A stretch of DNA of 64,000 nt, taken from Candidatus Poseidoniaceae archaeon (GTDB taxonomy: Archaea > Thermoplasmatota > Poseidoniia > Poseidoniales > Poseidoniaceae). The stretch lies in assembly GCA_030747785.1 (NCBI GenBank), contig JASLKC010000026.1, positions 68,967-132,966 on the forward strand. Direction: 5' to 3'. The notes under the pieces are model-generated. The model had not been told where the DNA came from, searched no databases, and saw nothing but the letters and a program-made list of their open reading frames with translations. A program made the position numbers and the translations under genes. Positions 1-64,000 of the stretch are shown piece after piece. How positions within the stretch are numbered: the first letter of the stretch is position 1; every line of letters begins with the position of its first letter.

Positions 1-338
1 GAAACCGCTTCAGGGTTATCCAATTTCATACGAACAATCCATCCCTTTCCATACGGGTCTTCATTCATCAATTCTGGAGCATCTTCCAGCGCTTCATTTA
101 CTTCTACGATTGCGCCCGACAGCGGAGCAAAAATCGGTGATGCAGATTTTACAGATTCAACAATTGCAAACTCACCCATGTCTTCGAAATTTTGGTCTGC
201 TTCTGGTAATTCGATGTAGACAATATCGGTTAATGCATCTTGAGCATGGTCGGTAATGCCAATGACAATGGAATCACCTTCAACTCGAATCCATTCGTGT
301 TCTTTGGTATAGTACAATTCTTCTGGGACTTGGCTCAT
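1..338 (-). CDS. gcvH: Glycine cleavage system H protein (3' end cut by window edge)
   Basis: Minus-strand ORF not in the track because it runs off the window. My translation from the ATG at 336-338 is MSQVPEELYYTKEHEWIRVEGDSIVIGITDHAQDALTDIVYIELPE...FAIVESVKSASPIFAPLSGAIVEVN. It contains the lipoyl-lysine ESVK motif and the overall GcvH pattern. Confidence 0.85.
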   Translation of the reverse strand, partial: MSQVPEELYYTKEHEWIRVEGDSIVIGITDHAQDALTDIVYIELPEADQNFEDMGEFAIVESVKSASPIFAPLSGAIVEVNEALEDAPELMNEDPYGKGWIVRMKLDNPEAV

Positions 339-389
339 ATTACTCCCTCTACTTACTTGCTGAGATAATCAGGGCAATCAACTATTGCT

Positions 390-1013
390 TCAAAGAGTAG
401 CTTGGCAATGAGGGCAAATATTCCATCCAGCCTGTACTTCAGCACCACACCCTTGGCAAACAGGTGTGGCAGCAGTATCTTGAATCATTACTGAATCCTG
501 AAGTACAGTATCACCAACTTGGCCGATATTTACCAAAGCAGCATCCTTTTCCAAATGAGATTGCCGCACTCTCCCTGCATCATCATACAGCCCAGCATCC
601 TGATAGGCCTTTGCAGCAGCTTCGAAATCTCTAGCCTTCTCTAAATTTTGTGCTTTTCTTACAGTGGCAGCCATATCTGTTGCAGCAGGAGGGGGTCTAA
701 TTTGTGCAGGAGGGGCAGAAACTGCTGCACGAGGGGCCGGACGTATTTGTTGAACAGGAACGGGAGCCCGATGCACTTGTTGAACAGGAACACGCATCAT
801 CATTGGTTGTTGAATAACAACAGCTTGGCCCCCGCTACCACCTGAGGTAGCGACCATTATTATTCCAATAATAAACATGATAAAAGCAAGACATAGAAGT
901 GGAGGGACCAAGAACCCGATAAAGAAGAAAAGGACAGAAAGCACAATCATTACGATTCCACCAGCGGAACTACCCCCGGAATTTGGCGCTCTGACTTGTA
1001 CTACCAATTTCAT
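390..1013 (-). CDS. Membrane protein with Pro/Gln-rich linker and C-terminal zinc ribbon (function unknown)
   Basis: Track ORF of 207 aa. It has a hydrophobic N-terminal segment (IVMIVLSVLFFFIGFLVPPLLCLAFIMFIIGIIMV), a P/Q/V-rich repeat region and a C-terminal CQGCG...CPHC motif. Confidence 0.5.
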   Translation of the reverse strand: MKLVVQVRAPNSGGSSAGGIVMIVLSVLFFFIGFLVPPLLCLAFIMFIIGIIMVATSGGSGGQAVVIQQPMMMRVPVQQVHRAPVPVQQIRPAPRAAVSAPPAQIRPPPAATDMAATVRKAQNLEKARDFEAAAKAYQDAGLYDDAGRVRQSHLEKDAALVNIGQVGDTVLQDSVMIQDTAATPVCQGCGAEVQAGWNICPHCQATL

Positions 1014-1390
1014 TCCTCCTCGATATCATTTGACAAAACAGATTCTTCTAATTGGGCCCACGCATCACCAATCTCAACATCTTTCTTTACCCAAGCGAGG
1101 TCTGCTTCCACTCTAGATACTATCGCTGTTTTGTCTTCGTTTGGAAATATGGATCCAAGAAACCCCTCTCCTCTTCCCGTAATTGGCGCGAGAATCAAAC
1201 AAAAAACTCCAATGACTGGAAACGCCACAGAGATCACACCTAGATTAGTAAATGATAACAGCCCTGTACCTAGTGCAAGCCCACTTGCTAAAATCAAACC
1301 GAGACCCGTGCCAAATAGCAGTCTCTGTGCTGAGGCTGCAGGCGTCATGCTTACTCCACCTATCGGCAACGCATGAACCCAACGGCTCAA
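1010..1390 (-). CDS. Small integral membrane protein (unknown)
   Basis: Track ORF of 126 aa with two or three hydrophobic helices. It overlaps both neighbours by 4 nt (1010-1013, 1387-1390), suggesting translational coupling in a minus-strand operon. Confidence 0.45.
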   Translation of the reverse strand: MSRWVHALPIGGVSMTPAASAQRLLFGTGLGLILASGLALGTGLLSFTNLGVISVAFPVIGVFCLILAPITGRGEGFLGSIFPNEDKTAIVSRVEADLAWVKKDVEIGDAWAQLEESVLSNDIEEE

Positions 1391-2052
1391 AACGTCTCTC
1401 GCATCAACTTGTGAATTTTGTAGGGCAGTAGTGCACGATTTACTGGAGTAACCTCAAGGATTCGAGCATCATCACGTCTTCGAATATCTTGAAGGAGAGG
1501 ATGTCGACTCTTTTTGTGGAGTGCGAGGAGAGTAGGTTTGTCAACCTTCAACGCAGATCGTACCACATTTACAAAATCTTCAGATTCCACAGCGAATTTG
1601 CCGATTTCATCGATTACAATTACTTCTGAATAATCTCGGGCGTGTTCAATTGCAGGAATAGCAACACTTTCAAGCGCCTCAGTATCAATTCCATATCCAA
1701 GAACCCGGAGGCGACTATCTATGTTCTTGTGAGCCATAATTGCTTCATCTCCTGTTCGAATATCGATGACCTTGTATCCTTCACGTTCGGAATTTGCCAT
1801 TATTGGTTCCGTCCGTATACCGCCAATAATCTCAGAACCACGCCCATCTCCGCCACGGGCGTCGATTTCTCGAACCCGCTCTTCGTTGAGCATTTCTAGA
1901 ACTTTAGCTAAGACTGCAGATTTACCACTACGCGGTAAACCAGTAATTCCAATCTTTGGATGTATTCCCACTTGAACCACTTCTTCAAAAACAAATAGTT
2001 TCGATGTTTCTTCCGAGTGAGGTACTGATAATAAAGAGTGTGGGAAAAACAC
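1387..2052 (-). CDS. P-loop nucleoside-triphosphatase, THEP1/MJ1559-like
   Basis: Walker A GITGLPRSGKS and Walker B VIVIDEIGKF. Size is about 200 aa, as in the archaeal NTPase_1 family. Confidence 0.65.
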   Translation of the reverse strand: MFFPHSLLSVPHSEETSKLFVFEEVVQVGIHPKIGITGLPRSGKSAVLAKVLEMLNEERVREIDARGGDGRGSEIIGGIRTEPIMANSEREGYKVIDIRTGDEAIMAHKNIDSRLRVLGYGIDTEALESVAIPAIEHARDYSEVIVIDEIGKFAVESEDFVNVVRSALKVDKPTLLALHKKSRHPLLQDIRRRDDARILEVTPVNRALLPYKIHKLMRETF

Positions 2053-2096
2053 CTCTAATTCTACAATCCCGAAATCAATAACCGGTTTCCGACCCT

Positions 2097-2546
2097 TCAG
2101 AGAATATCCTCATCACCAGGCATTGGGGTAGCAATAATAGAACGACCTTGGGCCGCGACTCTCCATTTACTAGAAACCCAATCCAATATTTCAGACAATT
2201 CTTTTTCTGAAAGACCACCTGCAGCACTGATTTTTCTTAATATCCAAAGCTCCTTGTCGTCGTAGTCGCCATCTGATGATGCAAGAAGGGCGCCATCACG
2301 CAGGGCCAATCTAATCGCGGCCGGCTCCATCGATTCTAAGACGGCCTCAAGTTCTGGGGGCTCCGTCAAGAGTTGCCGAACCTCTTCTCTACTCTCGGGA
2401 TGAAGCATCATAGCCCCCATCGCAGCCTCAATTGCAGCCATCTCTTCGCGGACTAATGTGCCATCTACTGCAGCAATTAATACTAGAATACTAGCGACGC
2501 GTCTTCGCTGCTCCTCGGAAAGGGAGAGAAGGGCATCTGGCAACAT
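2097..2546 (-). CDS. TerB-like (tellurite-resistance-type) helical domain protein
   Basis: 149 aa with two DG-x5-E-containing helical half-repeats (AAVDGTLVREEMAAIE; SSDGDYDDKELWILRKI), reminiscent of the TerB/DjlA N-terminal fold. Confidence 0.45.
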   Translation of the reverse strand: MLPDALLSLSEEQRRRVASILVLIAAVDGTLVREEMAAIEAAMGAMMLHPESREEVRQLLTEPPELEAVLESMEPAAIRLALRDGALLASSDGDYDDKELWILRKISAAGGLSEKELSEILDWVSSKWRVAAQGRSIIATPMPGDEDIL

Positions 2547-2555
2547 AGCGCCACT

Positions 2556-2987
2556 TCACTGGGATAAATCGTTCAGTAGATCATATCCAGATTGCATCCA
2601 AGAATATCCTTCTACAGTCCATTTTAGCAGCCTATTTACGGCATCTGGCGCAAGTCCGAAATGTGCAGCGATTTTATCGAGACTTTCGCGTTCGTATTCA
2701 TCAACTGTACCATCAGCAGCAGCCATGAGCACAGCATCGCGAAGCGCGAGCCTTCCAGATTCAGGACCAAGATTGTCAAGACACTCTTCAAGCGTAGGAG
2801 GATGCTTCAAAGAGACACGGATTTTATCGCGCTGTTTTGGCGATAAAAGAGCAGTACCAAGCCGCTGCTCGAACATTGCCATTTCTTCCACAGTAAGTTC
2901 GTTATCTATACGAGCCATATAGGCCAATAATTGAGCATATGCGAATCTCTCGGCTTGGGGGAGTTTGTGAAGTGTGTCTGGCAGCAT
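2556..2987 (-). CDS. TerB-like helical domain protein, paralogue of the preceding gene
   Basis: Same architecture (ARIDNELTVEEMAMFE; AAADGTVDEYERESLDKI). Start moved to the internal ATG giving MLPDTLHKLP, which matches the N-terminus MLPDALLSLS of the paralogue. Confidence 0.45.
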   Translation of the reverse strand: MLPDTLHKLPQAERFAYAQLLAYMARIDNELTVEEMAMFEQRLGTALLSPKQRDKIRVSLKHPPTLEECLDNLGPESGRLALRDAVLMAAADGTVDEYERESLDKIAAHFGLAPDAVNRLLKWTVEGYSWMQSGYDLLNDLSQ

Positions 2988-3066
2988 GATAGTGCCGTGA
3001 CTGTCCTGTGACTTCAAACCCACGCCGGATGAGCGGGTTCAAATGGCACCTGTAGGTGACCGCATC

Positions 3067-3249
3067 ATGGCCAAGGTGGAAGTTTACACCAACAAAGGAT
3101 GTGGCGCATGTGTACTTGCCAAAAAACATTTAGATATTTGAAAGGCCAGAAGTATTGACCTACAAGATAACCGTGAAGCAAATTCTTTCCATAATCAGCC
3201 AGCATGTATTTCTGGTAATTCACGCGCCTTGAAGGCAATTTCCCGCTGA
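3067..3249 (+). pseudogene. Glutaredoxin/NrdH-like gene remnant interrupted by an in-frame TGA
   Basis: My translation from ATG 3067 is MAKVEVYTNKGCGACVLAKKHLDI, then TGA at 3139-3141. This is the classic N-terminal beta-strand plus CxxC of small glutaredoxins. Grx-like residues continue downstream in two frames (LKGQKY; IDLQDNREANSF), and the tail overlaps the 3' end of the GtrA-like gene. Confidence 0.35.
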
Positions 3250-3614
3250 CCAAGATAATTTAGAACTCCCCAAAGACTTGAATTTAGAACCCATACGATT
3301 CGCGCATCAAGTCCAAAATTTACAGTACCTACATAGAAGCAGGCCGTCGAACCGACCATGCCGATTGTGTAAATTGTCATACTCGCAGTAATTGTCCAGC
3401 GCAATCGACGGTCTGAATCAAATGTCCACTCTCTGTGTGTAAAATGAGCAAAGAGGCTACCGAGTATCCATGCGGCAGCCCATGCAACTGTTGGCCAATA
3501 TCCAGTAGATGGCCAAACCCAATAAAGAAATTCCCAAATGGCATAGAAAACAATTACATTGATTCCGGCTACCATCATATAGCGCCTAAATGTGCCATGA
3601 GGGGGAAGCATCAA
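3195..3614 (-). CDS. GtrA-like small polytopic membrane protein (glycan translocation family)
   Basis: 139 aa with four hydrophobic helices. It lies directly downstream of, and 4 nt overlapping, the sugar-nucleotide genes. Similarity to GtrA is judged by eye. Confidence 0.5.
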
Positions 3615-4432
3615 TCATCCTCCGTAACAACATCGCTTGGTCGGCCAGTTTCAATTGAGCGCAAACGGGTATTGTCATTTTGAATTGCTGCAAGAAATTC
3701 GTATTCGACCCCCAGGTCCTCTGCAAGTTTTTTCAAAGCGAGAGTATCCTTTGGAAGACACTTGCCTCCAAATCCACGGTTTAGACCCATAATCGGCTCG
3801 AGGTGAGAGTCCCCAATGGGCTGATCTTGAGGGGCGGTAATAATGTCACGAACCACCGCCCAGTCAATACTGAGCGCTTCACATATGTCGTGCATTTGAT
3901 TTGCAAATAATACTTTGAGGGCGTAGAAGTTATTCTTGGAATACTTGACCATTTCAGCTTCAGTACTTGAGATATGATATGTTACATCATTTGAGAGGAC
4001 CCCCGCATCTCTATGATGCTGAAATACCATTTCAGCCACTTCACGATGCTCAGTTCCTACGACGAGGATTTTTTGATTAGAGAAATCTTCTAATCTTCGT
4101 CGCTCAACTAAAAATTCCGGCGAATATGCTAGTTTTAGAGAGGAGAACTCAGATTGAAGGCGAGCGGTTGTTCCCGGAATAACCGTGCTTTTCAATACGG
4201 CAATAAAACCATCAGGAAGCTTAGCAAGAATTTCTTCGACTATACTAGTATCACAGGAGCCATCTTCATTGGCAGGAGTTGGTACTGCAAGGTATGCCAT
4301 CCCTACATTCTCTGTGACATGACTGAGTGTTGTACCCCTTGAAGGGTCGTGAATGAATAATTCATGGGCATTAGCAAAACTATGTTCAATGGCTCCACCA
4401 ACCATGCCAGCACCAATGATTCCAATTTTCAT
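3611..4432 (-). CDS. UDP-glucose/GDP-mannose dehydrogenase family protein (short form)
   Basis: N-terminal Rossmann motif [13 protein letters not shown] and the catalytic-Cys motif [10 protein letters not shown]. Confidence 0.7.
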
Positions 4433-5133
4433 TCCTCTGCCCCCGGGACCCTAAACAATCCTTCTTCTACCATCTGTGCTGCACGCTGGAGGCTTTCAGG
4501 TGTTCCGCAATCAATCCAGGTATTTTCTCCAACATTAATCGTTTCAACAGAACCCTCTTGAATATACTGACGAGTGATTTCAGATATGGAAAAGTCTGGT
4601 AGATATTGAGTTGCATCAAGGCGTTGCCAAAAAGTTTCATCAAAGAAATATATCCCTCCAATAGCAAGATTGCCTACATCGCTTTGCGGTTTTTCAATAA
4701 CATCAGAAATCTTCCCTTCCTTAAGCACTGCAATTCCGAACGAAGAAGCATCTTCAACCTCTCGAGTCAATAGCATTGCACCCGATGAAAAAGTTGCAAC
4801 AATTTCCGATAGATCCAGATTGGTAATATTATCAGAGAACCAAATTAGTAATGCACCATCTTCATTTGTTCGGCGTGCCAATTGCAGGGCATTTGCAACA
4901 CCCAAAGGCTCCTTTTCAAGAACATATTCAATTTCTTCACCAACGTGGTCTTGTATTTTGTTAATGAAGCGATTTCCAATGATTGTAATATCTTCGATTC
5001 CCGCTGAACGCACTGATGAAAGGACATAATCAATAATGGGTCGGCCACAAAGAGGCAAGAGAGTTTTGTGCGTGTACAATGTCATTGGGAAAAGACGACT
5101 ACCGTGCCCTCCAGCGACAATAATGGCCCTCAT
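4429..5133 (-). CDS. Sugar-1-phosphate nucleotidyltransferase (glucose-1-P thymidylyl/uridylyltransferase-like)
   Basis: [18 protein letters not shown]...KTLLPL signature. Start moved to the internal ATG at 5133 so the gene no longer overlaps the upstream ORF. Confidence 0.75.
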
Positions 5134-5164
5134 ATTACGACCCTCATGGTCTACACTTATTGAT

Positions 5165-5836
5165 TCACTGGGAATCTTCTTCAGGGCTTGCCGCCTTAGA
5201 GAATGCATCATCTTCTGCATTCTTGTCGAAATAGTCAGTACGCACTAAATCTCCAAGTTTCTCAACACCGTATTCGACTAAATCAGGATCATTTGCTTCT
5301 GCAGTTTCCCATCTTTTTTGAGCCATTTCAGCATATTCAATATTTGCAGCTTCGACCATTTTTTCGCCGTCACTAAGTTCGCCCTCCAACCCTTCGTATT
5401 TTTCTCCCTCAACTACAGCATCTCGACGAACAGGCGCTTGCCCCATCTTGAAATCGGTTTTACCCCAATCGGGCCCAGATGGATCATCACCTCTTGTGCG
5501 AACTGGATTTACTGTTTCAATACCCGAAGCGACCCATTCTGTTAGATGCTCGCGATATGCTACTAATCGCTCTTCTTCATCATCGATGTCTAGAATATGA
5601 GACATGTCATATCGCATGGCAAAATCTTCTTCATGAGGGATGGAGGCTTTACCGAGTATAGAAACGGCTAATCCCAGTAAACTGAACGCAATACCGAGGC
5701 CAATTAGTTCGATTTGAGGGACAAAAAGAAACCATATTACACCACAAAAAAACATGAAAATCCCCATCCATGCAAAGAAGCGCCCACGGCGCCGTTGCCA
5801 TTGAAAATCCTCTAGGTCGGAAATCGAATCATGCAT
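5165..5836 (-). CDS. Hypothetical membrane protein with acidic C-terminal domain
   Basis: Track ORF of 223 aa with two adjacent hydrophobic helices near the N-terminus. I recognise no family. Confidence 0.5.
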   Translation of the reverse strand: MHDSISDLEDFQWQRRRGRFFAWMGIFMFFCGVIWFLFVPQIELIGLGIAFSLLGLAVSILGKASIPHEEDFAMRYDMSHILDIDDEEERLVAYREHLTEWVASGIETVNPVRTRGDDPSGPDWGKTDFKMGQAPVRRDAVVEGEKYEGLEGELSDGEKMVEAANIEYAEMAQKRWETAEANDPDLVEYGVEKLGDLVRTDYFDKNAEDDAFSKAASPEEDSQ

Positions 5837-5846
5837 TTAGAGACCC

Positions 5847-6485
5847 TCAAGCCAGCATGGCCATGACATCGTCATCCATCGTTGGTATTGAATCCTGTTC
5901 CTGCATGAGTACTGAATCGCGCATATGGATATTTTGACGAGGCTCCAAAGCGAGTTTTTGTAATACTTGAGTAAGCACCTCTTGCATTCGTGCAGTTTGC
6001 GAGCCTTGGGCTACTACCATTCTTTCCAATGATTCTAGCGTTTCAATACTACGACTACTGGAAACTTCCAACGCTGCAGACTGGGCGTCTAAAGCCTCTT
6101 CCTGGCGGGCTAGTAATTCACGCGCTGCAGGACTACCGATCGCATCTCTTCTGTGAAGCTCACCTAGCGCATTACGCAAATCATGCGTTGTCTTATCCAA
6201 AGCTCGCTTCATATCATTTAATTGAACTATAGCGAGATTAAGTTCTGTTTCGAGACTGGTCGCTTTATGCTTGAGTACAGCACGAGTATTCGATTGAAAA
6301 ATCGACTCTGCAAAGAATGCTGTAAATACGCCCGCGCCCAATGCAATATTGTGATTGACACCCGCAACCACCATCATGGCCCATGTGAAGCTACCAATCA
6401 GTGCGGCTCTTGTTATTCCCATCAAGTAATACTTAGTTACCGGAGTATAAACAAACGAGGCGGGGGGGCCGTGGGCCCCCATCAT
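5847..6485 (-). CDS. Hypothetical membrane-anchored coiled-coil protein
   Basis: Track ORF of 212 aa with N-terminal hydrophobic helices followed by a long heptad-like helical region. Confidence 0.5.
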   Translation of the reverse strand: MMGAHGPPASFVYTPVTKYYLMGITRAALIGSFTWAMMVVAGVNHNIALGAGVFTAFFAESIFQSNTRAVLKHKATSLETELNLAIVQLNDMKRALDKTTHDLRNALGELHRRDAIGSPAARELLARQEEALDAQSAALEVSSSRSIETLESLERMVVAQGSQTARMQEVLTQVLQKLALEPRQNIHMRDSVLMQEQDSIPTMDDDVMAMLA

Positions 6486-7096
6486 TCATCTGGAACGAAG
6501 CAATCATCATCAATTTCATGAATCTGCTCAGTCATTATCAGATGGTCCAATGCTTCGTCACATTCTTCTGTGGCAATTCCGCCACTTAGAAGAGGGGCAA
6601 ACAATTCTTCAATGTTCACAAAAGGCGCCCCATTCCCAATCTTATCTTGAGCGCCCATCAACATCATCTGTGCCGCTACTGCTAGTAATGGGTCATCACA
6701 GGCATCTCCAGGAGTAAAGGAGAGGAATGTGCTTGCCGGATGTGGCTCCTCAACAATTTCTTCTATTCTATTTGTTAGATGCTTCAATCGTTCTGGGATA
6801 TCAAAGCAATCGAATAGATTGGTTTGATTTAATGAGGTTACACTTGTCAAATCCCCCGTCTTAAGGCGCTTTGCCACCGATTCAAGGCGGTGCATTCGTT
6901 GCTCAAGTTGAATTCGTTCACGTTTGAGGTCATGTGTCAATAAACGCAAATCTTCGTTTGCTTTCTGTATCAGCCAATCCTCAAGAGTAAAATTTGGGTC
7001 AACACCAATCATTGTCTCTACAAAGTGCTTGACAGCAAGAGGCAATTGGTCGACGTGAATCTTTCCTTCTGCACTCTCACGTCCATCATCAACCAT
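6482..7096 (-). CDS. Hypothetical acidic protein
   Basis: Track ORF of 204 aa. It overlaps the downstream gene by 4 nt. I recognise no family. Confidence 0.5.
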   Translation of the reverse strand: MVDDGRESAEGKIHVDQLPLAVKHFVETMIGVDPNFTLEDWLIQKANEDLRLLTHDLKRERIQLEQRMHRLESVAKRLKTGDLTSVTSLNQTNLFDCFDIPERLKHLTNRIEEIVEEPHPASTFLSFTPGDACDDPLLAVAAQMMLMGAQDKIGNGAPFVNIEELFAPLLSGGIATEECDEALDHLIMTEQIHEIDDDCFVPDE

Positions 7097-7281
7097 GCTT
7101 ACCCTCGGTGTTGTGACGCTCTATGAAGGTATACATTAGCAACCAACCCCTAGTTCGATTGGAGGACCGTAGCACTGCGCGGAACAAACGTCAATAATAC
7201 CCTCCATCGGTCAACAACCTCATTCCCCAACCGATAGTAACACGGGGACGCGTTCATGTAGGGGCGACCAATGGCCCGGTT

Positions 7282-8463
7282 ATGAGCGACCACCGCATCG
7301 CAATCTTGCCCGGCGACGGAACTGGAAGAGAAGTTGCGGTTGAGGCGCAACGCATTCTGGATACGATTGAAGCTCACACAAACCACGGGTTTGAGCAGAA
7401 TGTGATTTCATGCGGAGGGCAACATTATTTGGAAACAGGCGAAGAGTGGGCCGAGGGTTCATTTGAATATTGCCGCGACGATGCAGATGCGATTTTTCTT
7501 GGTGCAATCGGACACCCCGGTGCAATCTTAGAAAATGGGGATCTTGCTGGAGGCTCCGTAATTTTAGGGATGCGTAGCGGCCTAGATCTCTATGCAAATG
7601 TCCGGCCAATCAAACTCTACGAAGGAGTCCCCCACAAGGTCCATGGAAAATTTACACAGATTTGGGAGCCAGGCATGGTGGATATGACAATTCTTCGAGA
7701 GAATACAGAAGGGCTGTACCATTCACTATTGCGACGATGCGCAGACCGTGCTTTAGGTCGCGAGTTATACGAGCCTCCAGAAATGACATTCCCCGGTCTT
7801 GATGGCGAAGTTGCATATGATCCACGACCGATATCAGCAAATGGCACTGAACGCTTAGTGCGCATGGGATTTGAAATCGCAGAAACTAGAAATGGCGCGC
7901 CTGCAGATGGAATAAAACGAGTTTCATGTATTGACAAGAGCAATGTTACAAGAGGCTGTCAATTATTCCGTAGAACCTTCGACAAGGTTGCAGCAAATTA
8001 TCCAGGCACAGAATGTGACTATGGATACATAGACGCCTTCATGCAATGGATTACTAGAAATCCAGAGCATTACGATGTTGTTGTTTCGTCAAATCTATTT
8101 GGTGATATTGCAACCGATTTAGGCGCAGTACTTCAAGGGGGAATGGGAATGGCAGCAAGTGGAAATATCGGGGACGAACATGCGTTCTTCGAACCCGTTC
8201 ACGGATCAGCCCCAAAACATGCAGGACTTAACAAAGTAAATCCAATTGCCAGTATTAATTCAATTCAGATGATGCTTGAATGGCTAGGGCGACGCAAAGG
8301 CGTAGATGAACTAGTATCAATAGCGGGTTTGATTGATGACAGCGTTACAGACCATCTAAAGGACGGTACTGCATTAACATATGATTTGGGCGGGGATGCC
8401 AGCTGCTCATTCGTAGGCGAATCAATTGCAAACCGTCTTTCGACAAAACTTTCCGAATTGTAA
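7282..8463 (+). CDS. Isocitrate/isopropylmalate dehydrogenase family enzyme (tartrate/3-IPM dehydrogenase-like)
   Basis: N-terminal IAILPGDGTGREV and the family signature NLFGDIATDLGAVLQGGMGMAASGNIG. Confidence 0.8.
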   Translation: MSDHRIAILPGDGTGREVAVEAQRILDTIEAHTNHGFEQNVISCGGQHYLETGEEWAEGSFEYCRDDADAIFLGAIGHPGAILENGDLAGGSVILGMRSGLDLYANVRPIKLYEGVPHKVHGKFTQIWEPGMVDMTILRENTEGLYHSLLRRCADRALGRELYEPPEMTFPGLDGEVAYDPRPISANGTERLVRMGFEIAETRNGAPADGIKRVSCIDKSNVTRGCQLFRRTFDKVAANYPGTECDYGYIDAFMQWITRNPEHYDVVVSSNLFGDIATDLGAVLQGGMGMAASGNIGDEHAFFEPVHGSAPKHAGLNKVNPIASINSIQMMLEWLGRRKGVDELVSIAGLIDDSVTDHLKDGTALTYDLGGDASCSFVGESIANRLSTKLSEL

Positions 8464-9081
8464 TTATTCGGATTCTTTACTTTGTCTTTCTTTCCAAGCC
8501 TGTTCAAATTGAGCCCAGAGTTCAGTTTCAACTTGATTCCTAATTTCAGCCTCTAGTACGGGGCGAAGAGCCACTTCAGCTTCAGCGAATGCCTGCTCCT
8601 TTACTGAAACCCATTTTTGTTCTTCAGTATCCATTTGATTTCTTCTTACTTCTGCAACCACAATTCGTTCAATTTCTTTTAGGAGCCTACCAACAACTTC
8701 CAATTCCCACGCATCATGAGGATTAGGTAGCTGCATTCGAGCTACTTCATTTCGAAGCGTAGCAACGATTCTTGCTCTGACTGGATTACCTATTGCAAAA
8801 TCATGTGCACCGGAAACAAATCCAACTAAAGCATCAAGCCACTCCTGTTGGTTTATTTCATGGCCGCACCCCGGGCACGAAGAGTCAGAGGAATGCACAT
8901 CCTCCTCCTCCTTTTTACGAGGACTTTGACGACGTTTTGGCGCTTCTACTTCATCGATATCAAAGGAAACAGACGTACCAAATCCGCCCTTTTCCATCGA
9001 ACCAAGGGAGCGCCTTTCTTCCATTCCTATCAGTAATATGTTATTTTCATGAGTGATAAATATAGTCCCTGCAAATGTCAC
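8464..9081 (-). CDS. Hypothetical protein with CPGCGH zinc-knuckle and C-terminal helical domain
   Basis: Track ORF of 205 aa. It overlaps the upstream gene by 4 nt. Confidence 0.45.
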   Translation of the reverse strand: MTFAGTIFITHENNILLIGMEERRSLGSMEKGGFGTSVSFDIDEVEAPKRRQSPRKKEEEDVHSSDSSCPGCGHEINQQEWLDALVGFVSGAHDFAIGNPVRARIVATLRNEVARMQLPNPHDAWELEVVGRLLKEIERIVVAEVRRNQMDTEEQKWVSVKEQAFAEAEVALRPVLEAEIRNQVETELWAQFEQAWKERQSKESE

Positions 9082-9854
9082 TTTCCGGCATAAGAAGCCA
9101 TAGTATTGACGATATACGACATAGTAGAGTGCAATATCGCCTGATTATCCCATTTTGTAATTTGGGGGCCAGTGGGGATTATTTGAATTAAATTCAATGC
9201 AACCCTTGATAATTCATCGACAATAGTAACTGTTGCCATTCTCGCAGTGCGAGAAAGAGGGTTGAGATCAACAACGAGAACTTCCTTACCCATTGCCACT
9301 AGCGCTTCACACCTATCTCCATCTTCAAGTGGAACCAATATCACATCAGCATTGAGGATTCCACCGGTGTGGCAATTTGCCCGAGGGCCTTCTAATCCAG
9401 GGATGCGCCCATCTGGTTCCGCACCTAAGATTTCAACATCAATATCATGTTCATTTTTTATTTCTTCAAGATGGTTAAGTAAAGCAGCCATTCTTTCGGG
9501 AGTGCGATAGAAAATATTGACCTCCACCGGGCAAGAGAGTAATTGTGCAACCTCAAGGAGTTCTTTCCCTGCCAATGCAACCGCATTACCATTAAGGGAA
9601 ATTATCGGCCTCTTTGCGGCAAGCAATCTTGCTGCAGCCTCTTTCGTTGCATCCATGGCAGATGGAATTGTTTGCTCCCCCAATAGGTAATCGTATGCCT
9701 CTCCTCTACCGTGGGCAATCATCGCTGAGCCTGCAAGCATGCCTTTGCTCGCAGCTTCTTCAAGGCGGTGACGCATTAGTAGTGAGCGATATCTCGGATG
9801 AGATGGGTCAGCAGCATGTTCACCCATCGGGAGCACCTCATGCATCATTTGCAA
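9078..9854 (-). CDS. Archaeal phosphopantothenate synthetase (4-phosphopantoate--beta-alanine ligase)
   Basis: HPRYRSLLMRHRL...IAHGRGEAYDYLLGE matches my recollection of the conserved N-terminal motif of the archaeal PPS (DUF137) family. Size of about 255 aa fits. Confidence 0.7.
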   Translation of the reverse strand: MQMMHEVLPMGEHAADPSHPRYRSLLMRHRLEEAASKGMLAGSAMIAHGRGEAYDYLLGEQTIPSAMDATKEAAARLLAAKRPIISLNGNAVALAGKELLEVAQLLSCPVEVNIFYRTPERMAALLNHLEEIKNEHDIDVEILGAEPDGRIPGLEGPRANCHTGGILNADVILVPLEDGDRCEALVAMGKEVLVVDLNPLSRTARMATVTIVDELSRVALNLIQIIPTGPQITKWDNQAILHSTMSYIVNTMASYAGK

Positions 9855-10782
9855 TCATCGAAAGGTCTAGCGGAGTAGTCCCTCTGTTTATCGTACTAGT
9901 AGAGATTACATCGATACCACATTTCCGCCAATCTTCTAAATCTTTCAGAACAATTCCCCCACTAGCCTCAATACAAACATGCTCTCTAAGACCCATTTCA
10001 TCTAGTTCTGAACAAACCGCACTGCATCGTTCAGGACCGAAATTATCGAGCATCAATACCAACCGGTCACAACCCGTAGTCATCCTCTTTTCAGACCAAG
10101 CAAAGGCTGCCATAATCGCCTCCTTTTCCTTCCTGACTTCAATTTCCAAAAACGCCCCAACTTCATCAACATCAATTTCAGAAATTAATCTTCCAATACG
10201 GGCGCCATTAGTATCGAGTTCAGGATACATTGCTGCAAGATCATTTTCCTTAATCATCTTCGCATCATTTCGTGATAGGCGGTGACTAAGCCCTCCGCCT
10301 AAATGAACGGCCCACTTATCGAGTAATCCCCAAATCGTCTTTCTTGTACAGGCGATCTGGCCTGGAGCTTTTGTAGACCATTTTTTTGCTTCAGTTGCAA
10401 TCCCTGATAATTGTCCAAGAATATTGAGAATGGTTCTTTCTAGAGCGAGGATTGCTTCTTTGTCTCCTCTAATAATTGCGATTTCATCTCCCGACGCTAT
10501 ACTTCGGCCATCAGTACAGGACCAAGAAATATCGAGGCTACCTGCCCAAATTTGTAACATGTGGTCAACAGCTGCACAACCAACAAGCACGCCTTCTCCC
10601 CGAGAGAAAATTTTCGCCTCAATAGTCTCTGAGCCGCCCATGAAAGGCATATCGACCCCATCATCAGCGAGAAGGGCACTTGTCCAGCGATCAAAACTGG
10701 AAATTAACAGTCGACTGGCCCCTCCTGAGGGATTCCAGAGTTTGCTGCCTCTGTCGTGAGGTGGACGTTGCCTTTCGGCCAT
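9838..10782 (-). CDS. nadC: Nicotinate-nucleotide pyrophosphorylase (quinolinate phosphoribosyltransferase)
   Basis: TRKTIWGLLDKWAVHLGGGLSHRLSRNDAKMIKEND corresponds to the NadC core TRKT.PG....KYAV..GGG..HR..L.D..LIK.NH. The start may be further downstream. Confidence 0.8.
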   Translation of the reverse strand: MAERQRPPHDRGSKLWNPSGGASRLLISSFDRWTSALLADDGVDMPFMGGSETIEAKIFSRGEGVLVGCAAVDHMLQIWAGSLDISWSCTDGRSIASGDEIAIIRGDKEAILALERTILNILGQLSGIATEAKKWSTKAPGQIACTRKTIWGLLDKWAVHLGGGLSHRLSRNDAKMIKENDLAAMYPELDTNGARIGRLISEIDVDEVGAFLEIEVRKEKEAIMAAFAWSEKRMTTGCDRLVLMLDNFGPERCSAVCSELDEMGLREHVCIEASGGIVLKDLEDWRKCGIDVISTSTINRGTTPLDLSMIANDA

Positions 10783-10836
10783 GGTCTTGGCTGGAAGGAC
10801 GAGGACTTCATGGTTACCTACGTCTTCGAGGGGGGT

Positions 10837-11730
10837 ATGAAGCGGGTTCTTGTGGTTGGCGCGGGCCTACAAGGTCTGGCGCGTGCAGTTCACAAACACC
10901 TTGCAAAAAATCAAGTTGTTATTCTTGAAAAGAGAGAGAGAATCGGTGGACGCGGGACTTCTCAAGAGGTACATGGATTCCAATTAGAGCACGGTCCTCA
11001 TTTGCTTCTCAAAGGAGGCCCCCTCCATAAAATGGTGAAAAAGGTCAGTAAAGTAAAGCCTAGTTTGTGGCCAATCCGTCCACAGAAAATAATGATTGCA
11101 GGTCATGGACTTCTTTATCCTATGAATAGCCCTAAAGAATTACTTTCTCTGAAAATGGGACAGGACCCAATAAGAGATGATGCGCTTCGATTGATTTCAG
11201 GCTGGGGGCAAGATATCCCCGAGCGCCGCAAAGCACTCCTGAAAGGGAAATTGTGCGTGGTCGGCGAAGGATGGTCGGGATTGGTGGGTAGATTAGCCTC
11301 TTCTTTAGAGGAAGTCGGTGTGCCAATCCAACCGTCTTGTGAAGTTACCGAGGTCAGAGAGGATGGCGTAACTCTAGCAAATGGCGTGAGGATACCTGCA
11401 GATGAAGTAATCATGGCAACGGGAAAGCCAAAGGGGAAACCAGTGAAAGTTAGCACACTCGATATAGTTCTAGACAACAAGCCACTTGATGGCCTACATG
11501 GAATAATCAAAGGCGAAGTAGCCATAATCGATTTAGCTGCAATCCATCCGTTGAAATCCCAAGGAAATAGCCATCTATCATGCATTTCTCTCGAAGGTGG
11601 AATTGATGCAATCGAAGCCCTTCTCGACGAGAGAGTTTCTGGATGGCGAAGCCACATATTAGTGAAGAGGGCTAACAAATCAATCACACTGACCGATTCC
11701 GAAGGCGGCCTTGCTGATGCGAGAATGTGA
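10837..11730 (+). CDS. FAD/NAD(P)-dependent oxidoreductase (amine oxidase/phytoene desaturase-like)
   Basis: Dinucleotide-binding motif MKRVLVVGAGLQGLA...VVILEKRERIGGR. Start moved to ATG 10837, outside the divergent nadC. Confidence 0.6.
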   Translation: MKRVLVVGAGLQGLARAVHKHLAKNQVVILEKRERIGGRGTSQEVHGFQLEHGPHLLLKGGPLHKMVKKVSKVKPSLWPIRPQKIMIAGHGLLYPMNSPKELLSLKMGQDPIRDDALRLISGWGQDIPERRKALLKGKLCVVGEGWSGLVGRLASSLEEVGVPIQPSCEVTEVREDGVTLANGVRIPADEVIMATGKPKGKPVKVSTLDIVLDNKPLDGLHGIIKGEVAIIDLAAIHPLKSQGNSHLSCISLEGGIDAIEALLDERVSGWRSHILVKRANKSITLTDSEGGLADARM

Positions 11731-11756
11731 AGTACCGTCGACATGGACAGGCTTCC

Positions 11757-12533
11757 ATGAGAATCGTAACTTGGAATGTTAATGGCATCAGGGCCGCGAT
11801 TAGAAAGGGCATTGACCGTTTCTTCGATGAGATTGACGCTGATGTTTGGATGCTCCAAGAAGTCCGCTGTTTACCCGAACAACTACCGAAAGATTGGACA
11901 CTCCCAGATGGGTATGAATGGATAATGCACCCAGCCCAAAAGAAAGGTTATTCTGGAGTGGCCACCATATCCCGTATAGGCATGAAAGAAGTGTCCAGGG
12001 GAATGAATAGCCAACTAGATCCAAACGACTCCGAGGGGCGAATTCTGGTTACAGAGCACGAGGGAATAACGCTTGTCAACACATACCTGCCAAGTGGGTC
12101 TGCAAAGATTGAACGTCAATTTTACAAAGAAGGGTGGATGGATGAATGGAGAGACTTCGTTAGGCCATTATTATCCAGTAAAGAGCCAGTTATTCTTGCA
12201 GGCGATCTAAATATTGCGCACACTGAAGACGATATTTGGAATCCGCGTGGCAATGCGAAAACCAGCGGATTCTTACCTCAAGAAAGAGAGTGGCTTAGCG
12301 AATTATTAGCAGAGGGATGGAGCGACCTCTTCCGAGAAAGTGTAGGCGAAGGAGAAAAAATCTACTCTTGGTGGTCAAATCGAGGCCAGGCCAGAGTCAA
12401 AGACCGTGGTTGGAGAATCGACTATCTATTAGGAAACGCAGCCGCAACAAATCGCCTTGAAGGTTGTAGAATAGAAAGGAGAGGGGGCCTTGAAGTTTCA
12501 GATCATGCCCCAGTAATTCTCGACCTTCAGTGA
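11757..12533 (+). CDS. xth: Exodeoxyribonuclease III (AP endonuclease)
   Basis: MRIVTWNVNGIRA..., LQEV, and the C-terminal SDHAPV motif of the ExoIII/APE1 family. Confidence 0.85.
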   Translation: MRIVTWNVNGIRAAIRKGIDRFFDEIDADVWMLQEVRCLPEQLPKDWTLPDGYEWIMHPAQKKGYSGVATISRIGMKEVSRGMNSQLDPNDSEGRILVTEHEGITLVNTYLPSGSAKIERQFYKEGWMDEWRDFVRPLLSSKEPVILAGDLNIAHTEDDIWNPRGNAKTSGFLPQEREWLSELLAEGWSDLFRESVGEGEKIYSWWSNRGQARVKDRGWRIDYLLGNAAATNRLEGCRIERRGGLEVSDHAPVILDLQ

Positions 12534-12745
12534 CCATCTTCAGCATCAGAAAATAAGGTTAGAATTTCGTCGACAAGCGCCCGAAGCTCGTCCATAGAAT
12601 CAGCGGTTATTGTAAGAGAAAGCGATGCTAAATCCCCATTCGTTTCGAGTTTTGTTACTATGCCCTTTGGAACCAAATCCGCATACATTTGTCCATTAGC
12701 TACCGGGCCATTCCACTCGATGGTAGTTTGATGGACCTCCGCCAT
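12527..12745 (-). CDS. Small protein, possibly KEOPS subunit Pcc1-like
   Basis: About 72 aa from the internal ATG. LETNGDLASLSLTITADSMDELRALVDEILTLF resembles the Pcc1 pattern (beta strands followed by A.D...LRA helix). Tentative. Confidence 0.3.
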   Translation of the reverse strand: MAEVHQTTIEWNGPVANGQMYADLVPKGIVTKLETNGDLASLSLTITADSMDELRALVDEILTLFSDAEDGH

Positions 12746-12824
12746 GAAATCATATCGCCAATTCCCCCAAATGAGATTTACCCTCTTCCGAATCATTCAG
12801 GGTCCGTTTCCATCTCGCGCACAC

Positions 12825-14150
12825 ATGGACGACACAATTCCGATTCTAGCAGGGTCGGGAGGCGTTGGGCTTGGAGAAGCCAGAACCAACCATCAAGGTA
12901 GAAAAGCCATCATGCTTGTCAGAGAAGGAGACCCCTCTGAATTGGTAGCGCTTGCAGAGACAATGGGCATTGACATTATCGAGATTGAAACTCAATCGGG
13001 AACTCCAGACCCAAAGGGGTTCTTTGGAAGGGGGCGACTTCAGGACGTAGGTGACGAATTATCAGGGATTGTTTCTGGCCATCCATGGGAAGGCGTTGAC
13101 CTAGTCATCGTACACTGCAATGCTACGCCGCGTCAACTTGTGAATATTCACAATGTCGTGGGAGTGGAGACCTGGGATAGAGTACGCTTACTTCTCACGC
13201 TATTTACGAGCCATGCTTCAAGCGTTGAAGCGAGAACCCAAGTCCGGATTGCTCAACTTCAAGCCGACCGAACAATATTGAGAGAACTTGCAAATCAGCA
13301 AACTACTGGGGAGCGAGCTGGCTTTGGTGGTGGAGGTCGTCAGGCAATTCAAAATGTGTTAGGTACAACGAATCATGAACTTGCACAACTTCGTAAACGC
13401 CAGAGTAAGCACGCATTAGCTCGACGCGAAAGACGCAGGCAACGAGCAAAGGGTGGGGCAAAAACCGTTGGTTTAGCAGGGTATACAAATGCTGGCAAGT
13501 CCTCTCTATTTCTTGCCTTGTCAGGAAAGGAAGTATTGGTCGAGGATAAATTGTTCAGCACTTTGGAGACTACAATCGGAAGAATGGAAATGAGTCCACG
13601 AATTCTCTTGGCAGACACTATCGGGTTCATCGATGAATTACCTTCTGAACTTCTTGATGCGTTTCACGCTACATTGGATGAATCATTGGAATGTGATCTT
13701 CTCCTATTACTCGTGGATTCTAGTGATTTGCCAGAAGAGTTGGAACGGAAACTTGAGACCAGCCGACGTGAAGTATTAGGGCGTTCAAAGGATGATGACA
13801 GACAGATTCAACTTGTATTTACCAAATCGGATAAGCAAGGAAATATGGATGAGGCAATAGCCATCGCCGCCGACAGGGGATTTCTAAATCCAATACTAGT
13901 TTCATCGATAGACGGCGAGGGTATGGAAATTCTAAGGGAAAATATTCTCTATTCCCTTTACGGCCCTCAATTTACGGTTGAAGTATCCCAAGGAGAGCCT
14001 AATGAAAGAGCTGTAGAATCATATTTTAGTGAAATTCACAATCTAGGAATAGTCACAGAATTCAATAAAAATTCTCTCACGCTTTGGTGCGATGAAGGTG
14101 AACTTTCGCGCCTTATTTCAAAATCGAATGGACGCGTCTCAATCAAGTAG
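12825..14150 (+). CDS. hflX: GTPase HflX
   Basis: G1 GLAGYTNAGKSSLF, G3 ADTIGFI and G4 TKSD, with an HflX-type N-terminal domain. Start moved to ATG 12825 (MDDTIPIL). Confidence 0.8.
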   Translation: MDDTIPILAGSGGVGLGEARTNHQGRKAIMLVREGDPSELVALAETMGIDIIEIETQSGTPDPKGFFGRGRLQDVGDELSGIVSGHPWEGVDLVIVHCNATPRQLVNIHNVVGVETWDRVRLLLTLFTSHASSVEARTQVRIAQLQADRTILRELANQQTTGERAGFGGGGRQAIQNVLGTTNHELAQLRKRQSKHALARRERRRQRAKGGAKTVGLAGYTNAGKSSLFLALSGKEVLVEDKLFSTLETTIGRMEMSPRILLADTIGFIDELPSELLDAFHATLDESLECDLLLLLVDSSDLPEELERKLETSRREVLGRSKDDDRQIQLVFTKSDKQGNMDEAIAIAADRGFLNPILVSSIDGEGMEILRENILYSLYGPQFTVEVSQGEPNERAVESYFSEIHNLGIVTEFNKNSLTLWCDEGELSRLISKSNGRVSIK

Positions 14151-14171
14151 GACCGCCACTACGGCTTAGCA

Positions 14172-15032
14172 ATGTCAGAACTTCTTGAGGAGGTGGACGA
14201 CCTTCCTGAGGAAGAAACCGTTCTTTTTTCTTCATCGGGCACAGCCTTTGAGGTCAAGTCCGAAGATGGCCATCCAATGTTGAAGGCCATTGGCATCTTC
14301 ATTCTCTTCACCTGCGCTCTTGGTATAGCGAATGGTATGGATTATATCTCACCAGAATCCGGAGTGATACGTCCCGACGAGTGGATATATTCCATGGGTG
14401 AATCAGCACCAAGGGGTTCAGGCGTACTAACTGGTGAAATTAATTCGGGTGAAGAGGGATTACAAATTCATGTTTCATCGAGAAATGCTGATGGCATGTG
14501 GGTAGAGAATACAACTGTTAGTGACGCAAATGGAAGTTTCAAAATCGAAGGAGTGAATCCAGGTCTTGGTTTTATCAAAATCCAAAGAGTTCACAACGAA
14601 ACTGATAATCTTGACGAAGTTCATCACAGAATCATCATTTCTCCTCCTGTATTCGGCGAAGCAATAGGATATACTAATTTGGAATTTGATGTGCCAAGTG
14701 AAGACCATTTCAATGAACTTGAATGCGAATATGAGGGTAACCCCTGCGTGCGATTAATCGATCACACGCCAAATGAAATGGAGCATCCCATGATGGATCC
14801 CGCAGCAGCAGGAATGTACGTTATGATTGGCTGGGCCTTCATCGGACTGTCACTAATAGCAGCGGGTTTTGCATTATTTGGCATCAAGGATTCTTCACGA
14901 GGACTAATTCGAACAGGAGCAGTTCTAGTATTCTTCACAGTAGGACATTATTGGAGTGCTTGTTTGTTTGGACTGGTCGCCTTCGTCCTAACTTTATCAG
15001 TCCCTCGCAGTAGCGTTATACTCGACTCCTGA
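14172..15032 (+). CDS. Membrane protein with carboxypeptidase-regulatory-like beta-sandwich domain
   Basis: 286 aa with an N-terminal TM and C-terminal TM helices. The central segment VSDANGSFKIEGVNPG is typical of CarboxypepD_reg-like folds. Confidence 0.45.
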   Translation: MSELLEEVDDLPEEETVLFSSSGTAFEVKSEDGHPMLKAIGIFILFTCALGIANGMDYISPESGVIRPDEWIYSMGESAPRGSGVLTGEINSGEEGLQIHVSSRNADGMWVENTTVSDANGSFKIEGVNPGLGFIKIQRVHNETDNLDEVHHRIIISPPVFGEAIGYTNLEFDVPSEDHFNELECEYEGNPCVRLIDHTPNEMEHPMMDPAAAGMYVMIGWAFIGLSLIAAGFALFGIKDSSRGLIRTGAVLVFFTVGHYWSACLFGLVAFVLTLSVPRSSVILDS

Positions 15033-15053
15033 GGGCGACAGTCTATTCACTCC

Positions 15054-16097
15054 ATGAGTGCAGGAGCGTCCATGGACCTCATGGGCGCGGCTTGGATGGT
15101 ACGCGAACTTGGCGAGCCAGTAAGCGCCATCCATATCCTTGCAGATGGCGGAATTATCGCTGGAGGATGGAATGGGGTTTTGAAACATTGGAGCGATGAA
15201 GGAGATCTCATTTGGGAGGTTGATTGCGATGACCGAATTGAGAGTATCCTCATCAACCAAGATAGAGTCATTGTCACTAGTGGACTCCACATTACTTGTA
15301 TCAAAGAAGGAAGTATCGAATGGTCTCATGCCTTAGAAGGCTCATCAGATATGCTTTGCATGCACAAGGGAAAAGTCATTGCCACTTCAAGTGTGTATGA
15401 TATTGAGCATGGCGATTTTATGGAGAGCGCAATTTGGAAATATAATCTCGAAGGCGAACTTATCGAAGTAGAGAGAATTGATGAACGCCCGTGGTTCATC
15501 GAATCTTCGAAGGAATTACTGTTAGCATTAGGGAGACCCCGATGTGGGATATTGCAAGGAAAAAAGCATAGCAGCCTTGCAACTGAACATCCTGTTACTT
15601 GTGGAATTAGTGGGCGTGAGCGCACACTATTGGGTCATTCTGATGGTACAATTTCTTCAAGCAAAGGAGAATTGATATCTTCGGAAGAAGATTCAATCGA
15701 CTCCATTATTTGCACTGATTACGGCTTTGTAGCATCCATAGAAGGCGGGTCGCTAATCGCTCGAAATTCTGCAGCAGAACCTCTCTGGTCAGCCCGAGGT
15801 AGCCAGGTAATTTGCCATACAGAAGGGTTTTCTTCAACACATTGGGCGGGCCGTTTTGAAACAATAGACGGAATTCTCGAGATTAGAAGCTCCAATGGCG
15901 AGATGATTGCATCGATGCGAACATCGCGACCTAGGGTCGCTCATACCAACCAAAATCGCGTCGGATTTGGTTTCGAAGATGGCAAGGTAATCATCTGGGA
16001 AAAGGAATTATTTGAACGTAGAATCGACAGTGAAGAATCAGAGGTAGATGATAGAAAATCACGACTTGCTGAACGCCTCAGATCCTTACGTTCTTGA
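15054..16097 (+). CDS. Beta-propeller repeat protein (PQQ/WD40-like)
   Basis: 347 aa with repeated short beta-strand units (GGWNGVLKHWS.EGDLIWE, similar units downstream). Confidence 0.5.
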   Translation: MSAGASMDLMGAAWMVRELGEPVSAIHILADGGIIAGGWNGVLKHWSDEGDLIWEVDCDDRIESILINQDRVIVTSGLHITCIKEGSIEWSHALEGSSDMLCMHKGKVIATSSVYDIEHGDFMESAIWKYNLEGELIEVERIDERPWFIESSKELLLALGRPRCGILQGKKHSSLATEHPVTCGISGRERTLLGHSDGTISSSKGELISSEEDSIDSIICTDYGFVASIEGGSLIARNSAAEPLWSARGSQVICHTEGFSSTHWAGRFETIDGILEIRSSNGEMIASMRTSRPRVAHTNQNRVGFGFEDGKVIIWEKELFERRIDSEESEVDDRKSRLAERLRSLRS

Positions 16098-16100
16098 GTG

Positions 16101-16119
16101 TTATTTTCGTTATTATTTT
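16101..16119 (+). terminator. Oligo-T tracts immediately after the stop codon of the beta-propeller gene
   Basis: TTATTTTCGTTATTATTTT starts 4 nt after the TGA at 16095-16097. Archaeal termination commonly uses such T-runs. Confidence 0.3.
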
Positions 16120-16140
16120 CCATTGGACCCATTGGAAATA

Positions 16141-17045
16141 TTACACGCAACCCCCCGTTTCCAGTGGAAAAAGGGGCAGATTTAGCGTAAAGTTTATGGT
16201 CCCCCGCCCCCCACGGGAAAAGTGCTGCTCCCCGGGGAGTGGTGGAGAGTCCTTCCGAGGACTTTCCGGGACCCTTGCCAACCGGTCAGCCCGAACCGGG
16301 CGCAGAGTTGGTCGCACATCCTCGAGAGGGGGAGTGCGAGGTGTGTAGGGGAGGCCGTTTCGACGGCAAGCCTGACCACACCCACAGGACATCAGGAGCT
16401 TCGGCGATCGATGTGCCGGCAAATCTTCACGGAGATGTCGGAACAGGGAGGGCCTCCGCTTCGGTGGAGGATGACCCGACACTGTGCAAAAACAGCCGGG
16501 AAGGGTGGCGAGACAGGTTTTCGGACCGACTTCGTCACATGGAACGGCTAGGTGTGAAGCTTCGGCTGAAACACCACCTCAGTCAGCAACTGACCCATTT
16601 CGGTGGGACAGCCAGGGGCCGAGGAATGGGACGGAAACGGATCAACACCTTCGGGAGTTGAAAACCGCGCCGAACCATAGGGAAGGAGACGGACTAGCAC
16701 CTTCGGGAGCTGGAAACCGCGCCGGACCACCAGGGTGTGAACTGAAATCCCCTCGGGGAAGGAAGTGAGCATTCGGGAAGCGGAAGGGAACTCTTCGGAG
16801 TGACTGAAAGCGACCCCCAGGGAAGAAAGCCTTCGGGCGGACTGAACTGGACCTAGGCTGTCGGGAAGAAGGCCTCTTTCGGGAGGTCAACGATCTAAGG
16901 AAGATTCTCTTCGGAGGATAAGAATTGGTGACGACGACTCGATGGCCGTCAGCGGAGGCTGGCAGGGGGGCGGATATCCCACCCGGATGAAACCCCCCTA
17001 CCAGTTCTCCCATCCTGCATTCACAGGTAATTCGGCGCCTGTCAA
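16141..17045 (+). ncRNA. Candidate large structured non-coding RNA of unknown class (boundaries +/- 50 nt)
   Basis: GC-rich about 0.9 kb between convergent genes. The only ORFs are mutually overlapping low-complexity artefacts. There are at least 14 TTCG tetramers on the + strand, and at least 10 sit in hairpins with complementary arms. There is also an internal duplicated module with a compensatory base-pair change, and a possible 9-bp long-range helix 16204-16212/16965-16973. Confidence 0.55.
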
Positions 17046-17102
17046 TCTCATTAATGACTGTTGAGGGTCGCGATACGTTACGCGTGCAGGTTTGACAATG
17101 TC

Positions 17103-18518
17103 TTAATCATGGCCAGTCATAGACTCGGGCCTAACCCACTCTTCGAATTCTTCAGCGGTTACATATCCCATTTCTAGAGCAGATTCACGGAGAGTAGTTC
17201 CCTTTTCATGAGCATTCTTTGCAATCTTTGCAGCCTTATCATATCCAATATGATTGTTTAGAGCTGTTACAAGCATTAGCGAATTCTCAAGATGGTTATT
17301 GATAACATCAACATTTGGCACGATTCCTTCAACACACTTGGTTCTGAACGCTTTCATGGAATCGCTCAAGATTCGAGCACTGTGCAATAAATTGTGAATC
17401 ATCATAGGTTTGTAGACATTCAATTCGAAATTACCTTGAGAGCCACCAATAGTAATGGCAGTATGGTTACCCATTACTTGGCAACATACCATTGCCAATG
17501 CTTCAGCTTGGGTTGGATTTACTTTACCAGGCATTATCGACGAACCAGGTTCATTTGCAGGAAGTGACAATTCTCCTAAGCCACAACGAGGACCTGAACC
17601 TAACCAGCGCACATCATTAGCGATTTTCATCAAACTAACAGCTAATGTGTTTAGCGCTCCAGATGCAGCCACTACTGCATCATGGGCTGCAAGTTGTGCG
17701 AATTTGTTGGGGGCTGAAACGAAAGGTAGCCCCGTTTTTTCAGCAATAGATGCGGCAACCCTATCTGCAAATTCTGGATGTGTGTTTAGTCCAGTTCCAA
17801 CTGCAGTACCTCCAAGTGCTAATTCATGGAGATCGATTAGAGCAAATTCGATTCTTCGAATATTAGCATCGAGTTGAGAGACCCAACCGCTCGCTTCTTG
17901 TCCAAGGGTAAGAGGAACCGCATCCATCAGATGGGTTCTTCCAATTTTTACGATATCGCTCCAAGCCTCAGATTTTTCTGCTAAAGAATCTCTTAGAGCC
18001 TTCAGATTTGGCAATAATTCATGCGTAAATGCTTCAGCTCCAGCGATGTGCATTGCTGTTGGAAATGTGTCATTAGATGACTGTGCTCGATTGACGTGGT
18101 CGTTAGGATGTACCGGTGATTTGGAGCCAAGTACCCCTCCAGCCATCTCGATAGCACGGTTTGCAATCACTTCATTGGAATTCATGTTCGATTGAGTGCC
18201 CGAACCAGTTTGCCAAATCCTCAAAGGAAAATGAGAATCAAGGTCACCGCTGATGACTTCTTCTGCGGCTTCAATAATTAGTTTTGCAACAGCAGAATCA
18301 AGTTCTCCCAAATCACAATTCACCCGAGCAGCAGCCTGTTTAAGGATACCAAATGCACGGATGACACCGCGAGGCATTTTATCCTCTCCAATATCGAAAT
18401 TTATCAGTGACCTAGCGGTCTGGCAACCGTAGTATCTATCGGCAGGAACCTCGAGTTCCCCCATGGTATCGGCCTCAACGCGGACATCTCCCATGATGTA
18501 ACCGGCGAAGGCGGTCAT
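17103..18518 (-). CDS. fumC: Class II fumarate hydratase
   Basis: [16 protein letters not shown] signature (the fumarase C variant rather than aspartase) and N-terminal [17 protein letters not shown]. The start is either ATG 18518 or 18494. Confidence 0.85.
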
Positions 18519-18592
18519 CCATGTCCCTTTCCCTTCCAGTCCCCTTAGGGACTGCGGAATCGTGAATACGAACCTCCCCGACCCCACAAACA

Positions 18593-19333
18593 ATGTCGGC
18601 TTACCGATTGGTCTGGTTCCAGCACCTGCACAAGGCTGCAGGAACCTATGTTATCCGAAGGGCAATGGCCAATGGTGAGACCTTTTGGCCAACCCATGAA
18701 AATGGCAATCCAATAGAAGGAGGAGAAGTAATTCCACTTTGGAAGAAGGAAGGGCAAGAACTGACTGATTTCATCAACCGTTGTGAAGCAGATGGAGTTA
18801 CTTTCGTAGCTTGTGAATGGGGAGGGGCAGATTTCTCAATTCTTGCTGACGATGAACGTGTGACTCTACTTACGTGCTTGCGCAACCCCATCAATCGCTT
18901 AATTTCAAATTACAATTATGATCATTATTGGATGTGGACAAAGGCCACAGATTATGTTGGATATTTGGCAGAGGGAAACCTACATTCAACTCCCGAATAT
19001 TACACGCGAATTTTTTCTCGAGTTAACGAAGCCACAAGGAAAGTGGATGAAGAAAATTTACGAATAGCACAAAAAAATCTCGCAGCGTTCGATCATGTGA
19101 TTATCGCTGAAGATGGAATGGATGCATTGAACACCCTAGGTTGGTCAAATGAAAGCGATACGACACACCCTACATTTGGCGACAAGAAGAGGGCGCTGAT
19201 TTTACTGGCAAAATTACGATTTAGGCGCTGGATAAATTACCGTAAAGGAGTGAAACACCTTCCCCCTGAAAGTATGGACATCGAAGGAATGAATCGGCTT
19301 GATTTGGAACTCTATTCTTCACTTAGAAAATGA
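18593..19333 (+). CDS. Sulfotransferase-family-like protein (tentative)
   Basis: 246 aa. The N-terminal [12 protein letters not shown] resembles the PAPS 5'-phosphosulfate-binding loop (h.h.PKtGGT) of Sulfotransfer_2-type enzymes. Confidence 0.35.
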
Positions 19334-19382
19334 GTTAGGTTCGATTGCCTATAACTCGCACCAACCGTTAGGAGAGCACAAC

Positions 19383-19865
19383 TCAAACACGTGTTACGCG
19401 AATAATACCTTGAGGTTGTGCAGGCCTGTCACCAGGTAACTTACGACAATTCTCGATAGCGTAAACATGGTCCATACCTTCGATTACTTCACCAAATACC
19501 GCATGGTTTCCGTTAAGCCAAGGAGTGGCAATAGTTGTTAGGAAAAATTGCGAACCACCAGTATTGGGGCCTGCATTTGCCATAGAGAGTAGACCGGGCC
19601 GGTCGTGTGCTAGTGCAAGGGCAGTACGCTCACAAGGAATCTTCCATCCAGGGCCACCAGTGCCAGCACGTCGGCTCATTGGGTCCTTCGAATGAGGGCA
19701 ACCTCCCTGAATCATGAACTGCTCAATCACACGGTGAAAGTGAAGTCCATCATAGAACCCCGAATCTACCAATTTGAGAAAATTCGCAGTTGTTTCAGGG
19801 GCTTCATCCGTCAGTAGACGAATCAAAATATCGCCGGCGTTCGTTTGCATCATGACATTGGTCAT
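19383..19865 (-). CDS. Cyclophilin-type peptidyl-prolyl cis-trans isomerase
   Basis: FHRVIEQFMIQGG, GSQFFLTT and HAVFGEV motifs. Confidence 0.9.
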   Translation of the reverse strand: MTNVMMQTNAGDILIRLLTDEAPETTANFLKLVDSGFYDGLHFHRVIEQFMIQGGCPHSKDPMSRRAGTGGPGWKIPCERTALALAHDRPGLLSMANAGPNTGGSQFFLTTIATPWLNGNHAVFGEVIEGMDHVYAIENCRKLPGDRPAQPQGIIRVTRV

Positions 19866-19910
19866 GACCTAACTGAGAGGGCAGGTGTTGATGACCCTTT
19901 CCGGTGGTAT

Positions 19911-22900
19911 TCACTGATTTAGCCATGGTCGGAAGTGCTGGTCTGCATATGTTCGTGCATAATCAGCAGGATATCCGGCTGCGAGTAATTGTTGCTCATA
20001 GGCCAATTGTTCAGGAGTAATTGTTGGATCTGCTCCTGCAGCCATCGATAGCATAGGGTCTGCTGCAAATGCGGCATTTGCGAAAGCATCATCCTGTTCG
20101 GAACTACTTCCTCCTCTTCGAATAAATAGTAGACTCAGAATTAAGAGTAGTAAAACTCCTCCAACAATGCCACCGATTGTAACAAGGTCGAAATCACCAC
20201 CCATTGTTCCATCTCCGGTTTCATCATCAGTTCCATCTCCAGTACCATCACCAGTTCCGTCTCCGGTACCATCACCAGTTCCGTCTCCGGTACCATCGCC
20301 AGTTCCGTCTCCGGTACCGTCACCAGTATTGTCAACGATTTCACAGCCATCTACATCGACAGTAACGCCAGCAGTAGAATTTGCACAGTCATCATCAACA
20401 TCGAGTACACCATCTCCATCAGTATCAGGTTGACAGCCGTCTTCATCCACTACCGCCAATGCTGGAGTATCAGCACATAGGTCGTCAGCATCTTGGATTC
20501 CATCACCGTCAGCATCTACAAATGGAGGAGGGCAACCATTTCCACCGTCGCCATTTTCAATTCCAGTAACACCTGGACATTGGTCGCCCATGTATCCTGA
20601 TGAATTATCTCCGAAATTATCCTCATCTTCGTCGACCCACTGGCTTTCATCGAGTGGTGACCAATCATTGAGGTTGGACCAACCATCTCCATCTAGATCT
20701 GCACAACCATAGCGGTCACCCCAGCTCTCGCCCCATGTTGTAGGGCATTCATCGATGATTCCATCACCGGTATCAGTAGTATTGTATCCATCACGGTCGA
20801 CATCGTTTGCCCACAATTCTTCCTCGTTTTGGATATGGAATGATTCTCCAACCCCGTCATTATTGGTTAGATTGTCCTCTGGAATTACGGTTCCCCCCAT
20901 ATTGACTGCAACCCGACATGAGTAATTGCCAGTTGCAAGCGTTGTCTCTAGGAAGTGAGCTGCTCCATCGCTTCCAGCCAATTGTCCGTTAGTCCCAAAC
21001 GTATTCATGGACCCGCTGTCAACTTCATATACCAATTGACCAGCATCGTCGATTAATTCTATGCTCCAAGAGAAGTCGCCATTTACTGGTCCTCGCATAC
21101 TCATCACATCAAAGGAGAAGAACACTTCTTCTCCGCTAATAGCATCAGATGGGCAACTGATATTGGTAACAGCGAGATCTGCAGGCGCAGGAGCAGTAGT
21201 CATTATCGATAGATTGTAGTAACCTTCAGAACCAGCATTTGTGATTACAAGGGTGTAAGCACCATTCATTCCTTCATGCATGGAATCTCCAAGGGAAGAC
21301 CACATTGTACCATTCCACTCAGACATCATGTTTCCTCCTGAATCATATAGTGCAGATGTGAATCCAGTTTCTGCATCAGGAGTGAATGAAACCTCTACAT
21401 TGTGATGAGTATCAAGGTTAAATTGGTATGAATCTGAAAGGTCTTGACTATCTAGGCATCCTTGGCCAGTAAGCGTAGGATTAGTTCCAATAGCCATTGC
21501 ATTTTGCTGGTCGGTTCCAGCATCAGTTCCAGTTCCAGCATCAGAATGCCCGATGCAACTGAACGGAGCAACCCATGGTTGTGGCTCTCCAACAAGGAGA
21601 CGGTAGGTTCCAGCCCCGCCTGCTTCCCAAAATGTAGCAGAACGATTTACCAGAATAGTGTAGGTTCCAGCGGTCCCATTCCAAGTAGTATCCCAAGTTG
21701 AGGCATAACTGTCAGCAAATAGACCAGGATCACTGTCGACCTGTGCGCCTGTAGAGTCGTGTATTGCAAGATTTACCGCTCCTGCAGGAGGGTCGACAAG
21801 AGTTAGATTGAGGTTTTCTCCTTGAGCGAGTGTGATGGTATAGTGGTCAGACACGTCATTAGCATCAATACATCCGCGATACTCGTTTTCACTATATTGT
21901 CCGAGATCAGTTTCGGAACCAGTGGTATTTCCAGCATCTCCACCGAGGCCAGCATCGTTTTGTTGGGCACACGCAGTTTCAGCATTTCCTATACTAAATA
22001 CGCCGTTACGTCGGGCTTCATTGTTATCTTCATCCCTTTCAAGAATTAAGTCATCTTCATCGACAACGACATAGAGATTATACTCACCTTGAACAATATC
22101 CTGAGGTATTGTCGATGGGATTGTAACTGATTGGGTGGTATCAAATGGTATACCGTTGACCGAAATAGTTCCAATTTCATGGTCATACCATTCCAATCCA
22201 AAGTTGACAGAAAGGTAAGAGGTTAGAACTACACTGGCATTTCCGTCTACTGTGCCGCTATTATTGAGTTCAGCAAAGACATCAACACTATCCCCAGGCA
22301 TTGCACTCGCCGCACCTGTGACACTATCGATGGTGTAATCAGGAGCAGGGATAGAAACATTTGTCCAGATATCGAGCGTGTAATTAGAAACACCAGAATA
22401 GTGTGAGACATTCACATAATAGGTGTCAGCAACTCCTTCCCAATTTGTTAGTTTTGTAGATGCAGTTTCTGGATAAGAAGCCGTAATCCCTCTATCGGCT
22501 TCTGTTGCATTACTGTCATGAATATAAACTTCAAAATCAGTAGTTTGATCTTCAGCATCTAAGGAGACTTCAATATAGTGCCCTGAAGGTACATCGAAAG
22601 CGAACAAATCATCACCATCACTTCCATCCATACAACCAGTATATGTTGCAGTCACATTGCTACCCATATTTGTTGCATTAGCCACATCATTTGCAGCATC
22701 AGAACCGAGGCCAGCATCATTCTGCTGTCCACCAAGCAAATCTGTACAATCGTTTCCAACAATCATTTGATTTGCAGAAACCATATCGTTATTTGTTGAA
22801 TCGCTTTCAGTAATATTTCCATATCCGTCCGCCCATACAATCCAATAATAGGAATCATTTGTCAGGTTAGCGGGCAGGGTGATAGACATGGATGTGTTTC

Positions 22901-23732
22901 TACTAGAATTTGCAGCGAGGTCTGGTTCTTTAGAAACTTCATCAAGAATCCTATCAAAGCCATCATAGGTTGTATCTGTTGAAAGAATAAAGAAAACATC
23001 AAAAGCACCAGTATTTGCAGACGAATTATTTGCCAAGTTTTCAACAGTGTAGTTGACATTTATTGTATCTCCAGCTTGTGCTTTAGCTGGATGTGAAATA
23101 GCTGTAATCGTCATATCAGGACGAGGTATGGTGTTGTTAGTCCAGACACGAAGCGTGTATTGTCCATCACTGGACCATAAGTTAACCCAGATGTAGAAAG
23201 TTGTAGCTTGACCTGACAAATTTGTTCCTGCAGTTGTTACCTTTTCTAACGGGTCGTTGTATTCAGAGTAATCATAAAAAATCTGTTTTGTTGAATCTAC
23301 TAGATATAAATCAAAATCCGCACCAGAGGGTACAACTAATTCGACATCAACATCTTTTCCAGCAGTAGTTGTAACGCTGTACATATCTTCAGGATCATTA
23401 GCATCGATACAGCCAGTTACTCCTCCGGTATTTCCGTTATTTGGATTAGTTCCAAAACTTTTAGCTGTGGCACTAGTATTTCCAGAATCACCAGCAGTCC
23501 CCCCATCAGTCTGAACAGTAGGGCAGGCGGCTCTTCCGCTAGTTCCACTTGTACTTATTCGAGGCTGAACATCATCGATATATCTTATTGGAAAATCAAA
23601 TTCAGATACTTGATTAGCAGGCTCCTTTTCCTCCATTTCAACATCATTTATTCCTGCAGAAGCAAATGGGGCTATGGCGGTCAAAATCATTAGGGCTGCA
23701 AGGAGATATGGGGATGTACGCATGGTCCTCAA
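19911..23732 (-). CDS. Giant secreted, C-terminally anchored surface protein: PPC-like and CARDB-like modules, TSP3-like repeats, GDGT spacer
   Basis: Signal peptide MRTMRTSPYLLAALMILTAIAPFASAG. Four modules begin with (Q)NDAG.G.DA and carry G C.D..D..D.Y pre-peptidase-C-terminal-like cores, and three are followed by CARDB-like domains. Then come D.D.DG..D calcium-binding repeats, (GDGT)n, a TM helix (IVGGVLLLLILSLLFI) and a short cytoplasmic tail. Confidence 0.8.
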   Translation of the reverse strand: MRTMRTSPYLLAALMILTAIAPFASAGINDVEMEEKEPANQVSEFDFPIRYIDDVQPRISTSGTSGRAACPTVQTDGGTAGDSGNTSATAKSFGTNPNNGNTGGVTGCIDANDPEDMYSVTTTAGKDVDVELVVPSGADFDLYLVDSTKQIFYDYSEYNDPLEKVTTAGTNLSGQATTFYIWVNLWSSDGQYTLRVWTNNTIPRPDMTITAISHPAKAQAGDTINVNYTVENLANNSSANTGAFDVFFILSTDTTYDGFDRILDEVSKEPDLAANSSRNTSMSITLPANLTNDSYYWIVWADGYGNITESDSTNNDMVSANQMIVGNDCTDLLGGQQNDAGLGSDAANDVANATNMGSNVTATYTGCMDGSDGDDLFAFDVPSGHYIEVSLDAEDQTTDFEVYIHDSNATEADRGITASYPETASTKLTNWEGVADTYYVNVSHYSGVSNYTLDIWTNVSIPAPDYTIDSVTGAASAMPGDSVDVFAELNNSGTVDGNASVVLTSYLSVNFGLEWYDHEIGTISVNGIPFDTTQSVTIPSTIPQDIVQGEYNLYVVVDEDDLILERDEDNNEARRNGVFSIGNAETACAQQNDAGLGGDAGNTTGSETDLGQYSENEYRGCIDANDVSDHYTITLAQGENLNLTLVDPPAGAVNLAIHDSTGAQVDSDPGLFADSYASTWDTTWNGTAGTYTILVNRSATFWEAGGAGTYRLLVGEPQPWVAPFSCIGHSDAGTGTDAGTDQQNAMAIGTNPTLTGQGCLDSQDLSDSYQFNLDTHHNVEVSFTPDAETGFTSALYDSGGNMMSEWNGTMWSSLGDSMHEGMNGAYTLVITNAGSEGYYNLSIMTTAPAPADLAVTNISCPSDAISGEEVFFSFDVMSMRGPVNGDFSWSIELIDDAGQLVYEVDSGSMNTFGTNGQLAGSDGAAHFLETTLATGNYSCRVAVNMGGTVIPEDNLTNNDGVGESFHIQNEEELWANDVDRDGYNTTDTGDGIIDECPTTWGESWGDRYGCADLDGDGWSNLNDWSPLDESQWVDEDEDNFGDNSSGYMGDQCPGVTGIENGDGGNGCPPPFVDADGDGIQDADDLCADTPALAVVDEDGCQPDTDGDGVLDVDDDCANSTAGVTVDVDGCEIVDNTGDGTGDGTGDGTGDGTGDGTGDGTGDGTGDGTDDETGDGTMGGDFDLVTIGGIVGGVLLLLILSLLFIRRGGSSSEQDDAFANAAFAADPMLSMAAGADPTITPEQLAYEQQLLAAGYPADYARTYADQHFRPWLNQ
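20205..20327 (-). repeat. In-frame 12-nt tandem repeat encoding (GDGT)n
   Basis: + strand reads tccatctccagtaccatcaccagttccgtctccggtaccatcaccagttccgtctccggt... The protein reads NTGDGTGDGTGDGTGDGTGDGTGDGTGDGTGDGTDDETGDGT just before the membrane anchor. Confidence 0.9.
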
Positions 23733-23784
23733 CCCTATACCCTCCTCATGGGTGGGCTATGAATGTACGGTATTCTGTTCACGC

Positions 23785-23801
23785 ACCGTACTTTGTACGG
23801 T
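23785..23801. promoter_or_regulatory. Perfect 7-3-7 palindrome ACCGTAC-TTT-GTACGGT between pckA and the giant surface-protein gene
   Basis: Read directly. A third arm copy GTACGGTATT lies at 23765-23774, identical to 23795-23804. The site is 53-69 nt upstream of the ATG at 23732 (minus strand). Confidence 0.3.
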
Positions 23802-23820
23802 ATTGAACAGACTATCCAAC

Positions 23821-25410
23821 TCACATTTGTGGGGCGGCTGCATTCACTTCGTCACTAACGCCTGCAGCATATCGCTCAAAGTTAGCATTGAACATTGCAG
23901 CCAATTTATCAGCGGTTGCATCGAATGCTTCACCATCTTCCCATGTTCCACGTGGAATCAGTATTTCATCGGGAACCCCGGGGCAAGAAGTTGGAATTTC
24001 AAAACCAAAGCGTCCGTCAACAACGTATTCAACACCATCTAAATCTCCGTCGAGAGCAGCATTCAACATCGCTCTGGTATAACGAATTTTCATCCTTGAC
24101 CCTACACCATAAGCTCCACCAGACCAGCCGGTATTTATCAGCCAAGCCGTAGCACCATATTCTGCCATCTTACTTGAAAGTAAATCCGCATATACACCAG
24201 GGTGCATCGGCATGAAAGGCTCTCCGAAACAAGCGGAAAAGGTAGCTTGAGGCTCGGTCACACCGATCTCAGTTCCAGCGACTTTAGCAGTGTATCCAGA
24301 AATGAAATGATATGCGGCCTGTGAAGGAGTCAAACGACTGATTGGAGGTAGAACTCCAAACGCATCACAAGTGAGGAAAATCACATTCTGGGGATGCCCA
24401 CCCTTGCTGTCAGCGGTACGATTATCGATGAATTCAATGGGATAAGAACCACGTGTATTCTGAGTCTTACTTGTATCGAAGAAATCAGGAACACCATCGC
24501 CGTCAACTACGATATTTTCCAGCACGGTCCCCTTCCGTTTTGTAGTCCCGAAAATCTCCGGTTCATCTTCTTCAGAGAGATTGATTAATTTTGCATAGCA
24601 ACCACCTTCAAAGTTGAAGATACCATTAGATCCCCACCCATGCTCATCATCGCCGATAAGTGCGCGATTTGGGTCAGCTGAAAGAGTGGTTTTTCCTGTA
24701 CCGGATAGGCCAAAGAAAATAGCAGTATTTTCACCGGTGGTATTTGCAGAGCAATGCATAGGTAAAATTCCCTTCTTAGGGAGAATGAGATTCATTACAC
24801 TAAAGATGGATTTTTTGATTTCACCAGCATAGCGGGTGCCGCCAATAATTACCTCGCCAGCAGCATAGTTTACGATAACGAAGCACTGTGAGTTAAGTGT
24901 CTCATCAGCAGCCTCAAAATGAGGGGCATGATAAACTGTAAATTGCGGCTGATGTTCTACGAGTTGCTCAGCACTAGGGCGCACAAACATGTTGCGTGCG
25001 AAAGCATTGTGCCATGCGTTTTGATTGATTACACGAATCGGAAGCGCTTCACTTTCTTCAGCACCACAATAGAGGTCTTGAACAAATAATGAATCTCGTT
25101 CCGAGAGGTAATTAATGACTTGAGCTTTCATTCGTTCAAATGTCGCCAAATCTGTTGAAATGTTGACATCACCCCAATTGACATCTTGGTTTGTTGACTC
25201 TTCATCAACGATGAATTTGTCATTTGGTGAACGCCCTGTTCTTTCACCAGTTTCAGTAACTAGAGCGCCGTGAGCCGAGAGAAAACCTTCTCCTCTCGCA
25301 ACCGCAAGGTCGATGAGTTTCATGGTGTCGAGATTCCAATGCGTAGTGGCATCGGTTACGATACCATTGCTACGAAGGTCCCCAGAGGGGACCCCGATGG
25401 TTTTCGCCAT
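23821..25410 (-). CDS. pckA: Phosphoenolpyruvate carboxykinase (ATP)
   Basis: FFGLSGTGKTTLS kinase-1a motif, IGDDEHGW, and length 529 aa. Confidence 0.9.
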   Translation of the reverse strand: MAKTIGVPSGDLRSNGIVTDATTHWNLDTMKLIDLAVARGEGFLSAHGALVTETGERTGRSPNDKFIVDEESTNQDVNWGDVNISTDLATFERMKAQVINYLSERDSLFVQDLYCGAEESEALPIRVINQNAWHNAFARNMFVRPSAEQLVEHQPQFTVYHAPHFEAADETLNSQCFVIVNYAAGEVIIGGTRYAGEIKKSIFSVMNLILPKKGILPMHCSANTTGENTAIFFGLSGTGKTTLSADPNRALIGDDEHGWGSNGIFNFEGGCYAKLINLSEEDEPEIFGTTKRKGTVLENIVVDGDGVPDFFDTSKTQNTRGSYPIEFIDNRTADSKGGHPQNVIFLTCDAFGVLPPISRLTPSQAAYHFISGYTAKVAGTEIGVTEPQATFSACFGEPFMPMHPGVYADLLSSKMAEYGATAWLINTGWSGGAYGVGSRMKIRYTRAMLNAALDGDLDGVEYVVDGRFGFEIPTSCPGVPDEILIPRGTWEDGEAFDATADKLAAMFNANFERYAAGVSDEVNAAAPQM

Positions 25411-25617
25411 GTTCCGGCCATCCGCGGCCCCTCTTTGTCCCTTGCGGTTCGAAAGACCATTATTCGAAGGCAGATTCCACTATCGAATGTATCCAAGTGG
25501 GTGATATTCAAAGGGCGAGAGTCGGAGTGCAGGTTCGTGCCCGAGAAAGAGTCTGAGGATGAAATCCTCGCCAAGCGCGAGTTTCAACGCGCGGCAGGAG
25601 TCGATCTTGGAGATTTC

Positions 25618-28600
25618 ATGATTACCAACTCCCCTCCAGAAACTGAGGCTGAAGAAGTAATCCCAGAGGAAGAAAAAGAAGAAGATGTCGCTATTGGCGA
25701 AGTGGCAGAAATATTTACTCGCGGCGACGCACCTTCAGAAATAAATCGCGATGGTACAGTTGACGCTGAACCTGAATTGGACACTATCACAGAGTATGCG
25801 GTCGAAGGAGAAAAACGAATTCACCTTGGTCTAATGATTGCAATGATAGTGACCTGGTCGGCGATTGGCGCTATTGTTGGAACTACACTAGGACACACAT
25901 TGAGTGCAATTGGATTACTTGCAATGGCCGGCTTTGGCCTATTCCTCGGTGAGATTTGGATAAAGGATAAGCGAATGCATTTGCTTGGAGTTACTTGGGT
26001 CATCATCTCGATGAAACTTCTCTATGGTCTTGCAATTTCAATGGAAGGATGGGGCTGGATCGATTCAACATTACTTGGAATTATTTTGTTAACACTAGTC
26101 GGCGTAAATATTCTAATTGCTCAACGACACGATGAGGACGCAATTGCCGCTCAAGCAACACTTGTCTTGCTCGTCACAGGTAGTGCAGCCGGGGCATTGT
26201 ATGGACAGATTGGTATCGCACTCATGATTGGAGTGGGAACCCTGATGTTCCATGGCTTAGCTTTCCTGCGTAAATCAGGAAACCTTGCTTCACTTGGAAT
26301 TGCGGTATCCTATCTTTGGATAGGAATCCATTCCATCTCAAATGATTGGTCGGTTTTCGGCCTCCATCTCGTACCATTTGAAGATCCACTACTTCTATTC
26401 TTGTTGATGTTTGGAGTGACAGGAATCAATGCTCTTGTGGCAGCGGTTTTCGCCAAGGAAGAGAACTGGTTTTCTTCAGCATTCAAAGCACTCAAACTCG
26501 GTAAACCAGGGCTTTGGTCGGTATCGGTTGGCTTGGGAATGATAGGCGCTTTACTAGCAATTGCAGCGCATCGACACGAAACTGGATACGCATTGGCCCA
26601 ACTAATATTGTTGATCTATGCATTCGCTCCTTCTTATCTCGTAGTTAGAGGTGTAGATTGGAACGTATTACAGCGTTACACATTGTGGCCTGCGCCATTC
26701 CTTTTGGTAGGATTGGTGCTTATGGCGCAGGGAATAATCCCTCTGCCAATAGATGAACCATGGTCCATCTTCGCAGCACTTTCTGCAATTCTGACCGTCT
26801 TTACTTTACTTAGCAATGAATCAGCCGTTTCGGACCACGTTTTGTGGATGGGAGGGATTGTAGTAGTTATCTTACTAACAATTCTCATACCAGCGGGGGA
26901 GTCCGATACCGATGGGGCAAGGGGCCTATTACTCGGCCAGATGGTAGTATGGGGCGGCATGGCCGGGTTATCATTGCAAAGGAACTCACCATCATTAGCA
27001 GGAACGGCAGTATTGGCTCCGTGGATATGGCTGATAATTTTCGCCAGTGATTTTGAAGATAGGTTGGTTAGCATGGATGTAATTCCAGTAGTTCTACCAC
27101 AAATGGAAGTCGGATTCTACATGGCAGGTTTGGTAGCCTTTGCAATCCCAATCAATCTGAAATTAGGCGACACTGGAGTCAATTTAGCTTCTCGATTAAT
27201 TGGAATGTCAGAATTGAGTGCTCGACTAAGAGACTCTGGAATGATGCGCCTTTGGAATATTAGTTTCTTGATAGCCCTTGTAACAATATTATTCATTACT
27301 CGCCAAGGTGCAATCGAGGCAACAGGACTCATCATTTTGATGGGATTAATACTCGTATCCCACTCAGTTATAATGAGAATGGATAGACACCAAGGAACTC
27401 CACGACTCATTCTTTTGTCATGGGGAATCGCGGCGATTATCCTTCAATGGAAATTTGGATTCGCGTCTGTTTGGATAGCCATACTTGGCCTATGTTCGCT
27501 TATTATTGTAAGATGGTCTGAAGAGAACGCACAACGTTATGAAGCCGGAGAAGGGATTTCTGCTGAGGCTTTGATGCCTGGGAAATTGGTAACAATCACC
27601 CTTTCTCTAATGGCGGTGATGGCCATCATTATCTCCTTAGACAAACATATCAATTATGCACTTGATAATCACGATTTATTTCCACTTGGAACCGATGAGT
27701 TACGCCTTTCAACTCTTGCCGTTCTAGGAACAATAGGATTCCTATATCTTCCTCGTGCCTCATCTTTCGATAAGTTGCTACCTCCGGCGATGGCCACTAT
27801 TGCGACATTGATTGCACTTGGGCTAGCCGCATCAGCCCATGACGATACAGTTACCCTATATGCAGTCATTATTGGATTTGTAGTAACTGGTGCTTGGTTA
27901 GCGGCCCAAGGAGAGATAAGATCACGCATGAAGCAGGTTACTATTCGTGAAGAAAGAATCGCTCAAGCCGAAGGGAAAAGAGCGATCAAAGAATATGTGG
28001 AATCGACCCAGGCTCTATCGGGTAATGAGGGCGATAGCGCCCGAATCACGATGTTTGATGCTGATTTGATTGAGCGCACTCAAAAGATGAAGAAGAAAGC
28101 AAAGCGAACCGGACAGTTAAGCGAACTCAGTGTTGTTACTGGTGATATTCATCATAAACCAACAATCGTATTATCATTCATTTCTGTCACCATTTTAGTG
28201 GGAATATTCCTAGCGTGGTCTACAAGATCTGGAGTGATGGCAATCGCTCTTTCTTCATTCATCTCGATTTTATTCATTGGAATAGCGCGTTGGCGAGCGA
28301 ACGAAGTCGGCCTCCATTTACCGGATATGATGGGAATAGAATCACCCGTCGCTGTAACAATGGGCGGTCTAACTCTCATCCATGTTGCATCTAGAGTGGG
28401 AGATGTCTCAAGTAAATTAGAGGACCAAACAGGTCTTGCCGTTCTCACTGGAGCGTTAATTCTTCTAGCAGGCCTCTCACTATTAGGTCGAAAGGACCTC
28501 GGATTACGAATCCCTTCTGCACTTGAAGGAGTTCTAATTCTCTTGTTAGCCTCGCGAATGCTCACTTCCCTAATGGGATTAGATCAACTAAGAGTTGACC

Positions 28601-29325
28601 CGACCCATACAGATGTTTCATCGTGGGTTTACCCAGTTTGGGGTGTTGAATTATTCCTTCTAGCGAGCGTATTGCTGTACGAGTGGGTGGAAAATGAGCG
28701 TCTAAATCGAAATCTAACAGACCACCGAGGCGCAGCAGGACGTGCCGCATGGGCTGCTCTAATTTCGTTGCTCAGTTTTGGACCGGCAGGAATTATTGCT
28801 TGTTTGTTAGTAATGAGAAACGGACTAAAATGGACCCAACCAGCAGTACCGGTTGCAACATCAGTACTTCTTGTATTCTCGTGGTTTACCTTTAGCCAAT
28901 GGTATGAGCAAATTGAAGAAACAGCATCACTATTCGCAATAGCGATTGGAATTGGAGGCCTTGCATGGGCGAGTTATTCTACAGTTGCAAAGAAGGGCCT
29001 TTGGATACCAGCAGGATTGTGGATTGGTCACCTTCTTCTCCCAATGTCTTCATTCACATATTTCGAGGCCGCAACACCTGGTCTCGTCGTTGCATTATTG
29101 TTATGCTCAACAACATCATGGATGATTGGAGTACTCACACTCAGAAGAGCATGGCGAATTATCGGTGCCCTTGACCTTGTGATTGCATGGATGGTCGCAG
29201 GAAAATTATTGATTTCAGGTGCAAGCAGTATGATGGCATTGATAATGCTCCTCAGCACTGCAATATTGCTGGGATTGGTCACATGGATTGGACAAGTTTA
29301 CGAAGATGAAATTTCGAGAACTTGA
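25618..29325 (+). CDS. Very large polytopic membrane protein of unknown function
   Basis: Track ORF 25270..29325. The first 116 codons overlap pckA antisense, so I start at ATG 25618 (GTG 25537 is an alternative). It has an acidic N-terminal region, then dozens of hydrophobic helices in two blocks separated by a charged segment (about 27925-28140). Confidence 0.6.
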   Translation: MITNSPPETEAEEVIPEEEKEEDVAIGEVAEIFTRGDAPSEINRDGTVDAEPELDTITEYAVEGEKRIHLGLMIAMIVTWSAIGAIVGTTLGHTLSAIGLLAMAGFGLFLGEIWIKDKRMHLLGVTWVIISMKLLYGLAISMEGWGWIDSTLLGIILLTLVGVNILIAQRHDEDAIAAQATLVLLVTGSAAGALYGQIGIALMIGVGTLMFHGLAFLRKSGNLASLGIAVSYLWIGIHSISNDWSVFGLHLVPFEDPLLLFLLMFGVTGINALVAAVFAKEENWFSSAFKALKLGKPGLWSVSVGLGMIGALLAIAAHRHETGYALAQLILLIYAFAPSYLVVRGVDWNVLQRYTLWPAPFLLVGLVLMAQGIIPLPIDEPWSIFAALSAILTVFTLLSNESAVSDHVLWMGGIVVVILLTILIPAGESDTDGARGLLLGQMVVWGGMAGLSLQRNSPSLAGTAVLAPWIWLIIFASDFEDRLVSMDVIPVVLPQMEVGFYMAGLVAFAIPINLKLGDTGVNLASRLIGMSELSARLRDSGMMRLWNISFLIALVTILFITRQGAIEATGLIILMGLILVSHSVIMRMDRHQGTPRLILLSWGIAAIILQWKFGFASVWIAILGLCSLIIVRWSEENAQRYEAGEGISAEALMPGKLVTITLSLMAVMAIIISLDKHINYALDNHDLFPLGTDELRLSTLAVLGTIGFLYLPRASSFDKLLPPAMATIATLIALGLAASAHDDTVTLYAVIIGFVVTGAWLAAQGEIRSRMKQVTIREERIAQAEGKRAIKEYVESTQALSGNEGDSARITMFDADLIERTQKMKKKAKRTGQLSELSVVTGDIHHKPTIVLSFISVTILVGIFLAWSTRSGVMAIALSSFISILFIGIARWRANEVGLHLPDMMGIESPVAVTMGGLTLIHVASRVGDVSSKLEDQTGLAVLTGALILLAGLSLLGRKDLGLRIPSALEGVLILLLASRMLTSLMGLDQLRVDPTHTDVSSWVYPVWGVELFLLASVLLYEWVENERLNRNLTDHRGAAGRAAWAALISLLSFGPAGIIACLLVMRNGLKWTQPAVPVATSVLLVFSWFTFSQWYEQIEETASLFAIAIGIGGLAWASYSTVAKKGLWIPAGLWIGHLLLPMSSFTYFEAATPGLVVALLLCSTTSWMIGVLTLRRAWRIIGALDLVIAWMVAGKLLISGASSMMALIMLLSTAILLGLVTWIGQVYEDEISRT

Positions 29326-30849
29326 TTATTCTACTAAAGCTTCAGTTAGGCGTGCTACAATCCGATTAAGCACACTTTCAGGGATAGTTGGGTCAACACC
29401 AGGAGCCAGCCTAAGACTAACATTTGTCTTGGCCTGAGTTCCAGAATTCCTGATACCAATAGAGAGCCCATCTGTTTCGAGCATCATGAGATTTGCTTCT
29501 CCAACAAGCCCATGACGAGAGAGATCTCCAAGGGCAATATGCGCAATATGCTCAATCTGGTCGGCTAGTTCATTCGATCCAGTCCAACGACTGCGGTCGG
29601 TTTCTTTGATGGAAACGCGTCTCTTATGACCGCGGATAAATGCTTCTGATTTTTCATCTACGGCCATTGCAGCCAATACTGCAATCATGCTAGCAGCACC
29701 ATCCCCGACCAGAGTTCGCCCACCTTTTGGATGAGGAGCAGTCATTACGAGGTGACCCGAATCTTCTACCCCGAGAACATTTCTGTCAGAGTCTCGAAGT
29801 TCAGCCGATAACCATCTGTCGCCGACCGCAGTTTGACTCCATTTCACATCTGCTTCAAGTCTATCTAAAGAGGAGATTAGAGAAAGATCAGATTCGATAC
29901 TAGCAGCAAGATGCCATTCGCCCTTTGCCGACCTCAATATTTCATCAGCCATTCCATCTCCATCCAGCACCGCACAACCATCTTCGGTGCTAACGATGAA
30001 TAGACACCTATCTCCGTCTCCATCAAGGGCAGCGGCTATTATCTGACCCGGGGCACATCTACTGAGACTGTGAATCAAAATATGGTCACTGCGAGCTGCT
30101 TCGGGCCATGTCCATGTATCTGTTGGAGACAACTCTCCTGCGCCACATCCGTCATTTAGAGCCGGCGCATTTTGAGAAACCTCTTCAGCATCGATTCCAG
30201 CCAATTTTAGTAAATCTGCTAGCCATGTAGAGCCGGCGCCTTTCGAGCAATCGAGTAGCAGACTTTGACTCGCAGGAGGTGCAAACATTCCAGAGAATTC
30301 AGCAAGTCTAACCACAAGTAATTCTTGATGTGCATGATTGGCATTGAATGAGTAATCGGGTTCCGAGAGTAGTGTTAGGTCGGAATCATCTACCTCTCTT
30401 TCTTCTGCTGCGAGTTCAATCATTAGTGATGAAATTTCATCCTCATATTTTGGAGATGATTTGAAACCATCCTTATCAAAAACTTTGATTCCCGAATCCG
30501 TTACTGGATTATGACTTGCTGTAATCATGCAGCCAAGCGTCGCACCGGTCTCTAATAGCGCATTATGGAGGCCGGGGGTAGCACATATTCCAGCATGTGT
30601 TACGCTGCATCCTCCAAGGTGCAACCCTTGGGTGATTCCCACCACAAGATCAGGATTTCCAGGGCGCTCATCCCAGCCAATAATGACATTCGAGCCAAAT
30701 TCAACGGTTCGAGTTAATGCTTCACCAACCAATTTCAATAGCCGAGAAGAAATAGCACGGCGCTCCAAATAATCTTCAATTGCAAGTTGGTCATCACCAG
30801 GGCTCGAAACAACCTCGCCACGAATTCCATCGGTTCCGAAGAACATCAA
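29326..30849 (-). CDS. Phosphohexomutase (phosphoglucosamine mutase/phosphomannomutase family)
   Basis: MFFGTDGIRG and the active-site motif GCMITASHNPVTDSGIKVF. Confidence 0.8.
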   Translation of the reverse strand: MMFFGTDGIRGEVVSSPGDDQLAIEDYLERRAISSRLLKLVGEALTRTVEFGSNVIIGWDERPGNPDLVVGITQGLHLGGCSVTHAGICATPGLHNALLETGATLGCMITASHNPVTDSGIKVFDKDGFKSSPKYEDEISSLMIELAAEEREVDDSDLTLLSEPDYSFNANHAHQELLVVRLAEFSGMFAPPASQSLLLDCSKGAGSTWLADLLKLAGIDAEEVSQNAPALNDGCGAGELSPTDTWTWPEAARSDHILIHSLSRCAPGQIIAAALDGDGDRCLFIVSTEDGCAVLDGDGMADEILRSAKGEWHLAASIESDLSLISSLDRLEADVKWSQTAVGDRWLSAELRDSDRNVLGVEDSGHLVMTAPHPKGGRTLVGDGAASMIAVLAAMAVDEKSEAFIRGHKRRVSIKETDRSRWTGSNELADQIEHIAHIALGDLSRHGLVGEANLMMLETDGLSIGIRNSGTQAKTNVSLRLAPGVDPTIPESVLNRIVARLTEALVE

Positions 30850-30850
30850 A

Positions 30851-31522
30851 TCACCTCAGGCTAGTTCCAGGGCCATGGATACCAGTAACAGTAGTATTGG
30901 GCATCACAAGCGAGTTTGAACCAATAACTACTCCAGGATTGGTCACAACATTACAACCTAGTTGACAGCCTTCACCTAGAATTGCGCCAAATTTCCTCAA
31001 CCCCGAAGGCAATCTCTGCCCATCGAGAATAACATGTACTTCCGCACCATCATTTCGCAAATTGGATAGTTTTGCTCCAGCACCGAGATTTACATCCGGC
31101 CCAAGAATAGAATCTCCGACATAATTGAAATGTGGTGCTTTAGAACCTGGCAGCAAAATACTGTGTTTGACTTCACTAGCATGACCGACTAAAGCCCTAT
31201 CACAAATCCATGAAAATTCACGGATATATGCGCCATGCCGTATTATTGCTCCAGCGCCGATGTATGAAGGTCCAATGATATGGACACTAGGCTCGATTAT
31301 CGCATCCGGATGGATATGTACCACACCTTTACCATCATCAATACTAACGCCTTCTCTATGACTTGGCCCAATTCCTCCAAGCATATCGATTATCTGACCT
31401 TTGAGAGTAGGCAACACCGTCCAAACTGGACCGGATGGAAAGCAGGGTTGACGCCCCTCATCTTCGTTGAGTGAAGGCCAGAGTTCCCCGGCCGATGGCG
31501 CGTTCATCAGTAGACCCCACAC
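30851..31522 (-). CDS. Left-handed beta-helix (hexapeptide-repeat) transferase, GlmU C-terminal-domain-like
   Basis: Hexapeptide repeats (IIGPSYIGAGAIIRHGAYI...VGDSILGPDVNLGAGAKLSN). It lies immediately upstream of the phosphohexomutase gene. Confidence 0.6.
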   Translation of the reverse strand: MWGLLMNAPSAGELWPSLNEDEGRQPCFPSGPVWTVLPTLKGQIIDMLGGIGPSHREGVSIDDGKGVVHIHPDAIIEPSVHIIGPSYIGAGAIIRHGAYIREFSWICDRALVGHASEVKHSILLPGSKAPHFNYVGDSILGPDVNLGAGAKLSNLRNDGAEVHVILDGQRLPSGLRKFGAILGEGCQLGCNVVTNPGVVIGSNSLVMPNTTVTGIHGPGTSLR

Positions 31523-31542
31523 AGGGACTCAATTTGACCTTT

Positions 31543-31821
31543 TCAGGCAACGCTGTATATTCTCTTGCCAGTTGAGCGGTCAAGAGTGAAACTGATGAGG
31601 TTCTTCATATATCGAGGAATAAAGAAACCAACCTTACGTGTAGTCAGCCCATGATTCCTCATTCTTCGCTCATTTGATAGGTGGTGAACAATATCAGCTG
31701 CGGAGCACCCAGGATTACATCCTACATATTCAATAATCTCAAATTTTAACCGCTCTAGTCGAGCAGTTTTCTGGGATCCCTTTCCATTCATATATTGTAT
31801 TACAATGGAAGAGTACTTCAA
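31543..31821 (-). CDS. Small putative winged-helix protein
   Basis: 92 aa. FEIIEYVGCNPGCSAADIVHHLS looks like an HTH recognition region. Weak. Confidence 0.35.
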   Translation of the reverse strand: MKYSSIVIQYMNGKGSQKTARLERLKFEIIEYVGCNPGCSAADIVHHLSNERRMRNHGLTTRKVGFFIPRYMKNLISFTLDRSTGKRIYSVA

Positions 31822-31867
31822 AATCTAGGGGGATGTCCCCGGGGTCCAGCCTCGCAGCATACCGTTT

Positions 31868-32704
31868 TTACAAAGTAGACAGCAAATCCGACCACTTGAA
31901 TGACGAGCCGCGACGGAATAAGTTATTGTGAAAATCATCTTGAGAATAGTGAGAACATCGGGCTACTCTTCCGCGTGAATTATAACAGCCCTGCCTAGTA
32001 TGAATTGGAACAATTAGGCTGCTGAGATCCAAGGCTGGACCATTTGCGGGAGGAATTTCAATGCTTATGTTTTCCAAAGTTCCGTCCCATTCAAGTTCAT
32101 TGAGATTAGGAGATTGAATAGAGAGGTCACTTTCCAAACGAATAATTCCCTCTGCAAGACGTTTAGGAGCCCAAGTATTCTGTACACCCGCATCTAACCA
32201 TTGTACAAGGCGTTTCATTTCAGATGGTTCAAGAAGAGTGAGAAATGAAGTTTCCCACCACCCAGGCGAGCGAATAAGGGTGACATGATGAATACCTGGT
32301 TGAACATCACGTGCATCGAGCGAATCCGCCCAGGTTCGACAAATATTCTCAAGTCTTACAGGTATCAATGGCATTGTAGGGGCCATGATATCAGCTAATC
32401 TGTATGGGTTAGCAAGTTCTCCTGCAACTAGAAGGGGGCGGCATTTGGACAGGTCGAGACAATCGCCTAGGCGATCTCCGTTTGGCAAAATGTGCTCACC
32501 GACGAATTGTCTAAGTTCATCGATACTTATTGAATCATTTTCTGGCATCTCTGGCATGCTAAGTTCGAGAACTTCTGACGAAGAAAATAGAATTGGGCCC
32601 GAAGGTAATTGCCTTGGTGAAGTAGCAGGGGTTAGTTGCCAAAGCCTCGGGGAGATGCCAGCCATACTTCTTCCACCAGAAGGTGTGAATTCAATGTTCC
32701 TCAA
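31868..32704 (-). CDS. Hypothetical protein
   Basis: Track ORF of 278 aa. It overlaps the upstream CBS gene by 4 nt. I recognise no family. Confidence 0.45.
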   Translation of the reverse strand: MRNIEFTPSGGRSMAGISPRLWQLTPATSPRQLPSGPILFSSSEVLELSMPEMPENDSISIDELRQFVGEHILPNGDRLGDCLDLSKCRPLLVAGELANPYRLADIMAPTMPLIPVRLENICRTWADSLDARDVQPGIHHVTLIRSPGWWETSFLTLLEPSEMKRLVQWLDAGVQNTWAPKRLAEGIIRLESDLSIQSPNLNELEWDGTLENISIEIPPANGPALDLSSLIVPIHTRQGCYNSRGRVARCSHYSQDDFHNNLFRRGSSFKWSDLLSTL

Positions 32705-33192
32705 AATAGGAATCGAGGCATATGTCGAGCCACTGTACTATGGCTTACTACTCCGATAATTGCCCCATCTTCATCGACCACTGCCAATTGATTGAGGTCG
32801 TGAGCAAGCATCAGTGCGCCCGCCTTCAATAAGGGGGCACTCTTTGGCATTGTGATAGTTTCTTGAGTAATTAATTCTACAGCAGAAATCGCATGCATCC
32901 ACGCAATATCACGATTTACAGTTTTACGTGCGACCAATTTCAAAATATCAACCGCGTGAATACGCCCAATTGGTACGCGTTCAGAATTGACGATGAAAAT
33001 ATGATCCCAGTTATTTTCAGTTATTTGCTCTAGGACATCAGCTACAGTGGCTGAATAGAATAGAACATGTGGAGCGCTGTATACTTGCCCACAGGTTAGA
33101 GCACGAGCTGCAGTTGAACGGTTGGTTTTTTTGGAACCACGACGGGACTTGGTAATCGACATCAATTCACCTCTATTGGGCGCCGGCGACAC
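32701..33192 (-). CDS. CBS-domain pair protein
   Basis: About 120 aa of tandem CBS-like units (HIFIVNSERVPIGRIHAVDILK; LAVVDEDGAIIGVVSHSTVAR) after a basic N-terminus. Confidence 0.6.
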   Translation of the reverse strand: MSPAPNRGELMSITKSRRGSKKTNRSTAARALTCGQVYSAPHVLFYSATVADVLEQITENNWDHIFIVNSERVPIGRIHAVDILKLVARKTVNRDIAWMHAISAVELITQETITMPKSAPLLKAGALMLAHDLNQLAVVDEDGAIIGVVSHSTVARHMPRFLF

Positions 33193-33387
33193 CCTTGCCT
33201 ATTTGAACCTACCATTAGTTTGAGAGATTACTATTCACTAATGCCGGTAATATTCCCCCCGAAAACCACTATGAGAAGGGTAGAAACTTTACATTATTAG
33301 GAAAGCACTCCCCGATAATCAGATACTTTCACGGGTTAGATGCGCGGGAAGTGAACCTTCATCTCCAAAGAGGTCCCGGAACCTACT

Positions 33388-33825
33388 ATGCCCCTCTCCC
33401 ATGATGTGTTAAGTCGTCTTGCTAGCCTTTCTGGATATGACCAAATGCTAGAGATGGACACCATTAGTCGAAACCATGGTGTTAGTCTTGCTCAGATTGA
33501 AACTGAATTGGCATCCTTCAATGCCGGTGCTCAACCCGAATCCACGCCTTCTACTTCAGAAATGGATACCTTTGTTCCAGGGGCGTACAAGGAAGATGTC
33601 GACCTTTCATCTGCACAGCCCATCAATACTGGCCCTCAATTTATCGATAATCCAGATCAGTTCAGAATGAGGTACAATCCTTCACATGAAGGCCTTGCAC
33701 ATCAAGCCCAAGTCAATCAGGCGATTATTTGCCCCGCCTGTTCATCGCCACTCGGAATACCTGAAATTAGGCCAATCAAAGTGACTTGCCCGCAGTGTAT
33801 GCACGAAGCGGTATTTCAATCCTGA
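33388..33825 (+). CDS. Hypothetical protein with C-terminal zinc ribbon
   Basis: 145 aa. The C-terminus reads CPACSSPLGIPEIRPIKVTCPQC. Confidence 0.45.
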   Translation: MPLSHDVLSRLASLSGYDQMLEMDTISRNHGVSLAQIETELASFNAGAQPESTPSTSEMDTFVPGAYKEDVDLSSAQPINTGPQFIDNPDQFRMRYNPSHEGLAHQAQVNQAIICPACSSPLGIPEIRPIKVTCPQCMHEAVFQS

Positions 33826-34938
33826 TTAGATGCCCCAGTACCGCTCAGCCTGAGCCTGGCGTGCTTGTACCGCTCTGACAATCGTGGTAGTAACCCAAAG
33901 AACTGCAATCCACATTAGTGGTTCCAAAAGGTCATTGAAAATCCCTTCAACACTGAATTCGTAAGTTGTTCCATTTAGCACAGATTTAGCAATTGCTAGT
34001 CCTTTGTCTAAGAAACTGTATACTACCATTCCAAAGACTGCGAGTACGATTAATCTTCCAGAGAAAGAACCTCTTTGCAATCTTAGAATCATGAATCCTG
34101 CTGTTGAAGTAAGGAATGCAATAACGATCCACGCTAAAGCAGAATGGATGACTGCTACCCAAATCACAGAAAAAGTTCCTGAAACAGCAAGATATTCTGA
34201 GTATCCTTCGGCAACAGCAAAAATCGCACTGAAAACTGTCGAAGTCCACAGTAAAGAGGAGAACATTGCCGCATCCGCATTCTCTCTCATTTCTTGAGCA
34301 ATGCGTCCAACGGTTGCTTCCAAACCTAATCCCTTTGAGAGAATAAACAAACCAAGGATTAGTGGCAAAGCTCCAATTACAATTCCACCGATATTATCTG
34401 GAAGCATTACACCAAGTCCGAATAATGCCAAAATTGCACCAAGCGGGACTAGCATTTTTGCACGCCACTTCGGGTCTTCAAGCGCCTTTACAATGTAGTA
34501 ATAGGTACTTTCAATTCCTTTGGATTGCTTTACAATTATTTTCTCGATATGGTCAATTCGCACTTGGCTTTGCAGAATTGGAAGAACCGATTCATCTTCG
34601 GCTCCATCTGTAACTAGAATCGCTTGATCTGGTTGAAATTCTGCAACAACTTCCTCAAGTTGTGCAGCAATCGCTCTATCTGAGCGCATTCCTACCTTTT
34701 CGTCACCGGTTAGAATTGCGATTTCAACCTCATCGCCTTCAGAATTATTTTCAACCAATTGGTCAAACTGGTGCAGGGCCCCGAATATTGCATTGGTATC
34801 ACTCTCTTCAGGATCAGCAATACCAAGACGCAGGGCAGCAGTAAGGACTGGTTTTCGTCCAACGACTGGACCTTTGATTGCAGTCTTTAGACCAAGGTCA
34901 TTATCTCGGTCGACAGTGATTACAAGTGTTCGGACCAT
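33826..34938 (-). CDS. DUF373-family archaeal membrane protein
   Basis: N-terminus MVRTLVITVDRDNDLGLKTAIKGPVVGR...ADPEESDTNAIFGAL matches my recollection of the DUF373 soluble domain. The C-terminal half is polytopic. Confidence 0.7.
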   Translation of the reverse strand: MVRTLVITVDRDNDLGLKTAIKGPVVGRKPVLTAALRLGIADPEESDTNAIFGALHQFDQLVENNSEGDEVEIAILTGDEKVGMRSDRAIAAQLEEVVAEFQPDQAILVTDGAEDESVLPILQSQVRIDHIEKIIVKQSKGIESTYYYIVKALEDPKWRAKMLVPLGAILALFGLGVMLPDNIGGIVIGALPLILGLFILSKGLGLEATVGRIAQEMRENADAAMFSSLLWTSTVFSAIFAVAEGYSEYLAVSGTFSVIWVAVIHSALAWIVIAFLTSTAGFMILRLQRGSFSGRLIVLAVFGMVVYSFLDKGLAIAKSVLNGTTYEFSVEGIFNDLLEPLMWIAVLWVTTTIVRAVQARQAQAERYWGI

Positions 34939-34986
34939 CCCTTCTCCCTCCCTTGGATATGTTTAGGCTGATATGCCCCCACTTCA

Positions 34987-36198
34987 TCAAGCATCGCCTG
35001 TTTTGTCCTCTTCAGAAACGTTTGTGGCCTGTTGTTCTTTCATCCGTCGCCTTTGATTGGCGCGGACATATTTGAGGGGGTGGTCCATCCAAGGTTGATC
35101 GCATAACCTATCTTGTCCCGGCTGGACTGCACAGTTGTGATTTACCTTCAATTTTCCACATCCAGAAGGCGTGTATTCTCTTTCGTAAAGATGGCCCACT
35201 TGGTACGTAGTGGTCGCTTCTGAGAAATCAGGAGCCCCTCTGAATAAATCAACGGTTGCCTCAGGAGGAAAACCGATTGTGCGAGCCATAGCGGCAAGGA
35301 ATACCCTTCCGAAGTGATTTACATTCACGCCTTGCGCTAGTTCCGCAATTGCCTTGCGCATGCAGGGGGGCCAGTCTGCTTCTCCTGCTCCAACAAGTGC
35401 GACCGCTTCTGCCGAACGGTCAGCCATAAGTCCTCGAATCATTCCAACGGGTTCTGCCAATCGAATAGCGAGAGACTCATCCATACTTGCCATCTTTTCT
35501 AGAGCTTCAATTTGGATTTCATTCTTCAGTCGTTCTCTGAGAAGGCGAGCGAGTTTTTCAGTTGAAGAATACACCCTTTCTTCATGAAGAATTACCCAAC
35601 CGTCTTCGACATCACAATTTGCTAATCTCCAGCGTGGCCCTGTGATTTTTGGAGAGAGTTCTATGAAATCAGCGAGGCCCATTTTCCAAACTCCATCAGT
35701 CCTTCTTTCTATTTTTGAAAGGTATGTATTGGCAATGATATCGAGATTAGCGAGGTCTACTGCAAGAATTCGTTGGCCGCGTTCCGCTTCTGCTTGGGCC
35801 CAACGAGAGATCAAGCGTTCATCTTCACTAGCACCGACTACTAAGCGCGCATAATAGAATGAAAAAGCCTCCAATAATCGACCTTCCTCAGTATGAATAT
35901 CTCCGATAGATGCAACCTCTACCCCATCTTTGCTATCGACGGTATCTACCAATCTAGAGCGGGCGCGAATTCGCGACCTTTCCATCAAAGACCCTTCCAG
36001 CAATTCGTCAAGGTCAATCCCGTGCTTAACCGCCATTCCAGTTATCCACCCACTCGCCTGAGGGAGGAAGGGATAACGGGCCAGTGTGACCTCATCGGCA
36101 AGGTCTGGCACGGTCAATGGCTTTGGCACGACGCCCCGTTCACGCTCCGGGCTCTTGAACCATCCTATTGATGAGCAAGACAAGTATCGGCGCAACAT
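34987..36198 (-). CDS. priL: DNA primase large subunit PriL
   Basis: LARYPFLP near the N-terminus, WPPCMRKAI, and a C-terminal Cys cluster (GCGKL...NCAV...LCDQP) for the Fe-S domain. The true start is probably downstream of 36198. Confidence 0.7.
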   Translation of the reverse strand: MLRRYLSCSSIGWFKSPERERGVVPKPLTVPDLADEVTLARYPFLPQASGWITGMAVKHGIDLDELLEGSLMERSRIRARSRLVDTVDSKDGVEVASIGDIHTEEGRLLEAFSFYYARLVVGASEDERLISRWAQAEAERGQRILAVDLANLDIIANTYLSKIERRTDGVWKMGLADFIELSPKITGPRWRLANCDVEDGWVILHEERVYSSTEKLARLLRERLKNEIQIEALEKMASMDESLAIRLAEPVGMIRGLMADRSAEAVALVGAGEADWPPCMRKAIAELAQGVNVNHFGRVFLAAMARTIGFPPEATVDLFRGAPDFSEATTTYQVGHLYEREYTPSGCGKLKVNHNCAVQPGQDRLCDQPWMDHPLKYVRANQRRRMKEQQATNVSEEDKTGDA

Positions 36199-36829
36199 GC
36201 AACCGGTCGATGCAAGACTCGTCCAGGTTCAAAATGAGATTCGTGAGGCATTTGGGTGGAGCCTTGAATCCGATATTGATAGTGCCCAGTTACTAAGGTC
36301 TGAATGCACTAATCCTCCCCCTGCAATACGGCTCTCAGGGACGGTAACGGTCGTAGGCGCAGCAGCGCCAGATGGCGTTACATCTCCTCATCCAATAATC
36401 GCTGCCGATGGAGCAGTTGGAGCTGTTGCTGATTTATCTCAAGTCATTTTGGTAGTAAGCGATGGCGATGGCTCCCCTCATTTGGAGCGTTCTTTGAATC
36501 GTGGCATTCCGCTCTGTTTACATGCTCATGGAGACAACATCACTTCTTGGCGAAATGTAATTTCGATTATGGACTCAACACAAGAGGTCATTTTGACTCA
36601 TCAAACTCCGAATACGATTGATGGAATGTATAATCCGGGCGGTTTTACAGATGGGGACCGTGCAGTTTGTATTGCATTTGCACTTGGTGCAGATGCGGTG
36701 GAATTGATTGGTTTTAGCACTGGCGATGTAGGCAAATGGTCTGGAGTGACCGATGTTAAGCGCAAACTCACGAAACTCACTTGGATGAAACGCATACTCG
36801 CGATATTGGGCTTGGAGGTCGAGCCATGA
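36197..36829 (+). CDS. MptE-like 6-hydroxymethyl-7,8-dihydropterin pyrophosphokinase (DUF115 family)
   Basis: AADGA..., VVSDGDG, LHAHGDN and GGFTDGDRA motifs as I recall for archaeal MptE. Start moved to ATG 36197. Confidence 0.55.
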   Translation: MQPVDARLVQVQNEIREAFGWSLESDIDSAQLLRSECTNPPPAIRLSGTVTVVGAAAPDGVTSPHPIIAADGAVGAVADLSQVILVVSDGDGSPHLERSLNRGIPLCLHAHGDNITSWRNVISIMDSTQEVILTHQTPNTIDGMYNPGGFTDGDRAVCIAFALGADAVELIGFSTGDVGKWSGVTDVKRKLTKLTWMKRILAILGLEVEP

Positions 36830-37398
36830 ATCGAAATCAAGTATTTTGGGTAATTGCTCTAATCGGAATCAATATTCTTTGGAGTACAATTGCCGATAAT
36901 AATGCCACTCAGGAGATCAATAGACCAGGTGCTGATTTTGCTCCTGAACGCCAGACTTCGGTAAATTCAATCATAGGAGATTCAGCGATCCCTGCAAGCC
37001 TCGAATGCGACTTTTCTAGTGAAATAGGAGTCGAGGGAGAAGTAGGATGGTCAATAATGTTAGATTCACAAGTAATTGCCAGTTGGGACGGGAATTCCAG
37101 TGAAAATTGCGTAGGGTGGAGTGGAGAACTTTCGCCCGGAGAATACACAATTACAACAACAAATGTGGAGGGAATTGATGCATCTGTACAATTGCACTTA
37201 CAGCCCTTTGAACCCGTTAGGTGGTATGGCCATATCGTCTTCTCAATTCTCCTATTTGCGTTGGGAGGCGGCGAAATTGTGGTTCGAATGATTATGCCGA
37301 AGAAGGTAAAAAAAGTCGAAGAGGACAAAGAAATCGTGGAATTAGAACCCACTCCTTCGATTGAGTCCCAAGGAATTTGGCAGGACCCAATCCGTTAA
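36826..37398 (+). CDS. Hypothetical bitopic membrane protein
   Basis: The internal ATG at 36826 overlaps the previous stop (ATGA). It has an N-terminal TM (VFWVIALIGINILW), a beta-rich middle and a second TM. Confidence 0.45.
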   Translation: MNRNQVFWVIALIGINILWSTIADNNATQEINRPGADFAPERQTSVNSIIGDSAIPASLECDFSSEIGVEGEVGWSIMLDSQVIASWDGNSSENCVGWSGELSPGEYTITTTNVEGIDASVQLHLQPFEPVRWYGHIVFSILLFALGGGEIVVRMIMPKKVKKVEEDKEIVELEPTPSIESQGIWQDPIR

Positions 37399-40300
37399 TC
37401 AGAGGAAATCCGCTAAACTCAATTGTTTGGCTTTATCATTGTTGAACAGGCTTTCAACACTATTAGCAAGCCATTCGACATTCTGAGTAGTATATGCGTC
37501 AACACCGTATTTTGCCATTACGTGCTTGGTCACTTCGATGTATTTTTTCACTGCCCCTTGGGTAACAGTTAGTGCAAGGTTGCCATTGCAAAGCCCACCT
37601 TCGGATTTCTTAACCCCAAAGTTGGCCATTCCTCTCCCACTCGATTTTGGAATTTGAATACACTTGCCTGCTAAAGGCATCCTTCGATAGGAGTGTCCAC
37701 ATTTCAGACATCGTATCTTTTGCCTGGTAAAAGCAACGAGGTTCCCTCGTAAATCTGGAAGGAAATGCGACCTAACAACACTACTTGCAACAGTTCTAAC
37801 ATCTACGCCTCTAAGGCGGTGGCCAAGATCAAGTTGACCATTCATCTTGTCGATCATAGTCTCGAGCGTTTTGTATGCAGATAAGGCAGGACCTTCAGAC
37901 ATCGACTTGGTTGAATGGGTAAAACCCATACCTCTTACCGCAGCAACAGTACCGAGTCTCCTCTCGATGAAATCCATACGGTCACTCAACTCTTTCGGAT
38001 GAGGTTGATCGAGTGTTGCTTCGTAAAACCATCTTTCATAGAACCAAGCAGAATCTACATTGAGAGCCTCTTTGTCTACTTCTGTAGGGTTCAATCGAGT
38101 TGTAAGGACAAGTGGCGCATCCATTTGACCTCCTCTATTGGCAGGGAGAATCTCTCTGCTGAAATTTAGGAGACCATCCATCAAGAGCATTATCGCATCC
38201 TCATCACCATCACAATTACGCCTCTTTGCAGCGTGGAATAGTGGGTGCGCATATCCTCCAGAAGAATTTGACCAACCTATGATGCGACTTAGCACCCCTC
38301 CACTTGTATGTGGGGCAAGAGCACAAATCAGATGCCCAATTAGGTCATCTGGCTTTTCGATATGGTAAAATGGCTCGACGCCATAATAACGTACCAGAAG
38401 ATCATCGATGAATTGTGCCGCTCTGACAAAATAATCTGCTGCATTACGAGCTACGATGAAGTCTTGAGGAAAGAGTTCGAGTAATTGAGAATTAGAAGCC
38501 AACTCCTTTCCGTAACAATCGTGCGTATATCCTAATCGGCTAAGTGAACTCCATTCAACTCCGATTTCATCTGGAGTGAAATGAGTAACGGGTACGTCAC
38601 TCATGTCAAATCTAATGGTTCCATCTCTGAAAACTGGAAGGCCATGTCGTGCTCTAAGGATGCCCTTTTCGATAGGCTCAGGAGTTTGGTCCTTGCTCAT
38701 CAACTTCTTTGCACATTTCACCTGCTTTGGCAATCTGTCAATGCCAAGATGAATGCGTGCATCTTCAACTAATTCATCCAATTTTATCGTCTGTGGTTCA
38801 CCTCTACGGCGAGTCCTTTTCCGTTCAGAAGAAACTCTAGCCTCCGTTCTTCCGCCACAATTAGTCCCTGGCTGTGCATCTCCAAATTCATTGATTTCCC
38901 GATGATGACATCTTAGCATTGGCGATTTCCGTGAGCATTTTGTACAAAAACGAACACCGACTTGAACGCGCAACTCTTTCTTATCTATGGCATTTCCAAG
39001 CAGGCGCTGATTACCACCTGCTAGTTCGATTGGGAATAGTGCGTGCACGGTTGGTTTTTCTCTCGGCGCGGCCTTCTCAGGCCTACCCATCCTGCATCCG
39101 ATTCGAATTGGAGCACTATGTTCCCACCGAATTCTCGACAATTGGCGTACAGCCCACATTATTCCGTCAACAATGTGATCATCTTCTAGAATTTGACATC
39201 TGAGATGTGCATCTGGATTATCGGGCCCTGGGTCTGCGACTTTGCTAGCTGCTTCCTGCCCGATACGGTCGGTTTCCTTTATTCCAAGTCCGCGTTGACG
39301 GGCATCAGTTTCAGCGGCAATCCGAATGGTCGCCCGTTGCTTTTCTAGCAGTATCTTTCTTGATTTTTCATCGGATAATTGGCCCGCAGCAACACGAAGA
39401 GATGTAATTCTATTTTCAAATAATGTCATAGCATCTTCGATTTTTTTGGGTTTCGAACCATCGCTCGAGAAACCCAGACCGTCAAGCATTGCTTGCCAAC
39501 CTGATGTGAGAACCAAATCATCTCCTTCATGGTGGTGTGCGATTCCAAGCATCAAAGCACATGATTTCGCAAGTCCATGTATTCTGAGCACCCAGCTATG
39601 AGGAACTTGTGAGGGGAAAATTGGTTTTTGAATTTCAAAAGAAGGCCCGGGGACAGAATTCATGTCTAGAACCGCTTCTTCTTCTGGAAGAAGTTCATCC
39701 ATGGCATTAGCTTTCCAATTGGAAACCCCACCAGGAATTCTTAGAGTTCCTTTGTCGATTATTGATTTTTCAAGTAGGTTCAGCAATGATGGAACCCATT
39801 CAATCGGTAGGTCTAGCCACCATGGATTATGAGGCGGGGTAAGCGAAGTTGCAAATCGCAGGGCGACTTCCTTTGCCGCTTCCCAAGAAAGAGTCCTGCT
39901 AATCAAATCATTTCTCCAGTTTCTTCGAATGTTAAATCTTTCATCGAGGTCCATGTCAGGAGTAATCGGTCTTCCGGGGATGCCCTCCGGCAATGATTCA
40001 CGTGGGATTTTTGTAAGTCTACAAAATTCATCTAAGGCTTGTTCACTATCAATTGCATCAATCAGGTCTGCAGCCCACCAATCATGCGAATATGCCGAAG
40101 GAACGAGCTCCTTGTTATTCTCCATGAATTCACCGTATCCAAGGACGAGTTCTCCATTATCCCAAACTGATTTTATTTCAGGTTTGAGTTTTCTAAGTTC
40201 AGATTCTTCGTCAACCCTCAGGAATGAACCGTCAGACAAAATCACCCACGGCCCTTCTGCAATATCACAGGGCGTGATGGCACACGCCTTTCCGGGGCGT

Positions 40301-41442
40301 TCGATTTTCATTTGAGTGCCTACAGCGATGAAATCATCCATGGCGGCCATGGATGCTGCATTACATGATCCCGCCGCAAGGCCAGAAGGCCTAGCGCGCC
40401 CATATCGAAGGCGAAAACCACCTGCTGCAAGTGGGCCACCAAAAACAGGCCTTCCTGCAATAATATCTTTCATAAATTTGGAAATAGAATCAACTTGACG
40501 GCTTTTGAAGCCATTAGAATTTGCACTATCTTCCCCCTCATCGTTTTTGTTAGCGATTTTGGAGATGAAGTCCCAGCCAGGCACTTCCAAACGCTCAGTG
40601 TGTTTCCTGATCTTTGGTGCCTTCAAACACATGCCTTCTCCAATTACCAACAATACGCCACCGCGGATTCGCGTATCATCGATGTTTCGAACTCTACCAT
40701 AACCTGCACATTCGATATCTTCTGTTGACTCACCATTAATCATGATAGGACATGCTCGTACGATAGCTTCAATCTCTTCTGGAGGCGGTTTATATTGCAA
40801 GTTTCCACGATAGAGTCCAAACTCTTCCTTCACCCTTTCCACTTCATCATCGGTTGGTGAATAAGCGCCGACATTCAACTCTCTTCGGATCATGTCAGCA
40901 ATCAATACCGCTAGTGCTTGAGCGGTTCCACCAGCAGCACGAATTGGGCCGGCGAAGTGAACTGAAAGGAATTGTGACCCATCAACATTTGATAGCAATC
41001 GCACTTCACTGATTCCTTCTAAAGGCGCAACTAATACCGCTTCTGTTAGAATTGCAAGGCCTACTCGGAGCCCAACATCGATGCATTTCTGCAATTCAAA
41101 ATTCTTTTCTCGAAATCTCTTCGCAACGAGTTGAGCCATCTTTATCGAGGCTGTTTCACGATCGAATTGAGCCAAATGGTGACGAATATCCTCTGCGACT
41201 TCCTCGCCCTCAAGGTGGCGGATTAGGAGTTTCTCCGTTCTCCCTGCTAAATCCGATGCTCTTGGAATTTCAACACTATCAACATGGTCGAAGCCTAATT
41301 TCCGAACTTTTTCTGCAATTCGATACGCTTCATCAGTGCGAATATCTAACAATTCGTGATAAGCATCCATCTCCCTTTGAAGTCGTTCGAGATCCAGCCC
41401 GATGAGGGGGTCGTGGACATCCCGTATAGCCTCAGCAGACAT
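37399..41442 (-). CDS. polC: DNA polymerase II (PolD) large/catalytic subunit DP2
   Basis: 1347 aa. It has Cys4 zinc modules (CTKCSRK...CHH; CLKCGH...C...C) and the overall DP2 pattern, including the C-terminal LSLADFL-type tail. Confidence 0.9.
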   Translation of the reverse strand: MSAEAIRDVHDPLIGLDLERLQREMDAYHELLDIRTDEAYRIAEKVRKLGFDHVDSVEIPRASDLAGRTEKLLIRHLEGEEVAEDIRHHLAQFDRETASIKMAQLVAKRFREKNFELQKCIDVGLRVGLAILTEAVLVAPLEGISEVRLLSNVDGSQFLSVHFAGPIRAAGGTAQALAVLIADMIRRELNVGAYSPTDDEVERVKEEFGLYRGNLQYKPPPEEIEAIVRACPIMINGESTEDIECAGYGRVRNIDDTRIRGGVLLVIGEGMCLKAPKIRKHTERLEVPGWDFISKIANKNDEGEDSANSNGFKSRQVDSISKFMKDIIAGRPVFGGPLAAGGFRLRYGRARPSGLAAGSCNAASMAAMDDFIAVGTQMKIERPGKACAITPCDIAEGPWVILSDGSFLRVDEESELRKLKPEIKSVWDNGELVLGYGEFMENNKELVPSAYSHDWWAADLIDAIDSEQALDEFCRLTKIPRESLPEGIPGRPITPDMDLDERFNIRRNWRNDLISRTLSWEAAKEVALRFATSLTPPHNPWWLDLPIEWVPSLLNLLEKSIIDKGTLRIPGGVSNWKANAMDELLPEEEAVLDMNSVPGPSFEIQKPIFPSQVPHSWVLRIHGLAKSCALMLGIAHHHEGDDLVLTSGWQAMLDGLGFSSDGSKPKKIEDAMTLFENRITSLRVAAGQLSDEKSRKILLEKQRATIRIAAETDARQRGLGIKETDRIGQEAASKVADPGPDNPDAHLRCQILEDDHIVDGIMWAVRQLSRIRWEHSAPIRIGCRMGRPEKAAPREKPTVHALFPIELAGGNQRLLGNAIDKKELRVQVGVRFCTKCSRKSPMLRCHHREINEFGDAQPGTNCGGRTEARVSSERKRTRRRGEPQTIKLDELVEDARIHLGIDRLPKQVKCAKKLMSKDQTPEPIEKGILRARHGLPVFRDGTIRFDMSDVPVTHFTPDEIGVEWSSLSRLGYTHDCYGKELASNSQLLELFPQDFIVARNAADYFVRAAQFIDDLLVRYYGVEPFYHIEKPDDLIGHLICALAPHTSGGVLSRIIGWSNSSGGYAHPLFHAAKRRNCDGDEDAIMLLMDGLLNFSREILPANRGGQMDAPLVLTTRLNPTEVDKEALNVDSAWFYERWFYEATLDQPHPKELSDRMDFIERRLGTVAAVRGMGFTHSTKSMSEGPALSAYKTLETMIDKMNGQLDLGHRLRGVDVRTVASSVVRSHFLPDLRGNLVAFTRQKIRCLKCGHSYRRMPLAGKCIQIPKSSGRGMANFGVKKSEGGLCNGNLALTVTQGAVKKYIEVTKHVMAKYGVDAYTTQNVEWLANSVESLFNNDKAKQLSLADFL

Positions 41443-41545
41443 GGCAATCCCCTCACGCTTTATGGCGACCGCTCATAAGTACTCTCACGCCTTATCCTGA
41501 GATGATTGTGGGAAGGTTCATCGGTAAGGCGTCAAACCCCCCACC

Positions 41546-42139
41546 ATGTCAGTAGCACCCGCACTGCGCGCGGACCCCCGCTGGCCTGGCCTTGTAGAGG
41601 CGGTAAAGGACCTCGCATTTCTCGATGGAGGAAGCGATGATGCCTTCACATTAGCAAGCGGAAGAAGTAGCCGTTGGTTCTTCGATATGAAACCGGTAAT
41701 GATGCATCCCGATGCAGGCCGTTTGGTTGGTGAATTGATGAATTCTCGAATCGATGAAATCGGTTGTGATTTCGTTGGTGGCCTTGAACTGGGGGCTGTC
41801 CCGCTTACCGCATTGGTAGTTGCTTGTGATCACGACTCCAAACGCAGAGGATTCATGGTTCGTAAATCAGACAAAGGAAGGGGTGGACGAAAGACCAACA
41901 ATCCACCCGGAGTCGAGGGGACCTCTATTGCCGGAGGAGGTTCGGTTGTAATCCTAGAGGATGTTACAACAACCGGTGGTTCTGCAATTCAAGCAGTGCG
42001 CCGAATAGAAGATGAAACCCCGTGCAAAGTAGTAGCAGTAATCAGTATTCTCGACCGCCAAGAAGGTGGACGTGAAGCATTTGCTGAAGCAGGCATACCC
42101 TTCGAGAGTTTGTTAGTTCGTTCAGATATTTCCGGGTGA
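41546..42139 (+). CDS. pyrE: Orotate phosphoribosyltransferase
   Basis: PRPP-binding motif VVILEDVTTTGGS. Size is about 195 aa. Confidence 0.85.
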   Translation: MSVAPALRADPRWPGLVEAVKDLAFLDGGSDDAFTLASGRSSRWFFDMKPVMMHPDAGRLVGELMNSRIDEIGCDFVGGLELGAVPLTALVVACDHDSKRRGFMVRKSDKGRGGRKTNNPPGVEGTSIAGGGSVVILEDVTTTGGSAIQAVRRIEDETPCKVVAVISILDRQEGGREAFAEAGIPFESLLVRSDISG

Positions 42140-42143
42140 TTTA

Positions 42144-43367
42144 ATGGATCTCAATCCAAGCGATGCCGACCTTTCAGGCCCGACTGTAAAGGACGCGACC
42201 GCTCCTGAAGGATTGCTTTTTCAATACGCTGAAAATGCAAAACCTCTCGCAACTCCATGGCAAGTAGCAGTAGAACGCGCTCGCATGATACGACAATGTC
42301 CACTTGAGCATGGAGTAATTCTAGATCCTGCTTGCGGCAGTGGTATCCAACTCGCTGCATATTGCGCAATCCTTGGACGTAGAGGTTTTGGAATCGAACT
42401 CGACGAATCAACTGCTCATGCAGCAGTAGCAAATATGCGTAGAGTGGCAGATCAAGGCTTTGATTCCACAATACTAGAATCGAAAATCCGGGTTGGAGAT
42501 GGGACAATTGGAGACGCTTCACTCTCGGTAGCAATGTTGCACATCGACCCAGCAAGACCACGTAATTCACGCACGCATGGTCTTGAAGAAATGACCCCAC
42601 AATTACCAGATATTTTCTCTGCCTGGAAAGATAAACTCGCCCAAGGCGAGAGAGGCCCCGCTATTTTACTCGACCTTTCTCCACGAATAGATGAAAATCA
42701 AAGGGCAGAGGTTGAATCAATGGTTGATGAATACTGGCCAGACATCGAAAAAACATGGGTTTGGACTAGCCGTGGCAGGGGGAGAGTTGACCGCCTCTCG
42801 CTGTGGGCTGGGGCGTTATCAAAGCCGGGGATTACTCGGAGATTCGTACGTATCTCACCCGACATCAAAGACCGCGCTCTTGTGATAGAAGGCAATCCTG
42901 CGGAAGAGCCAATGGCGATACGTCGCCCACCTCGTAAAGGTGAATCAGTGACAATTCTCGACTCCGCTTTAGTAGAATCAGGATTAACCCAATCGTGGTT
43001 TGAACGCGTTTTACCGGGCCAAGAGATTACTTGGGGCGTTGTCGAGGGGCGCCGTCCTCAAATCCACCACGATTCACCTCTCGACCTTTCAGGCAAAGGA
43101 GACCGTTTGTTGGTTCAAGCCACCGGCCGAATCGTCAAGTTAGTTCATTGTGATTTGGAGGAGGCTACAATTCCACTACTCGCAGAGGCTGCTAGAGAGT
43201 ATGGATTTGGCAAGCTAACTTTGCGAATACCCCTGTCTCCAGAGGCCCAACCCATCCTCCAAGGTGGCATCGACCGAATGCTCTCGGCGAGAGGGGGGCC
43301 CCGTAGGGGCTTTGTAGCACGTAAGCCGGGGGATTCGATGCTTTTGTTGTGTGTTATCGATGCATGA
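42144..43367 (+). CDS. Class I SAM-dependent methyltransferase with C-terminal extension
   Basis: Motif I VILDPACGSGIQLA, followed by GIELDE. Confidence 0.55.
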   Translation: MDLNPSDADLSGPTVKDATAPEGLLFQYAENAKPLATPWQVAVERARMIRQCPLEHGVILDPACGSGIQLAAYCAILGRRGFGIELDESTAHAAVANMRRVADQGFDSTILESKIRVGDGTIGDASLSVAMLHIDPARPRNSRTHGLEEMTPQLPDIFSAWKDKLAQGERGPAILLDLSPRIDENQRAEVESMVDEYWPDIEKTWVWTSRGRGRVDRLSLWAGALSKPGITRRFVRISPDIKDRALVIEGNPAEEPMAIRRPPRKGESVTILDSALVESGLTQSWFERVLPGQEITWGVVEGRRPQIHHDSPLDLSGKGDRLLVQATGRIVKLVHCDLEEATIPLLAEAAREYGFGKLTLRIPLSPEAQPILQGGIDRMLSARGGPRRGFVARKPGDSMLLLCVIDA

Positions 43368-43513
43368 AGCCGCCGTGAGACGGCATTCCTACCCCATTGA
43401 CTACCCAGTTCTGAGGCGCAGTCTCGCGAATGTGTTATCGCGGTCTTGATATAGGGGAGGTCAGTCGGCCGAATGCTCGACATCATGTCGTCCGCGTCAC
43501 AAGGTGAAACACC

Positions 43514-43975
43514 ATGGCAAATGATCAGGATCTCGGAGACGACTTCTCATACATGCTACGCATGGCCGATACAGACATCGACGGTCTCAAACCACTATCG
43601 ACTGCATTGACCTCAGTACGTGGAGTTGGAGACCGTACTGCAGCACAGATTTGCAGGATAACCGGATTCGATCCAATCAGGAAAGCAGGCCATCTCGATG
43701 TTGACCAGCAAGAGGTACTCCGCCTTGCAATCGAAGAATATGCACAAAATGTTCCTCTCTGGATGCTAAACCGTCAGCGTGACATTGAGACTGGTGACGA
43801 GTTGCACCTTTCGGGGCAAGATCTCAAACTCACACACGCAGACGATATTACTCGCCTTCGTGGTATCAAGTGCTACCGTGGTATCCGCCACGCAGGCGGC
43901 CACAAGGTTCGTGGACAGCGCGGTCGCTCAAATGGAAGATTCGGACTTACTCTTGGAGTACAGCGCAAGAAGTGA
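43514..43975 (+). CDS. rps13: 30S ribosomal protein S13 (uS13)
   Basis: LTSVRGVGDRTA..., and YRGIRHAGGHKVRGQRGRSNGR. An SD-like AGGTGA lies at 43502-43507. Confidence 0.9.
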   Translation: MANDQDLGDDFSYMLRMADTDIDGLKPLSTALTSVRGVGDRTAAQICRITGFDPIRKAGHLDVDQQEVLRLAIEEYAQNVPLWMLNRQRDIETGDELHLSGQDLKLTHADDITRLRGIKCYRGIRHAGGHKVRGQRGRSNGRFGLTLGVQRKK

Positions 43976-43990
43976 TTGGAGGAATGAAAT

Positions 43991-44653
43991 ATGGGACATC
44001 CAAAATTTGCTCGACCAAAGTACGACACCCCTCCTCATCCATGGAAGGCTGACCGTATCGAAGAAGAGCATGCAATCAGCAATAACCACGGTCTCAAGAA
44101 TATGACTGAGATTTGGAAAGCAAAGTCTCAGTTACGCCGTCACCGACGCCAAGCGATGAAATTGATTGGTCGTGTTGACACATCCGAGGGCCACTTTGCC
44201 CGAGAGAAGGATGCAATGCTCCGCTCCCTTCACAATAAGGGACTAATCACATCAGATGCTATTCTCGACGATATCCTAGCATTATCTGCCGAGGATATCC
44301 TCAACCGCCGTCTTCAAGCCCAGGTCTACTACAAGGGATTGGCTTCCTCGATGAAGGAAGCACGCCAACTGGTAGTTCACGGCCATATTTGCCTAGGTAA
44401 GCAGAAGGTCACCATCCCTTCATACCAAGTTACTCGAGAGGATGAAGAACTCATTTGCTACCACCCTCGCTCTCCTCTTAATAATGAAAACCACACCATT
44501 CGACAGAACATCCTAGGTCTTCGTGAGTCTGCAGAATACGCAGAGGATGAAGTAGACCCAGAGTTCACTCAGGAAGAAGCTACTAAAGTTAACGAGGCAG
44601 CAGCAGATGCTCCTAAGGCGGAAGACTCAGTTCCAAAAGGAGGTGACGAGTGA
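43991..44653 (+). CDS. rps4: 30S ribosomal protein S4 (uS4) with acidic C-terminal extension
   Basis: [18 protein letters not shown] plus an S4 RNA-binding domain ([18 protein letters not shown]). Confidence 0.9.
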
Positions 44654-45033
44654 TGCGTAAGGCAATCATCAACATTTTCTCGAGTTACAATAACGTACTC
44701 ATGACAGCAACCGATCTAACCGGTGCTGAAACAATTGCCACCTGCTCCGGTGGCCAAGTCGTCAAGTCTTCCAAAGACTCTGGCGGGCAGTTCGCTGCTA
44801 CTCGTGCTGCAGAGCGCATGGCAGACCAACTAAAAGAGAAGGAATTCACTCAGGTCATCGTAAAGTACCGTGCACCCGGCGGCAACAAGTCCAACAATAC
44901 TGGACCTGGAGCTCAAGCAGCTATCCGTGCATTAACTCGTGCTGGCGTAACAGTTACTCGAATTGAAGATGTAACTCCTATTGCACACGATGGTACCAAG
45001 TCAAAAGGTGGCCGACGTGGTCGCCGAGTCTGA
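44650..45033 (+). CDS. rps11: 30S ribosomal protein S11 (uS11)
   Basis: [21 protein letters not shown]...AIRALTRAG. It overlaps S4 by 4 nt. Confidence 0.9.
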
Positions 45034-45051
45034 TTCCCAGAGGTGTTGAAA

Positions 45052-45978
45052 ATGAAGGCACAAATTATCGAAGGCTGGCCAAAGGATAACAGTATCAGAA
45101 TTTTACTTACCGAAACTAATGCTGCATCAGCAAACAGTCTTCGTCGAGCAATTCTTGCAGATGTCCCAAAGATGGCGATTACCAAGGTTCGTTTCGAGCA
45201 GGGTATTAGCCAAGACAACAAAGGAGAGATATTTGAATCGGTCAATGCACTTCCTGACGAAGTTATTGCGCATCGCCTCGCAATGGTCCCAGTTCCTACT
45301 TTCCTCGATGAGTTCGTGTTCCCAGAAGACGATCCAAACAACGAGAACTTACCTGAGGACCAGTGGGGAAGTCCCCTTTCTCAGATTATCTACCATCTTT
45401 CGGCTCGTGGCCCAGCTAGCGATGATGAAGAGGATTTCAAAACCGTTTATGCCGGAGACCTCAATGTCCTTGGTGAGACAAAATTACAGATTTCAGAAGA
45501 GCACGCTCGAATCCCAATTACCATTTTGGCAAGAGGGCATTTCCTTGAATTGTATGCATATGCAACACTAGGACGTGGACGTGAGCACGCTAAGTGGTGC
45601 CCTGCAGCAGCAGTGACCTTCCAACCAAGGATGAAAGCCATCCTCGCAAAACCACAGAAGGCAAAGGTGCTATTTGACCTAAATCTTACCAGCCATTCCG
45701 GCCGTGTAATAGATTCCAAACTTTTCACTAAGAAAGAATGCACTGATGTAGACGCTATCCTCGATTTAGAGCGGGCAATGCACCAGGTTGGACACGGAAC
45801 AGGTCGTGAAGACGCATTTGCTGAAGCAATCGTTTTCGAGGAAATGCCAGGAGAATTCGTATTCTCCTTCGATTCCGACGGTTCTTTCTCTCCAGAGGCA
45901 ATCTTCAACAAAGCATGCAAGGAATTAGTAGACCGCTTTGACAAGATCGCTACAGACCTTGACAGAGTACTCGCTTGA
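45052..45978 (+). CDS. rpoD: DNA-directed RNA polymerase subunit D (Rpo3)
   Basis: ANSLRRAILADVP motif and position after S13-S4-S11. ATG 45052 is preceded by AGGTG at 45041-45045. Confidence 0.85.
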   Translation: MKAQIIEGWPKDNSIRILLTETNAASANSLRRAILADVPKMAITKVRFEQGISQDNKGEIFESVNALPDEVIAHRLAMVPVPTFLDEFVFPEDDPNNENLPEDQWGSPLSQIIYHLSARGPASDDEEDFKTVYAGDLNVLGETKLQISEEHARIPITILARGHFLELYAYATLGRGREHAKWCPAAAVTFQPRMKAILAKPQKAKVLFDLNLTSHSGRVIDSKLFTKKECTDVDAILDLERAMHQVGHGTGREDAFAEAIVFEEMPGEFVFSFDSDGSFSPEAIFNKACKELVDRFDKIATDLDRVLA

Positions 45979-46038
45979 TGTTCTTTGAGCATTTGCTTGG
46001 CGAAGCCTGATGTGACTCTTCGTCACCCACATAGATTG

Positions 46039-46959
46039 ATGAGTGAGGTGACCGTTCATGTTGGGGGCCATGTGACCCTACTATTTTCGGTACACTCAGA
46101 AGCGTTATTGGCTCGAAACCAAGGCTCAAGAGGTGCAGGTCTTTGTCTGGAAGATGGAGTAAGTGCGACAGTAAAGGAAATTCCCGGAGAATCCGATAGA
46201 ATAACCGTCACTTCGATGAATGGCACACCACTAGCAAATGGTAAGTCATATTATTCCGATTTACTGAAAGCATTTCGTGAAGTATTTGGAATAAATGCTG
46301 CAGTGGACCTTGAAGTAGATCTCGAATTACCCGTTTCGCAAGGGTTTGGAATGTCTGCCGCCGGATTAATGGCTGCAAGTTTTGCATTAGGAGAATTATT
46401 TGATGCTGGCGACGAGGGGCAATTAGCACGCTTAGCTCATCGATTGGAACGCACTCATTCTAGGGGGCTGGGCGATGTACTGGGGATTTGGGCTGGAGGA
46501 GTAGAACTCCGAATCAAACCCGGAACACCTCCTTCTCCAGGCAAAGTATTGGGCTTTGAAGCAAATGTACCTGTATTATTGGTCTGGAATTCAGATGGAG
46601 GCAAACACACTGCAGGATATATCGATAATCCAGTTTGGCAAGCATCAATTACTCGAGCTGGAGATTCCGCCGTCAATCGCTTGATGCAAATTCCATGGGA
46701 CACTGGTGCTTGGCCACATCTTCTTAATGAGGCGGATAATTTTGCTGATAATTCTGGATTACGTGGAGAGATAGAACGTAGTGCCTTATTGGATGTAGTG
46801 AATGCACATACTACCTCAGATGTTAGTGCGCACCTTTGCATGCTAGGAACTTCAGCAATTGTAGTTCCAAGAGAATTATCGAAACCAGTAGATTTGACGG
46901 AATTAGCTGATGTTCTGAGGGAAAAAGGCCTCGGAACACGCCTTACTTGGATCCATTAA
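46039..46959 (+). CDS. GHMP-family kinase (possibly archaeal pantoate kinase)
   Basis: GHMP motif LPVSQGFGMSAAGLMAASFAL. Size is about 300 aa. The specific substrate is an inference. Confidence 0.5.
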   Translation: MSEVTVHVGGHVTLLFSVHSEALLARNQGSRGAGLCLEDGVSATVKEIPGESDRITVTSMNGTPLANGKSYYSDLLKAFREVFGINAAVDLEVDLELPVSQGFGMSAAGLMAASFALGELFDAGDEGQLARLAHRLERTHSRGLGDVLGIWAGGVELRIKPGTPPSPGKVLGFEANVPVLLVWNSDGGKHTAGYIDNPVWQASITRAGDSAVNRLMQIPWDTGAWPHLLNEADNFADNSGLRGEIERSALLDVVNAHTTSDVSAHLCMLGTSAIVVPRELSKPVDLTELADVLREKGLGTRLTWIH

Positions 46960-48025
46960 TTTTCCCAAGTGGAGTCAAATCCAATGGACCACAATCCAAT
47001 AGAACGGTACCTGGGATATGGATATTTGAACAGAAGCCATGCCTGAAAACCAAGGCGCCTTGGCCCCATGAATCCACATATCGTGTAGATTGCTTAGTGA
47101 TTTTTTTGCGCTGGAAATCCACATCAGCTCCATAGAAATGTTTTGCATCAATCCAAGAGACAGGCTCCCCATTAATTTCTACATGATCTAAGAAGAGCAA
47201 ATCAGGAGTATTGATTGGCCTTCCATGTTCAGCAGTTTGTTCTTTGACCATTTCTGGTTGACGTCGAAGGCGAACCCCTTGTTCTTCAAACCAGTCAGCA
47301 AGAATTTCTTCAAAAATATCAGCTCGCTCATGCGTTTCTGACTGGTCAACATTACTGACGCGGTCAGCAGCTTCGGCCTTTTCAAACTCCTCTCGCTCCC
47401 TTTGCTTAAATTTTGAAGGGCTTCGTAATGTTTCCTTTATTCGTGCTTTTGACCAGCCCATTTCCTTCAGAACAACACGAAAAACATTCATTGGAGGGAA
47501 ATCGAAACGAATAGAGAGGTCGACGATTCCAACTCCTTCACGGTACAGTCTGACTAATTGCTTTCCACGTGATTGAAGTCTACCATGAGTGTAAACAGTC
47601 TTTTGTTGTAATAAAGCACTGCGTAATGAAAGCGCTTGGTCCAAAGTCATCTCTAGTTCATCGACCATCTGGCCAATTTCTCCAACTCTCTTGTCAGTTA
47701 ACCATCCAAATTCCCCTTTTCTGACGACCTTTGCTGCAAGAAGTGATTCTGTTTTCAAATCAACAGGATTATTTTCCCAGACGAATGAAAAGTGCCGTGG
47801 CTCTTCGATTTCTTTAGGTATTGCAATTGGCCTAGGCTTGATTTCAAATCTATTTTGACATGCTTGACGCGCTTGCTTGTCTGATTCTGAATGTCTTTCA
47901 ACAAGTGTTGCCTTAGGGGCTCCACCATGTCGGCGGGACTTGCCTTTACCCCCTTTGCGGTGGCGGTTATTGCGGCGCCTATCCTCCGACATAGCGGCTC
48001 CTTTATCCACCGGCTCCATGAACAC
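46943..48025 (-). CDS. Basic N-terminus plus C-terminal PD-(D/E)xK nuclease-like domain of the TPD-motif type
   Basis: ...ADIFEEILADWFEEQG...NTPDLLFLDHVEINGEPVSWIDAKHFYG gives E...PD...(D)xK spacing. The N-terminus RRRNNRHRKGGKGKSRRHGG is highly basic. Confidence 0.45.
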   Translation of the reverse strand: MFMEPVDKGAAMSEDRRRNNRHRKGGKGKSRRHGGAPKATLVERHSESDKQARQACQNRFEIKPRPIAIPKEIEEPRHFSFVWENNPVDLKTESLLAAKVVRKGEFGWLTDKRVGEIGQMVDELEMTLDQALSLRSALLQQKTVYTHGRLQSRGKQLVRLYREGVGIVDLSIRFDFPPMNVFRVVLKEMGWSKARIKETLRSPSKFKQREREEFEKAEAADRVSNVDQSETHERADIFEEILADWFEEQGVRLRRQPEMVKEQTAEHGRPINTPDLLFLDHVEINGEPVSWIDAKHFYGADVDFQRKKITKQSTRYVDSWGQGALVFRHGFCSNIHIPGTVLLDCGPLDLTPLGKINGSK

Positions 48026-48031
48026 ACCGGG

Positions 48032-48502
48032 TCAGACGATTGCACATAAGTCATCGAGCAATTGTTGAGCGCTGTTTATTGCATATGATTTGATACTTCG
48101 ATGAAATAACCGGCCCATGCCTACAGTCTCCCATTTAGAATGAATTTCAACGCCTCCGTTTTCTTCTTCTAGTACTGTAATATGCAATCTGAAATTTCCA
48201 ATACCCCTTGCAATGGGCTTCTCATTCCGCGTTTGCCCTATCAGCAACATGACAATCTCAAGGAAATGATCATCTTCTCTAATCTCTTCAATTTCCCATT
48301 GTGATTCAATTAGTGACCCTTTCAAAACAGAATGGTGTGCAAGAAAATATCCTTCTTTTAATGAGCCTGAATCGGTTGCTAGCATGCTAGAAATTGCGGA
48401 GTTCCAACTGGGCCAGGAATTGATATTTAAAAGTGCAAACCTGATCTTTTGGCACTTTTCCAAAGGTAATGGCTTCCTTACGGTAAAGGAATGAGTTGCC
48501 AT
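48032..48502 (-). CDS. Small SRPBCC/START-like protein (tentative)
   Basis: About 156 aa from the internal ATG. INSWPSWNSAISSM resembles the polyketide_cyc2/SRPBCC N-terminal motif. Confidence 0.3.
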   Translation of the reverse strand: MATHSFTVRKPLPLEKCQKIRFALLNINSWPSWNSAISSMLATDSGSLKEGYFLAHHSVLKGSLIESQWEIEEIREDDHFLEIVMLLIGQTRNEKPIARGIGNFRLHITVLEEENGGVEIHSKWETVGMGRLFHRSIKSYAINSAQQLLDDLCAIV

Positions 48503-48584
48503 GACAATCCGAAGAGGAAGAGGGCATTGTAGTTGTGGAACAAACAATACATTATTTCAAATGCAGTAAGATGGTGGAGACATC

Positions 48585-51233
48585 ATGCGTCAAAGTATTC
48601 CAGTGATTATTTGTTTGTTGTTATTAATGCCAACAATACAGGTTGCTGCAGATGCAGAAGAACCCCTTGGGTGGGCCATTACTGCAGGCGGGTTCGATGA
48701 AGAGAAGGTAGCAGGCCATGTAATTCTTGATGATGATTCTACTATTATTGCCGGAGAATTTACTTCAGCAATAACATTTGACGATAGTGGTATTGGAGCC
48801 GTTGGCTTCACTGGTGACGCCGATATGTTTCTAGCTCATGCAGATTCAAATGGCAGTTGGACAGTAAGTGAGGGATATGGGAGCGAAGGTGCTGATGGAA
48901 TCGATGCAATCGTATTGCACGAATCAGGTGATTTGATTATCGCAGGACACTTTTGTCTTGGCACTGCGGGTTTAGCATGTACACTAAATATGAGCTCTGG
49001 AATTTCTCTTTCAAAGACTTCTGATGGCGATGAAGGCAACGCATTTGTCGCACGAATGCACTTCAATGGAGCAGGATTTGAAACTGTATGGGCGCGTCAA
49101 GTTTCCAATCCCTCTGACCTATCAGCAGTTGATATTGCACTGAATCCTAGTGGAGGAATTGCAGTTTCGATTCTTCATACAGGTATGCTTGAACTCGATA
49201 CAATAATGGTTCCAGGTTCTGGAGGCGTAAGTCTTGCAATCATTCATTATGATGAGAATGGAATCATAACTTGGGCAAATGGAGTAGGCAGTCCTGGCGG
49301 CATGGAACCATTTGGCGCATTATGCTATTCTGATGATGGATATTTGCATGTTGTTGGAACTTTCCTAGAATCTGTGATGTTTATTGAGATGGAAGAATCA
49401 AATGGGGGCGCAGATATTTTTGTAACCCAACTCGATGGTGATGGTAATTTCACTTGGGCCCTTACCGCAGGGGGTATCGATGATGATTGGGCTACCGATT
49501 GTGCGGTAGATTCTCAAGGAGATATTAGAATGGTCGGACAGTTTGCCGAAACCGCTTCCTTTGGAGAGATAAACGTCACATCAAATGGTTGGTGGGACTT
49601 ATTTCATGCCCGTATTACTTCTGGCGGCCTTGTTGACTCAGTAGTAAGTAGTGGTGGTGGTGGCTGGGAAAGCCTAGATTCCATTATCCTTGATTCACGA
49701 GATAATGCATATGTGGTAGGATCTCACACTGCAGAATTCACATTAGGAGCAGATACTCTCACCGATTCTGATAGTAATGGAGACCGTCGAGACATTATTG
49801 TTGCTCAAATGACCGAAAATGATGATTGGGCATGGGCTCTAAGTGCTGGTGGTTCAGGCGACGATAGAGGAGTATCAGTTCAGTTAGGTGCAAACGAATC
49901 ACCTGTAATAGGGGCAGTATATACAGAGTCAATCACCCTTGCAAACCAAGAATTCAATGCTCAAGGATATGAAGATTTAGCACTTTGGCTATATGCGCGT
50001 GACCATGATGATGATGGAATAACCGATGGTTCGGATAATTGTCCAAGAGATGCAAATCCCACCCAAAGCGATTGGGATGAAGATGGCTGGGGTGACGTAT
50101 GCGATGATGACGACGACGAAGATGGCGTTGGCGATGATTGGGATGATTGTGCCCTTGGGGAAAAAGGATGGGTTTCTACACCAGAATCAGATCACGATGT
50201 TGATGGTTGCAAAGATTCGAGTGAGGATTTGGATGATGATGAAGACGGCATTCTCGATCAGTATGACGAGTGTCAACTCGGGCCAGTAGGCTGGGTTTCC
50301 ACAATTACAAACGATGAAGATCAGAATGGTTGCGAAGATATCGATACCGATGGCGACGGTTTTGTTGACCAACTCGACAAGTGCCCCACAATCCAAGACG
50401 ACCAAGCCGACCTAGACTCTGACGGAATTGGTGATGCTTGTGAAGATGATACCGATGGCGATGGCGTACTCGATGTAGAAGACAATTGTCCGCGTGATGA
50501 CTTCACCTGGGATAGCACATATTCTCTAGACTACGATTCAGATGGTTGTCGTGACGAAGATTGGGACACCGATGACGATGAAGATGGCTCCTTAGATTTG
50601 TTTGATAGTTGCCCATATGGCGAAGTTCGATGGAATTCAACAGAAGACTATGATGGCGATGGTTGCCGTGATGGTGAAGAAGACATCGATGAAGATGGTG
50701 ATAATGTGCTTGATGAATTCGATAATTGCCCGCAGGGGATTATTGGTCCAGCAGGAGTAGGAATGGACGTAGATAGTGACGGTTGTGTAGACCCATCAGA
50801 AGATGATGATGATGATAACGATGGAGTCCTCGATGCCGATGATGAATGTGATTACACACCAATAGGCTCTACAGTTGACTCCAAGGGTTGTACAGGACAC
50901 CAGCTCGATGATGACAATGACGGCGTTTCAAATGTTGATGATTTGTGTCCTGCTAGTCCAGCCGGAACCATAGTTACCTCAACTGGTTGTAAAGTGTCGA
51001 CTTCTAACAATGGCCCAACGGATTCAGTCTCAAGCGATGAAGATGAAGAGGATACAGATTGGTTCATATTTGGGCTATTCTCTTTGGCTGCCTTACTAAT
51101 TGCAGGCGCAGTCATTGTTTACTTCTTACCAGTGAAAGAGATTAGTATTCCAACACCCGAAAGGAAAGAGGCTCCAGAAATCACTCCTGAGACAGCCGCT
51201 GCAGCTCCTCAACGAGAAACCAATCAATTGTAA
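48585..51233 (+). CDS. Secreted, C-terminally anchored surface protein: beta-propeller-like N-terminal half plus TSP3-like calcium-binding repeats
   Basis: Signal peptide MRQSIPVIICLLLLMPTIQVAADA. It has repeated G..D.....A.D..G...V.G.F units and about 15 D.D.DG..D repeats (about 49990-50990). A Ser/Asp linker, a TM (FIFGLFSLAALLIAGAVIVYF) and a short tail follow. Confidence 0.8.
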   Translation: MRQSIPVIICLLLLMPTIQVAADAEEPLGWAITAGGFDEEKVAGHVILDDDSTIIAGEFTSAITFDDSGIGAVGFTGDADMFLAHADSNGSWTVSEGYGSEGADGIDAIVLHESGDLIIAGHFCLGTAGLACTLNMSSGISLSKTSDGDEGNAFVARMHFNGAGFETVWARQVSNPSDLSAVDIALNPSGGIAVSILHTGMLELDTIMVPGSGGVSLAIIHYDENGIITWANGVGSPGGMEPFGALCYSDDGYLHVVGTFLESVMFIEMEESNGGADIFVTQLDGDGNFTWALTAGGIDDDWATDCAVDSQGDIRMVGQFAETASFGEINVTSNGWWDLFHARITSGGLVDSVVSSGGGGWESLDSIILDSRDNAYVVGSHTAEFTLGADTLTDSDSNGDRRDIIVAQMTENDDWAWALSAGGSGDDRGVSVQLGANESPVIGAVYTESITLANQEFNAQGYEDLALWLYARDHDDDGITDGSDNCPRDANPTQSDWDEDGWGDVCDDDDDEDGVGDDWDDCALGEKGWVSTPESDHDVDGCKDSSEDLDDDEDGILDQYDECQLGPVGWVSTITNDEDQNGCEDIDTDGDGFVDQLDKCPTIQDDQADLDSDGIGDACEDDTDGDGVLDVEDNCPRDDFTWDSTYSLDYDSDGCRDEDWDTDDDEDGSLDLFDSCPYGEVRWNSTEDYDGDGCRDGEEDIDEDGDNVLDEFDNCPQGIIGPAGVGMDVDSDGCVDPSEDDDDDNDGVLDADDECDYTPIGSTVDSKGCTGHQLDDDNDGVSNVDDLCPASPAGTIVTSTGCKVSTSNNGPTDSVSSDEDEEDTDWFIFGLFSLAALLIAGAVIVYFLPVKEISIPTPERKEAPEITPETAAAAPQRETNQL

Positions 51234-54040
51234 ACGATTGAAGGTGCAAGTGGCATTGCAGAACCTGATTTACCAATGTCATCTTCTCCAGTTTCAACTT
51301 CAAATGATGTAATCGATAGTTCGTCATGAATGAAATCAGAAGCAGCATTCAGAACCGCTCCTTCATCGAGGTCACCGACGATTATTTCTTTCTCTTCATC
51401 GGACCATTTGAACACCTGAGGAAGCATTCGCTTACCCCAGAACGTCATTACTTCCCCCTTCATTTCGCCTTGAGCAAAGGAAAAGGAATCGAGTTTGGAG
51501 GCGAAGGATTTGACATTCTCGCCTTCTGTGATATGAGATATTGCAGCTTGAGCTAGGCTACGCTTCCAAGGCCGAGTAATGTGAATTAAAGCGCTGCTAG
51601 GCTCGCCACCAATATGTCGCGATGCAATCTTTGCTACCTTTCGCGCCTGCTCTAGGAATGAACGGAGAAAAGCCTCGTTTTCAAGCGAGCATTTTTCTTC
51701 TGAACTCATTTCTTCAAGATCAGGATTAACCCTTCCAGCGATAAGATCGTCATGACCGAGTATCTTCCACCAATCTTCAGCGAGGTGAGGAGTTGCAATC
51801 GAAATCATGTAGGCCCAATTTTCAAGAATTTTCGTTCCGATTTCTCGGTTTGCCCCACCACGCCTTCGATACCAATTGATATCCTTCACTAAATCAAAGT
51901 GTGAAGCATCAACTGCGCCCCTAAGGTCATAGGAATCCATTGCGGTTTGCCATTCGGATTTCCTTTGTTTGAGTCGAGCAATCATCCAAGTATCAATATC
52001 ACTAGCCTTTCCTTTCCATGCAAGGATATTTTCAGGCATATTGTAGAGTTGTATCATCTGTCGATGATTTGCTTCTAGGGCGGAATCAGACCAATCCATT
52101 CCTGCGGTTGGATTAGCTGCGAAGAGGATGAATAGACGCACAGTATCTGCACCAAACCTTTCAATCATCTCTTCTGGAGATACTGTATTTCCTAGAGATT
52201 TACTCATTTTTGCACTGCGTTCAGAGAGTGTAGCGTCACAATGCGGGCAAGGGTTTCCAGAGTGTGAAACATTGAGTGTAATAGCACAAGTGTCACACCA
52301 CGGCGCCCCTTTGTTGACCATCCCTTGGCACAGAAGTTCTTGGAATGGTTCATCGATTGAATGCAAACCCAGGTCCCTTAACGCCTTCGTCCAAAAGCGC
52401 GCATAAATCAGATGCATTTGTGCATGCTCAATTCCCCCACAGTAGAAATCCACATTCATCCAATGATCAGCAACTTCTGGATTGAAACAAACATCATCTT
52501 GCATTGAATCTGCAAATCTTAGGAAATACCATGAAGAATCGACGAAAGTATCCATTGTATCTGTTTCCCTCTTTGCTGGAGCGCCACACGAAGGGCACTC
52601 GACATTACAGAATGTTGGACTTGATTCGAGCGGATTCCCTTTGCCATCAAAGATAACATCTTTTGGTAATTCTACTGGCAATTGGTTTTCTGGAACAGGG
52701 ACTGCTCCACATGAGTCGCAATGGATAATTGGAATTGGAGTGCCCCAATAGCGTTGACGACTAATCAACCAAGGACGAATTTTCCAATTTATGGTTCCTT
52801 TTCCTTTGCCGATTTTTTCTAAAGCCGCACAAATTGCTGACTTGGCGTCATCCCCATACAAACCGTCGAAACCTTCTATCGGGCTGTTTACCATCCAACC
52901 ATTATCACATTCTGCAGCAGATAATTCTGCGGAAGCATCACCATCTTCTTCCATTACCAGAACACGTTTGATAGGGATGCCATACTCCTTGGCAAACTCA
53001 AAGTCACGGTCATCGTGACCAGGAACTGCCATTACTGCACCAGTGCCATAGGAAGCGATAACGAAATTTCCGATCCAGATTGGGATTTTTTCTCCAGTCA
53101 ATGGGTGAATTGCGTTCGCGCCAGTCGGCACACCTTTCTTTTTGCCCATATTTTTGATTCGATCAAATTCACTCATCAGATTGATTTCATCGTAGAGTTC
53201 TTTCCAATCCGCCCTATATTCAGTACCCGAAACGAGTTCTTCAGAAAGAGGGTGTTCTGGTGCAAGTGTCACGAAAGTTGAACCAAATAGAGTATCTGGC
53301 CTTGTAGTGAATACCGAGATAGTGTCTGTACGCCCCTCGATTCCGAATTCAATTTCAGCACCTTCGGAGCGCCCAATCCAATCCTGTTGTAGAGCCTTTA
53401 CATTTTCAGGAAAATCGATGGTCTCAAGGCCATCAAGCAATTCTTGTGCATATTCTGTAATATTGAGGAACCATTGACTCATTTCCTTTTGTGAGACCGG
53501 ACCGTTACATCTCCAGCATCTACCAGCCTTTACTTGCTCATTTGCCAAAACGGTATTACAAAGCTCACACCAATTTACAGGAGCGTGTTTCTGATAAGCT
53601 AGCCCATTTTCCAAGAATTTGAGAAAGAACCACTGGTTCCAGCGGTAATATTGCGGGTCATGGCTTTTTACGAGCCGTCGCCAGTCATAGGAGAACCCCA
53701 TTCTCTTGATTTGATTAGTAATGGATGCCATGTTTTTCTCGGTAATATCATGCGGATGCACTCCTTCAGCAATTGCAGCATTCTCTGCTGGCATTCCGAA
53801 TGAATCGAATCCCATTGGGTAGAGAACATCGTAACCCATCAATCGCTTATACCGTGCGACTGCATCACCAATAGAGTAGTTTCGAACATGGCCCATATGC
53901 ATCTTCCCAGAGGGGTAAGGGTACATTTCGAGACAATAGAAAGTAGGCTTACCATCTCGCAATTCAGTATTGAAAATACCAGCCTTTGCCCATGCATCCT
54001 GCCAGACCGTCTCGGTAGCCTGTGGAGTGTAGTCTGACAC
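51224..54040 (-). CDS. leuS: Leucyl-tRNA synthetase
   Basis: HIGH motif PYPSGKMHMGH, KMSKS motif KMSKSLGN, and editing-domain motifs TTRPDTLFG and YGTGAVMAVPGHDDRDFEFA. Confidence 0.9.
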   Translation of the reverse strand: MSDYTPQATETVWQDAWAKAGIFNTELRDGKPTFYCLEMYPYPSGKMHMGHVRNYSIGDAVARYKRLMGYDVLYPMGFDSFGMPAENAAIAEGVHPHDITEKNMASITNQIKRMGFSYDWRRLVKSHDPQYYRWNQWFFLKFLENGLAYQKHAPVNWCELCNTVLANEQVKAGRCWRCNGPVSQKEMSQWFLNITEYAQELLDGLETIDFPENVKALQQDWIGRSEGAEIEFGIEGRTDTISVFTTRPDTLFGSTFVTLAPEHPLSEELVSGTEYRADWKELYDEINLMSEFDRIKNMGKKKGVPTGANAIHPLTGEKIPIWIGNFVIASYGTGAVMAVPGHDDRDFEFAKEYGIPIKRVLVMEEDGDASAELSAAECDNGWMVNSPIEGFDGLYGDDAKSAICAALEKIGKGKGTINWKIRPWLISRQRYWGTPIPIIHCDSCGAVPVPENQLPVELPKDVIFDGKGNPLESSPTFCNVECPSCGAPAKRETDTMDTFVDSSWYFLRFADSMQDDVCFNPEVADHWMNVDFYCGGIEHAQMHLIYARFWTKALRDLGLHSIDEPFQELLCQGMVNKGAPWCDTCAITLNVSHSGNPCPHCDATLSERSAKMSKSLGNTVSPEEMIERFGADTVRLFILFAANPTAGMDWSDSALEANHRQMIQLYNMPENILAWKGKASDIDTWMIARLKQRKSEWQTAMDSYDLRGAVDASHFDLVKDINWYRRRGGANREIGTKILENWAYMISIATPHLAEDWWKILGHDDLIAGRVNPDLEEMSSEEKCSLENEAFLRSFLEQARKVAKIASRHIGGEPSSALIHITRPWKRSLAQAAISHITEGENVKSFASKLDSFSFAQGEMKGEVMTFWGKRMLPQVFKWSDEEKEIIVGDLDEGAVLNAASDFIHDELSITSFEVETGEDDIGKSGSAMPLAPSIVYN

Positions 54041-54111
54041 GGGATGTCCTCCTTCAGCCCCTATGGGGCTGTCATGACGAAAGGACGAGTCTCCTTGAAA
54101 CCATCTGCTAT

Positions 54112-56640
54112 TCAGAACTCGTTGGTCTCTAGTAGGAACATTGCTTCACGAGTCAAGCGGTATCGATTTCGAACGCCCATCTTTCGCTTTTCGACCAATC
54201 CGAACTTTTGCAGAGTACGTAGGTGATGGCTAACCAATTGCTGACTTCGGTCCAGCCTCTGTGCGAGTTCTGCCTGAGTGGGGAAGTCACCCATCTGCCC
54301 ATCGTCATCAAGCAGGTGTAGAATCTTGCCTTGGAGGCTATTTGGATCTGGAGATAGAGGAGGTAGAGGCAGATCATCATCAGAAATCGTAGGATGAAGG
54401 TTGCTCGTGAATGGATAGAATCGAACTAGGCGTCCATCCGGTCTGCGCCAAATTCTTTCTTCGACTTCCAATACCTTGAGGTGGTGTGTAATCTGGCCAT
54501 TACTCATTTCGAGTGCTGCCATAAGAGCACGGAAGTGACATCCTGGGTTTGCTGTGAGGTAACCCATCAAACGTCCACGCTGATAGCGTCCATCACTGGT
54601 CTCACTTGTTCTTCCAAGTAGCCCCATGAACCATAGTCCAGCAGTAGTGGCAGGAATTCTCCAACTTTCATTTGTCGCTACCATGCCGAATAAGGTAGCA
54701 ATAATACCGGTGCTTGCAACAACGGCTCCAATTGTAATAATCGTTGGATTCAAGCCCTCTTCCTCTTCAACAACCACAGTCTTCGTTTCTGGGTCATCTT
54801 GCGCTTCAGATTCAACAGCAGGGCTATTTTCGTTTACTATTTCTGTAATGTCAATAGATTCTGTGGAAAAGGTTGCACATGCTGGAGTTGATTGAGCCGC
54901 CACAACTTGGTAATGGCCCTCAACTCCATTTGCTGGAATCCAAGAGATAAGTCCTGGTGCCCCAGCTAAGGTGATGGTATCGCCATCGATTGTGGTAAGG
55001 AACCAACAAACTCCCTCATCAGAAGAAATTGAGTTCCAAGTTCCTGACACAATCCAAGAATCTACTGTTTCATCTTCTGTAACCGTTTCTTCGGACTGGC
55101 CCTCTTCTTCAACTAAAGGCCAACTGAATTCGATTACTTGATGCGCTGAAGGATTGGAGTTCGTCTTGATGTCGAGGACATAGTCTCCATTTTCTAAACC
55201 GCTCATATCGATCCCAATCTCTTCAACTGCCAATGGTGAATCAATACGTTGTGTGATATCAGATGATTGCTCACAATTTGAAAGAATATGTGCGACTTCT
55301 CCACCCTCTCCATTGAGTGATGTTTCAATTCCACAAGCCGTGACCCATGTAATATCGGTGGGCTGAGTAGATGAGAGCTTTACATCAATAAGCAAAGAGT
55401 CAGCGAAACTAGAGAGGGAACCTTCGAGAGAAAGTGGACTTTCTCCACAATTTCCTGCGTGCCCTCTGTCAAGGAAAATGGTGTGTGAGCCGAATAAATT
55501 GTGCTCAGGTAACTCTGCAATGATAGTAAGTTCCCCGCTTCCAATATTACAGGCATCAAGGTCGGTAAATGCCCATTCAGGCTGATTGAATGATTGTGTG
55601 CCAGATGGCTCAATGAGATTTTGAAGTTCAAAGGATGTACACGATTTCATTAATCGAGTATCCATGACGAGTAGTCCAGAGGAATCGATAATCCATATTT
55701 CGCCACGGCACGTGTCGGTGAACTCCAGTGTCACATCTTCAGCTCCAACATTTACAACTTCGATTGTTGCTTGGAGCATCTCGTCACCACCAAATATTCC
55801 TTCATTATCATTCGATAATAGGATATTTAATTCCAATGCTGAGAGGTCACCAGTACTGGCTCCAATCCCTTCGCCTGCAGCCACACTAATTGTGGTCGAA
55901 TCGCTTAATGCTCCATCACCAAGAGCCCAAGAGATTACCTGCTCTCCTTCTTCGAGGGCGATTAGGCTACTTGTGAGGTGATAGACCTCACGTGGTGCTA
56001 GCATGGATGGCCCACACGCTTCCGAAAGAGCATCGTCGATGTTTATTCTGCATTCATTCATGTCGAGTACCATTTCTTGGTCGAGATTATTGACTAGATT
56101 CAAAGTTAGAATAGCAGGTGAATCTGTACTGAATTCGCCTGTCCGTGTTGTGATCGTTGCTTCTAGTTCAAGACCTTCAGGGATTAGAACCGGAGTCTGA
56201 ACTTCCACCGATTGTGAAGATGAAAGTCCTGAACCAGCAACAATCGCTTCAACGATATATTCTCCAGATGGGACTAACATTCCATCATCATCGAGAAGGT
56301 CCCAACTGAGAATTTCTCGGTCAAGTGTGGAACTTGCGGCAAGTTCCAGTCCACGGCTTTGTTCGCGGCACATCTTCATTCCATCGAAAATAAGATTTCC
56401 TTCTGACCAGACTCTGATGACATCTCCACAAGAAGGGTCTGTGTCAATAACTGTCGAAGAGCCATCGTTGACAATTGTAAGAGAGATTGAAACAATATCT
56501 CCAGAACTAAACCAACCCTTCTCTGGAGCCTCGTAGAGGCTCGTGTCAAGGTGCGTGGAATCACCATCTGCCAGAGCCGCTGGAATCATCGCCAGCATCA
56601 GGCCAGCGAGGACAATAGCCAGCGTGCGCTTCGGGAGCAT
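54112..56640 (-). CDS. Membrane-anchored protein: signal peptide, large extracellular beta-rich domain, one TM helix, two C-terminal cytoplasmic winged-helix (ArsR/MarR-like) domains
   Basis: Signal peptide MLPKRTLAIVLAGLMLAMIPAALADG and TM IITIGAVVASTGIIATLFGMVA (encoded about 54680-54750). Then come CHFRALMAALEMSNGQITHHLKVLEVEERIWRR and TQAELAQRLDRSQQLVSHHLRTLQKFGLVEKRK. Confidence 0.65.
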   Translation of the reverse strand: MLPKRTLAIVLAGLMLAMIPAALADGDSTHLDTSLYEAPEKGWFSSGDIVSISLTIVNDGSSTVIDTDPSCGDVIRVWSEGNLIFDGMKMCREQSRGLELAASSTLDREILSWDLLDDDGMLVPSGEYIVEAIVAGSGLSSSQSVEVQTPVLIPEGLELEATITTRTGEFSTDSPAILTLNLVNNLDQEMVLDMNECRINIDDALSEACGPSMLAPREVYHLTSSLIALEEGEQVISWALGDGALSDSTTISVAAGEGIGASTGDLSALELNILLSNDNEGIFGGDEMLQATIEVVNVGAEDVTLEFTDTCRGEIWIIDSSGLLVMDTRLMKSCTSFELQNLIEPSGTQSFNQPEWAFTDLDACNIGSGELTIIAELPEHNLFGSHTIFLDRGHAGNCGESPLSLEGSLSSFADSLLIDVKLSSTQPTDITWVTACGIETSLNGEGGEVAHILSNCEQSSDITQRIDSPLAVEEIGIDMSGLENGDYVLDIKTNSNPSAHQVIEFSWPLVEEEGQSEETVTEDETVDSWIVSGTWNSISSDEGVCWFLTTIDGDTITLAGAPGLISWIPANGVEGHYQVVAAQSTPACATFSTESIDITEIVNENSPAVESEAQDDPETKTVVVEEEEGLNPTIITIGAVVASTGIIATLFGMVATNESWRIPATTAGLWFMGLLGRTSETSDGRYQRGRLMGYLTANPGCHFRALMAALEMSNGQITHHLKVLEVEERIWRRPDGRLVRFYPFTSNLHPTISDDDLPLPPLSPDPNSLQGKILHLLDDDGQMGDFPTQAELAQRLDRSQQLVSHHLRTLQKFGLVEKRKMGVRNRYRLTREAMFLLETNEF

Positions 56641-56700
56641 GAAATGATGACGAACATCATCACTTAGAAGTCATGCGGTCCATGGAATTGGTGAGCGAAG

Positions 56701-57453
56701 ATGGCAAACACGATTCTTGAGACGCCAAAAATGCTGGTAATACAGGCGCAGTTGGGCGAATGGGACAATCTCAATCATCTATTGGTGTGCAAATCTACAT
56801 CTTCAGCGGCAATTATCGACCCCTTCTTCGCAAAGTATTGGATTGAAGTCTGTTCAGACAATGGCTGGACCCTCTCTCAGGTCTGGTTAACACATTCTCA
56901 TTGGGACCATTCTAAGGGTGTTGAGGGCCTTGCAGATAGAGAGGTTTGGGTTCATGAATTGGAAGCAGAAAGAGGATGGAATGGACCGTCAAATCATGAA
57001 TGGAAAAATCGAGAAAACACCCCTGTAATTCAGAGGATTGGCAATCTTGAGATAGAAGTTCATCATACTCCAGGGCACACTCCAGGGCATGTCACATTCA
57101 TTGGAGAGGGAGTTGTTGTTAGCGGAGATTGCATGTTTCTTGGCCGATGCGGGAGAACTGATCTTTTTGGAGGAGATGCTGAAGCACAACGTCGATCATT
57201 GATACACCTCAAAGAGCGATTGAAGCGAGCCCCTGAGGATTGGTTGGTATTACCAGGGCATCAATATGCACTATCGGATGGAAGAAATCCAACATTTATC
57301 ACAGTGGGTGAACTATTGAATGATAATGAAGCACTCAATGCCCTACACAGCGATGATGCTTGGCACAATCTCGAATTCCTTTCTTTCGATGATAGTCTAG
57401 CAGAAAAAGCCCGTCGTGAGAAGGCACGTTCACAGACTAATCAATCACAATAA
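56701..57453 (+). CDS. Metallo-beta-lactamase-fold hydrolase (glyoxalase II-like)
   Basis: THSHWDH motif, HTPGHTPGH and a downstream GD...GRCGRTD. Confidence 0.75.
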   Translation: MANTILETPKMLVIQAQLGEWDNLNHLLVCKSTSSAAIIDPFFAKYWIEVCSDNGWTLSQVWLTHSHWDHSKGVEGLADREVWVHELEAERGWNGPSNHEWKNRENTPVIQRIGNLEIEVHHTPGHTPGHVTFIGEGVVVSGDCMFLGRCGRTDLFGGDAEAQRRSLIHLKERLKRAPEDWLVLPGHQYALSDGRNPTFITVGELLNDNEALNALHSDDAWHNLEFLSFDDSLAEKARREKARSQTNQSQ

Positions 57454-60400
57454 GTCATCAAGACTCAACATTGTAGGGATTGCTTCCTGTACTGCAGCTT
57501 CTTGTTGTTGCTGATGTTGTTTCCACTGTGGTACTTCAGCAGGTTGAACCCAACCTAAGCCCTTTGCAGATTCAAAATCACCTTGAGCGACATAATGGTC
57601 AATCCATTCCAGCCGGCGCGCTTCCTCTTCTTCGAATGCTGCGGCAACCTTCATTTCTTCAAGACGATTGAATCCTGCTTTACGCTTTCCAGCTTGCTTT
57701 GCCATCATCGCTACCATGATGATTGCCAGTAAGAATACAATCAGGCCACCTAAGACCATTAATTCTAATGGAATGCCACTTTCTACTGCTGCACCGGTAT
57801 AATCCTCATCAACATCATTTGGAATACCATCGCCATCGTGATCATTTGCAACTGCGCCACATTTGACCTGGCCAGTGATTCCCAACCAAACAGTAGGGTC
57901 ATATGGACAAGGGTCTGTTGCATCGCTTACTCCATCCGAGTCATAATCGGGGCATCCAAAGTAGTCAATTGTAGAGGTGCCATATGCTAATCCACACTCA
58001 TCGGGCTGCCAAGCGCCTTCAGTGAAATTGTCGCCGAATCCGTCACCATCACTGTCCGCTTTCTGGCTAAACCTCAATGGGAAAGCATCAGGCAAACGTC
58101 CTGTACCATTGTCGCCGAAGCCATCACCATCCATGTCTGACCATTGACTAGGGTCATCAGGGAATGCATCTCCCCACTGTGCCCTAAATGTGAGCATGTT
58201 GCCAAAGTCTTCTTCGTCGGCGATAGTTTCGTTAGTCCATCCGTAATTATCGCCCCAACCATCGCCATCGGTGTCAACCCACTGCTTGGGGTCATCAGGG
58301 AATGCATCGTCTTCATCAGCCCACGAATCTCCATCACTATCAGGACATCCTTGGCGAGAATTATTGGTTGATGTACCATATGTGTCAGGACACTCATCAC
58401 CATTTGGTACTGCTTGGTTATCCCCAAATCCATCATTATCTCCATCGGTCTGCTGATAGAAGTCTTCAGGGAATGCATCAAATGGGTCTACAACGCCATC
58501 ATTGTCAGTATCAGGGCAACCTCTTGCTTCTGGATGAGTAGATGTGCCATACAATTCTGGACACTGGTCGCCGTTATTTCCTTCGGCATTATCGCCATAA
58601 CCATCACCATCAAAATCACTCCATTGTGTGGGGTCATTAGGGAAGAAATCTCCATTTGGAATTACTGGCCTGTCTCCCCATCCATCGCCATCGGAATCTT
58701 CCCATTGGCTAGGGTCATCAGGGAATGCATCAGGGTTGTTTCCATCTTGGTTATCTCCATAACCATCACCATCTGAATCTGCCCACTGAGTTGGATCGTG
58801 GACGAACGGGTCTCCTGAGTTTGAGTATCCATCACCGTCTTCATCAGGGCATCCAACTCTGTCTACGCTAGAGGTTCCATAATCTCCCGGACAATCATCG
58901 GGCGCATTGCCAGTTAAATTATCTCCAAACCCATCACCATCGGAATCTCTCCATTGAGTAGGGTCGTCGGGGAATGCATCAGCATCACCATTGGGGTGAG
59001 CAGGATTTGTAGGATCTGGATTCGACCAACCGTCACCATCTGAGTCAGGGCATCCCAATCTATCTTCCATTGATACCCCGTAAGCATTGGGGCATCCATC
59101 ACTACGTGGAGTATTGGGCTCATCTCCAACCCAATCCCCGTCAGAATCTGCCCACTGATAGCGGTCTAGAGGAAAGACGTCGACTTGTAGAGCTGCGGCA
59201 TCGTATGCACCAGGCCATTCAGCCGGTCGGAAAGAAGTCCAAGAAGAGTCGTGGAAATTATCGCCCCAACCATCTCCATCAGTATCATTCCATTGAGTTG
59301 CTTCCATTGGGAAAGCATCTCCGTTTTGATTGATGTGGAATTCTGTAAAGGGCTCAACATCGTAGATGTAATTGTCTCCACGGCCATCACCATCTGAATC
59401 TACCCATTGTGTGTGGTCGGTAGGGAATTCGTCTCCAGTGTTAGAATAACCGTCCCCATCGCCGTCAGGGCAGCCAAATCGGTCTTGCCAAGAAGTTCCA
59501 TAGGTGTTTGGACAATCATCGCCTTGATTAGCAGGAAGAGGATTATCTCCAAATCCATCACTATCCGTATCATTCCATTGACTGCCATCTTCAGGGAATG
59601 CATCATCTTGATTCAATACACCATCGTTATCGATATCGGGATCAACGGTCCAATGATAAATTCCTTCATCGTTTCTTCCATGAGCCGAGATAATGTACAT
59701 TCCATTCGGATGCCAATCTAATCCATATATCGAGCCACAATTATTGCTTCCACCGCTGCTAGTACAACCTCCAGGTCGTGGTGCGGCTAAGGTGTCAACA
59801 ATAGTTGCAGTAGTGTCATGGGTCTTGAAGACCCGAATAGAAGCACCGTCTGACTGATAGTAAGTATGGGCTGCTGCTACTTGGGTGGAATCTGGAGAAA
59901 ATTCAACATCATTACAAGAAGTTGAGGTGGAATAAACCCATCTTTCAGCCATTGAATGGTAATCAATCATTCTGATTCGAGCCCCAGAACTTTCCCAAGA
60001 TTCACATACAGCAATTGAATTCCCATCTGGAGACCAAGCAATAGCACTAATAGAGCCTCTATTGGTATTACGAGTTGCATTTTGAGTCCAAGTATCGGTT
60101 TCATAAACCCAAATATCTTCATCGCCACCAATTACAATCTTGCTCCCATCGGGGCTCCAATCAACTGATTCAAATCGGTCTTCTCCCCCTGGAGAAAATG
60201 AGATTACTTCGGTGCCATTTGAAGAATGATATATCTGCACTTCACCGTTTGTACCGCCATTGCCTGAACGCCCAATCACTACTGCAATCATCGAACCATC
60301 TGGGCTATAATCAAGTTCCTTTGCTTGGTCACCACTTCCAACATCGACACTGACTGTGAATAATTCAGTAAAATTGCTAGAGTAATATACCATTAACTGG

Positions 60401-60858
60401 TCATTACCATTGACTGCTCCAACAAACATTCCATCAGGAGACCAAGCGATATCTGAGAGTCCAGAAACTCCGACTGAACCAACATTTACTCGCATAGTAG
60501 TATTCCAAATTCTCATGTAATCTCCATCAGATGTCAAGTAGTATTCTCCATTATCACTGAATAAGGATACATAAAAATCATCATTGCTTGCTTGACGTGC
60601 AAGTTGCGCAAATCCTCCGTTCTGAATTGTCCAAGGATCGTTTTTGTCACTAGTGCCATCACCATCCTTGTCAGGACATCCGGTTCTGTCAACAGTGCTG
60701 CTTCCTGCCGCCACTGGGCAATCGTCTAAGGAGTCATCAACTCCATCGCCATCAGTATCGCCAGCTGATACTATCGGAAGTGATAGCATTAGCAACATTA
60801 GGAGAGAGATTCCAATAGCGGCCCGTGCCCCCTTTGTGCTTTGGCGGCTTTGGAGCAT
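57445..60858 (-). CDS. Giant secreted, C-terminally anchored protein: TolB/PD40-like beta-propeller plus long array of TSP3-like calcium-binding repeats
   Basis: Signal peptide (MLQSRQSTKGARAAIGISLLMLLMLSLPIVSA, second ATG at 60858). It has repeated WSPDG units and more than 20 DSDGDG.GDN / CPD.DGDG repeats. A TM (LMVLGGLIVFLLAIIMVAMMA) and a helical cytoplasmic tail follow. Confidence 0.8.
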   Translation of the reverse strand: MLQSRQSTKGARAAIGISLLMLLMLSLPIVSAGDTDGDGVDDSLDDCPVAAGSSTVDRTGCPDKDGDGTSDKNDPWTIQNGGFAQLARQASNDDFYVSLFSDNGEYYLTSDGDYMRIWNTTMRVNVGSVGVSGLSDIAWSPDGMFVGAVNGNDQLMVYYSSNFTELFTVSVDVGSGDQAKELDYSPDGSMIAVVIGRSGNGGTNGEVQIYHSSNGTEVISFSPGGEDRFESVDWSPDGSKIVIGGDEDIWVYETDTWTQNATRNTNRGSISAIAWSPDGNSIAVCESWESSGARIRMIDYHSMAERWVYSTSTSCNDVEFSPDSTQVAAAHTYYQSDGASIRVFKTHDTTATIVDTLAAPRPGGCTSSGGSNNCGSIYGLDWHPNGMYIISAHGRNDEGIYHWTVDPDIDNDGVLNQDDAFPEDGSQWNDTDSDGFGDNPLPANQGDDCPNTYGTSWQDRFGCPDGDGDGYSNTGDEFPTDHTQWVDSDGDGRGDNYIYDVEPFTEFHINQNGDAFPMEATQWNDTDGDGWGDNFHDSSWTSFRPAEWPGAYDAAALQVDVFPLDRYQWADSDGDWVGDEPNTPRSDGCPNAYGVSMEDRLGCPDSDGDGWSNPDPTNPAHPNGDADAFPDDPTQWRDSDGDGFGDNLTGNAPDDCPGDYGTSSVDRVGCPDEDGDGYSNSGDPFVHDPTQWADSDGDGYGDNQDGNNPDAFPDDPSQWEDSDGDGWGDRPVIPNGDFFPNDPTQWSDFDGDGYGDNAEGNNGDQCPELYGTSTHPEARGCPDTDNDGVVDPFDAFPEDFYQQTDGDNDGFGDNQAVPNGDECPDTYGTSTNNSRQGCPDSDGDSWADEDDAFPDDPKQWVDTDGDGWGDNYGWTNETIADEEDFGNMLTFRAQWGDAFPDDPSQWSDMDGDGFGDNGTGRLPDAFPLRFSQKADSDGDGFGDNFTEGAWQPDECGLAYGTSTIDYFGCPDYDSDGVSDATDPCPYDPTVWLGITGQVKCGAVANDHDGDGIPNDVDEDYTGAAVESGIPLELMVLGGLIVFLLAIIMVAMMAKQAGKRKAGFNRLEEMKVAAAFEEEEARRLEWIDHYVAQGDFESAKGLGWVQPAEVPQWKQHQQQQEAAVQEAIPTMLSLDDLL

Positions 60859-60961
60859 GAAAGCGGGTACATGTCCCCCCAAAAGGTGTTGCGGTCTAGA
60901 TGTGCGCTACAATCCTACACGAAATGGAAGCGTTGAAGGCGACAACACTCCACCCAAAGGC

Positions 60962-62518
60962 GTGGCCGGAGACCTTCCCAAGGTGAATATCGCGGTCAAA
61001 GACCGAATTCTTCTTCACCTTCAGGAGGAAGATTATCAAGCGGATAGATTTGTTGTAACTGCTGCATTAACGCGCCCCGGTATTGCAGAGGCGTGCGCCC
61101 AACATCCACCAAATGTATCTAGAGCAATGAGGGTCTTATTACGAGACCGAATGGTAAGTGAACATTCCCGTTCAATCAAAGGCGATGAACGCCGGCAGAA
61201 AACATGGCAACTTACCGATAATGGACGGGTTGAAGCGAAATCGCGGTCCGAAGAACTTGGCACAGTCAAGGTATTACTGAGAGACGCCAAAGGCACCCTA
61301 CTAGAAGTCAAAGCAAGCGAGGCTTCAGAAAGGCTCGAGGCCGAACTAACTCTTCTCCAAATTCTACTTCATGTTCAACACGAGGGCGTTTTAACCTACG
61401 GCGATATCAGATTTGGGCCCATTAAGAAATCTAAATCTGATGAAGAACAAGACATTCCTCCTCCGGGCAGACTTACTCTATTGGCAGGAGCTCATGCAAC
61501 CTATCACACCAGCCCGCCTAAGACCCGTCCAGTACATGGGCGGGAAGAGGCAACGAATACCTTAGAGGAATGGTTCAGTGAACGCAGACCTTGTGCAGTT
61601 GTTCATGGCATTGCAGGAATTGGGAAATCAACATTAGTTGCAAACTGGTTGGCCGAACACATGGTGGAAGAACCCCACCTTTCGGTATGCTGGTACCCCT
61701 GTCAGCCATGGGATAGGCCCGTAGGTTTGGCGGTATCTATCTTGCACAGATTTGGTGTTGATGACCGTCATGACCCATATCAATTGATGATGACTTTACC
61801 ATTATCTCCAGGTGCCGAATTTGATGTTGATGCATGGCGTAGAAGGCTGTTAGCATATCTTACCGATGCAACAGCGATTCGAGAGCGTTTCCAAAATGAG
61901 CCTGGTGGACCTCCTCCATATTGGCTGATTGTACTTGACGACGTTCATCATATTCTCGAAGGCGCAAGGGACTTACTCGGCGCTTTGCTTGATATTTCTA
62001 CTAAAGCGCCGTTGCGATTGCTATTCATTTCTAGAAGCACTTTAGATATCTATGATAGAAGAGATGTTCACACCCGAGAAGTAGTGAAGGAATTACCACT
62101 CAAGGGATTATCACTTGATGAGATTACTTCGTGGGTTGGAGAAATGAATGAAAGCGCGCCTTCTCCAGAAGAGGTACATCGTCTAACAGGAGGGCACCCA
62201 CTCGCTCTTGAATTACTCGAAATTTATGGTCAAACAACCCATGGGGATTGGCTCAGATTCCTCGATGAAGAAATTATTACTCATATGCCAGAAGAAGAAA
62301 GGGAACTCCTTTCGACCCTTGCAGTTGCAGACAAACCGATTCCATGGGAGAAATTGGCAAATGCTGTAGGTTGGGACGGCAAGCCTCCGGAACGCTTGCT
62401 TTCTTACGGCTTGCTACTTGATCTCGAAGAGGGCATGTGGTTACACGATGCTCTAAGAGAGAGATTGCTTAGAGACGTTGGAACTAATGCGCAGAAACGG
62501 CGCGAAAGTATTGCTTGA
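60962..62518 (+). CDS. wHTH plus STAND/AAA-type P-loop ATPase, putative regulator
   Basis: N-terminal wHTH-like region (KDRILLHLQEE...PGIAEACAQHPPNVSRAMRVLLRDRMV), Walker A VVHGIAGIGKSTLV and Walker B WLIVLDDVHH, then a helical C-terminal domain. The start is uncertain: GTG 60962 is proposed because the track start lies antisense inside the neighbouring gene. Confidence 0.55.
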   Translation: MAGDLPKVNIAVKDRILLHLQEEDYQADRFVVTAALTRPGIAEACAQHPPNVSRAMRVLLRDRMVSEHSRSIKGDERRQKTWQLTDNGRVEAKSRSEELGTVKVLLRDAKGTLLEVKASEASERLEAELTLLQILLHVQHEGVLTYGDIRFGPIKKSKSDEEQDIPPPGRLTLLAGAHATYHTSPPKTRPVHGREEATNTLEEWFSERRPCAVVHGIAGIGKSTLVANWLAEHMVEEPHLSVCWYPCQPWDRPVGLAVSILHRFGVDDRHDPYQLMMTLPLSPGAEFDVDAWRRRLLAYLTDATAIRERFQNEPGGPPPYWLIVLDDVHHILEGARDLLGALLDISTKAPLRLLFISRSTLDIYDRRDVHTREVVKELPLKGLSLDEITSWVGEMNESAPSPEEVHRLTGGHPLALELLEIYGQTTHGDWLRFLDEEIITHMPEEERELLSTLAVADKPIPWEKLANAVGWDGKPPERLLSYGLLLDLEEGMWLHDALRERLLRDVGTNAQKRRESIA

Positions 62519-62520
62519 CT

Positions 62521-62850
62521 TCAGAAGTCATCTGCAGTCATATGCTGGTTTAGCCATGACAATAGAGCAGGCTTGGGAACCATGCCTGCTTGGTTTGCGA
62601 CTAACTCTCCATTGTGGAAAAGGAAAAGTGCAGGGATTCCACGAACTCCAAGGCGTGCTGCATTCATTGAATCGGTATCGGTGTTAACCTTTGCAATAGT
62701 GACTGGCATTTCCGCAGCAACTTGTTCAAGAACTGGACCTAGAGCTTTACATGGACCGCACCATGGTGCCCAGAAATCCACAAGAACCCATTCGTCACCA
62801 CTAGTTACCGCATTGAAATCCGCATCGGATACTGCTTTTACTTCACCCAT
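62521..62850 (-). CDS. trxA: Thioredoxin
   Basis: VLVDFWAPWCGPCK active site. 109 aa. Confidence 0.9.
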   Translation of the reverse strand: MGEVKAVSDADFNAVTSGDEWVLVDFWAPWCGPCKALGPVLEQVAAEMPVTIAKVNTDTDSMNAARLGVRGIPALFLFHNGELVANQAGMVPKPALLSWLNQHMTADDF

Positions 62851-62944
62851 ATTTGCACCTGAGGGCCGCTCAGGACAGTCTCATATGAGGGTTTGCTTAA
62901 CGGGAATGCTCATCACACTCCGGCCTCTGGCCCAACCATAGGGG

Positions 62945-63622
62945 ATGCACATGATCATCGCACCTTCCGTTCTAACCGCCGATCTTGCGGACCTCGGAAA
63001 TGCATGCCGCGAGGCTGTTGATGCAGGAATTAACTGGATGCACCTCGACATAATGGATGGCAATTTCGTACCTAACTTGACATTCGGCCCACCCGTAATT
63101 GCCAAATTACGCGAAGCGCTTGGCGACGGACCAATTTTTGATGCACATCTAATGATTGAAAATGCCGAAGAGAGTTTTCAGCAATACATCGATGCCGGAT
63201 GCAATCATATCAGTGTTCATGTAGAAGCAGTCACACATCTACATCGATGTGTAGCAGCAATTCGCGAAGGAGGAGCTACTGCAGGTGTGACAATCAATCC
63301 AGGAACTCCAATCGATGCAGTGCTCGAAGTACTAACCGAGATAGATCTCGTATTGGTGATGAGCGTAAACCCCGGCTATGGAGGTCAATCATTCATCCCA
63401 ACAGTTGAGGGTAAAGTCCGTCGACTAAAGGAGGCAATAGATGCTCAAGTTGCTGCTGGTGGAAGACCAGTTCAGATTCAAATTGATGGTGGCGTTAAAG
63501 CCCACAACATCGCAATGCTAAGAGAATGGGGAGCGAGCAATTGTGTAGTCGGCTCAGGATTATTCAACGATTCAGCCAGCGTTGCAGACAATCTAGCAAT
63601 TATCCATTCAGCACTTGAGTGA
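62945..63622 (+). CDS. rpe: Ribulose-phosphate 3-epimerase
   Basis: IAPSVLTADLADLG..., HLDIMDGNFVPN, MSVNPGYGGQSFI and QIDGGV motifs. Confidence 0.85.
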   Translation: MHMIIAPSVLTADLADLGNACREAVDAGINWMHLDIMDGNFVPNLTFGPPVIAKLREALGDGPIFDAHLMIENAEESFQQYIDAGCNHISVHVEAVTHLHRCVAAIREGGATAGVTINPGTPIDAVLEVLTEIDLVLVMSVNPGYGGQSFIPTVEGKVRRLKEAIDAQVAAGGRPVQIQIDGGVKAHNIAMLREWGASNCVVGSGLFNDSASVADNLAIIHSALE

Positions 63623-63628
63623 TGCACA

Positions 63629-64000
63629 ATGCGCATCTTGCTGGTGACCCGGCTCTTCCCTTTGCCAACCAATGTTGCGCGTGGTACATTTGTCGCAGAT
63701 CATGCCGAACTACTCACCGAAATGGGCCATGAAGTACAGATTCTCAATGCGCTTCCACGAATGCTACGAATGAATGAGGCACGTCGTTCAACTATGGAAG
63801 GAGTTACCAGGGCACCTAGAAATTTTGAGCACGGTGAACTCAAGGTAAGAGTATCTCGCCATTTGGAATTACCAGAATTCCCTAGTATTACTGCATGGAG
63901 CGCTTCTAGAATTAAATTTAATTGGAAACCAGATGTAATCATCTGCCATACATTGTGGCCTGTAGCATATACTGCCCAAGCCTTAGCCAAGCGTTTCGGC
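63629..64000 (+). CDS. Glycosyltransferase family 4-like protein (N-terminal part, runs off window)
   Basis: Not in the track because there is no stop before the window end. My translation from ATG 63629 is MRILLVTRLFPLPTNVARGTFVADHAELLTEMGHEVQILN..., typical of a GT4/GT-B N-terminal domain and open through 64000. Confidence 0.55.
   Translation, partial: MRILLVTRLFPLPTNVARGTFVADHAELLTEMGHEVQILNALPRMLRMNEARRSTMEGVTRAPRNFEHGELKVRVSRHLELPEFPSITAWSASRIKFNWKPDVIICHTLWPVAYTAQALAKRFG

Follow-up and report, generated by a model that had tools for sequence, protein, structure and literature searches.

A clade-specific candidate gene for a large structured non-coding RNA between a propeller gene and fumC in Marine Group II archaea

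What occupies the roughly 1005 nt that separate the convergent stop codons of a beta-propeller gene (16097) and fumC (17103) in this Poseidoniaceae genome? Positions are those of the window, by which we mean the whole 64-kb stretch of DNA analysed here. A sequence-only reading had described the interval as a GC-rich kilobase free of genes and had proposed that it encodes a novel large structured RNA. The composition bears out the description, as GC amounts to 60% over 16141-17045 against ~45% in the flanks (0.58-0.62 inside, 0.42-0.49 outside), and it is the + strand, that of the RNA, which is purine- and G-rich. The analysis presented below supports the interpretation as well, and those of the proposed checks that were run all came out in its favour. 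We consider it fairly likely that 16098-17102 is a clade-specific gene for a structured + strand non-coding RNA of ~0.8 kb, which would act in trans as a stable architectural RNA.

The earlier count of at least 14 TTCG tetramers on the + strand was accurate, since 16141-17045 contains 15 of them, with 2 on the - strand. Dinucleotide-shuffled sequences (n = 2000) contain 3.6 +/- 1.7 and at most 11. In seven cases four or more contiguous pairs close the TTCG loop, against 0.08 expected and a shuffle maximum of 2. All ten UUCG hairpins listed by the sequence-only reading are present, but only seven are perfect; the one at 16551-16575 is interrupted, with a 3-bp inner stem and an outer stem, and those at 16643-16660 and 16696-16711 carry one A.A mismatch each. 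The minimum free energy z-score is -2.3 for the + strand and -0.44 for the - strand.

On the two strands together, ten ORFs of 40 aa or longer overlap the GC-rich region. Frames of 109-140 aa are open in the window and gene callers have annotated ORFs of 107-131 aa there in some metagenomes, as would be expected if this GC-rich DNA contained a protein gene or several small ORFs. However, the three ORFs tested have no Pfam match, and the comparison of homologues shows no reading frame under selection. Codon periodicity is absent, with flat substitution rates at the three codon positions (0.198/0.167/0.201), and of 764 indels only 85 have a length divisible by 3 (89% do not). Stop-free runs vary erratically between homologues, from 56 to 235 aa, open frames are not conserved, and it is base pairing rather than codons that tracks conservation. 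The coding hypothesis is already refuted for practical purposes, in agreement with the earlier view that the interval has no credible ORF.

Copies were recovered with nhmmer, aligned with MAFFT and folded with RNAalifold, and relatives were compared at the propeller/fumC locus. Syntenic regions do exist in many marine archaeal genomes and metagenomes, as the proposal of a conserved RNA required. In 28 species-level Poseidoniaceae genomes and in 88 metagenome contigs the element occupies the interval from the propeller gene to fumC, and these yield 75 distinct full-length copies. Two of the loci (L100 and L176) belong to the same species as the present genome. Its position is invariably the propeller/fumC interval, within one clade of the Poseidoniaceae (Marine Group II, MG-II). 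A search pattern built from a 57-nt hairpin near the 3' end found the element in the 88 metagenome contigs with only 3 chance matches, and picked up no other locus in the metagenomes.

Most Poseidoniales do not have the element at this site, so the RNA is not universally required. In related genomes with an empty site, the stop codons of propeller and fumC are 1-2 nt apart, and the whole kilobase can therefore be regarded as a discrete clade-specific gene. The extent given earlier (16141-17045) needs extension, as the unit, comprising promoter elements and RNA, runs from 16098 to ~17070, and the RNA itself probably begins near 16224. A mobile-element origin was considered and rejected, since viral contigs (searched with three patterns) and phage and plasmid records contained no match to the element, and neither an integrase nor flanking repeats were seen at it.

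The consensus structure was derived with RNAalifold from a 30-sequence alignment, using slid pairing partners and 500 shuffles as controls. It contains 134 base pairs, 64 of them with compensatory double changes. Paired cells amount to 97.2% against 37-46% with slid partners, and double-change cells to 348 against 20-68. The covariation score is 0.290, compared to 0.145 +/- 0.004 in the shuffles, and none of the 500 shuffles reached any of the observed structure measures. Compensatory pairs thus exceed both controls in a region where no reading frame is under selection, which is the signature of a structured non-coding RNA. The earlier preference for the + strand holds on several grounds, namely the wobble pairs (372 G.U cells against 31 A.C cells when read as + strand), the alifold energy (-147.7 for the + strand, -108.2 for the other), the UUCG/CGAA asymmetry and the orientation of the predicted promoter. 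UUCG is the dominant tetraloop, with 394 instances across the copies.

Three other approaches to pairing were discarded. A brute-force scan of all column pairs for helices returned so many G.U-tolerant matches between G-rich and U-rich stretches that RNAalifold with its controls was used instead. Pairing of GCGGAGGC with the C-rich segment that follows the TATA box showed one-sided variation and mismatches, and that segment lies upstream of the predicted start. Pairing of CCCUUGCCA (16272-80) with UGGCAGGGG (16960-68) was indistinguishable from the local 3' hairpin, which has a compensated pair.

The features of the unit are collected in Table 1. The 5' end of the RNA is predicted at ~16220-16224 and the 3' end somewhere around 17030-17070.

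Table 1. Coordinates of the features at the propeller/fumC locus, given as positions of the window
Feature	Position	Strand	Remarks
AT-rich tail with T-runs	16098..16120	+	Follows the propeller stop immediately; the inserted unit has its left edge here
Distal ORB-like inverted pair TTCCATTGGAC / CCATTGGAAAT	16116..16140	.	CAGTGGAAAC in most relatives
Proximal ORB-like palindrome GTTTCCAGTGGAAAAAGGGG (- strand: TTCCACTGGAAACGGGGGG)	16156..16175	.	~20 nt upstream of the BRE/TATA box
BRE/TATA-like box CGTAAAGTTTATGGT	16187..16201	+	Family consensus CGTAAAGTTTATTTG; invariant box CGTAAAGTTTAT
Predicted RNA, ~0.80-0.85 kb	16224..17068	+	Block conservation along the whole length and consensus pairs
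Conserved 5' domain (~320 nt)	16224..16545	+	Helices 3, 8, 9, 11, 13, 15 and 16 mostly compensatory
5' hairpin	16224-16243	+	In 5' domain
H3	16244-16267	+	In 5' domain
Invariant single strand GGGACCCUUGCCAACCGG	16268-16285	+	In 5' domain
H6	16289-16301	+	In 5' domain
Hairpin with conserved GAGA tetraloop (GNRA)	16312-16339	+	In 5' domain
Long-range helices	16282-86:16495-99 and 16384-87:16483-86	+	In 5' domain
UUCG hairpins H12, H15, H17	within 16224..16545	+	In 5' domain
Variable central domain	16546..16855	+	Long arms with nested stems, A-rich internal loops and UUCG caps
Tandem duplication of 50-nt arm module	16628..16729	+	16628-16677 and 16680-16729, 84% identical
Conserved 3' domain (~170 nt)	16856..17027	+	Ends with terminal hairpins; nearly invariant in places
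Closing helix	16856-65:16938-47	+	In 3' domain
H22	16871-88	+	GAAA loop in most relatives, UUCG here
H23/24	16905-18	+	UUCG loop; in 3' domain
Invariant GUCAACGAUC and GGUGACGACGAC	within 16856..17027	+	In 3' domain
Near-invariant 57-nt hairpin	16954..17010	+	GGAGGCUGGCAGGGGGG / CCCCCCUACCAGUUCUCC around AUCC-CACCC-GGAU and GAAA

The central domain measures 327 nt in the present copy and 115-361 nt in the family as a whole. Its arms are joined by purine-rich linkers, and a sub-clade fold of the domain gives 55 pairs, 27 of them compensatory. The recurrent words GGAAACGG and GAAACCG form the two opposing strands in the arms. Two near-identical relatives (L001 and L002) are exactly one 52-nt module apart, and the duplicated arms of the present copy contain the hairpins 16643-60 and 16696-711, which are therefore not independent. 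This qualifies the earlier claim that the varied stems reflect selection on structure and not copies of a repeat, as far as these two hairpins are concerned, which belong to a recent tandem duplication.

A modular array of this kind, variable in copy number, recently duplicated and carrying recurrent GGAAAC(G/C)G words behind an apparently regulated promoter, is what one would expect of a regulatory sponge or decoy RNA, in which arms and GGAAAC linkers titrate an RNA-binding protein in the manner of CsrB/RsmZ for CsrA and module duplication tunes the number of sites. Conservation has the opposite distribution, however, as the non-repetitive 5' and 3' domains are the most conserved and not the repeats, the repeated words are largely paired in arms instead of exposed in loops, and in one copy (L011) the centre is reduced to 115 nt. 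We regard a sponge function as unlikely, while leaving it a modest share of the probability.

The most conserved part of the locus is the 57-nt hairpin of the 3' domain. In 30 species, 15 of its 16 stem pairs are constant, and the varying pair is compensated, changing from G-C to A-U in 8 sequences. Invariance of a stem even where pairing permits change implies sequence-specific recognition. Elsewhere in the 3' domain, helices 21 and 22 have 6 compensatory pairs each. Inspection by eye of the 3' junction and the hairpin found no canonical K-turn or box C/D motif.

Conservation extends to long unpaired segments, namely GGGACCCUUGCCAACCGG, AAAGUGUUGGUCAC, CAGGGAGGGC, GUCAACGAUC and GGUGACGACGAC, which are invariant across species whose neighbouring propeller proteins are only ~55% identical. 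Such segments, together with the long-range helices and the conserved GNRA (GAGA) loop, would suit a new large ribozyme with single strands and junctions as active site and peripheral arms stabilising the fold. Protein binding explains the invariance equally well, though, and the RNA has no similarity to the ribozymes in Rfam, nor does its context suggest a substrate. A ribozyme seems to us improbable.

A BRE/TATA-like box precedes the RNA. TTTAT is present in 75 of 75 distinct copies, and 73 of 74 keep 31 nt between it and the 5' hairpin. Since the box matches the archaeal consensus and stands in a fixed geometry to the fold, we infer a promoter, from which transcription would start ~27 nt downstream of the box at the first base of the 5' hairpin. 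The pattern RAAANTTTATW found no match in the 64-kb window because the local box ends in G. Neither the window nor 60 related loci yielded a tRNA or tmRNA, so there was no stable-RNA promoter to serve as reference, and crude upstream regions and an alignment of the intergenic region between fumC and a 246-aa gene were uninformative as reference promoters. The AT-rich tail at the left edge is kept as an AT-rich stretch in relatives and is missing in genomes with an empty site; it is probably the terminator of the upstream propeller gene.

These elements also bear on a cis-acting role, in which the interval would belong to a neighbouring mRNA, either as a long structured 3' UTR or terminator serving the propeller gene or as an element antisense to fumC. 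Its position between convergent genes and the GC-rich terminal hairpin ~90 nt from the fumC stop fit such a role. The element nevertheless has a TATA-like box of its own, invariant and at constant spacing from the fold, T-runs separate the element from the propeller stop, and both neighbours function in many genomes that lack it and have their stops 1-2 nt apart. A fold of 800 nt with 134 conserved pairs also far exceeds known terminators and UTR elements, and we give a cis-acting part of an mRNA very little credence.

Upstream of the box lie two ORB-like sites within 60 bp. The euryarchaeal ORB core is GTTCCAGTGGAAAC (PMC1868953), and the distal inverted pair matches the right half of it. The proximal palindrome, the only perfect TTCCNNTGGAA in 64 kb, matches the ORB/mini-ORB core when set against GTTCCAGTGGAAAC-AAA----GGGGG as consensus. 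The two sites, which match the core at 12/12 and have a G-run next to them, comprise 4 of the 5 matches to CCNNTGGAAAN in 64 kb. Relatives keep the proximal palindrome as TTTCC-NN-TGGAAAA, and its centre varies without compensatory pairing, as would be expected of a site in DNA and not of a helix in RNA. Judged by its sequence, the palindrome is a candidate operator at which an Orc1/Cdc6-type protein, or another winged-helix protein, may bind, and the ORB-like palindromes just upstream of the box may control transcription of the RNA.

The same sites could instead mark a DNA-level element, either a replication origin or a remnant captured from an extrachromosomal element, with Orc1/Cdc6 bound at them beside a short AT-rich stretch and the transcript, purine- and G-rich as it is, acting on the origin as R-loop or primer, or through transcriptional activation, as in ColE1 RNA II or mitochondrial LSP transcripts. 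In keeping with this, the ORB-like sites and the RNA are gained and lost together as one inserted unit. On the other hand, no orc1/cdc6 or other initiator gene lies within +/-4 kb in any locus, and a crude P-loop screen of the window found no Orc1/Cdc6-like ORF, the P-loop ORFs being PEPCK and an AAA_16 protein 44 kb away. The only AT-rich stretch is ~22 bp long (16098-16120), no viral or plasmid relatives were found, and a unit absent from most Poseidoniales cannot be the main origin. Single mini-ORBs are moreover scattered in genomes without being bound by Cdc6 (PMC1904270). Extensive G.U-tolerant covariation shows selection on the fold of a free RNA. An origin or its remnant is quite improbable.

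Could the RNA be a known one in disguise? Rfam 15 (4227 covariance models, including OLE, GOLLD, ROOL, HEARO, raiA, IMES, RNase P, SRP, rRNAs, introns and ribozymes) gave no match at the gathering threshold in the 64-kb window, and no match at E<=1 in 7 divergent homologous loci, as the proposal of a novel RNA had anticipated. At E<=10 with permissive filters, 16000-17200 gave only 5 sub-threshold matches. One of these, to whalefall-1 RNA (RF01762), scored 23.9 bits at 16222-16272 where 37 are required and is absent from 7 of 7 homologues; it was rejected as a resemblance that two adjacent hairpins show by chance.

Size, GC enrichment, UUCG loops and a conserved core with a variable periphery would all be shared by a highly diverged or expanded housekeeping RNA, such as RNase P RNA, SRP RNA, an rRNA fragment or a group I/II intron. 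None of these is matched even at E<=10 on 1.2 kb or at E<=1 in the 7 homologues. In particular, archaeal RNase P RNA (RF00373) has no covariance-model match, its CR-I (GNAANNUC...), CR-V (ACANAANNNGGCUUA) and P4 motifs are absent by inspection, and archaeal SRP RNA (RF01857) has no match in this region of the window or in the 7 homologues. The element is also missing from most Poseidoniales at the propeller/fumC site, and separate canonical RNase P RNAs of 292-306 nt and SRP RNAs of 305-315 nt have been reported in MG-II (PMC5069720). A housekeeping RNA is therefore highly improbable and already largely refuted. Literature searches for a prior description of the element returned nothing relevant. 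By the measure of Rfam 15 and the searchable literature the RNA counts as novel; another MG-II RNA, Tan1, is considered below.

It seems plausible that the functional core of the structured RNA consists of the conserved 5' and 3' domains, including the long invariant single strands and the 57-nt hairpin, and that this core binds a conserved partner, which may be a protein or further copies of the RNA itself. The central arms would then be structural expansion segments, in an array that grows by module duplication, an organisation like that of the OLE, ROOL and GOLLD RNAs or of the peripheral elements of RNase P RNA. An architectural mode of action, as RNP scaffold or RNA assembly, is weakly suggested by these features, with the scaffold conceived by analogy to the RNAs just named, and appears to be the most likely one. 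The gene neighbourhood indicates no partner protein, which counts against a scaffold. UUCG loops rarely engage in tertiary or intermolecular contacts, so an assembly of RNA alone is not particularly favoured either.

Non-coding RNAs that combine large size, an intricate fold and an unknown function are rare, comprising OLE, GOLLD, ROOL and a few others, and each of them has revealed unexpected biology. To our knowledge, those known are all bacterial, and Archaea have yielded none apart from the universal RNAs. A bolder proposal, which we put forward tentatively and hold to be possible but doubtful, is that this is the first 'ornate large' class in Archaea, ~0.8 kb long and acquired as a single gene by one clade of the most abundant planktonic euryarchaea in the ocean, with a near-invariant core whose activity would be new among RNA families. 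That activity might be higher-order RNA or RNP assembly, catalysis, or a link between an Orc1/Cdc6-type protein and RNA output. MG-II archaea are uncultured and form a large share of surface-ocean plankton; with this abundance and that of public metatranscriptomes, expression is immediately testable. Natural genetics is at hand as well, since filled and empty sites differ by exactly one gene and the central domain varies three-fold in length, and the nearly invariant core is suited to structure determination and partner pull-downs. The candidate operator offers a testable tie between an Orc1/Cdc6-type DNA-binding protein and the control of an RNA gene.

Among known systems, the closest in appearance are OLE, ROOL and GOLLD, large 'ornate' bacterial RNAs studied by cryo-EM (PMC12286853). 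Like them, the element is a non-coding RNA of 0.6-0.8 kb with dozens of covariation-supported helices and many invariant junction nucleotides, is restricted to a lineage and has a function that cannot be deduced from sequence. Unlike them, it has an archaeal host and predominantly UUCG loops, and does not match their Rfam models. It occupies a fixed chromosomal locus with its own predicted archaeal promoter, whereas ROOL and GOLLD reside in prophages and OLE in an operon with partner proteins.

With type A RNase P RNA (RF00373) the element shares a multi-domain architecture, long-range helices, a conserved core with lineage-variable peripheral hairpins and a GC content high relative to the genome, but it is ~2.7 times longer, is confined to one clade and has no CR-I to CR-V or P4 signature. 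The CsrB/RsmZ sponge RNAs are comparable in their modular hairpin array, in which the number of units varies between close relatives through duplication. Here, in contrast, conservation is lowest in the repeats, the recurring words lie mostly in stems, and large non-repetitive conserved domains flank the array; we know of no CsrA-like partner in archaea.

Tan1 (Thalassoarchaea ncRNA 1), an abundant 229-nt RNA of unknown function reported from MGIIb (PMC5069720), is likewise an orphan structured MG-II RNA with a complex predicted fold and its own transcription start, which in the present case is predicted. The element differs from it in length (~800 nt) and in belonging to an MGIIa clade. Finally, the upstream palindromes resemble ORB/mini-ORB sites in matching the ORB core (TTCCAGTGGAAA) followed by a G-run. 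Archaeal ORB arrays differ from this pair of clade-restricted sites, which has neither a long AT-rich unwinding element nor an adjacent orc1/cdc6 gene; the sites are placed, just upstream of the BRE/TATA box, like the operator of an archaeal transcription factor.

Between the stop codon of the beta-propeller gene (16097) and the convergent stop of fumC (17103), about 1005 nt contain no credible gene. The sequence-only reading, which proposed a novel large structured RNA at 16141-17045, had described this gap as ORF-less and GC-richer than its surroundings, and our analysis agrees on both points: its ORFs of at least 40 aa (n=10) overlap one another on both strands, the three tested have no Pfam match, and GC is 0.58-0.62 as compared to 0.42-0.49 in the flanks. 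The element is the sole GC island of its kind across the 64-kb window. TTCG, claimed at least 14 times on the + strand, occurs there 15 times and twice on the - strand, as compared to 3.6 +/- 1.7 expected (maximum 11) in 2000 dinucleotide-preserving shuffles, and is closed by at least four contiguous pairs in 7 cases as compared to 0.08 in shuffles (maximum 2). No other tetraloop is enriched in the element. All ten of the listed UUCG hairpins are present; those at 16643-60 and 16696-711, which are members of one tandemly duplicated 50-nt module, each contain an A.A mismatch. In the suggested comparison of folding energy (MFE) with shuffled sequences, only the + strand of the window element folds better (z = -2.3, as compared to -0.44 for the - strand); homologous elements reach + strand z-scores of -3.9 to -5.5.

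Homologues of the propeller protein come from sources named Poseidoniaceae, Poseidoniales or Marine Group II (MG-II). Gene order is unchanged on contigs whose propeller proteins are 91%, 62% and 59% identical, with an HflX-like GTPase, a 286-aa protein, the propeller, a gene-free gap of 0.85-1.0 kb and fumC on the opposite strand. Scanning of species-representative genomes gave 80 Poseidoniales loci, and profiles of the element's conserved 5' and 3' blocks located it directly 3' of the propeller gene in 28/28 loci with a propeller at least 49% identical and in 0/52 of the more distant ones. In metagenomes, a two-part pattern of the 3' hairpin matched 91 stretches, 88 of them in the propeller-element-fumC context and the remaining three by chance in unrelated high-GC DNA; chance matches aside, the pattern occurs at this locus alone. 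The homologous region sought in marine archaeal relatives is thus found, in synteny, in 28 genome loci and 88 metagenome contigs. Nothing similar was found in viral contigs (three patterns) or in annotated phage and plasmid records. The 75 distinct full-length copies measure 692-970 nt, promoter part counted; GC exceeds the flanks in all 75 and TTCG is in excess on the + strand in most.

Many metagenome contigs stop inside the element, mostly in or beside its variable central domain (contigs L090, L103, L108, L119, L123, L124, L161, L163 and others), which suggests strain-level length heterogeneity that breaks assemblies. Two loci carry unexpected labels. L033 (CAUZVL010000069.1) is labelled Thalassarchaeaceae (MGIIb) and has almost the same element as L004, which is a locus of Poseidoniaceae type; L033 is mis-binned, or else its label hides a wider distribution of the element. 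L069 (NZEQ01000005.1) is titled 'Verrucomicrobiales bacterium' yet has the Poseidoniales propeller-fumC arrangement, and is probably a mis-binned contig.

The element forms a conserved structured fold on the + strand. Conservation runs in blocks over its whole length and is strongest at both ends. RNAalifold on 30 species-level sequences gave 134 pairs in 28 helices, and 64/134 pairs are compensated, with both sides changed and pairing kept. The proposed covariation in relatives is borne out by controls, as 97.2% of cells are paired (37-46% with partners slid by 1-3 columns), 64 pairs show compensatory change (13-32 when slid), 348 cells show double changes (20-68 when slid) and the covariation score is 0.290 as compared to 0.145 +/- 0.004 in 500 shuffles, which never reach the first three values. 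Long-range helices include 16384-87:16483-86 and the helix closing the 3' junction, with six compensated pairs. The MAFFT alignment of the central domain was poor across all clades; in one alignable sub-clade the domain resolves into successive long arms, and 27 of its 55 pairs are compensated. The choice of + as the RNA strand is upheld by 372 G.U cells vs 31 A.C cells in consensus pairs, by the energy of the alignment as given (-147.7 kcal/mol, 134 pairs) as compared to its reverse complement (-108.2 kcal/mol, 110 pairs), and by hairpin loops dominated by UUCG (394 instances in 75 copies).

Coding is excluded, because substitution rates hardly differ with position mod 3 (0.198/0.167/0.201), only 85/764 indels are divisible by three and the longest stop-free run varies erratically from 56 to 235 codons among homologues; this leaves a protein-coding reading a negligible probability, and the fold is a non-coding one. 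In L004-L006, ORFs of 107-131 aa without Pfam domains have been called inside the RNA (locus coordinates 5301-6012); these are probably spurious proteins that now stand in public protein collections.

Features of the element and its upstream region (window positions)
Feature	Position	Remarks
AT-rich tail with T-runs	16098-16120	probably the propeller-gene terminator
Two ORB-like palindromes	16116-16140 and 16156-16175	
BRE/TATA-like box CGTAAAGTTTATGGT	16187-16201	TTTAT in 75/75 copies; family consensus CGTAAAGTTTATTTG
5' domain	16224-16545	5' hairpin; several further hairpins that covary, including one whose GAGA loop is invariant
Central domain	16546-16855	327 nt here, 115-361 nt in the family
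Tandem duplicate of one 50-nt arm module	16628-16729	copies 84% identical
3' domain	16856-17027	multi-helix junction closed by 16856-65:16938-47
57-nt hairpin	16954-17010	15/16 stem pairs never vary (30 species); the varying one is compensated
Small terminal hairpin	17014-17027	last feature of the 3' domain

As a gene the element is discrete: it brings promoter-like and operator-like elements, its 5'/3' core is conserved and its modular centre is variable. TTTAT lies 31 nt from the G that opens the 5' hairpin in 73/74 copies, with variable sequence in between. A BRE/TATA box at such a distance is the geometry of an archaeal promoter; the box is thus a putative promoter with a start about 16220-16224, and the RNA would be transcribed independently from about 16224. 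The 5' domain contains the invariant single strands GGGACCCUUGCCAACCGG, AAAGUGUUGG and CAGGGAGGGC and two long-range helices, the 3' domain the invariant GUCAACGAUC and GGUGACGACGAC, and conservation extends to about 17068 (ATGACTGTTGAGGG). Purine-rich linkers connect the central arms, in which stems are nested, internal loops are A-rich and the caps are UUCG; two words recur, GGAAACGG on one strand of these arms and GAAACCG on the opposite one. The relatives L001 and L002, near-identical in all else, are separated by exactly one 52-nt module, so the central domain evolves through module gain and loss. One hairpin is capped by UUCG in the window but by GAAA in most species, so at least this loop is structural rather than a specific contact.

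The proximal palindrome, GTTTCCAGTGGAAAAAGGGG (TTCCACTGGAAACGGGGGG on the - strand), matches the core of the euryarchaeal origin recognition box (ORB; the Orc1/Cdc6 site) at 12/12 positions and is followed by a G-run; the consensus is GTTCCAGTGGAAAC-AAA----GGGGG (PMC1868953), and TTCC and GAA are invariant in Pyrococcus mini-ORBs (PMC1904270). Among CCNNTGGAAAN matches in the 64-kb window, 4/5 fall in 16116-16171, and the sole perfect TTCCNNTGGAA is the proximal site. It is kept across the family as TTTCC-NN-TGGAAAA; because the centre is variable and substitutions, such as G to C in L032, lack a compensating partner, its sequence reads as that of a DNA site, not an RNA helix. Such sites could mark a replication origin with which the element is associated. 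However, there are two sites only, the AT-rich stretch is about 22 bp, no orc1/cdc6 lies within +/-4 kb of the loci or is evident in the window, the unit is missing from most Poseidoniales, and isolated mini-ORBs are without Cdc6 binding in vivo in Pyrococcus (PMC1904270). We therefore take the sites for a candidate operator of the RNA promoter, possibly for an Orc1/Cdc6-type winged-helix protein, and keep the origin as a low-probability rival. Near-palindromes of TTCCNNTGGAA (at most 1 mismatch) are in excess over the whole window (47 vs 23.6 +/- 5.7 expected; 0/100 shuffles reach this), which may come from codon usage.

In at least 14 element-less genomes, fumC is still the convergent neighbour, with stop codons 1-2 nt apart (TGA|A|TCA; L042, L048-L050, L053, L054, L056, L062, L069, L072, L073, L083, L086, L088). 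The kilobase therefore comes and goes as one unit comprising the AT-rich tail, upstream palindromes, TATA-like box, RNA and a short tail, and the propeller gene and fumC both function without it. Since the 1-2-nt state is found in many diverse lineages, the simplest history is one acquisition by the ancestor of a single Poseidoniaceae clade. These 1-2 nt leave essentially no space for terminators between the convergent stops. Other lineages have unrelated genes at this junction, as in the Poseidoniaceae loci L060, L067, L080 (about 4607-5566), L046 and L064 (a 318-aa protein without Pfam match, an SPFH/Band 7 protein, an MptE-like protein and a DNA primase large subunit), and its gene content turns over. 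The mechanical fumC ORF of the window (17103-18593, - strand) starts at TTG, has 496 aa and abuts the start of a divergent 246-aa gene at 18593; its homologues have been called with 453-481 aa, so translation probably begins at a more downstream codon.

Because both neighbours do without the element and the convergent junction is neutral, the RNA would act in trans, and a cis element of a neighbouring gene is very improbable. The 5'/3' core may be the functional part, the central arms being expansion segments that tolerate gain and loss. Although the propeller proteins of the species compared are only about 55% identical, core single strands and the 3' hairpin stem do not vary among these species, which would imply sequence-specific recognition by a conserved partner or a densely packed tertiary fold. 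What we favour, tentatively, is a stable RNA with an architectural role, as the core of an RNP or as an RNA assembly; a protein sponge seems unlikely, and a ribozyme more unlikely still.

As the sequence-only reading had supposed, no known RNA family is recognised. Rfam 15 at gathering thresholds has no match in the window and only sub-threshold noise in the element region (best whalefall-1, 23.9 vs 37 bits), and at E<=1 it gives nothing in seven divergent homologous loci; a diverged known RNA is accordingly a highly improbable reading. Neither the window nor related loci contain tRNA or tmRNA features; the 64-kb window has zero tRNA genes and zero Rfam families, and the 60 related loci scanned are likewise without tRNA. 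Canonical RNase P RNA (292-306 nt, RF00373) and SRP RNA (305-315 nt, RF01857) are reported in MG-II archaea, as is Tan1, an abundant 229-nt MGIIb ncRNA of unknown function (PMC5069720). Full-text literature searches gave no description of the present RNA. The element is very likely a novel structured ncRNA gene, and would form a new RNA class relative to Rfam 15 and the literature, Tan1 being known by description only. In size and complexity it is comparable to the few known 'ornate' bacterial RNAs, whereas its host here belongs to the Archaea.

Follow-up and report, generated by a model that had tools for sequence, protein, structure and literature searches.

A duplicated arm between a beta-propeller-like gene and fumC

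In the 64-kb window, that is, the whole stretch of DNA analysed here, the spacer between a beta-propeller-like gene and fumC carries two adjacent repeats that probably arose when a large structured non-coding RNA had one of its peripheral arms duplicated in tandem, in a lineage-specific manner and with a period of 52 nt. According to this explanation, the best of those considered, each copy would be a hairpin-capped arm whose base consists of two strands, S2 (GGRAACGGA, 5' of the stem) and S1 (AAACCGCGCC, 3' of the stem). The repeats lie inside a 1-kb ORF-free gap, more G+C-rich than its surroundings, which is bounded by the stop codons of two convergent genes, the beta-propeller-like gene (15054-16097, + strand) and fumC (17103-18593, - strand).

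A preliminary description of this DNA had reported a duplicated 35-nt hairpin module at 16643-16677 and 16695-16729 (the coordinates of the module refer to the + strand throughout). The sequences and coordinates of both copies are exactly right and the duplication stands, but the unit is larger, 50-52 nt: Tandem Repeats Finder and a second repeat search gave a tandem pair at 16628-16677 and 16680-16729, with a period of 52 nt, 84% identity and no indels. The sequence AAACCGCGCCGRACCA occurs twice in the 64-kb window for 0.04 occurrences expected, and the module is not repeated elsewhere in the genome from which the window is taken (G000). Both copies are also carried by the sister species, G008, whose gap is 93% identical to that of G000, with 69 substitutions and one 1-nt indel. 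In these two species, orthologous copies are 94-96% identical and paralogous copies 84-90% identical, indicating that the duplication predates the G000/G008 split; there is no sign of recent homogenisation between the copies.

The presence of the module in only two species would fit a neutral duplication of spacer DNA by slippage, or a DNA or terminator element placed between convergent genes. We regard such an origin as very improbable, since the two copies have persisted, with changes that preserve pairing, from before the divergence of G000 and G008, and since the spacer is more conserved than the neighbouring protein: at the loci other than that of G008, the nucleotide identity of the gap is 68-76% though the amino-acid identity of the upstream protein is only 40-61%. 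Moreover, the module is not dispersed in the genome, and the only terminator-like site, which combines a hairpin with a T-run, is external to the module (16764-16748, minus strand). A dispersed repeat of the REP or MITE kind was likewise rejected, only the locus itself being matched in G000.

Pairing is maintained in the hairpin stems

Each copy contains a stem-loop whose stem has eight positions rather than the seven previously proposed, the difference being one extra pair. Stem-loop 1 (16642-16661; UCAACACC-UUCG-GGAGUUGA) reads U16642-A16661, C-G, A-U, A16645-U16658, C-G, the A16647-A16656 mismatch, C-G and C-G, followed by the UUCG of a cUUCGg loop; stem-loop 2 (16694-16713; CUAGCACC-UUCG-GGAGCUGG) reads C16694-G16713, U-G, A-U, G16697-C16710, C-G, an A-A mismatch, C-G and C-G, again followed by UUCG. 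Eight positions differ between the two copies; five of them are paired stem positions, and all five changes are compatible with pairing. More specifically, they comprise (i) the double change from A16645-U16658 to G16697-C16710 and (ii) the wobble-compatible change from C16643-G16660 to U16695-G16712, both correctly recognized in the preliminary description, as was the retention of the A-A mismatch and of the UUCG loop in both copies; and (iii) a second double change, which had been missed, from U16642-A16661 to C16694-G16713.

Comparison of G000 with G008 reveals two further double changes, at 16697/16710 and 16626/16678. The G16697-C16710 pair is derived in G000, the other three copies having A-U at this place, and A16626-U16678 in G000 is G-C in G008, a compensatory change in the outermost helix of arm copy 1. 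Across the copies, the top stem pair runs C-G, U-G and U-A, so that the wobble intermediate is seen; in copy 1 of G008, this top pair is U-G and the A16647-A16656 mismatch is a U-A pair. Taken together, the two double changes and one wobble change between copies and the two additional double changes between species bear out the proposal that the stem is under selection for pairing. Note that a C-to-A substitution at 16684 breaks a predicted pair in copy 2 (A16684 opposite G16724, equivalent to 16632-16672); G008 keeps the C at this position.

By simulation, the probability that all pairs survive five stem substitutions is 0.07 with the observed transition bias and 0.005 with unbiased substitutions, and the joint probability that at least five of the eight substitutions fall in the stem and that all pairs are kept ranges from 0.002 to 0.0001. 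With the four copies (two species, two copies each), a column-shuffle control was not significant (64 of 500 shuffles), and 94% of the cells were paired in the structure for 20-44% in slid controls. The substitutions are concentrated in the stem, none of them affecting S1 or S2 in the four copies.

Predicted fold of the two arms

The minimum free energy structure computed on 16620-16745 consists of two separate extended hairpins (-40.8 kcal/mol), in which AUGG pairs with CCAU. The layout of arm copy 1 (16626-16678, of which 16628-16677 is repeat copy 1) is AUGG/GA/CGG/AAA/CGG/A/8-bp stem with UUCG loop/AAA/CCG/CG/CCG/AA/CCAU, with pair probabilities of 0.92-0.99; arm copy 2 (16680-16728) has the same architecture, with pair probabilities of 0.84-0.91. 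In copy 1, S2 (16633-16641; GGAAACGGA), whose GG(A/G)AACGGA pattern is also present in 23 other species, is predicted to pair with S1 (16662-16671; AAACCGCGCC), and the same holds in copy 2 for S2 (16685-16693; GGAGACGGA) and S1 (16714-16723; AAACCGCGCC); the S2:S1 pair probabilities are 0.92-0.97 in copy 1 and 0.87-0.88 in copy 2. The CCG/CGG pairs of S1:S2 never vary, so they carry no covariation support. We infer that S1 pairs with S2 from the predicted energy, from the stacking of this pairing on covarying helices and from the 16626/16678 pair. A single long hairpin of 104 nt, in which the two copies would pair with each other, was rejected: its energy is -32.0 kcal/mol, 8.8 kcal/mol worse than the two arms, and the copy-specific changes would create A-C mismatches in it. 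The compensatory changes therefore favour the local stems specifically.

In the preliminary description, S1 belonged to a single-stranded tail, AAACCGCGCCG(A/G)ACCA, which would follow the 35-nt hairpin and dock a protein or an RNA. This part of the description does not hold in the predicted fold, where CCG16665-67 is paired to CGG16638-40, and CCG16670-72 to CGG16632-34 (probabilities 0.92-0.97). A docking tail could account for the invariance of the strand in the four copies and for its conservation across the genus; its CCG never covaries, so that its pairing is unproven. Visual inspection of the rest of the RNA revealed no complementary GGCGCGG, which makes a protein or a partner in trans conceivable. 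However, a complementary conserved strand is found across the hairpin, at the right distance, in every copy and in every species with the typical form described below, pairing is predicted with a probability of about 0.9 or more, and the tail is enclosed by a helix whose closing pair is the compensatory 16626/16678. A single-stranded tail is thus quite unlikely, and the tail of the earlier description would be one strand of the S2:S1 base of each arm.

A permuted two-strand motif in MGIIa

Among the 37 other genomes of this genus (Ca. Poseidoniaceae, MGIIa), 32 have a conserved, syntenic gap, and 19 loci of the genus show the beta-propeller/fumC arrangement. When 401 genomes of the order were searched by pattern for a UUCG hairpin placed between ACGGA and AAACCGCGCC, only G000 and G008 had one. 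The check on homologues proposed in the preliminary description has a mixed outcome: the exact module has one counterpart outside its own genome, in the sister species, and the motif of the former tail, AAACCGCGCC, is conserved across the genus. The pattern TTCGG-N(5-12)-AAACCGCGCCG, used on metagenomes, proved too unspecific to bear on the distribution of the module: the matches listed are unrelated G+C-rich contigs, none of which contains the module.

In the other species, the typical unit, represented by 23 distinct sequences, is GGACGG-AAA-CCG-CG-CC[variable stem, mostly UUCG]GG-(A/G)AA-CGG-A-CCUCC, with invariant flanks. The sequence AAACCGCGC is invariant in 19 of these 23 sequences and replaced by UAACCGCGC in the other four. 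In the RNAalifold consensus of this unit, GGA.GG pairs with CCUCC and CCG with CGG, both helices being invariant, and the variable stem has 11 bp, nine of which show changes on both sides. The two forms have in common a two-strand motif, with S1 being [helix]-AAA-CCG-CG-CC and S2 being GG-RAA-CGG-A-[helix], and differ by a circular permutation: in typical species the hairpin caps the CC/GG end (S1-hairpin-S2), whereas in G000 and G008 it caps the opposite end (S2-hairpin-S1). The intervals between the strands follow this permutation. The S1-to-S2 intervals of typical species, 18-57 nt in length, have folding energies of -2 to -22 kcal/mol (overall mean -10), and the S2-to-S1 intervals that flank the AAACCGCGCC unit (12-15 nt) fold at about 0; a few of these species also have a single S2-to-S1 interval that is longer and structured. 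The situation is reversed in G000 and G008, where the S2-to-S1 intervals (21 nt) fold at -5 to -11 kcal/mol and the S1-to-S2 interval does so weakly (-1.5 and -4.3 kcal/mol).

These data also bear on another pairing scheme, in which the strands of G000 would associate in the register of typical species, S1 of copy 1 (16662-16671) with S2 of copy 2 (16685-16693) and S2 of copy 1 with S1 of copy 2, to form a four-way junction in which the local UUCG hairpins are kept and the S1 copy 1/S2 copy 2 pairing spans a small CCGAACC-AUA-GGGAAGG hairpin. Such a junction would keep the S1-hairpin-S2 orientation of the 23 other species, and the CC/GG that closes the variable stem elsewhere is present here (CC16670-71 and GG16685-86). 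With -37.7 kcal/mol, this register is only 3.1 kcal/mol worse than the two arms in a nearest-neighbour model that gives no credit for G-A pairs in the GAA/GAA loop. Nevertheless, its probability in the ensemble is about 0.02, the S1-to-S2 interval folds weakly, as just mentioned, and it would place 16626 opposite 16730, giving A-C in G000 and G-U in G008 where the two-arm fold gives A-U and G-C. We therefore consider the junction unlikely and retain two separate S2-hairpin-S1 arms for G000 and G008.

Typical species carry about three S1-hairpin-S2 units in tandem, in the central domain of the RNA, which makes the iteration of arms a genus-wide theme. In a tree of the two flanking proteins rooted on a second genus, G000 and G008 branch outside the crown clade of species with the typical form, as does a pair of species whose RNAs are short and devoid of the motif; bipartition support is 1.0 and the position of the root is weak. 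As to the short versions, the aligned stretch is about 730-810 nt in G005 and G004 (L019 and L025), the RNA itself measures about 560 nt in the genus g16 (L199), and all three keep both conserved cores of the RNA without any S1/S2 arms. The central arms are thus dispensable for whatever the cores do.

Possible role of the S1:S2 motif

The observations above can be assembled into a model in which the 8-bp, cUUCGg-capped stem would act as a structural cap or spacer, its sequence being free to drift as long as pairing is kept. At the base of the arm, S2 and S1 would pair through a 3-bp CCG/CGG helix lying between A-rich asymmetric internal loops, and this two-strand motif, not the stem, would be the functional part, kept by selection at the sequence level, possibly as a platform for a tertiary contact of the A-minor type or for a protein. 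The central domain would then grow and shrink by duplication and loss of arms. More tentatively, and with less confidence than we place in the duplicated arm itself, AAACCGCGCC/GGRAACGGA might be a previously undescribed, permutation-tolerant modular motif, engaged in protein binding or tertiary contacts; a new large archaeal non-coding RNA would repeat it two to three times in its central domain, with the copy number tuned by tandem duplication, as in a multivalent scaffold or sponge.

Some modular RNA motifs made of two strands, for example kink-turns and tetraloop receptors, are found in both connectivities. S1:S2 resembles them in being a conserved pair of strands with a short helix and asymmetric A-rich loops, closed by a hairpin at one end or the other in different lineages. 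Unlike a kink-turn, it lacks the 3-nt bulge followed by tandem sheared G-A pairs that constitutes the L7Ae site, and the 11-nt sequence of the tetraloop receptor is absent from it; no known motif was matched. Inspection at the sequence level also led us to reject a K-turn reading of the internal loops, in which CCG or CGG, rather than GA, comes after the AAA bulges. As for the cap, both copies qualify as cUUCGg tetraloop hairpins, with UUCG closed by C-G on a Watson-Crick stem; such a cap is a generic stabiliser and says nothing on function.

A parallel for the behaviour of the arms is provided by the expansion segments and variable arms of rRNA, RNase P RNA and SRP RNA, where peripheral helices are gained, lost and duplicated on a conserved core from one close lineage to another and where, as in the module, pairing is kept and sequence is not; the parent RNA itself falls outside all of these families. 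The module is a real sub-feature of an undescribed RNA, and an anatomical detail of that RNA. What is new here is the permuted two-strand motif, together with compensatory evidence obtained both within the molecule and from the sister species. The duplication and the sister species thereby provide internal evidence that an intergenic kilobase of an archaeon folds as RNA on the + strand, and they separate structural constraint, borne by the stems, from sequence constraint, borne by the S1 and S2 strands. They also suggest that arms are duplicated, lost and re-capped as the variable centre of the RNA evolves, and S1/S2 offers experiments a 20-nt two-strand target, far smaller than the 850-nt RNA.

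The candidate parent RNA

The parent element is a candidate large structured non-coding RNA of MGIIa (Poseidoniaceae), located on the + strand between the beta-propeller-like gene and fumC; it would extend over roughly 850 nt (about 0.85 kb), from 16200 to 17045, both ends being approximate. Its G+C content is 57%, compared with a background of about 45%. TTCGG occurs 13 times on the + strand of the gap, for two occurrences of CCGAA, and 41 times in the remaining 63 kb of the window. The gap folds at -352 kcal/mol (z = -4.1). In an alignment of 30 sequences, a 5' core (approximately 16225-16330) and a 3' core (approximately 16930-17030) are nearly invariant and the centre is variable. A helix of the 3' core covaries within the genus (GGCAGGGGGG/CCCCCCUGCC and GGCAAGGGGG/CCCCCUUGCC), and the covariation continues in another genus (AGGUAGAGGGG/CCCCUCUACCU). 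The 3' core helix CUGGCAGGGGGG/CCCCCCUACCAG (16959-17004) contains a C-A mismatch (UACCAG) in G000, G008 and G004 (L025), most species having UGCCAG.

A BRE/TATA-like sequence, GCGTAAAGTTTAT (16185-16197, + strand), occupies conserved columns of the 30-sequence alignment upstream of the conserved 5' core, and we infer that it is an archaeal promoter. The assignment to the + strand rests on this conserved motif, on the 13-to-2 strand bias of UUCG and on the U-G pairs, which would be A-C on the opposite strand; transcription of that strand and the position of the RNA ends are likewise deduced from these features of the sequence.

Searches for a known identity were conducted along several lines. 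A scan of the gap against Rfam gave no match at gathering or permissive thresholds, and none was obtained at E <= 0.01 in 12 loci (11 homologues and one copy of the window's own region). The sole weak match, whalefall-1 at 16222-16272, over the conserved 5' core, scored 23.9 bits for a threshold of 37 (E 0.0017); it did not recur at E <= 0.01 in these 12 loci and is probably due to chance. RNase P RNA and SRP RNA were rejected as identities because those of G000 are found elsewhere (RNaseP_arch at G000:C54:23109-23405 and Archaea_SRP at G000:C57:36320-36622); the archaeal RNase P RNA in the assembly also supports an archaeal host. A coding function was rejected as well: none of the four ORFs over the region has a Pfam match, and three of the four are frameshifted by a 1-nt indel relative to G008 at 16569.

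Archaea of marine Group II (MGII) are abundant and uncultured. Full-text searches of the literature returned nothing on structured non-coding RNAs of MGII or Poseidoniales, and we know of no large orphan structured RNA class described in Archaea. The parent RNA resembles the large orphan 'ornate' RNAs of bacteria and phages (OLE, RF01071; GOLLD; ROOL), which are several hundred nucleotides long, highly structured and ORF-free, with conserved cores and many hairpins. The likeness to OLE, GOLLD and ROOL is one of kind, not of homology: the parent RNA is archaeal, has no Rfam match and has a centre made of iterated UUCG-capped arms.

Three further features of the locus deserve mention. First, a conserved direct repeat and palindrome lies upstream of the TATA-like box, at 16116-16171 (TTCCAnTGGA, CAGTGGAAA and, about 30 nt later, TTTCCnnTGGAAAA). 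Its arms (16116-16127 and 16160-16171) are 92% complementary and are kept in all 30 homologues, some of the differences being pair-preserving; it may be either the binding site of a regulator or a 5' hairpin of the RNA. Second, in a feature involving 16204-16212, 16950-16958 and 16965-16973, the 5' end GCCUCCGC of typical species, which is CCCCCGC here, is complementary to GCGGAGGC of the 3' core. The two could form a closing helix, a pairing that competes with the CCGCCCCCC/GGGGGGCGG pairing put forward in the preliminary description; if the TATA-like box is a promoter, the 5' segment with GCCUCCGC may be untranscribed. Third, the parent RNA contains a second, older internal duplication, GCTTCGGCGATCGATGTGCCGGCA (16398-16421) and GCTTCGGTGGAGGATGACCCGACA (16458-16481), the two copies being 60 nt apart and 71% identical, suggesting that other arms of the RNA also arose through tandem duplication.
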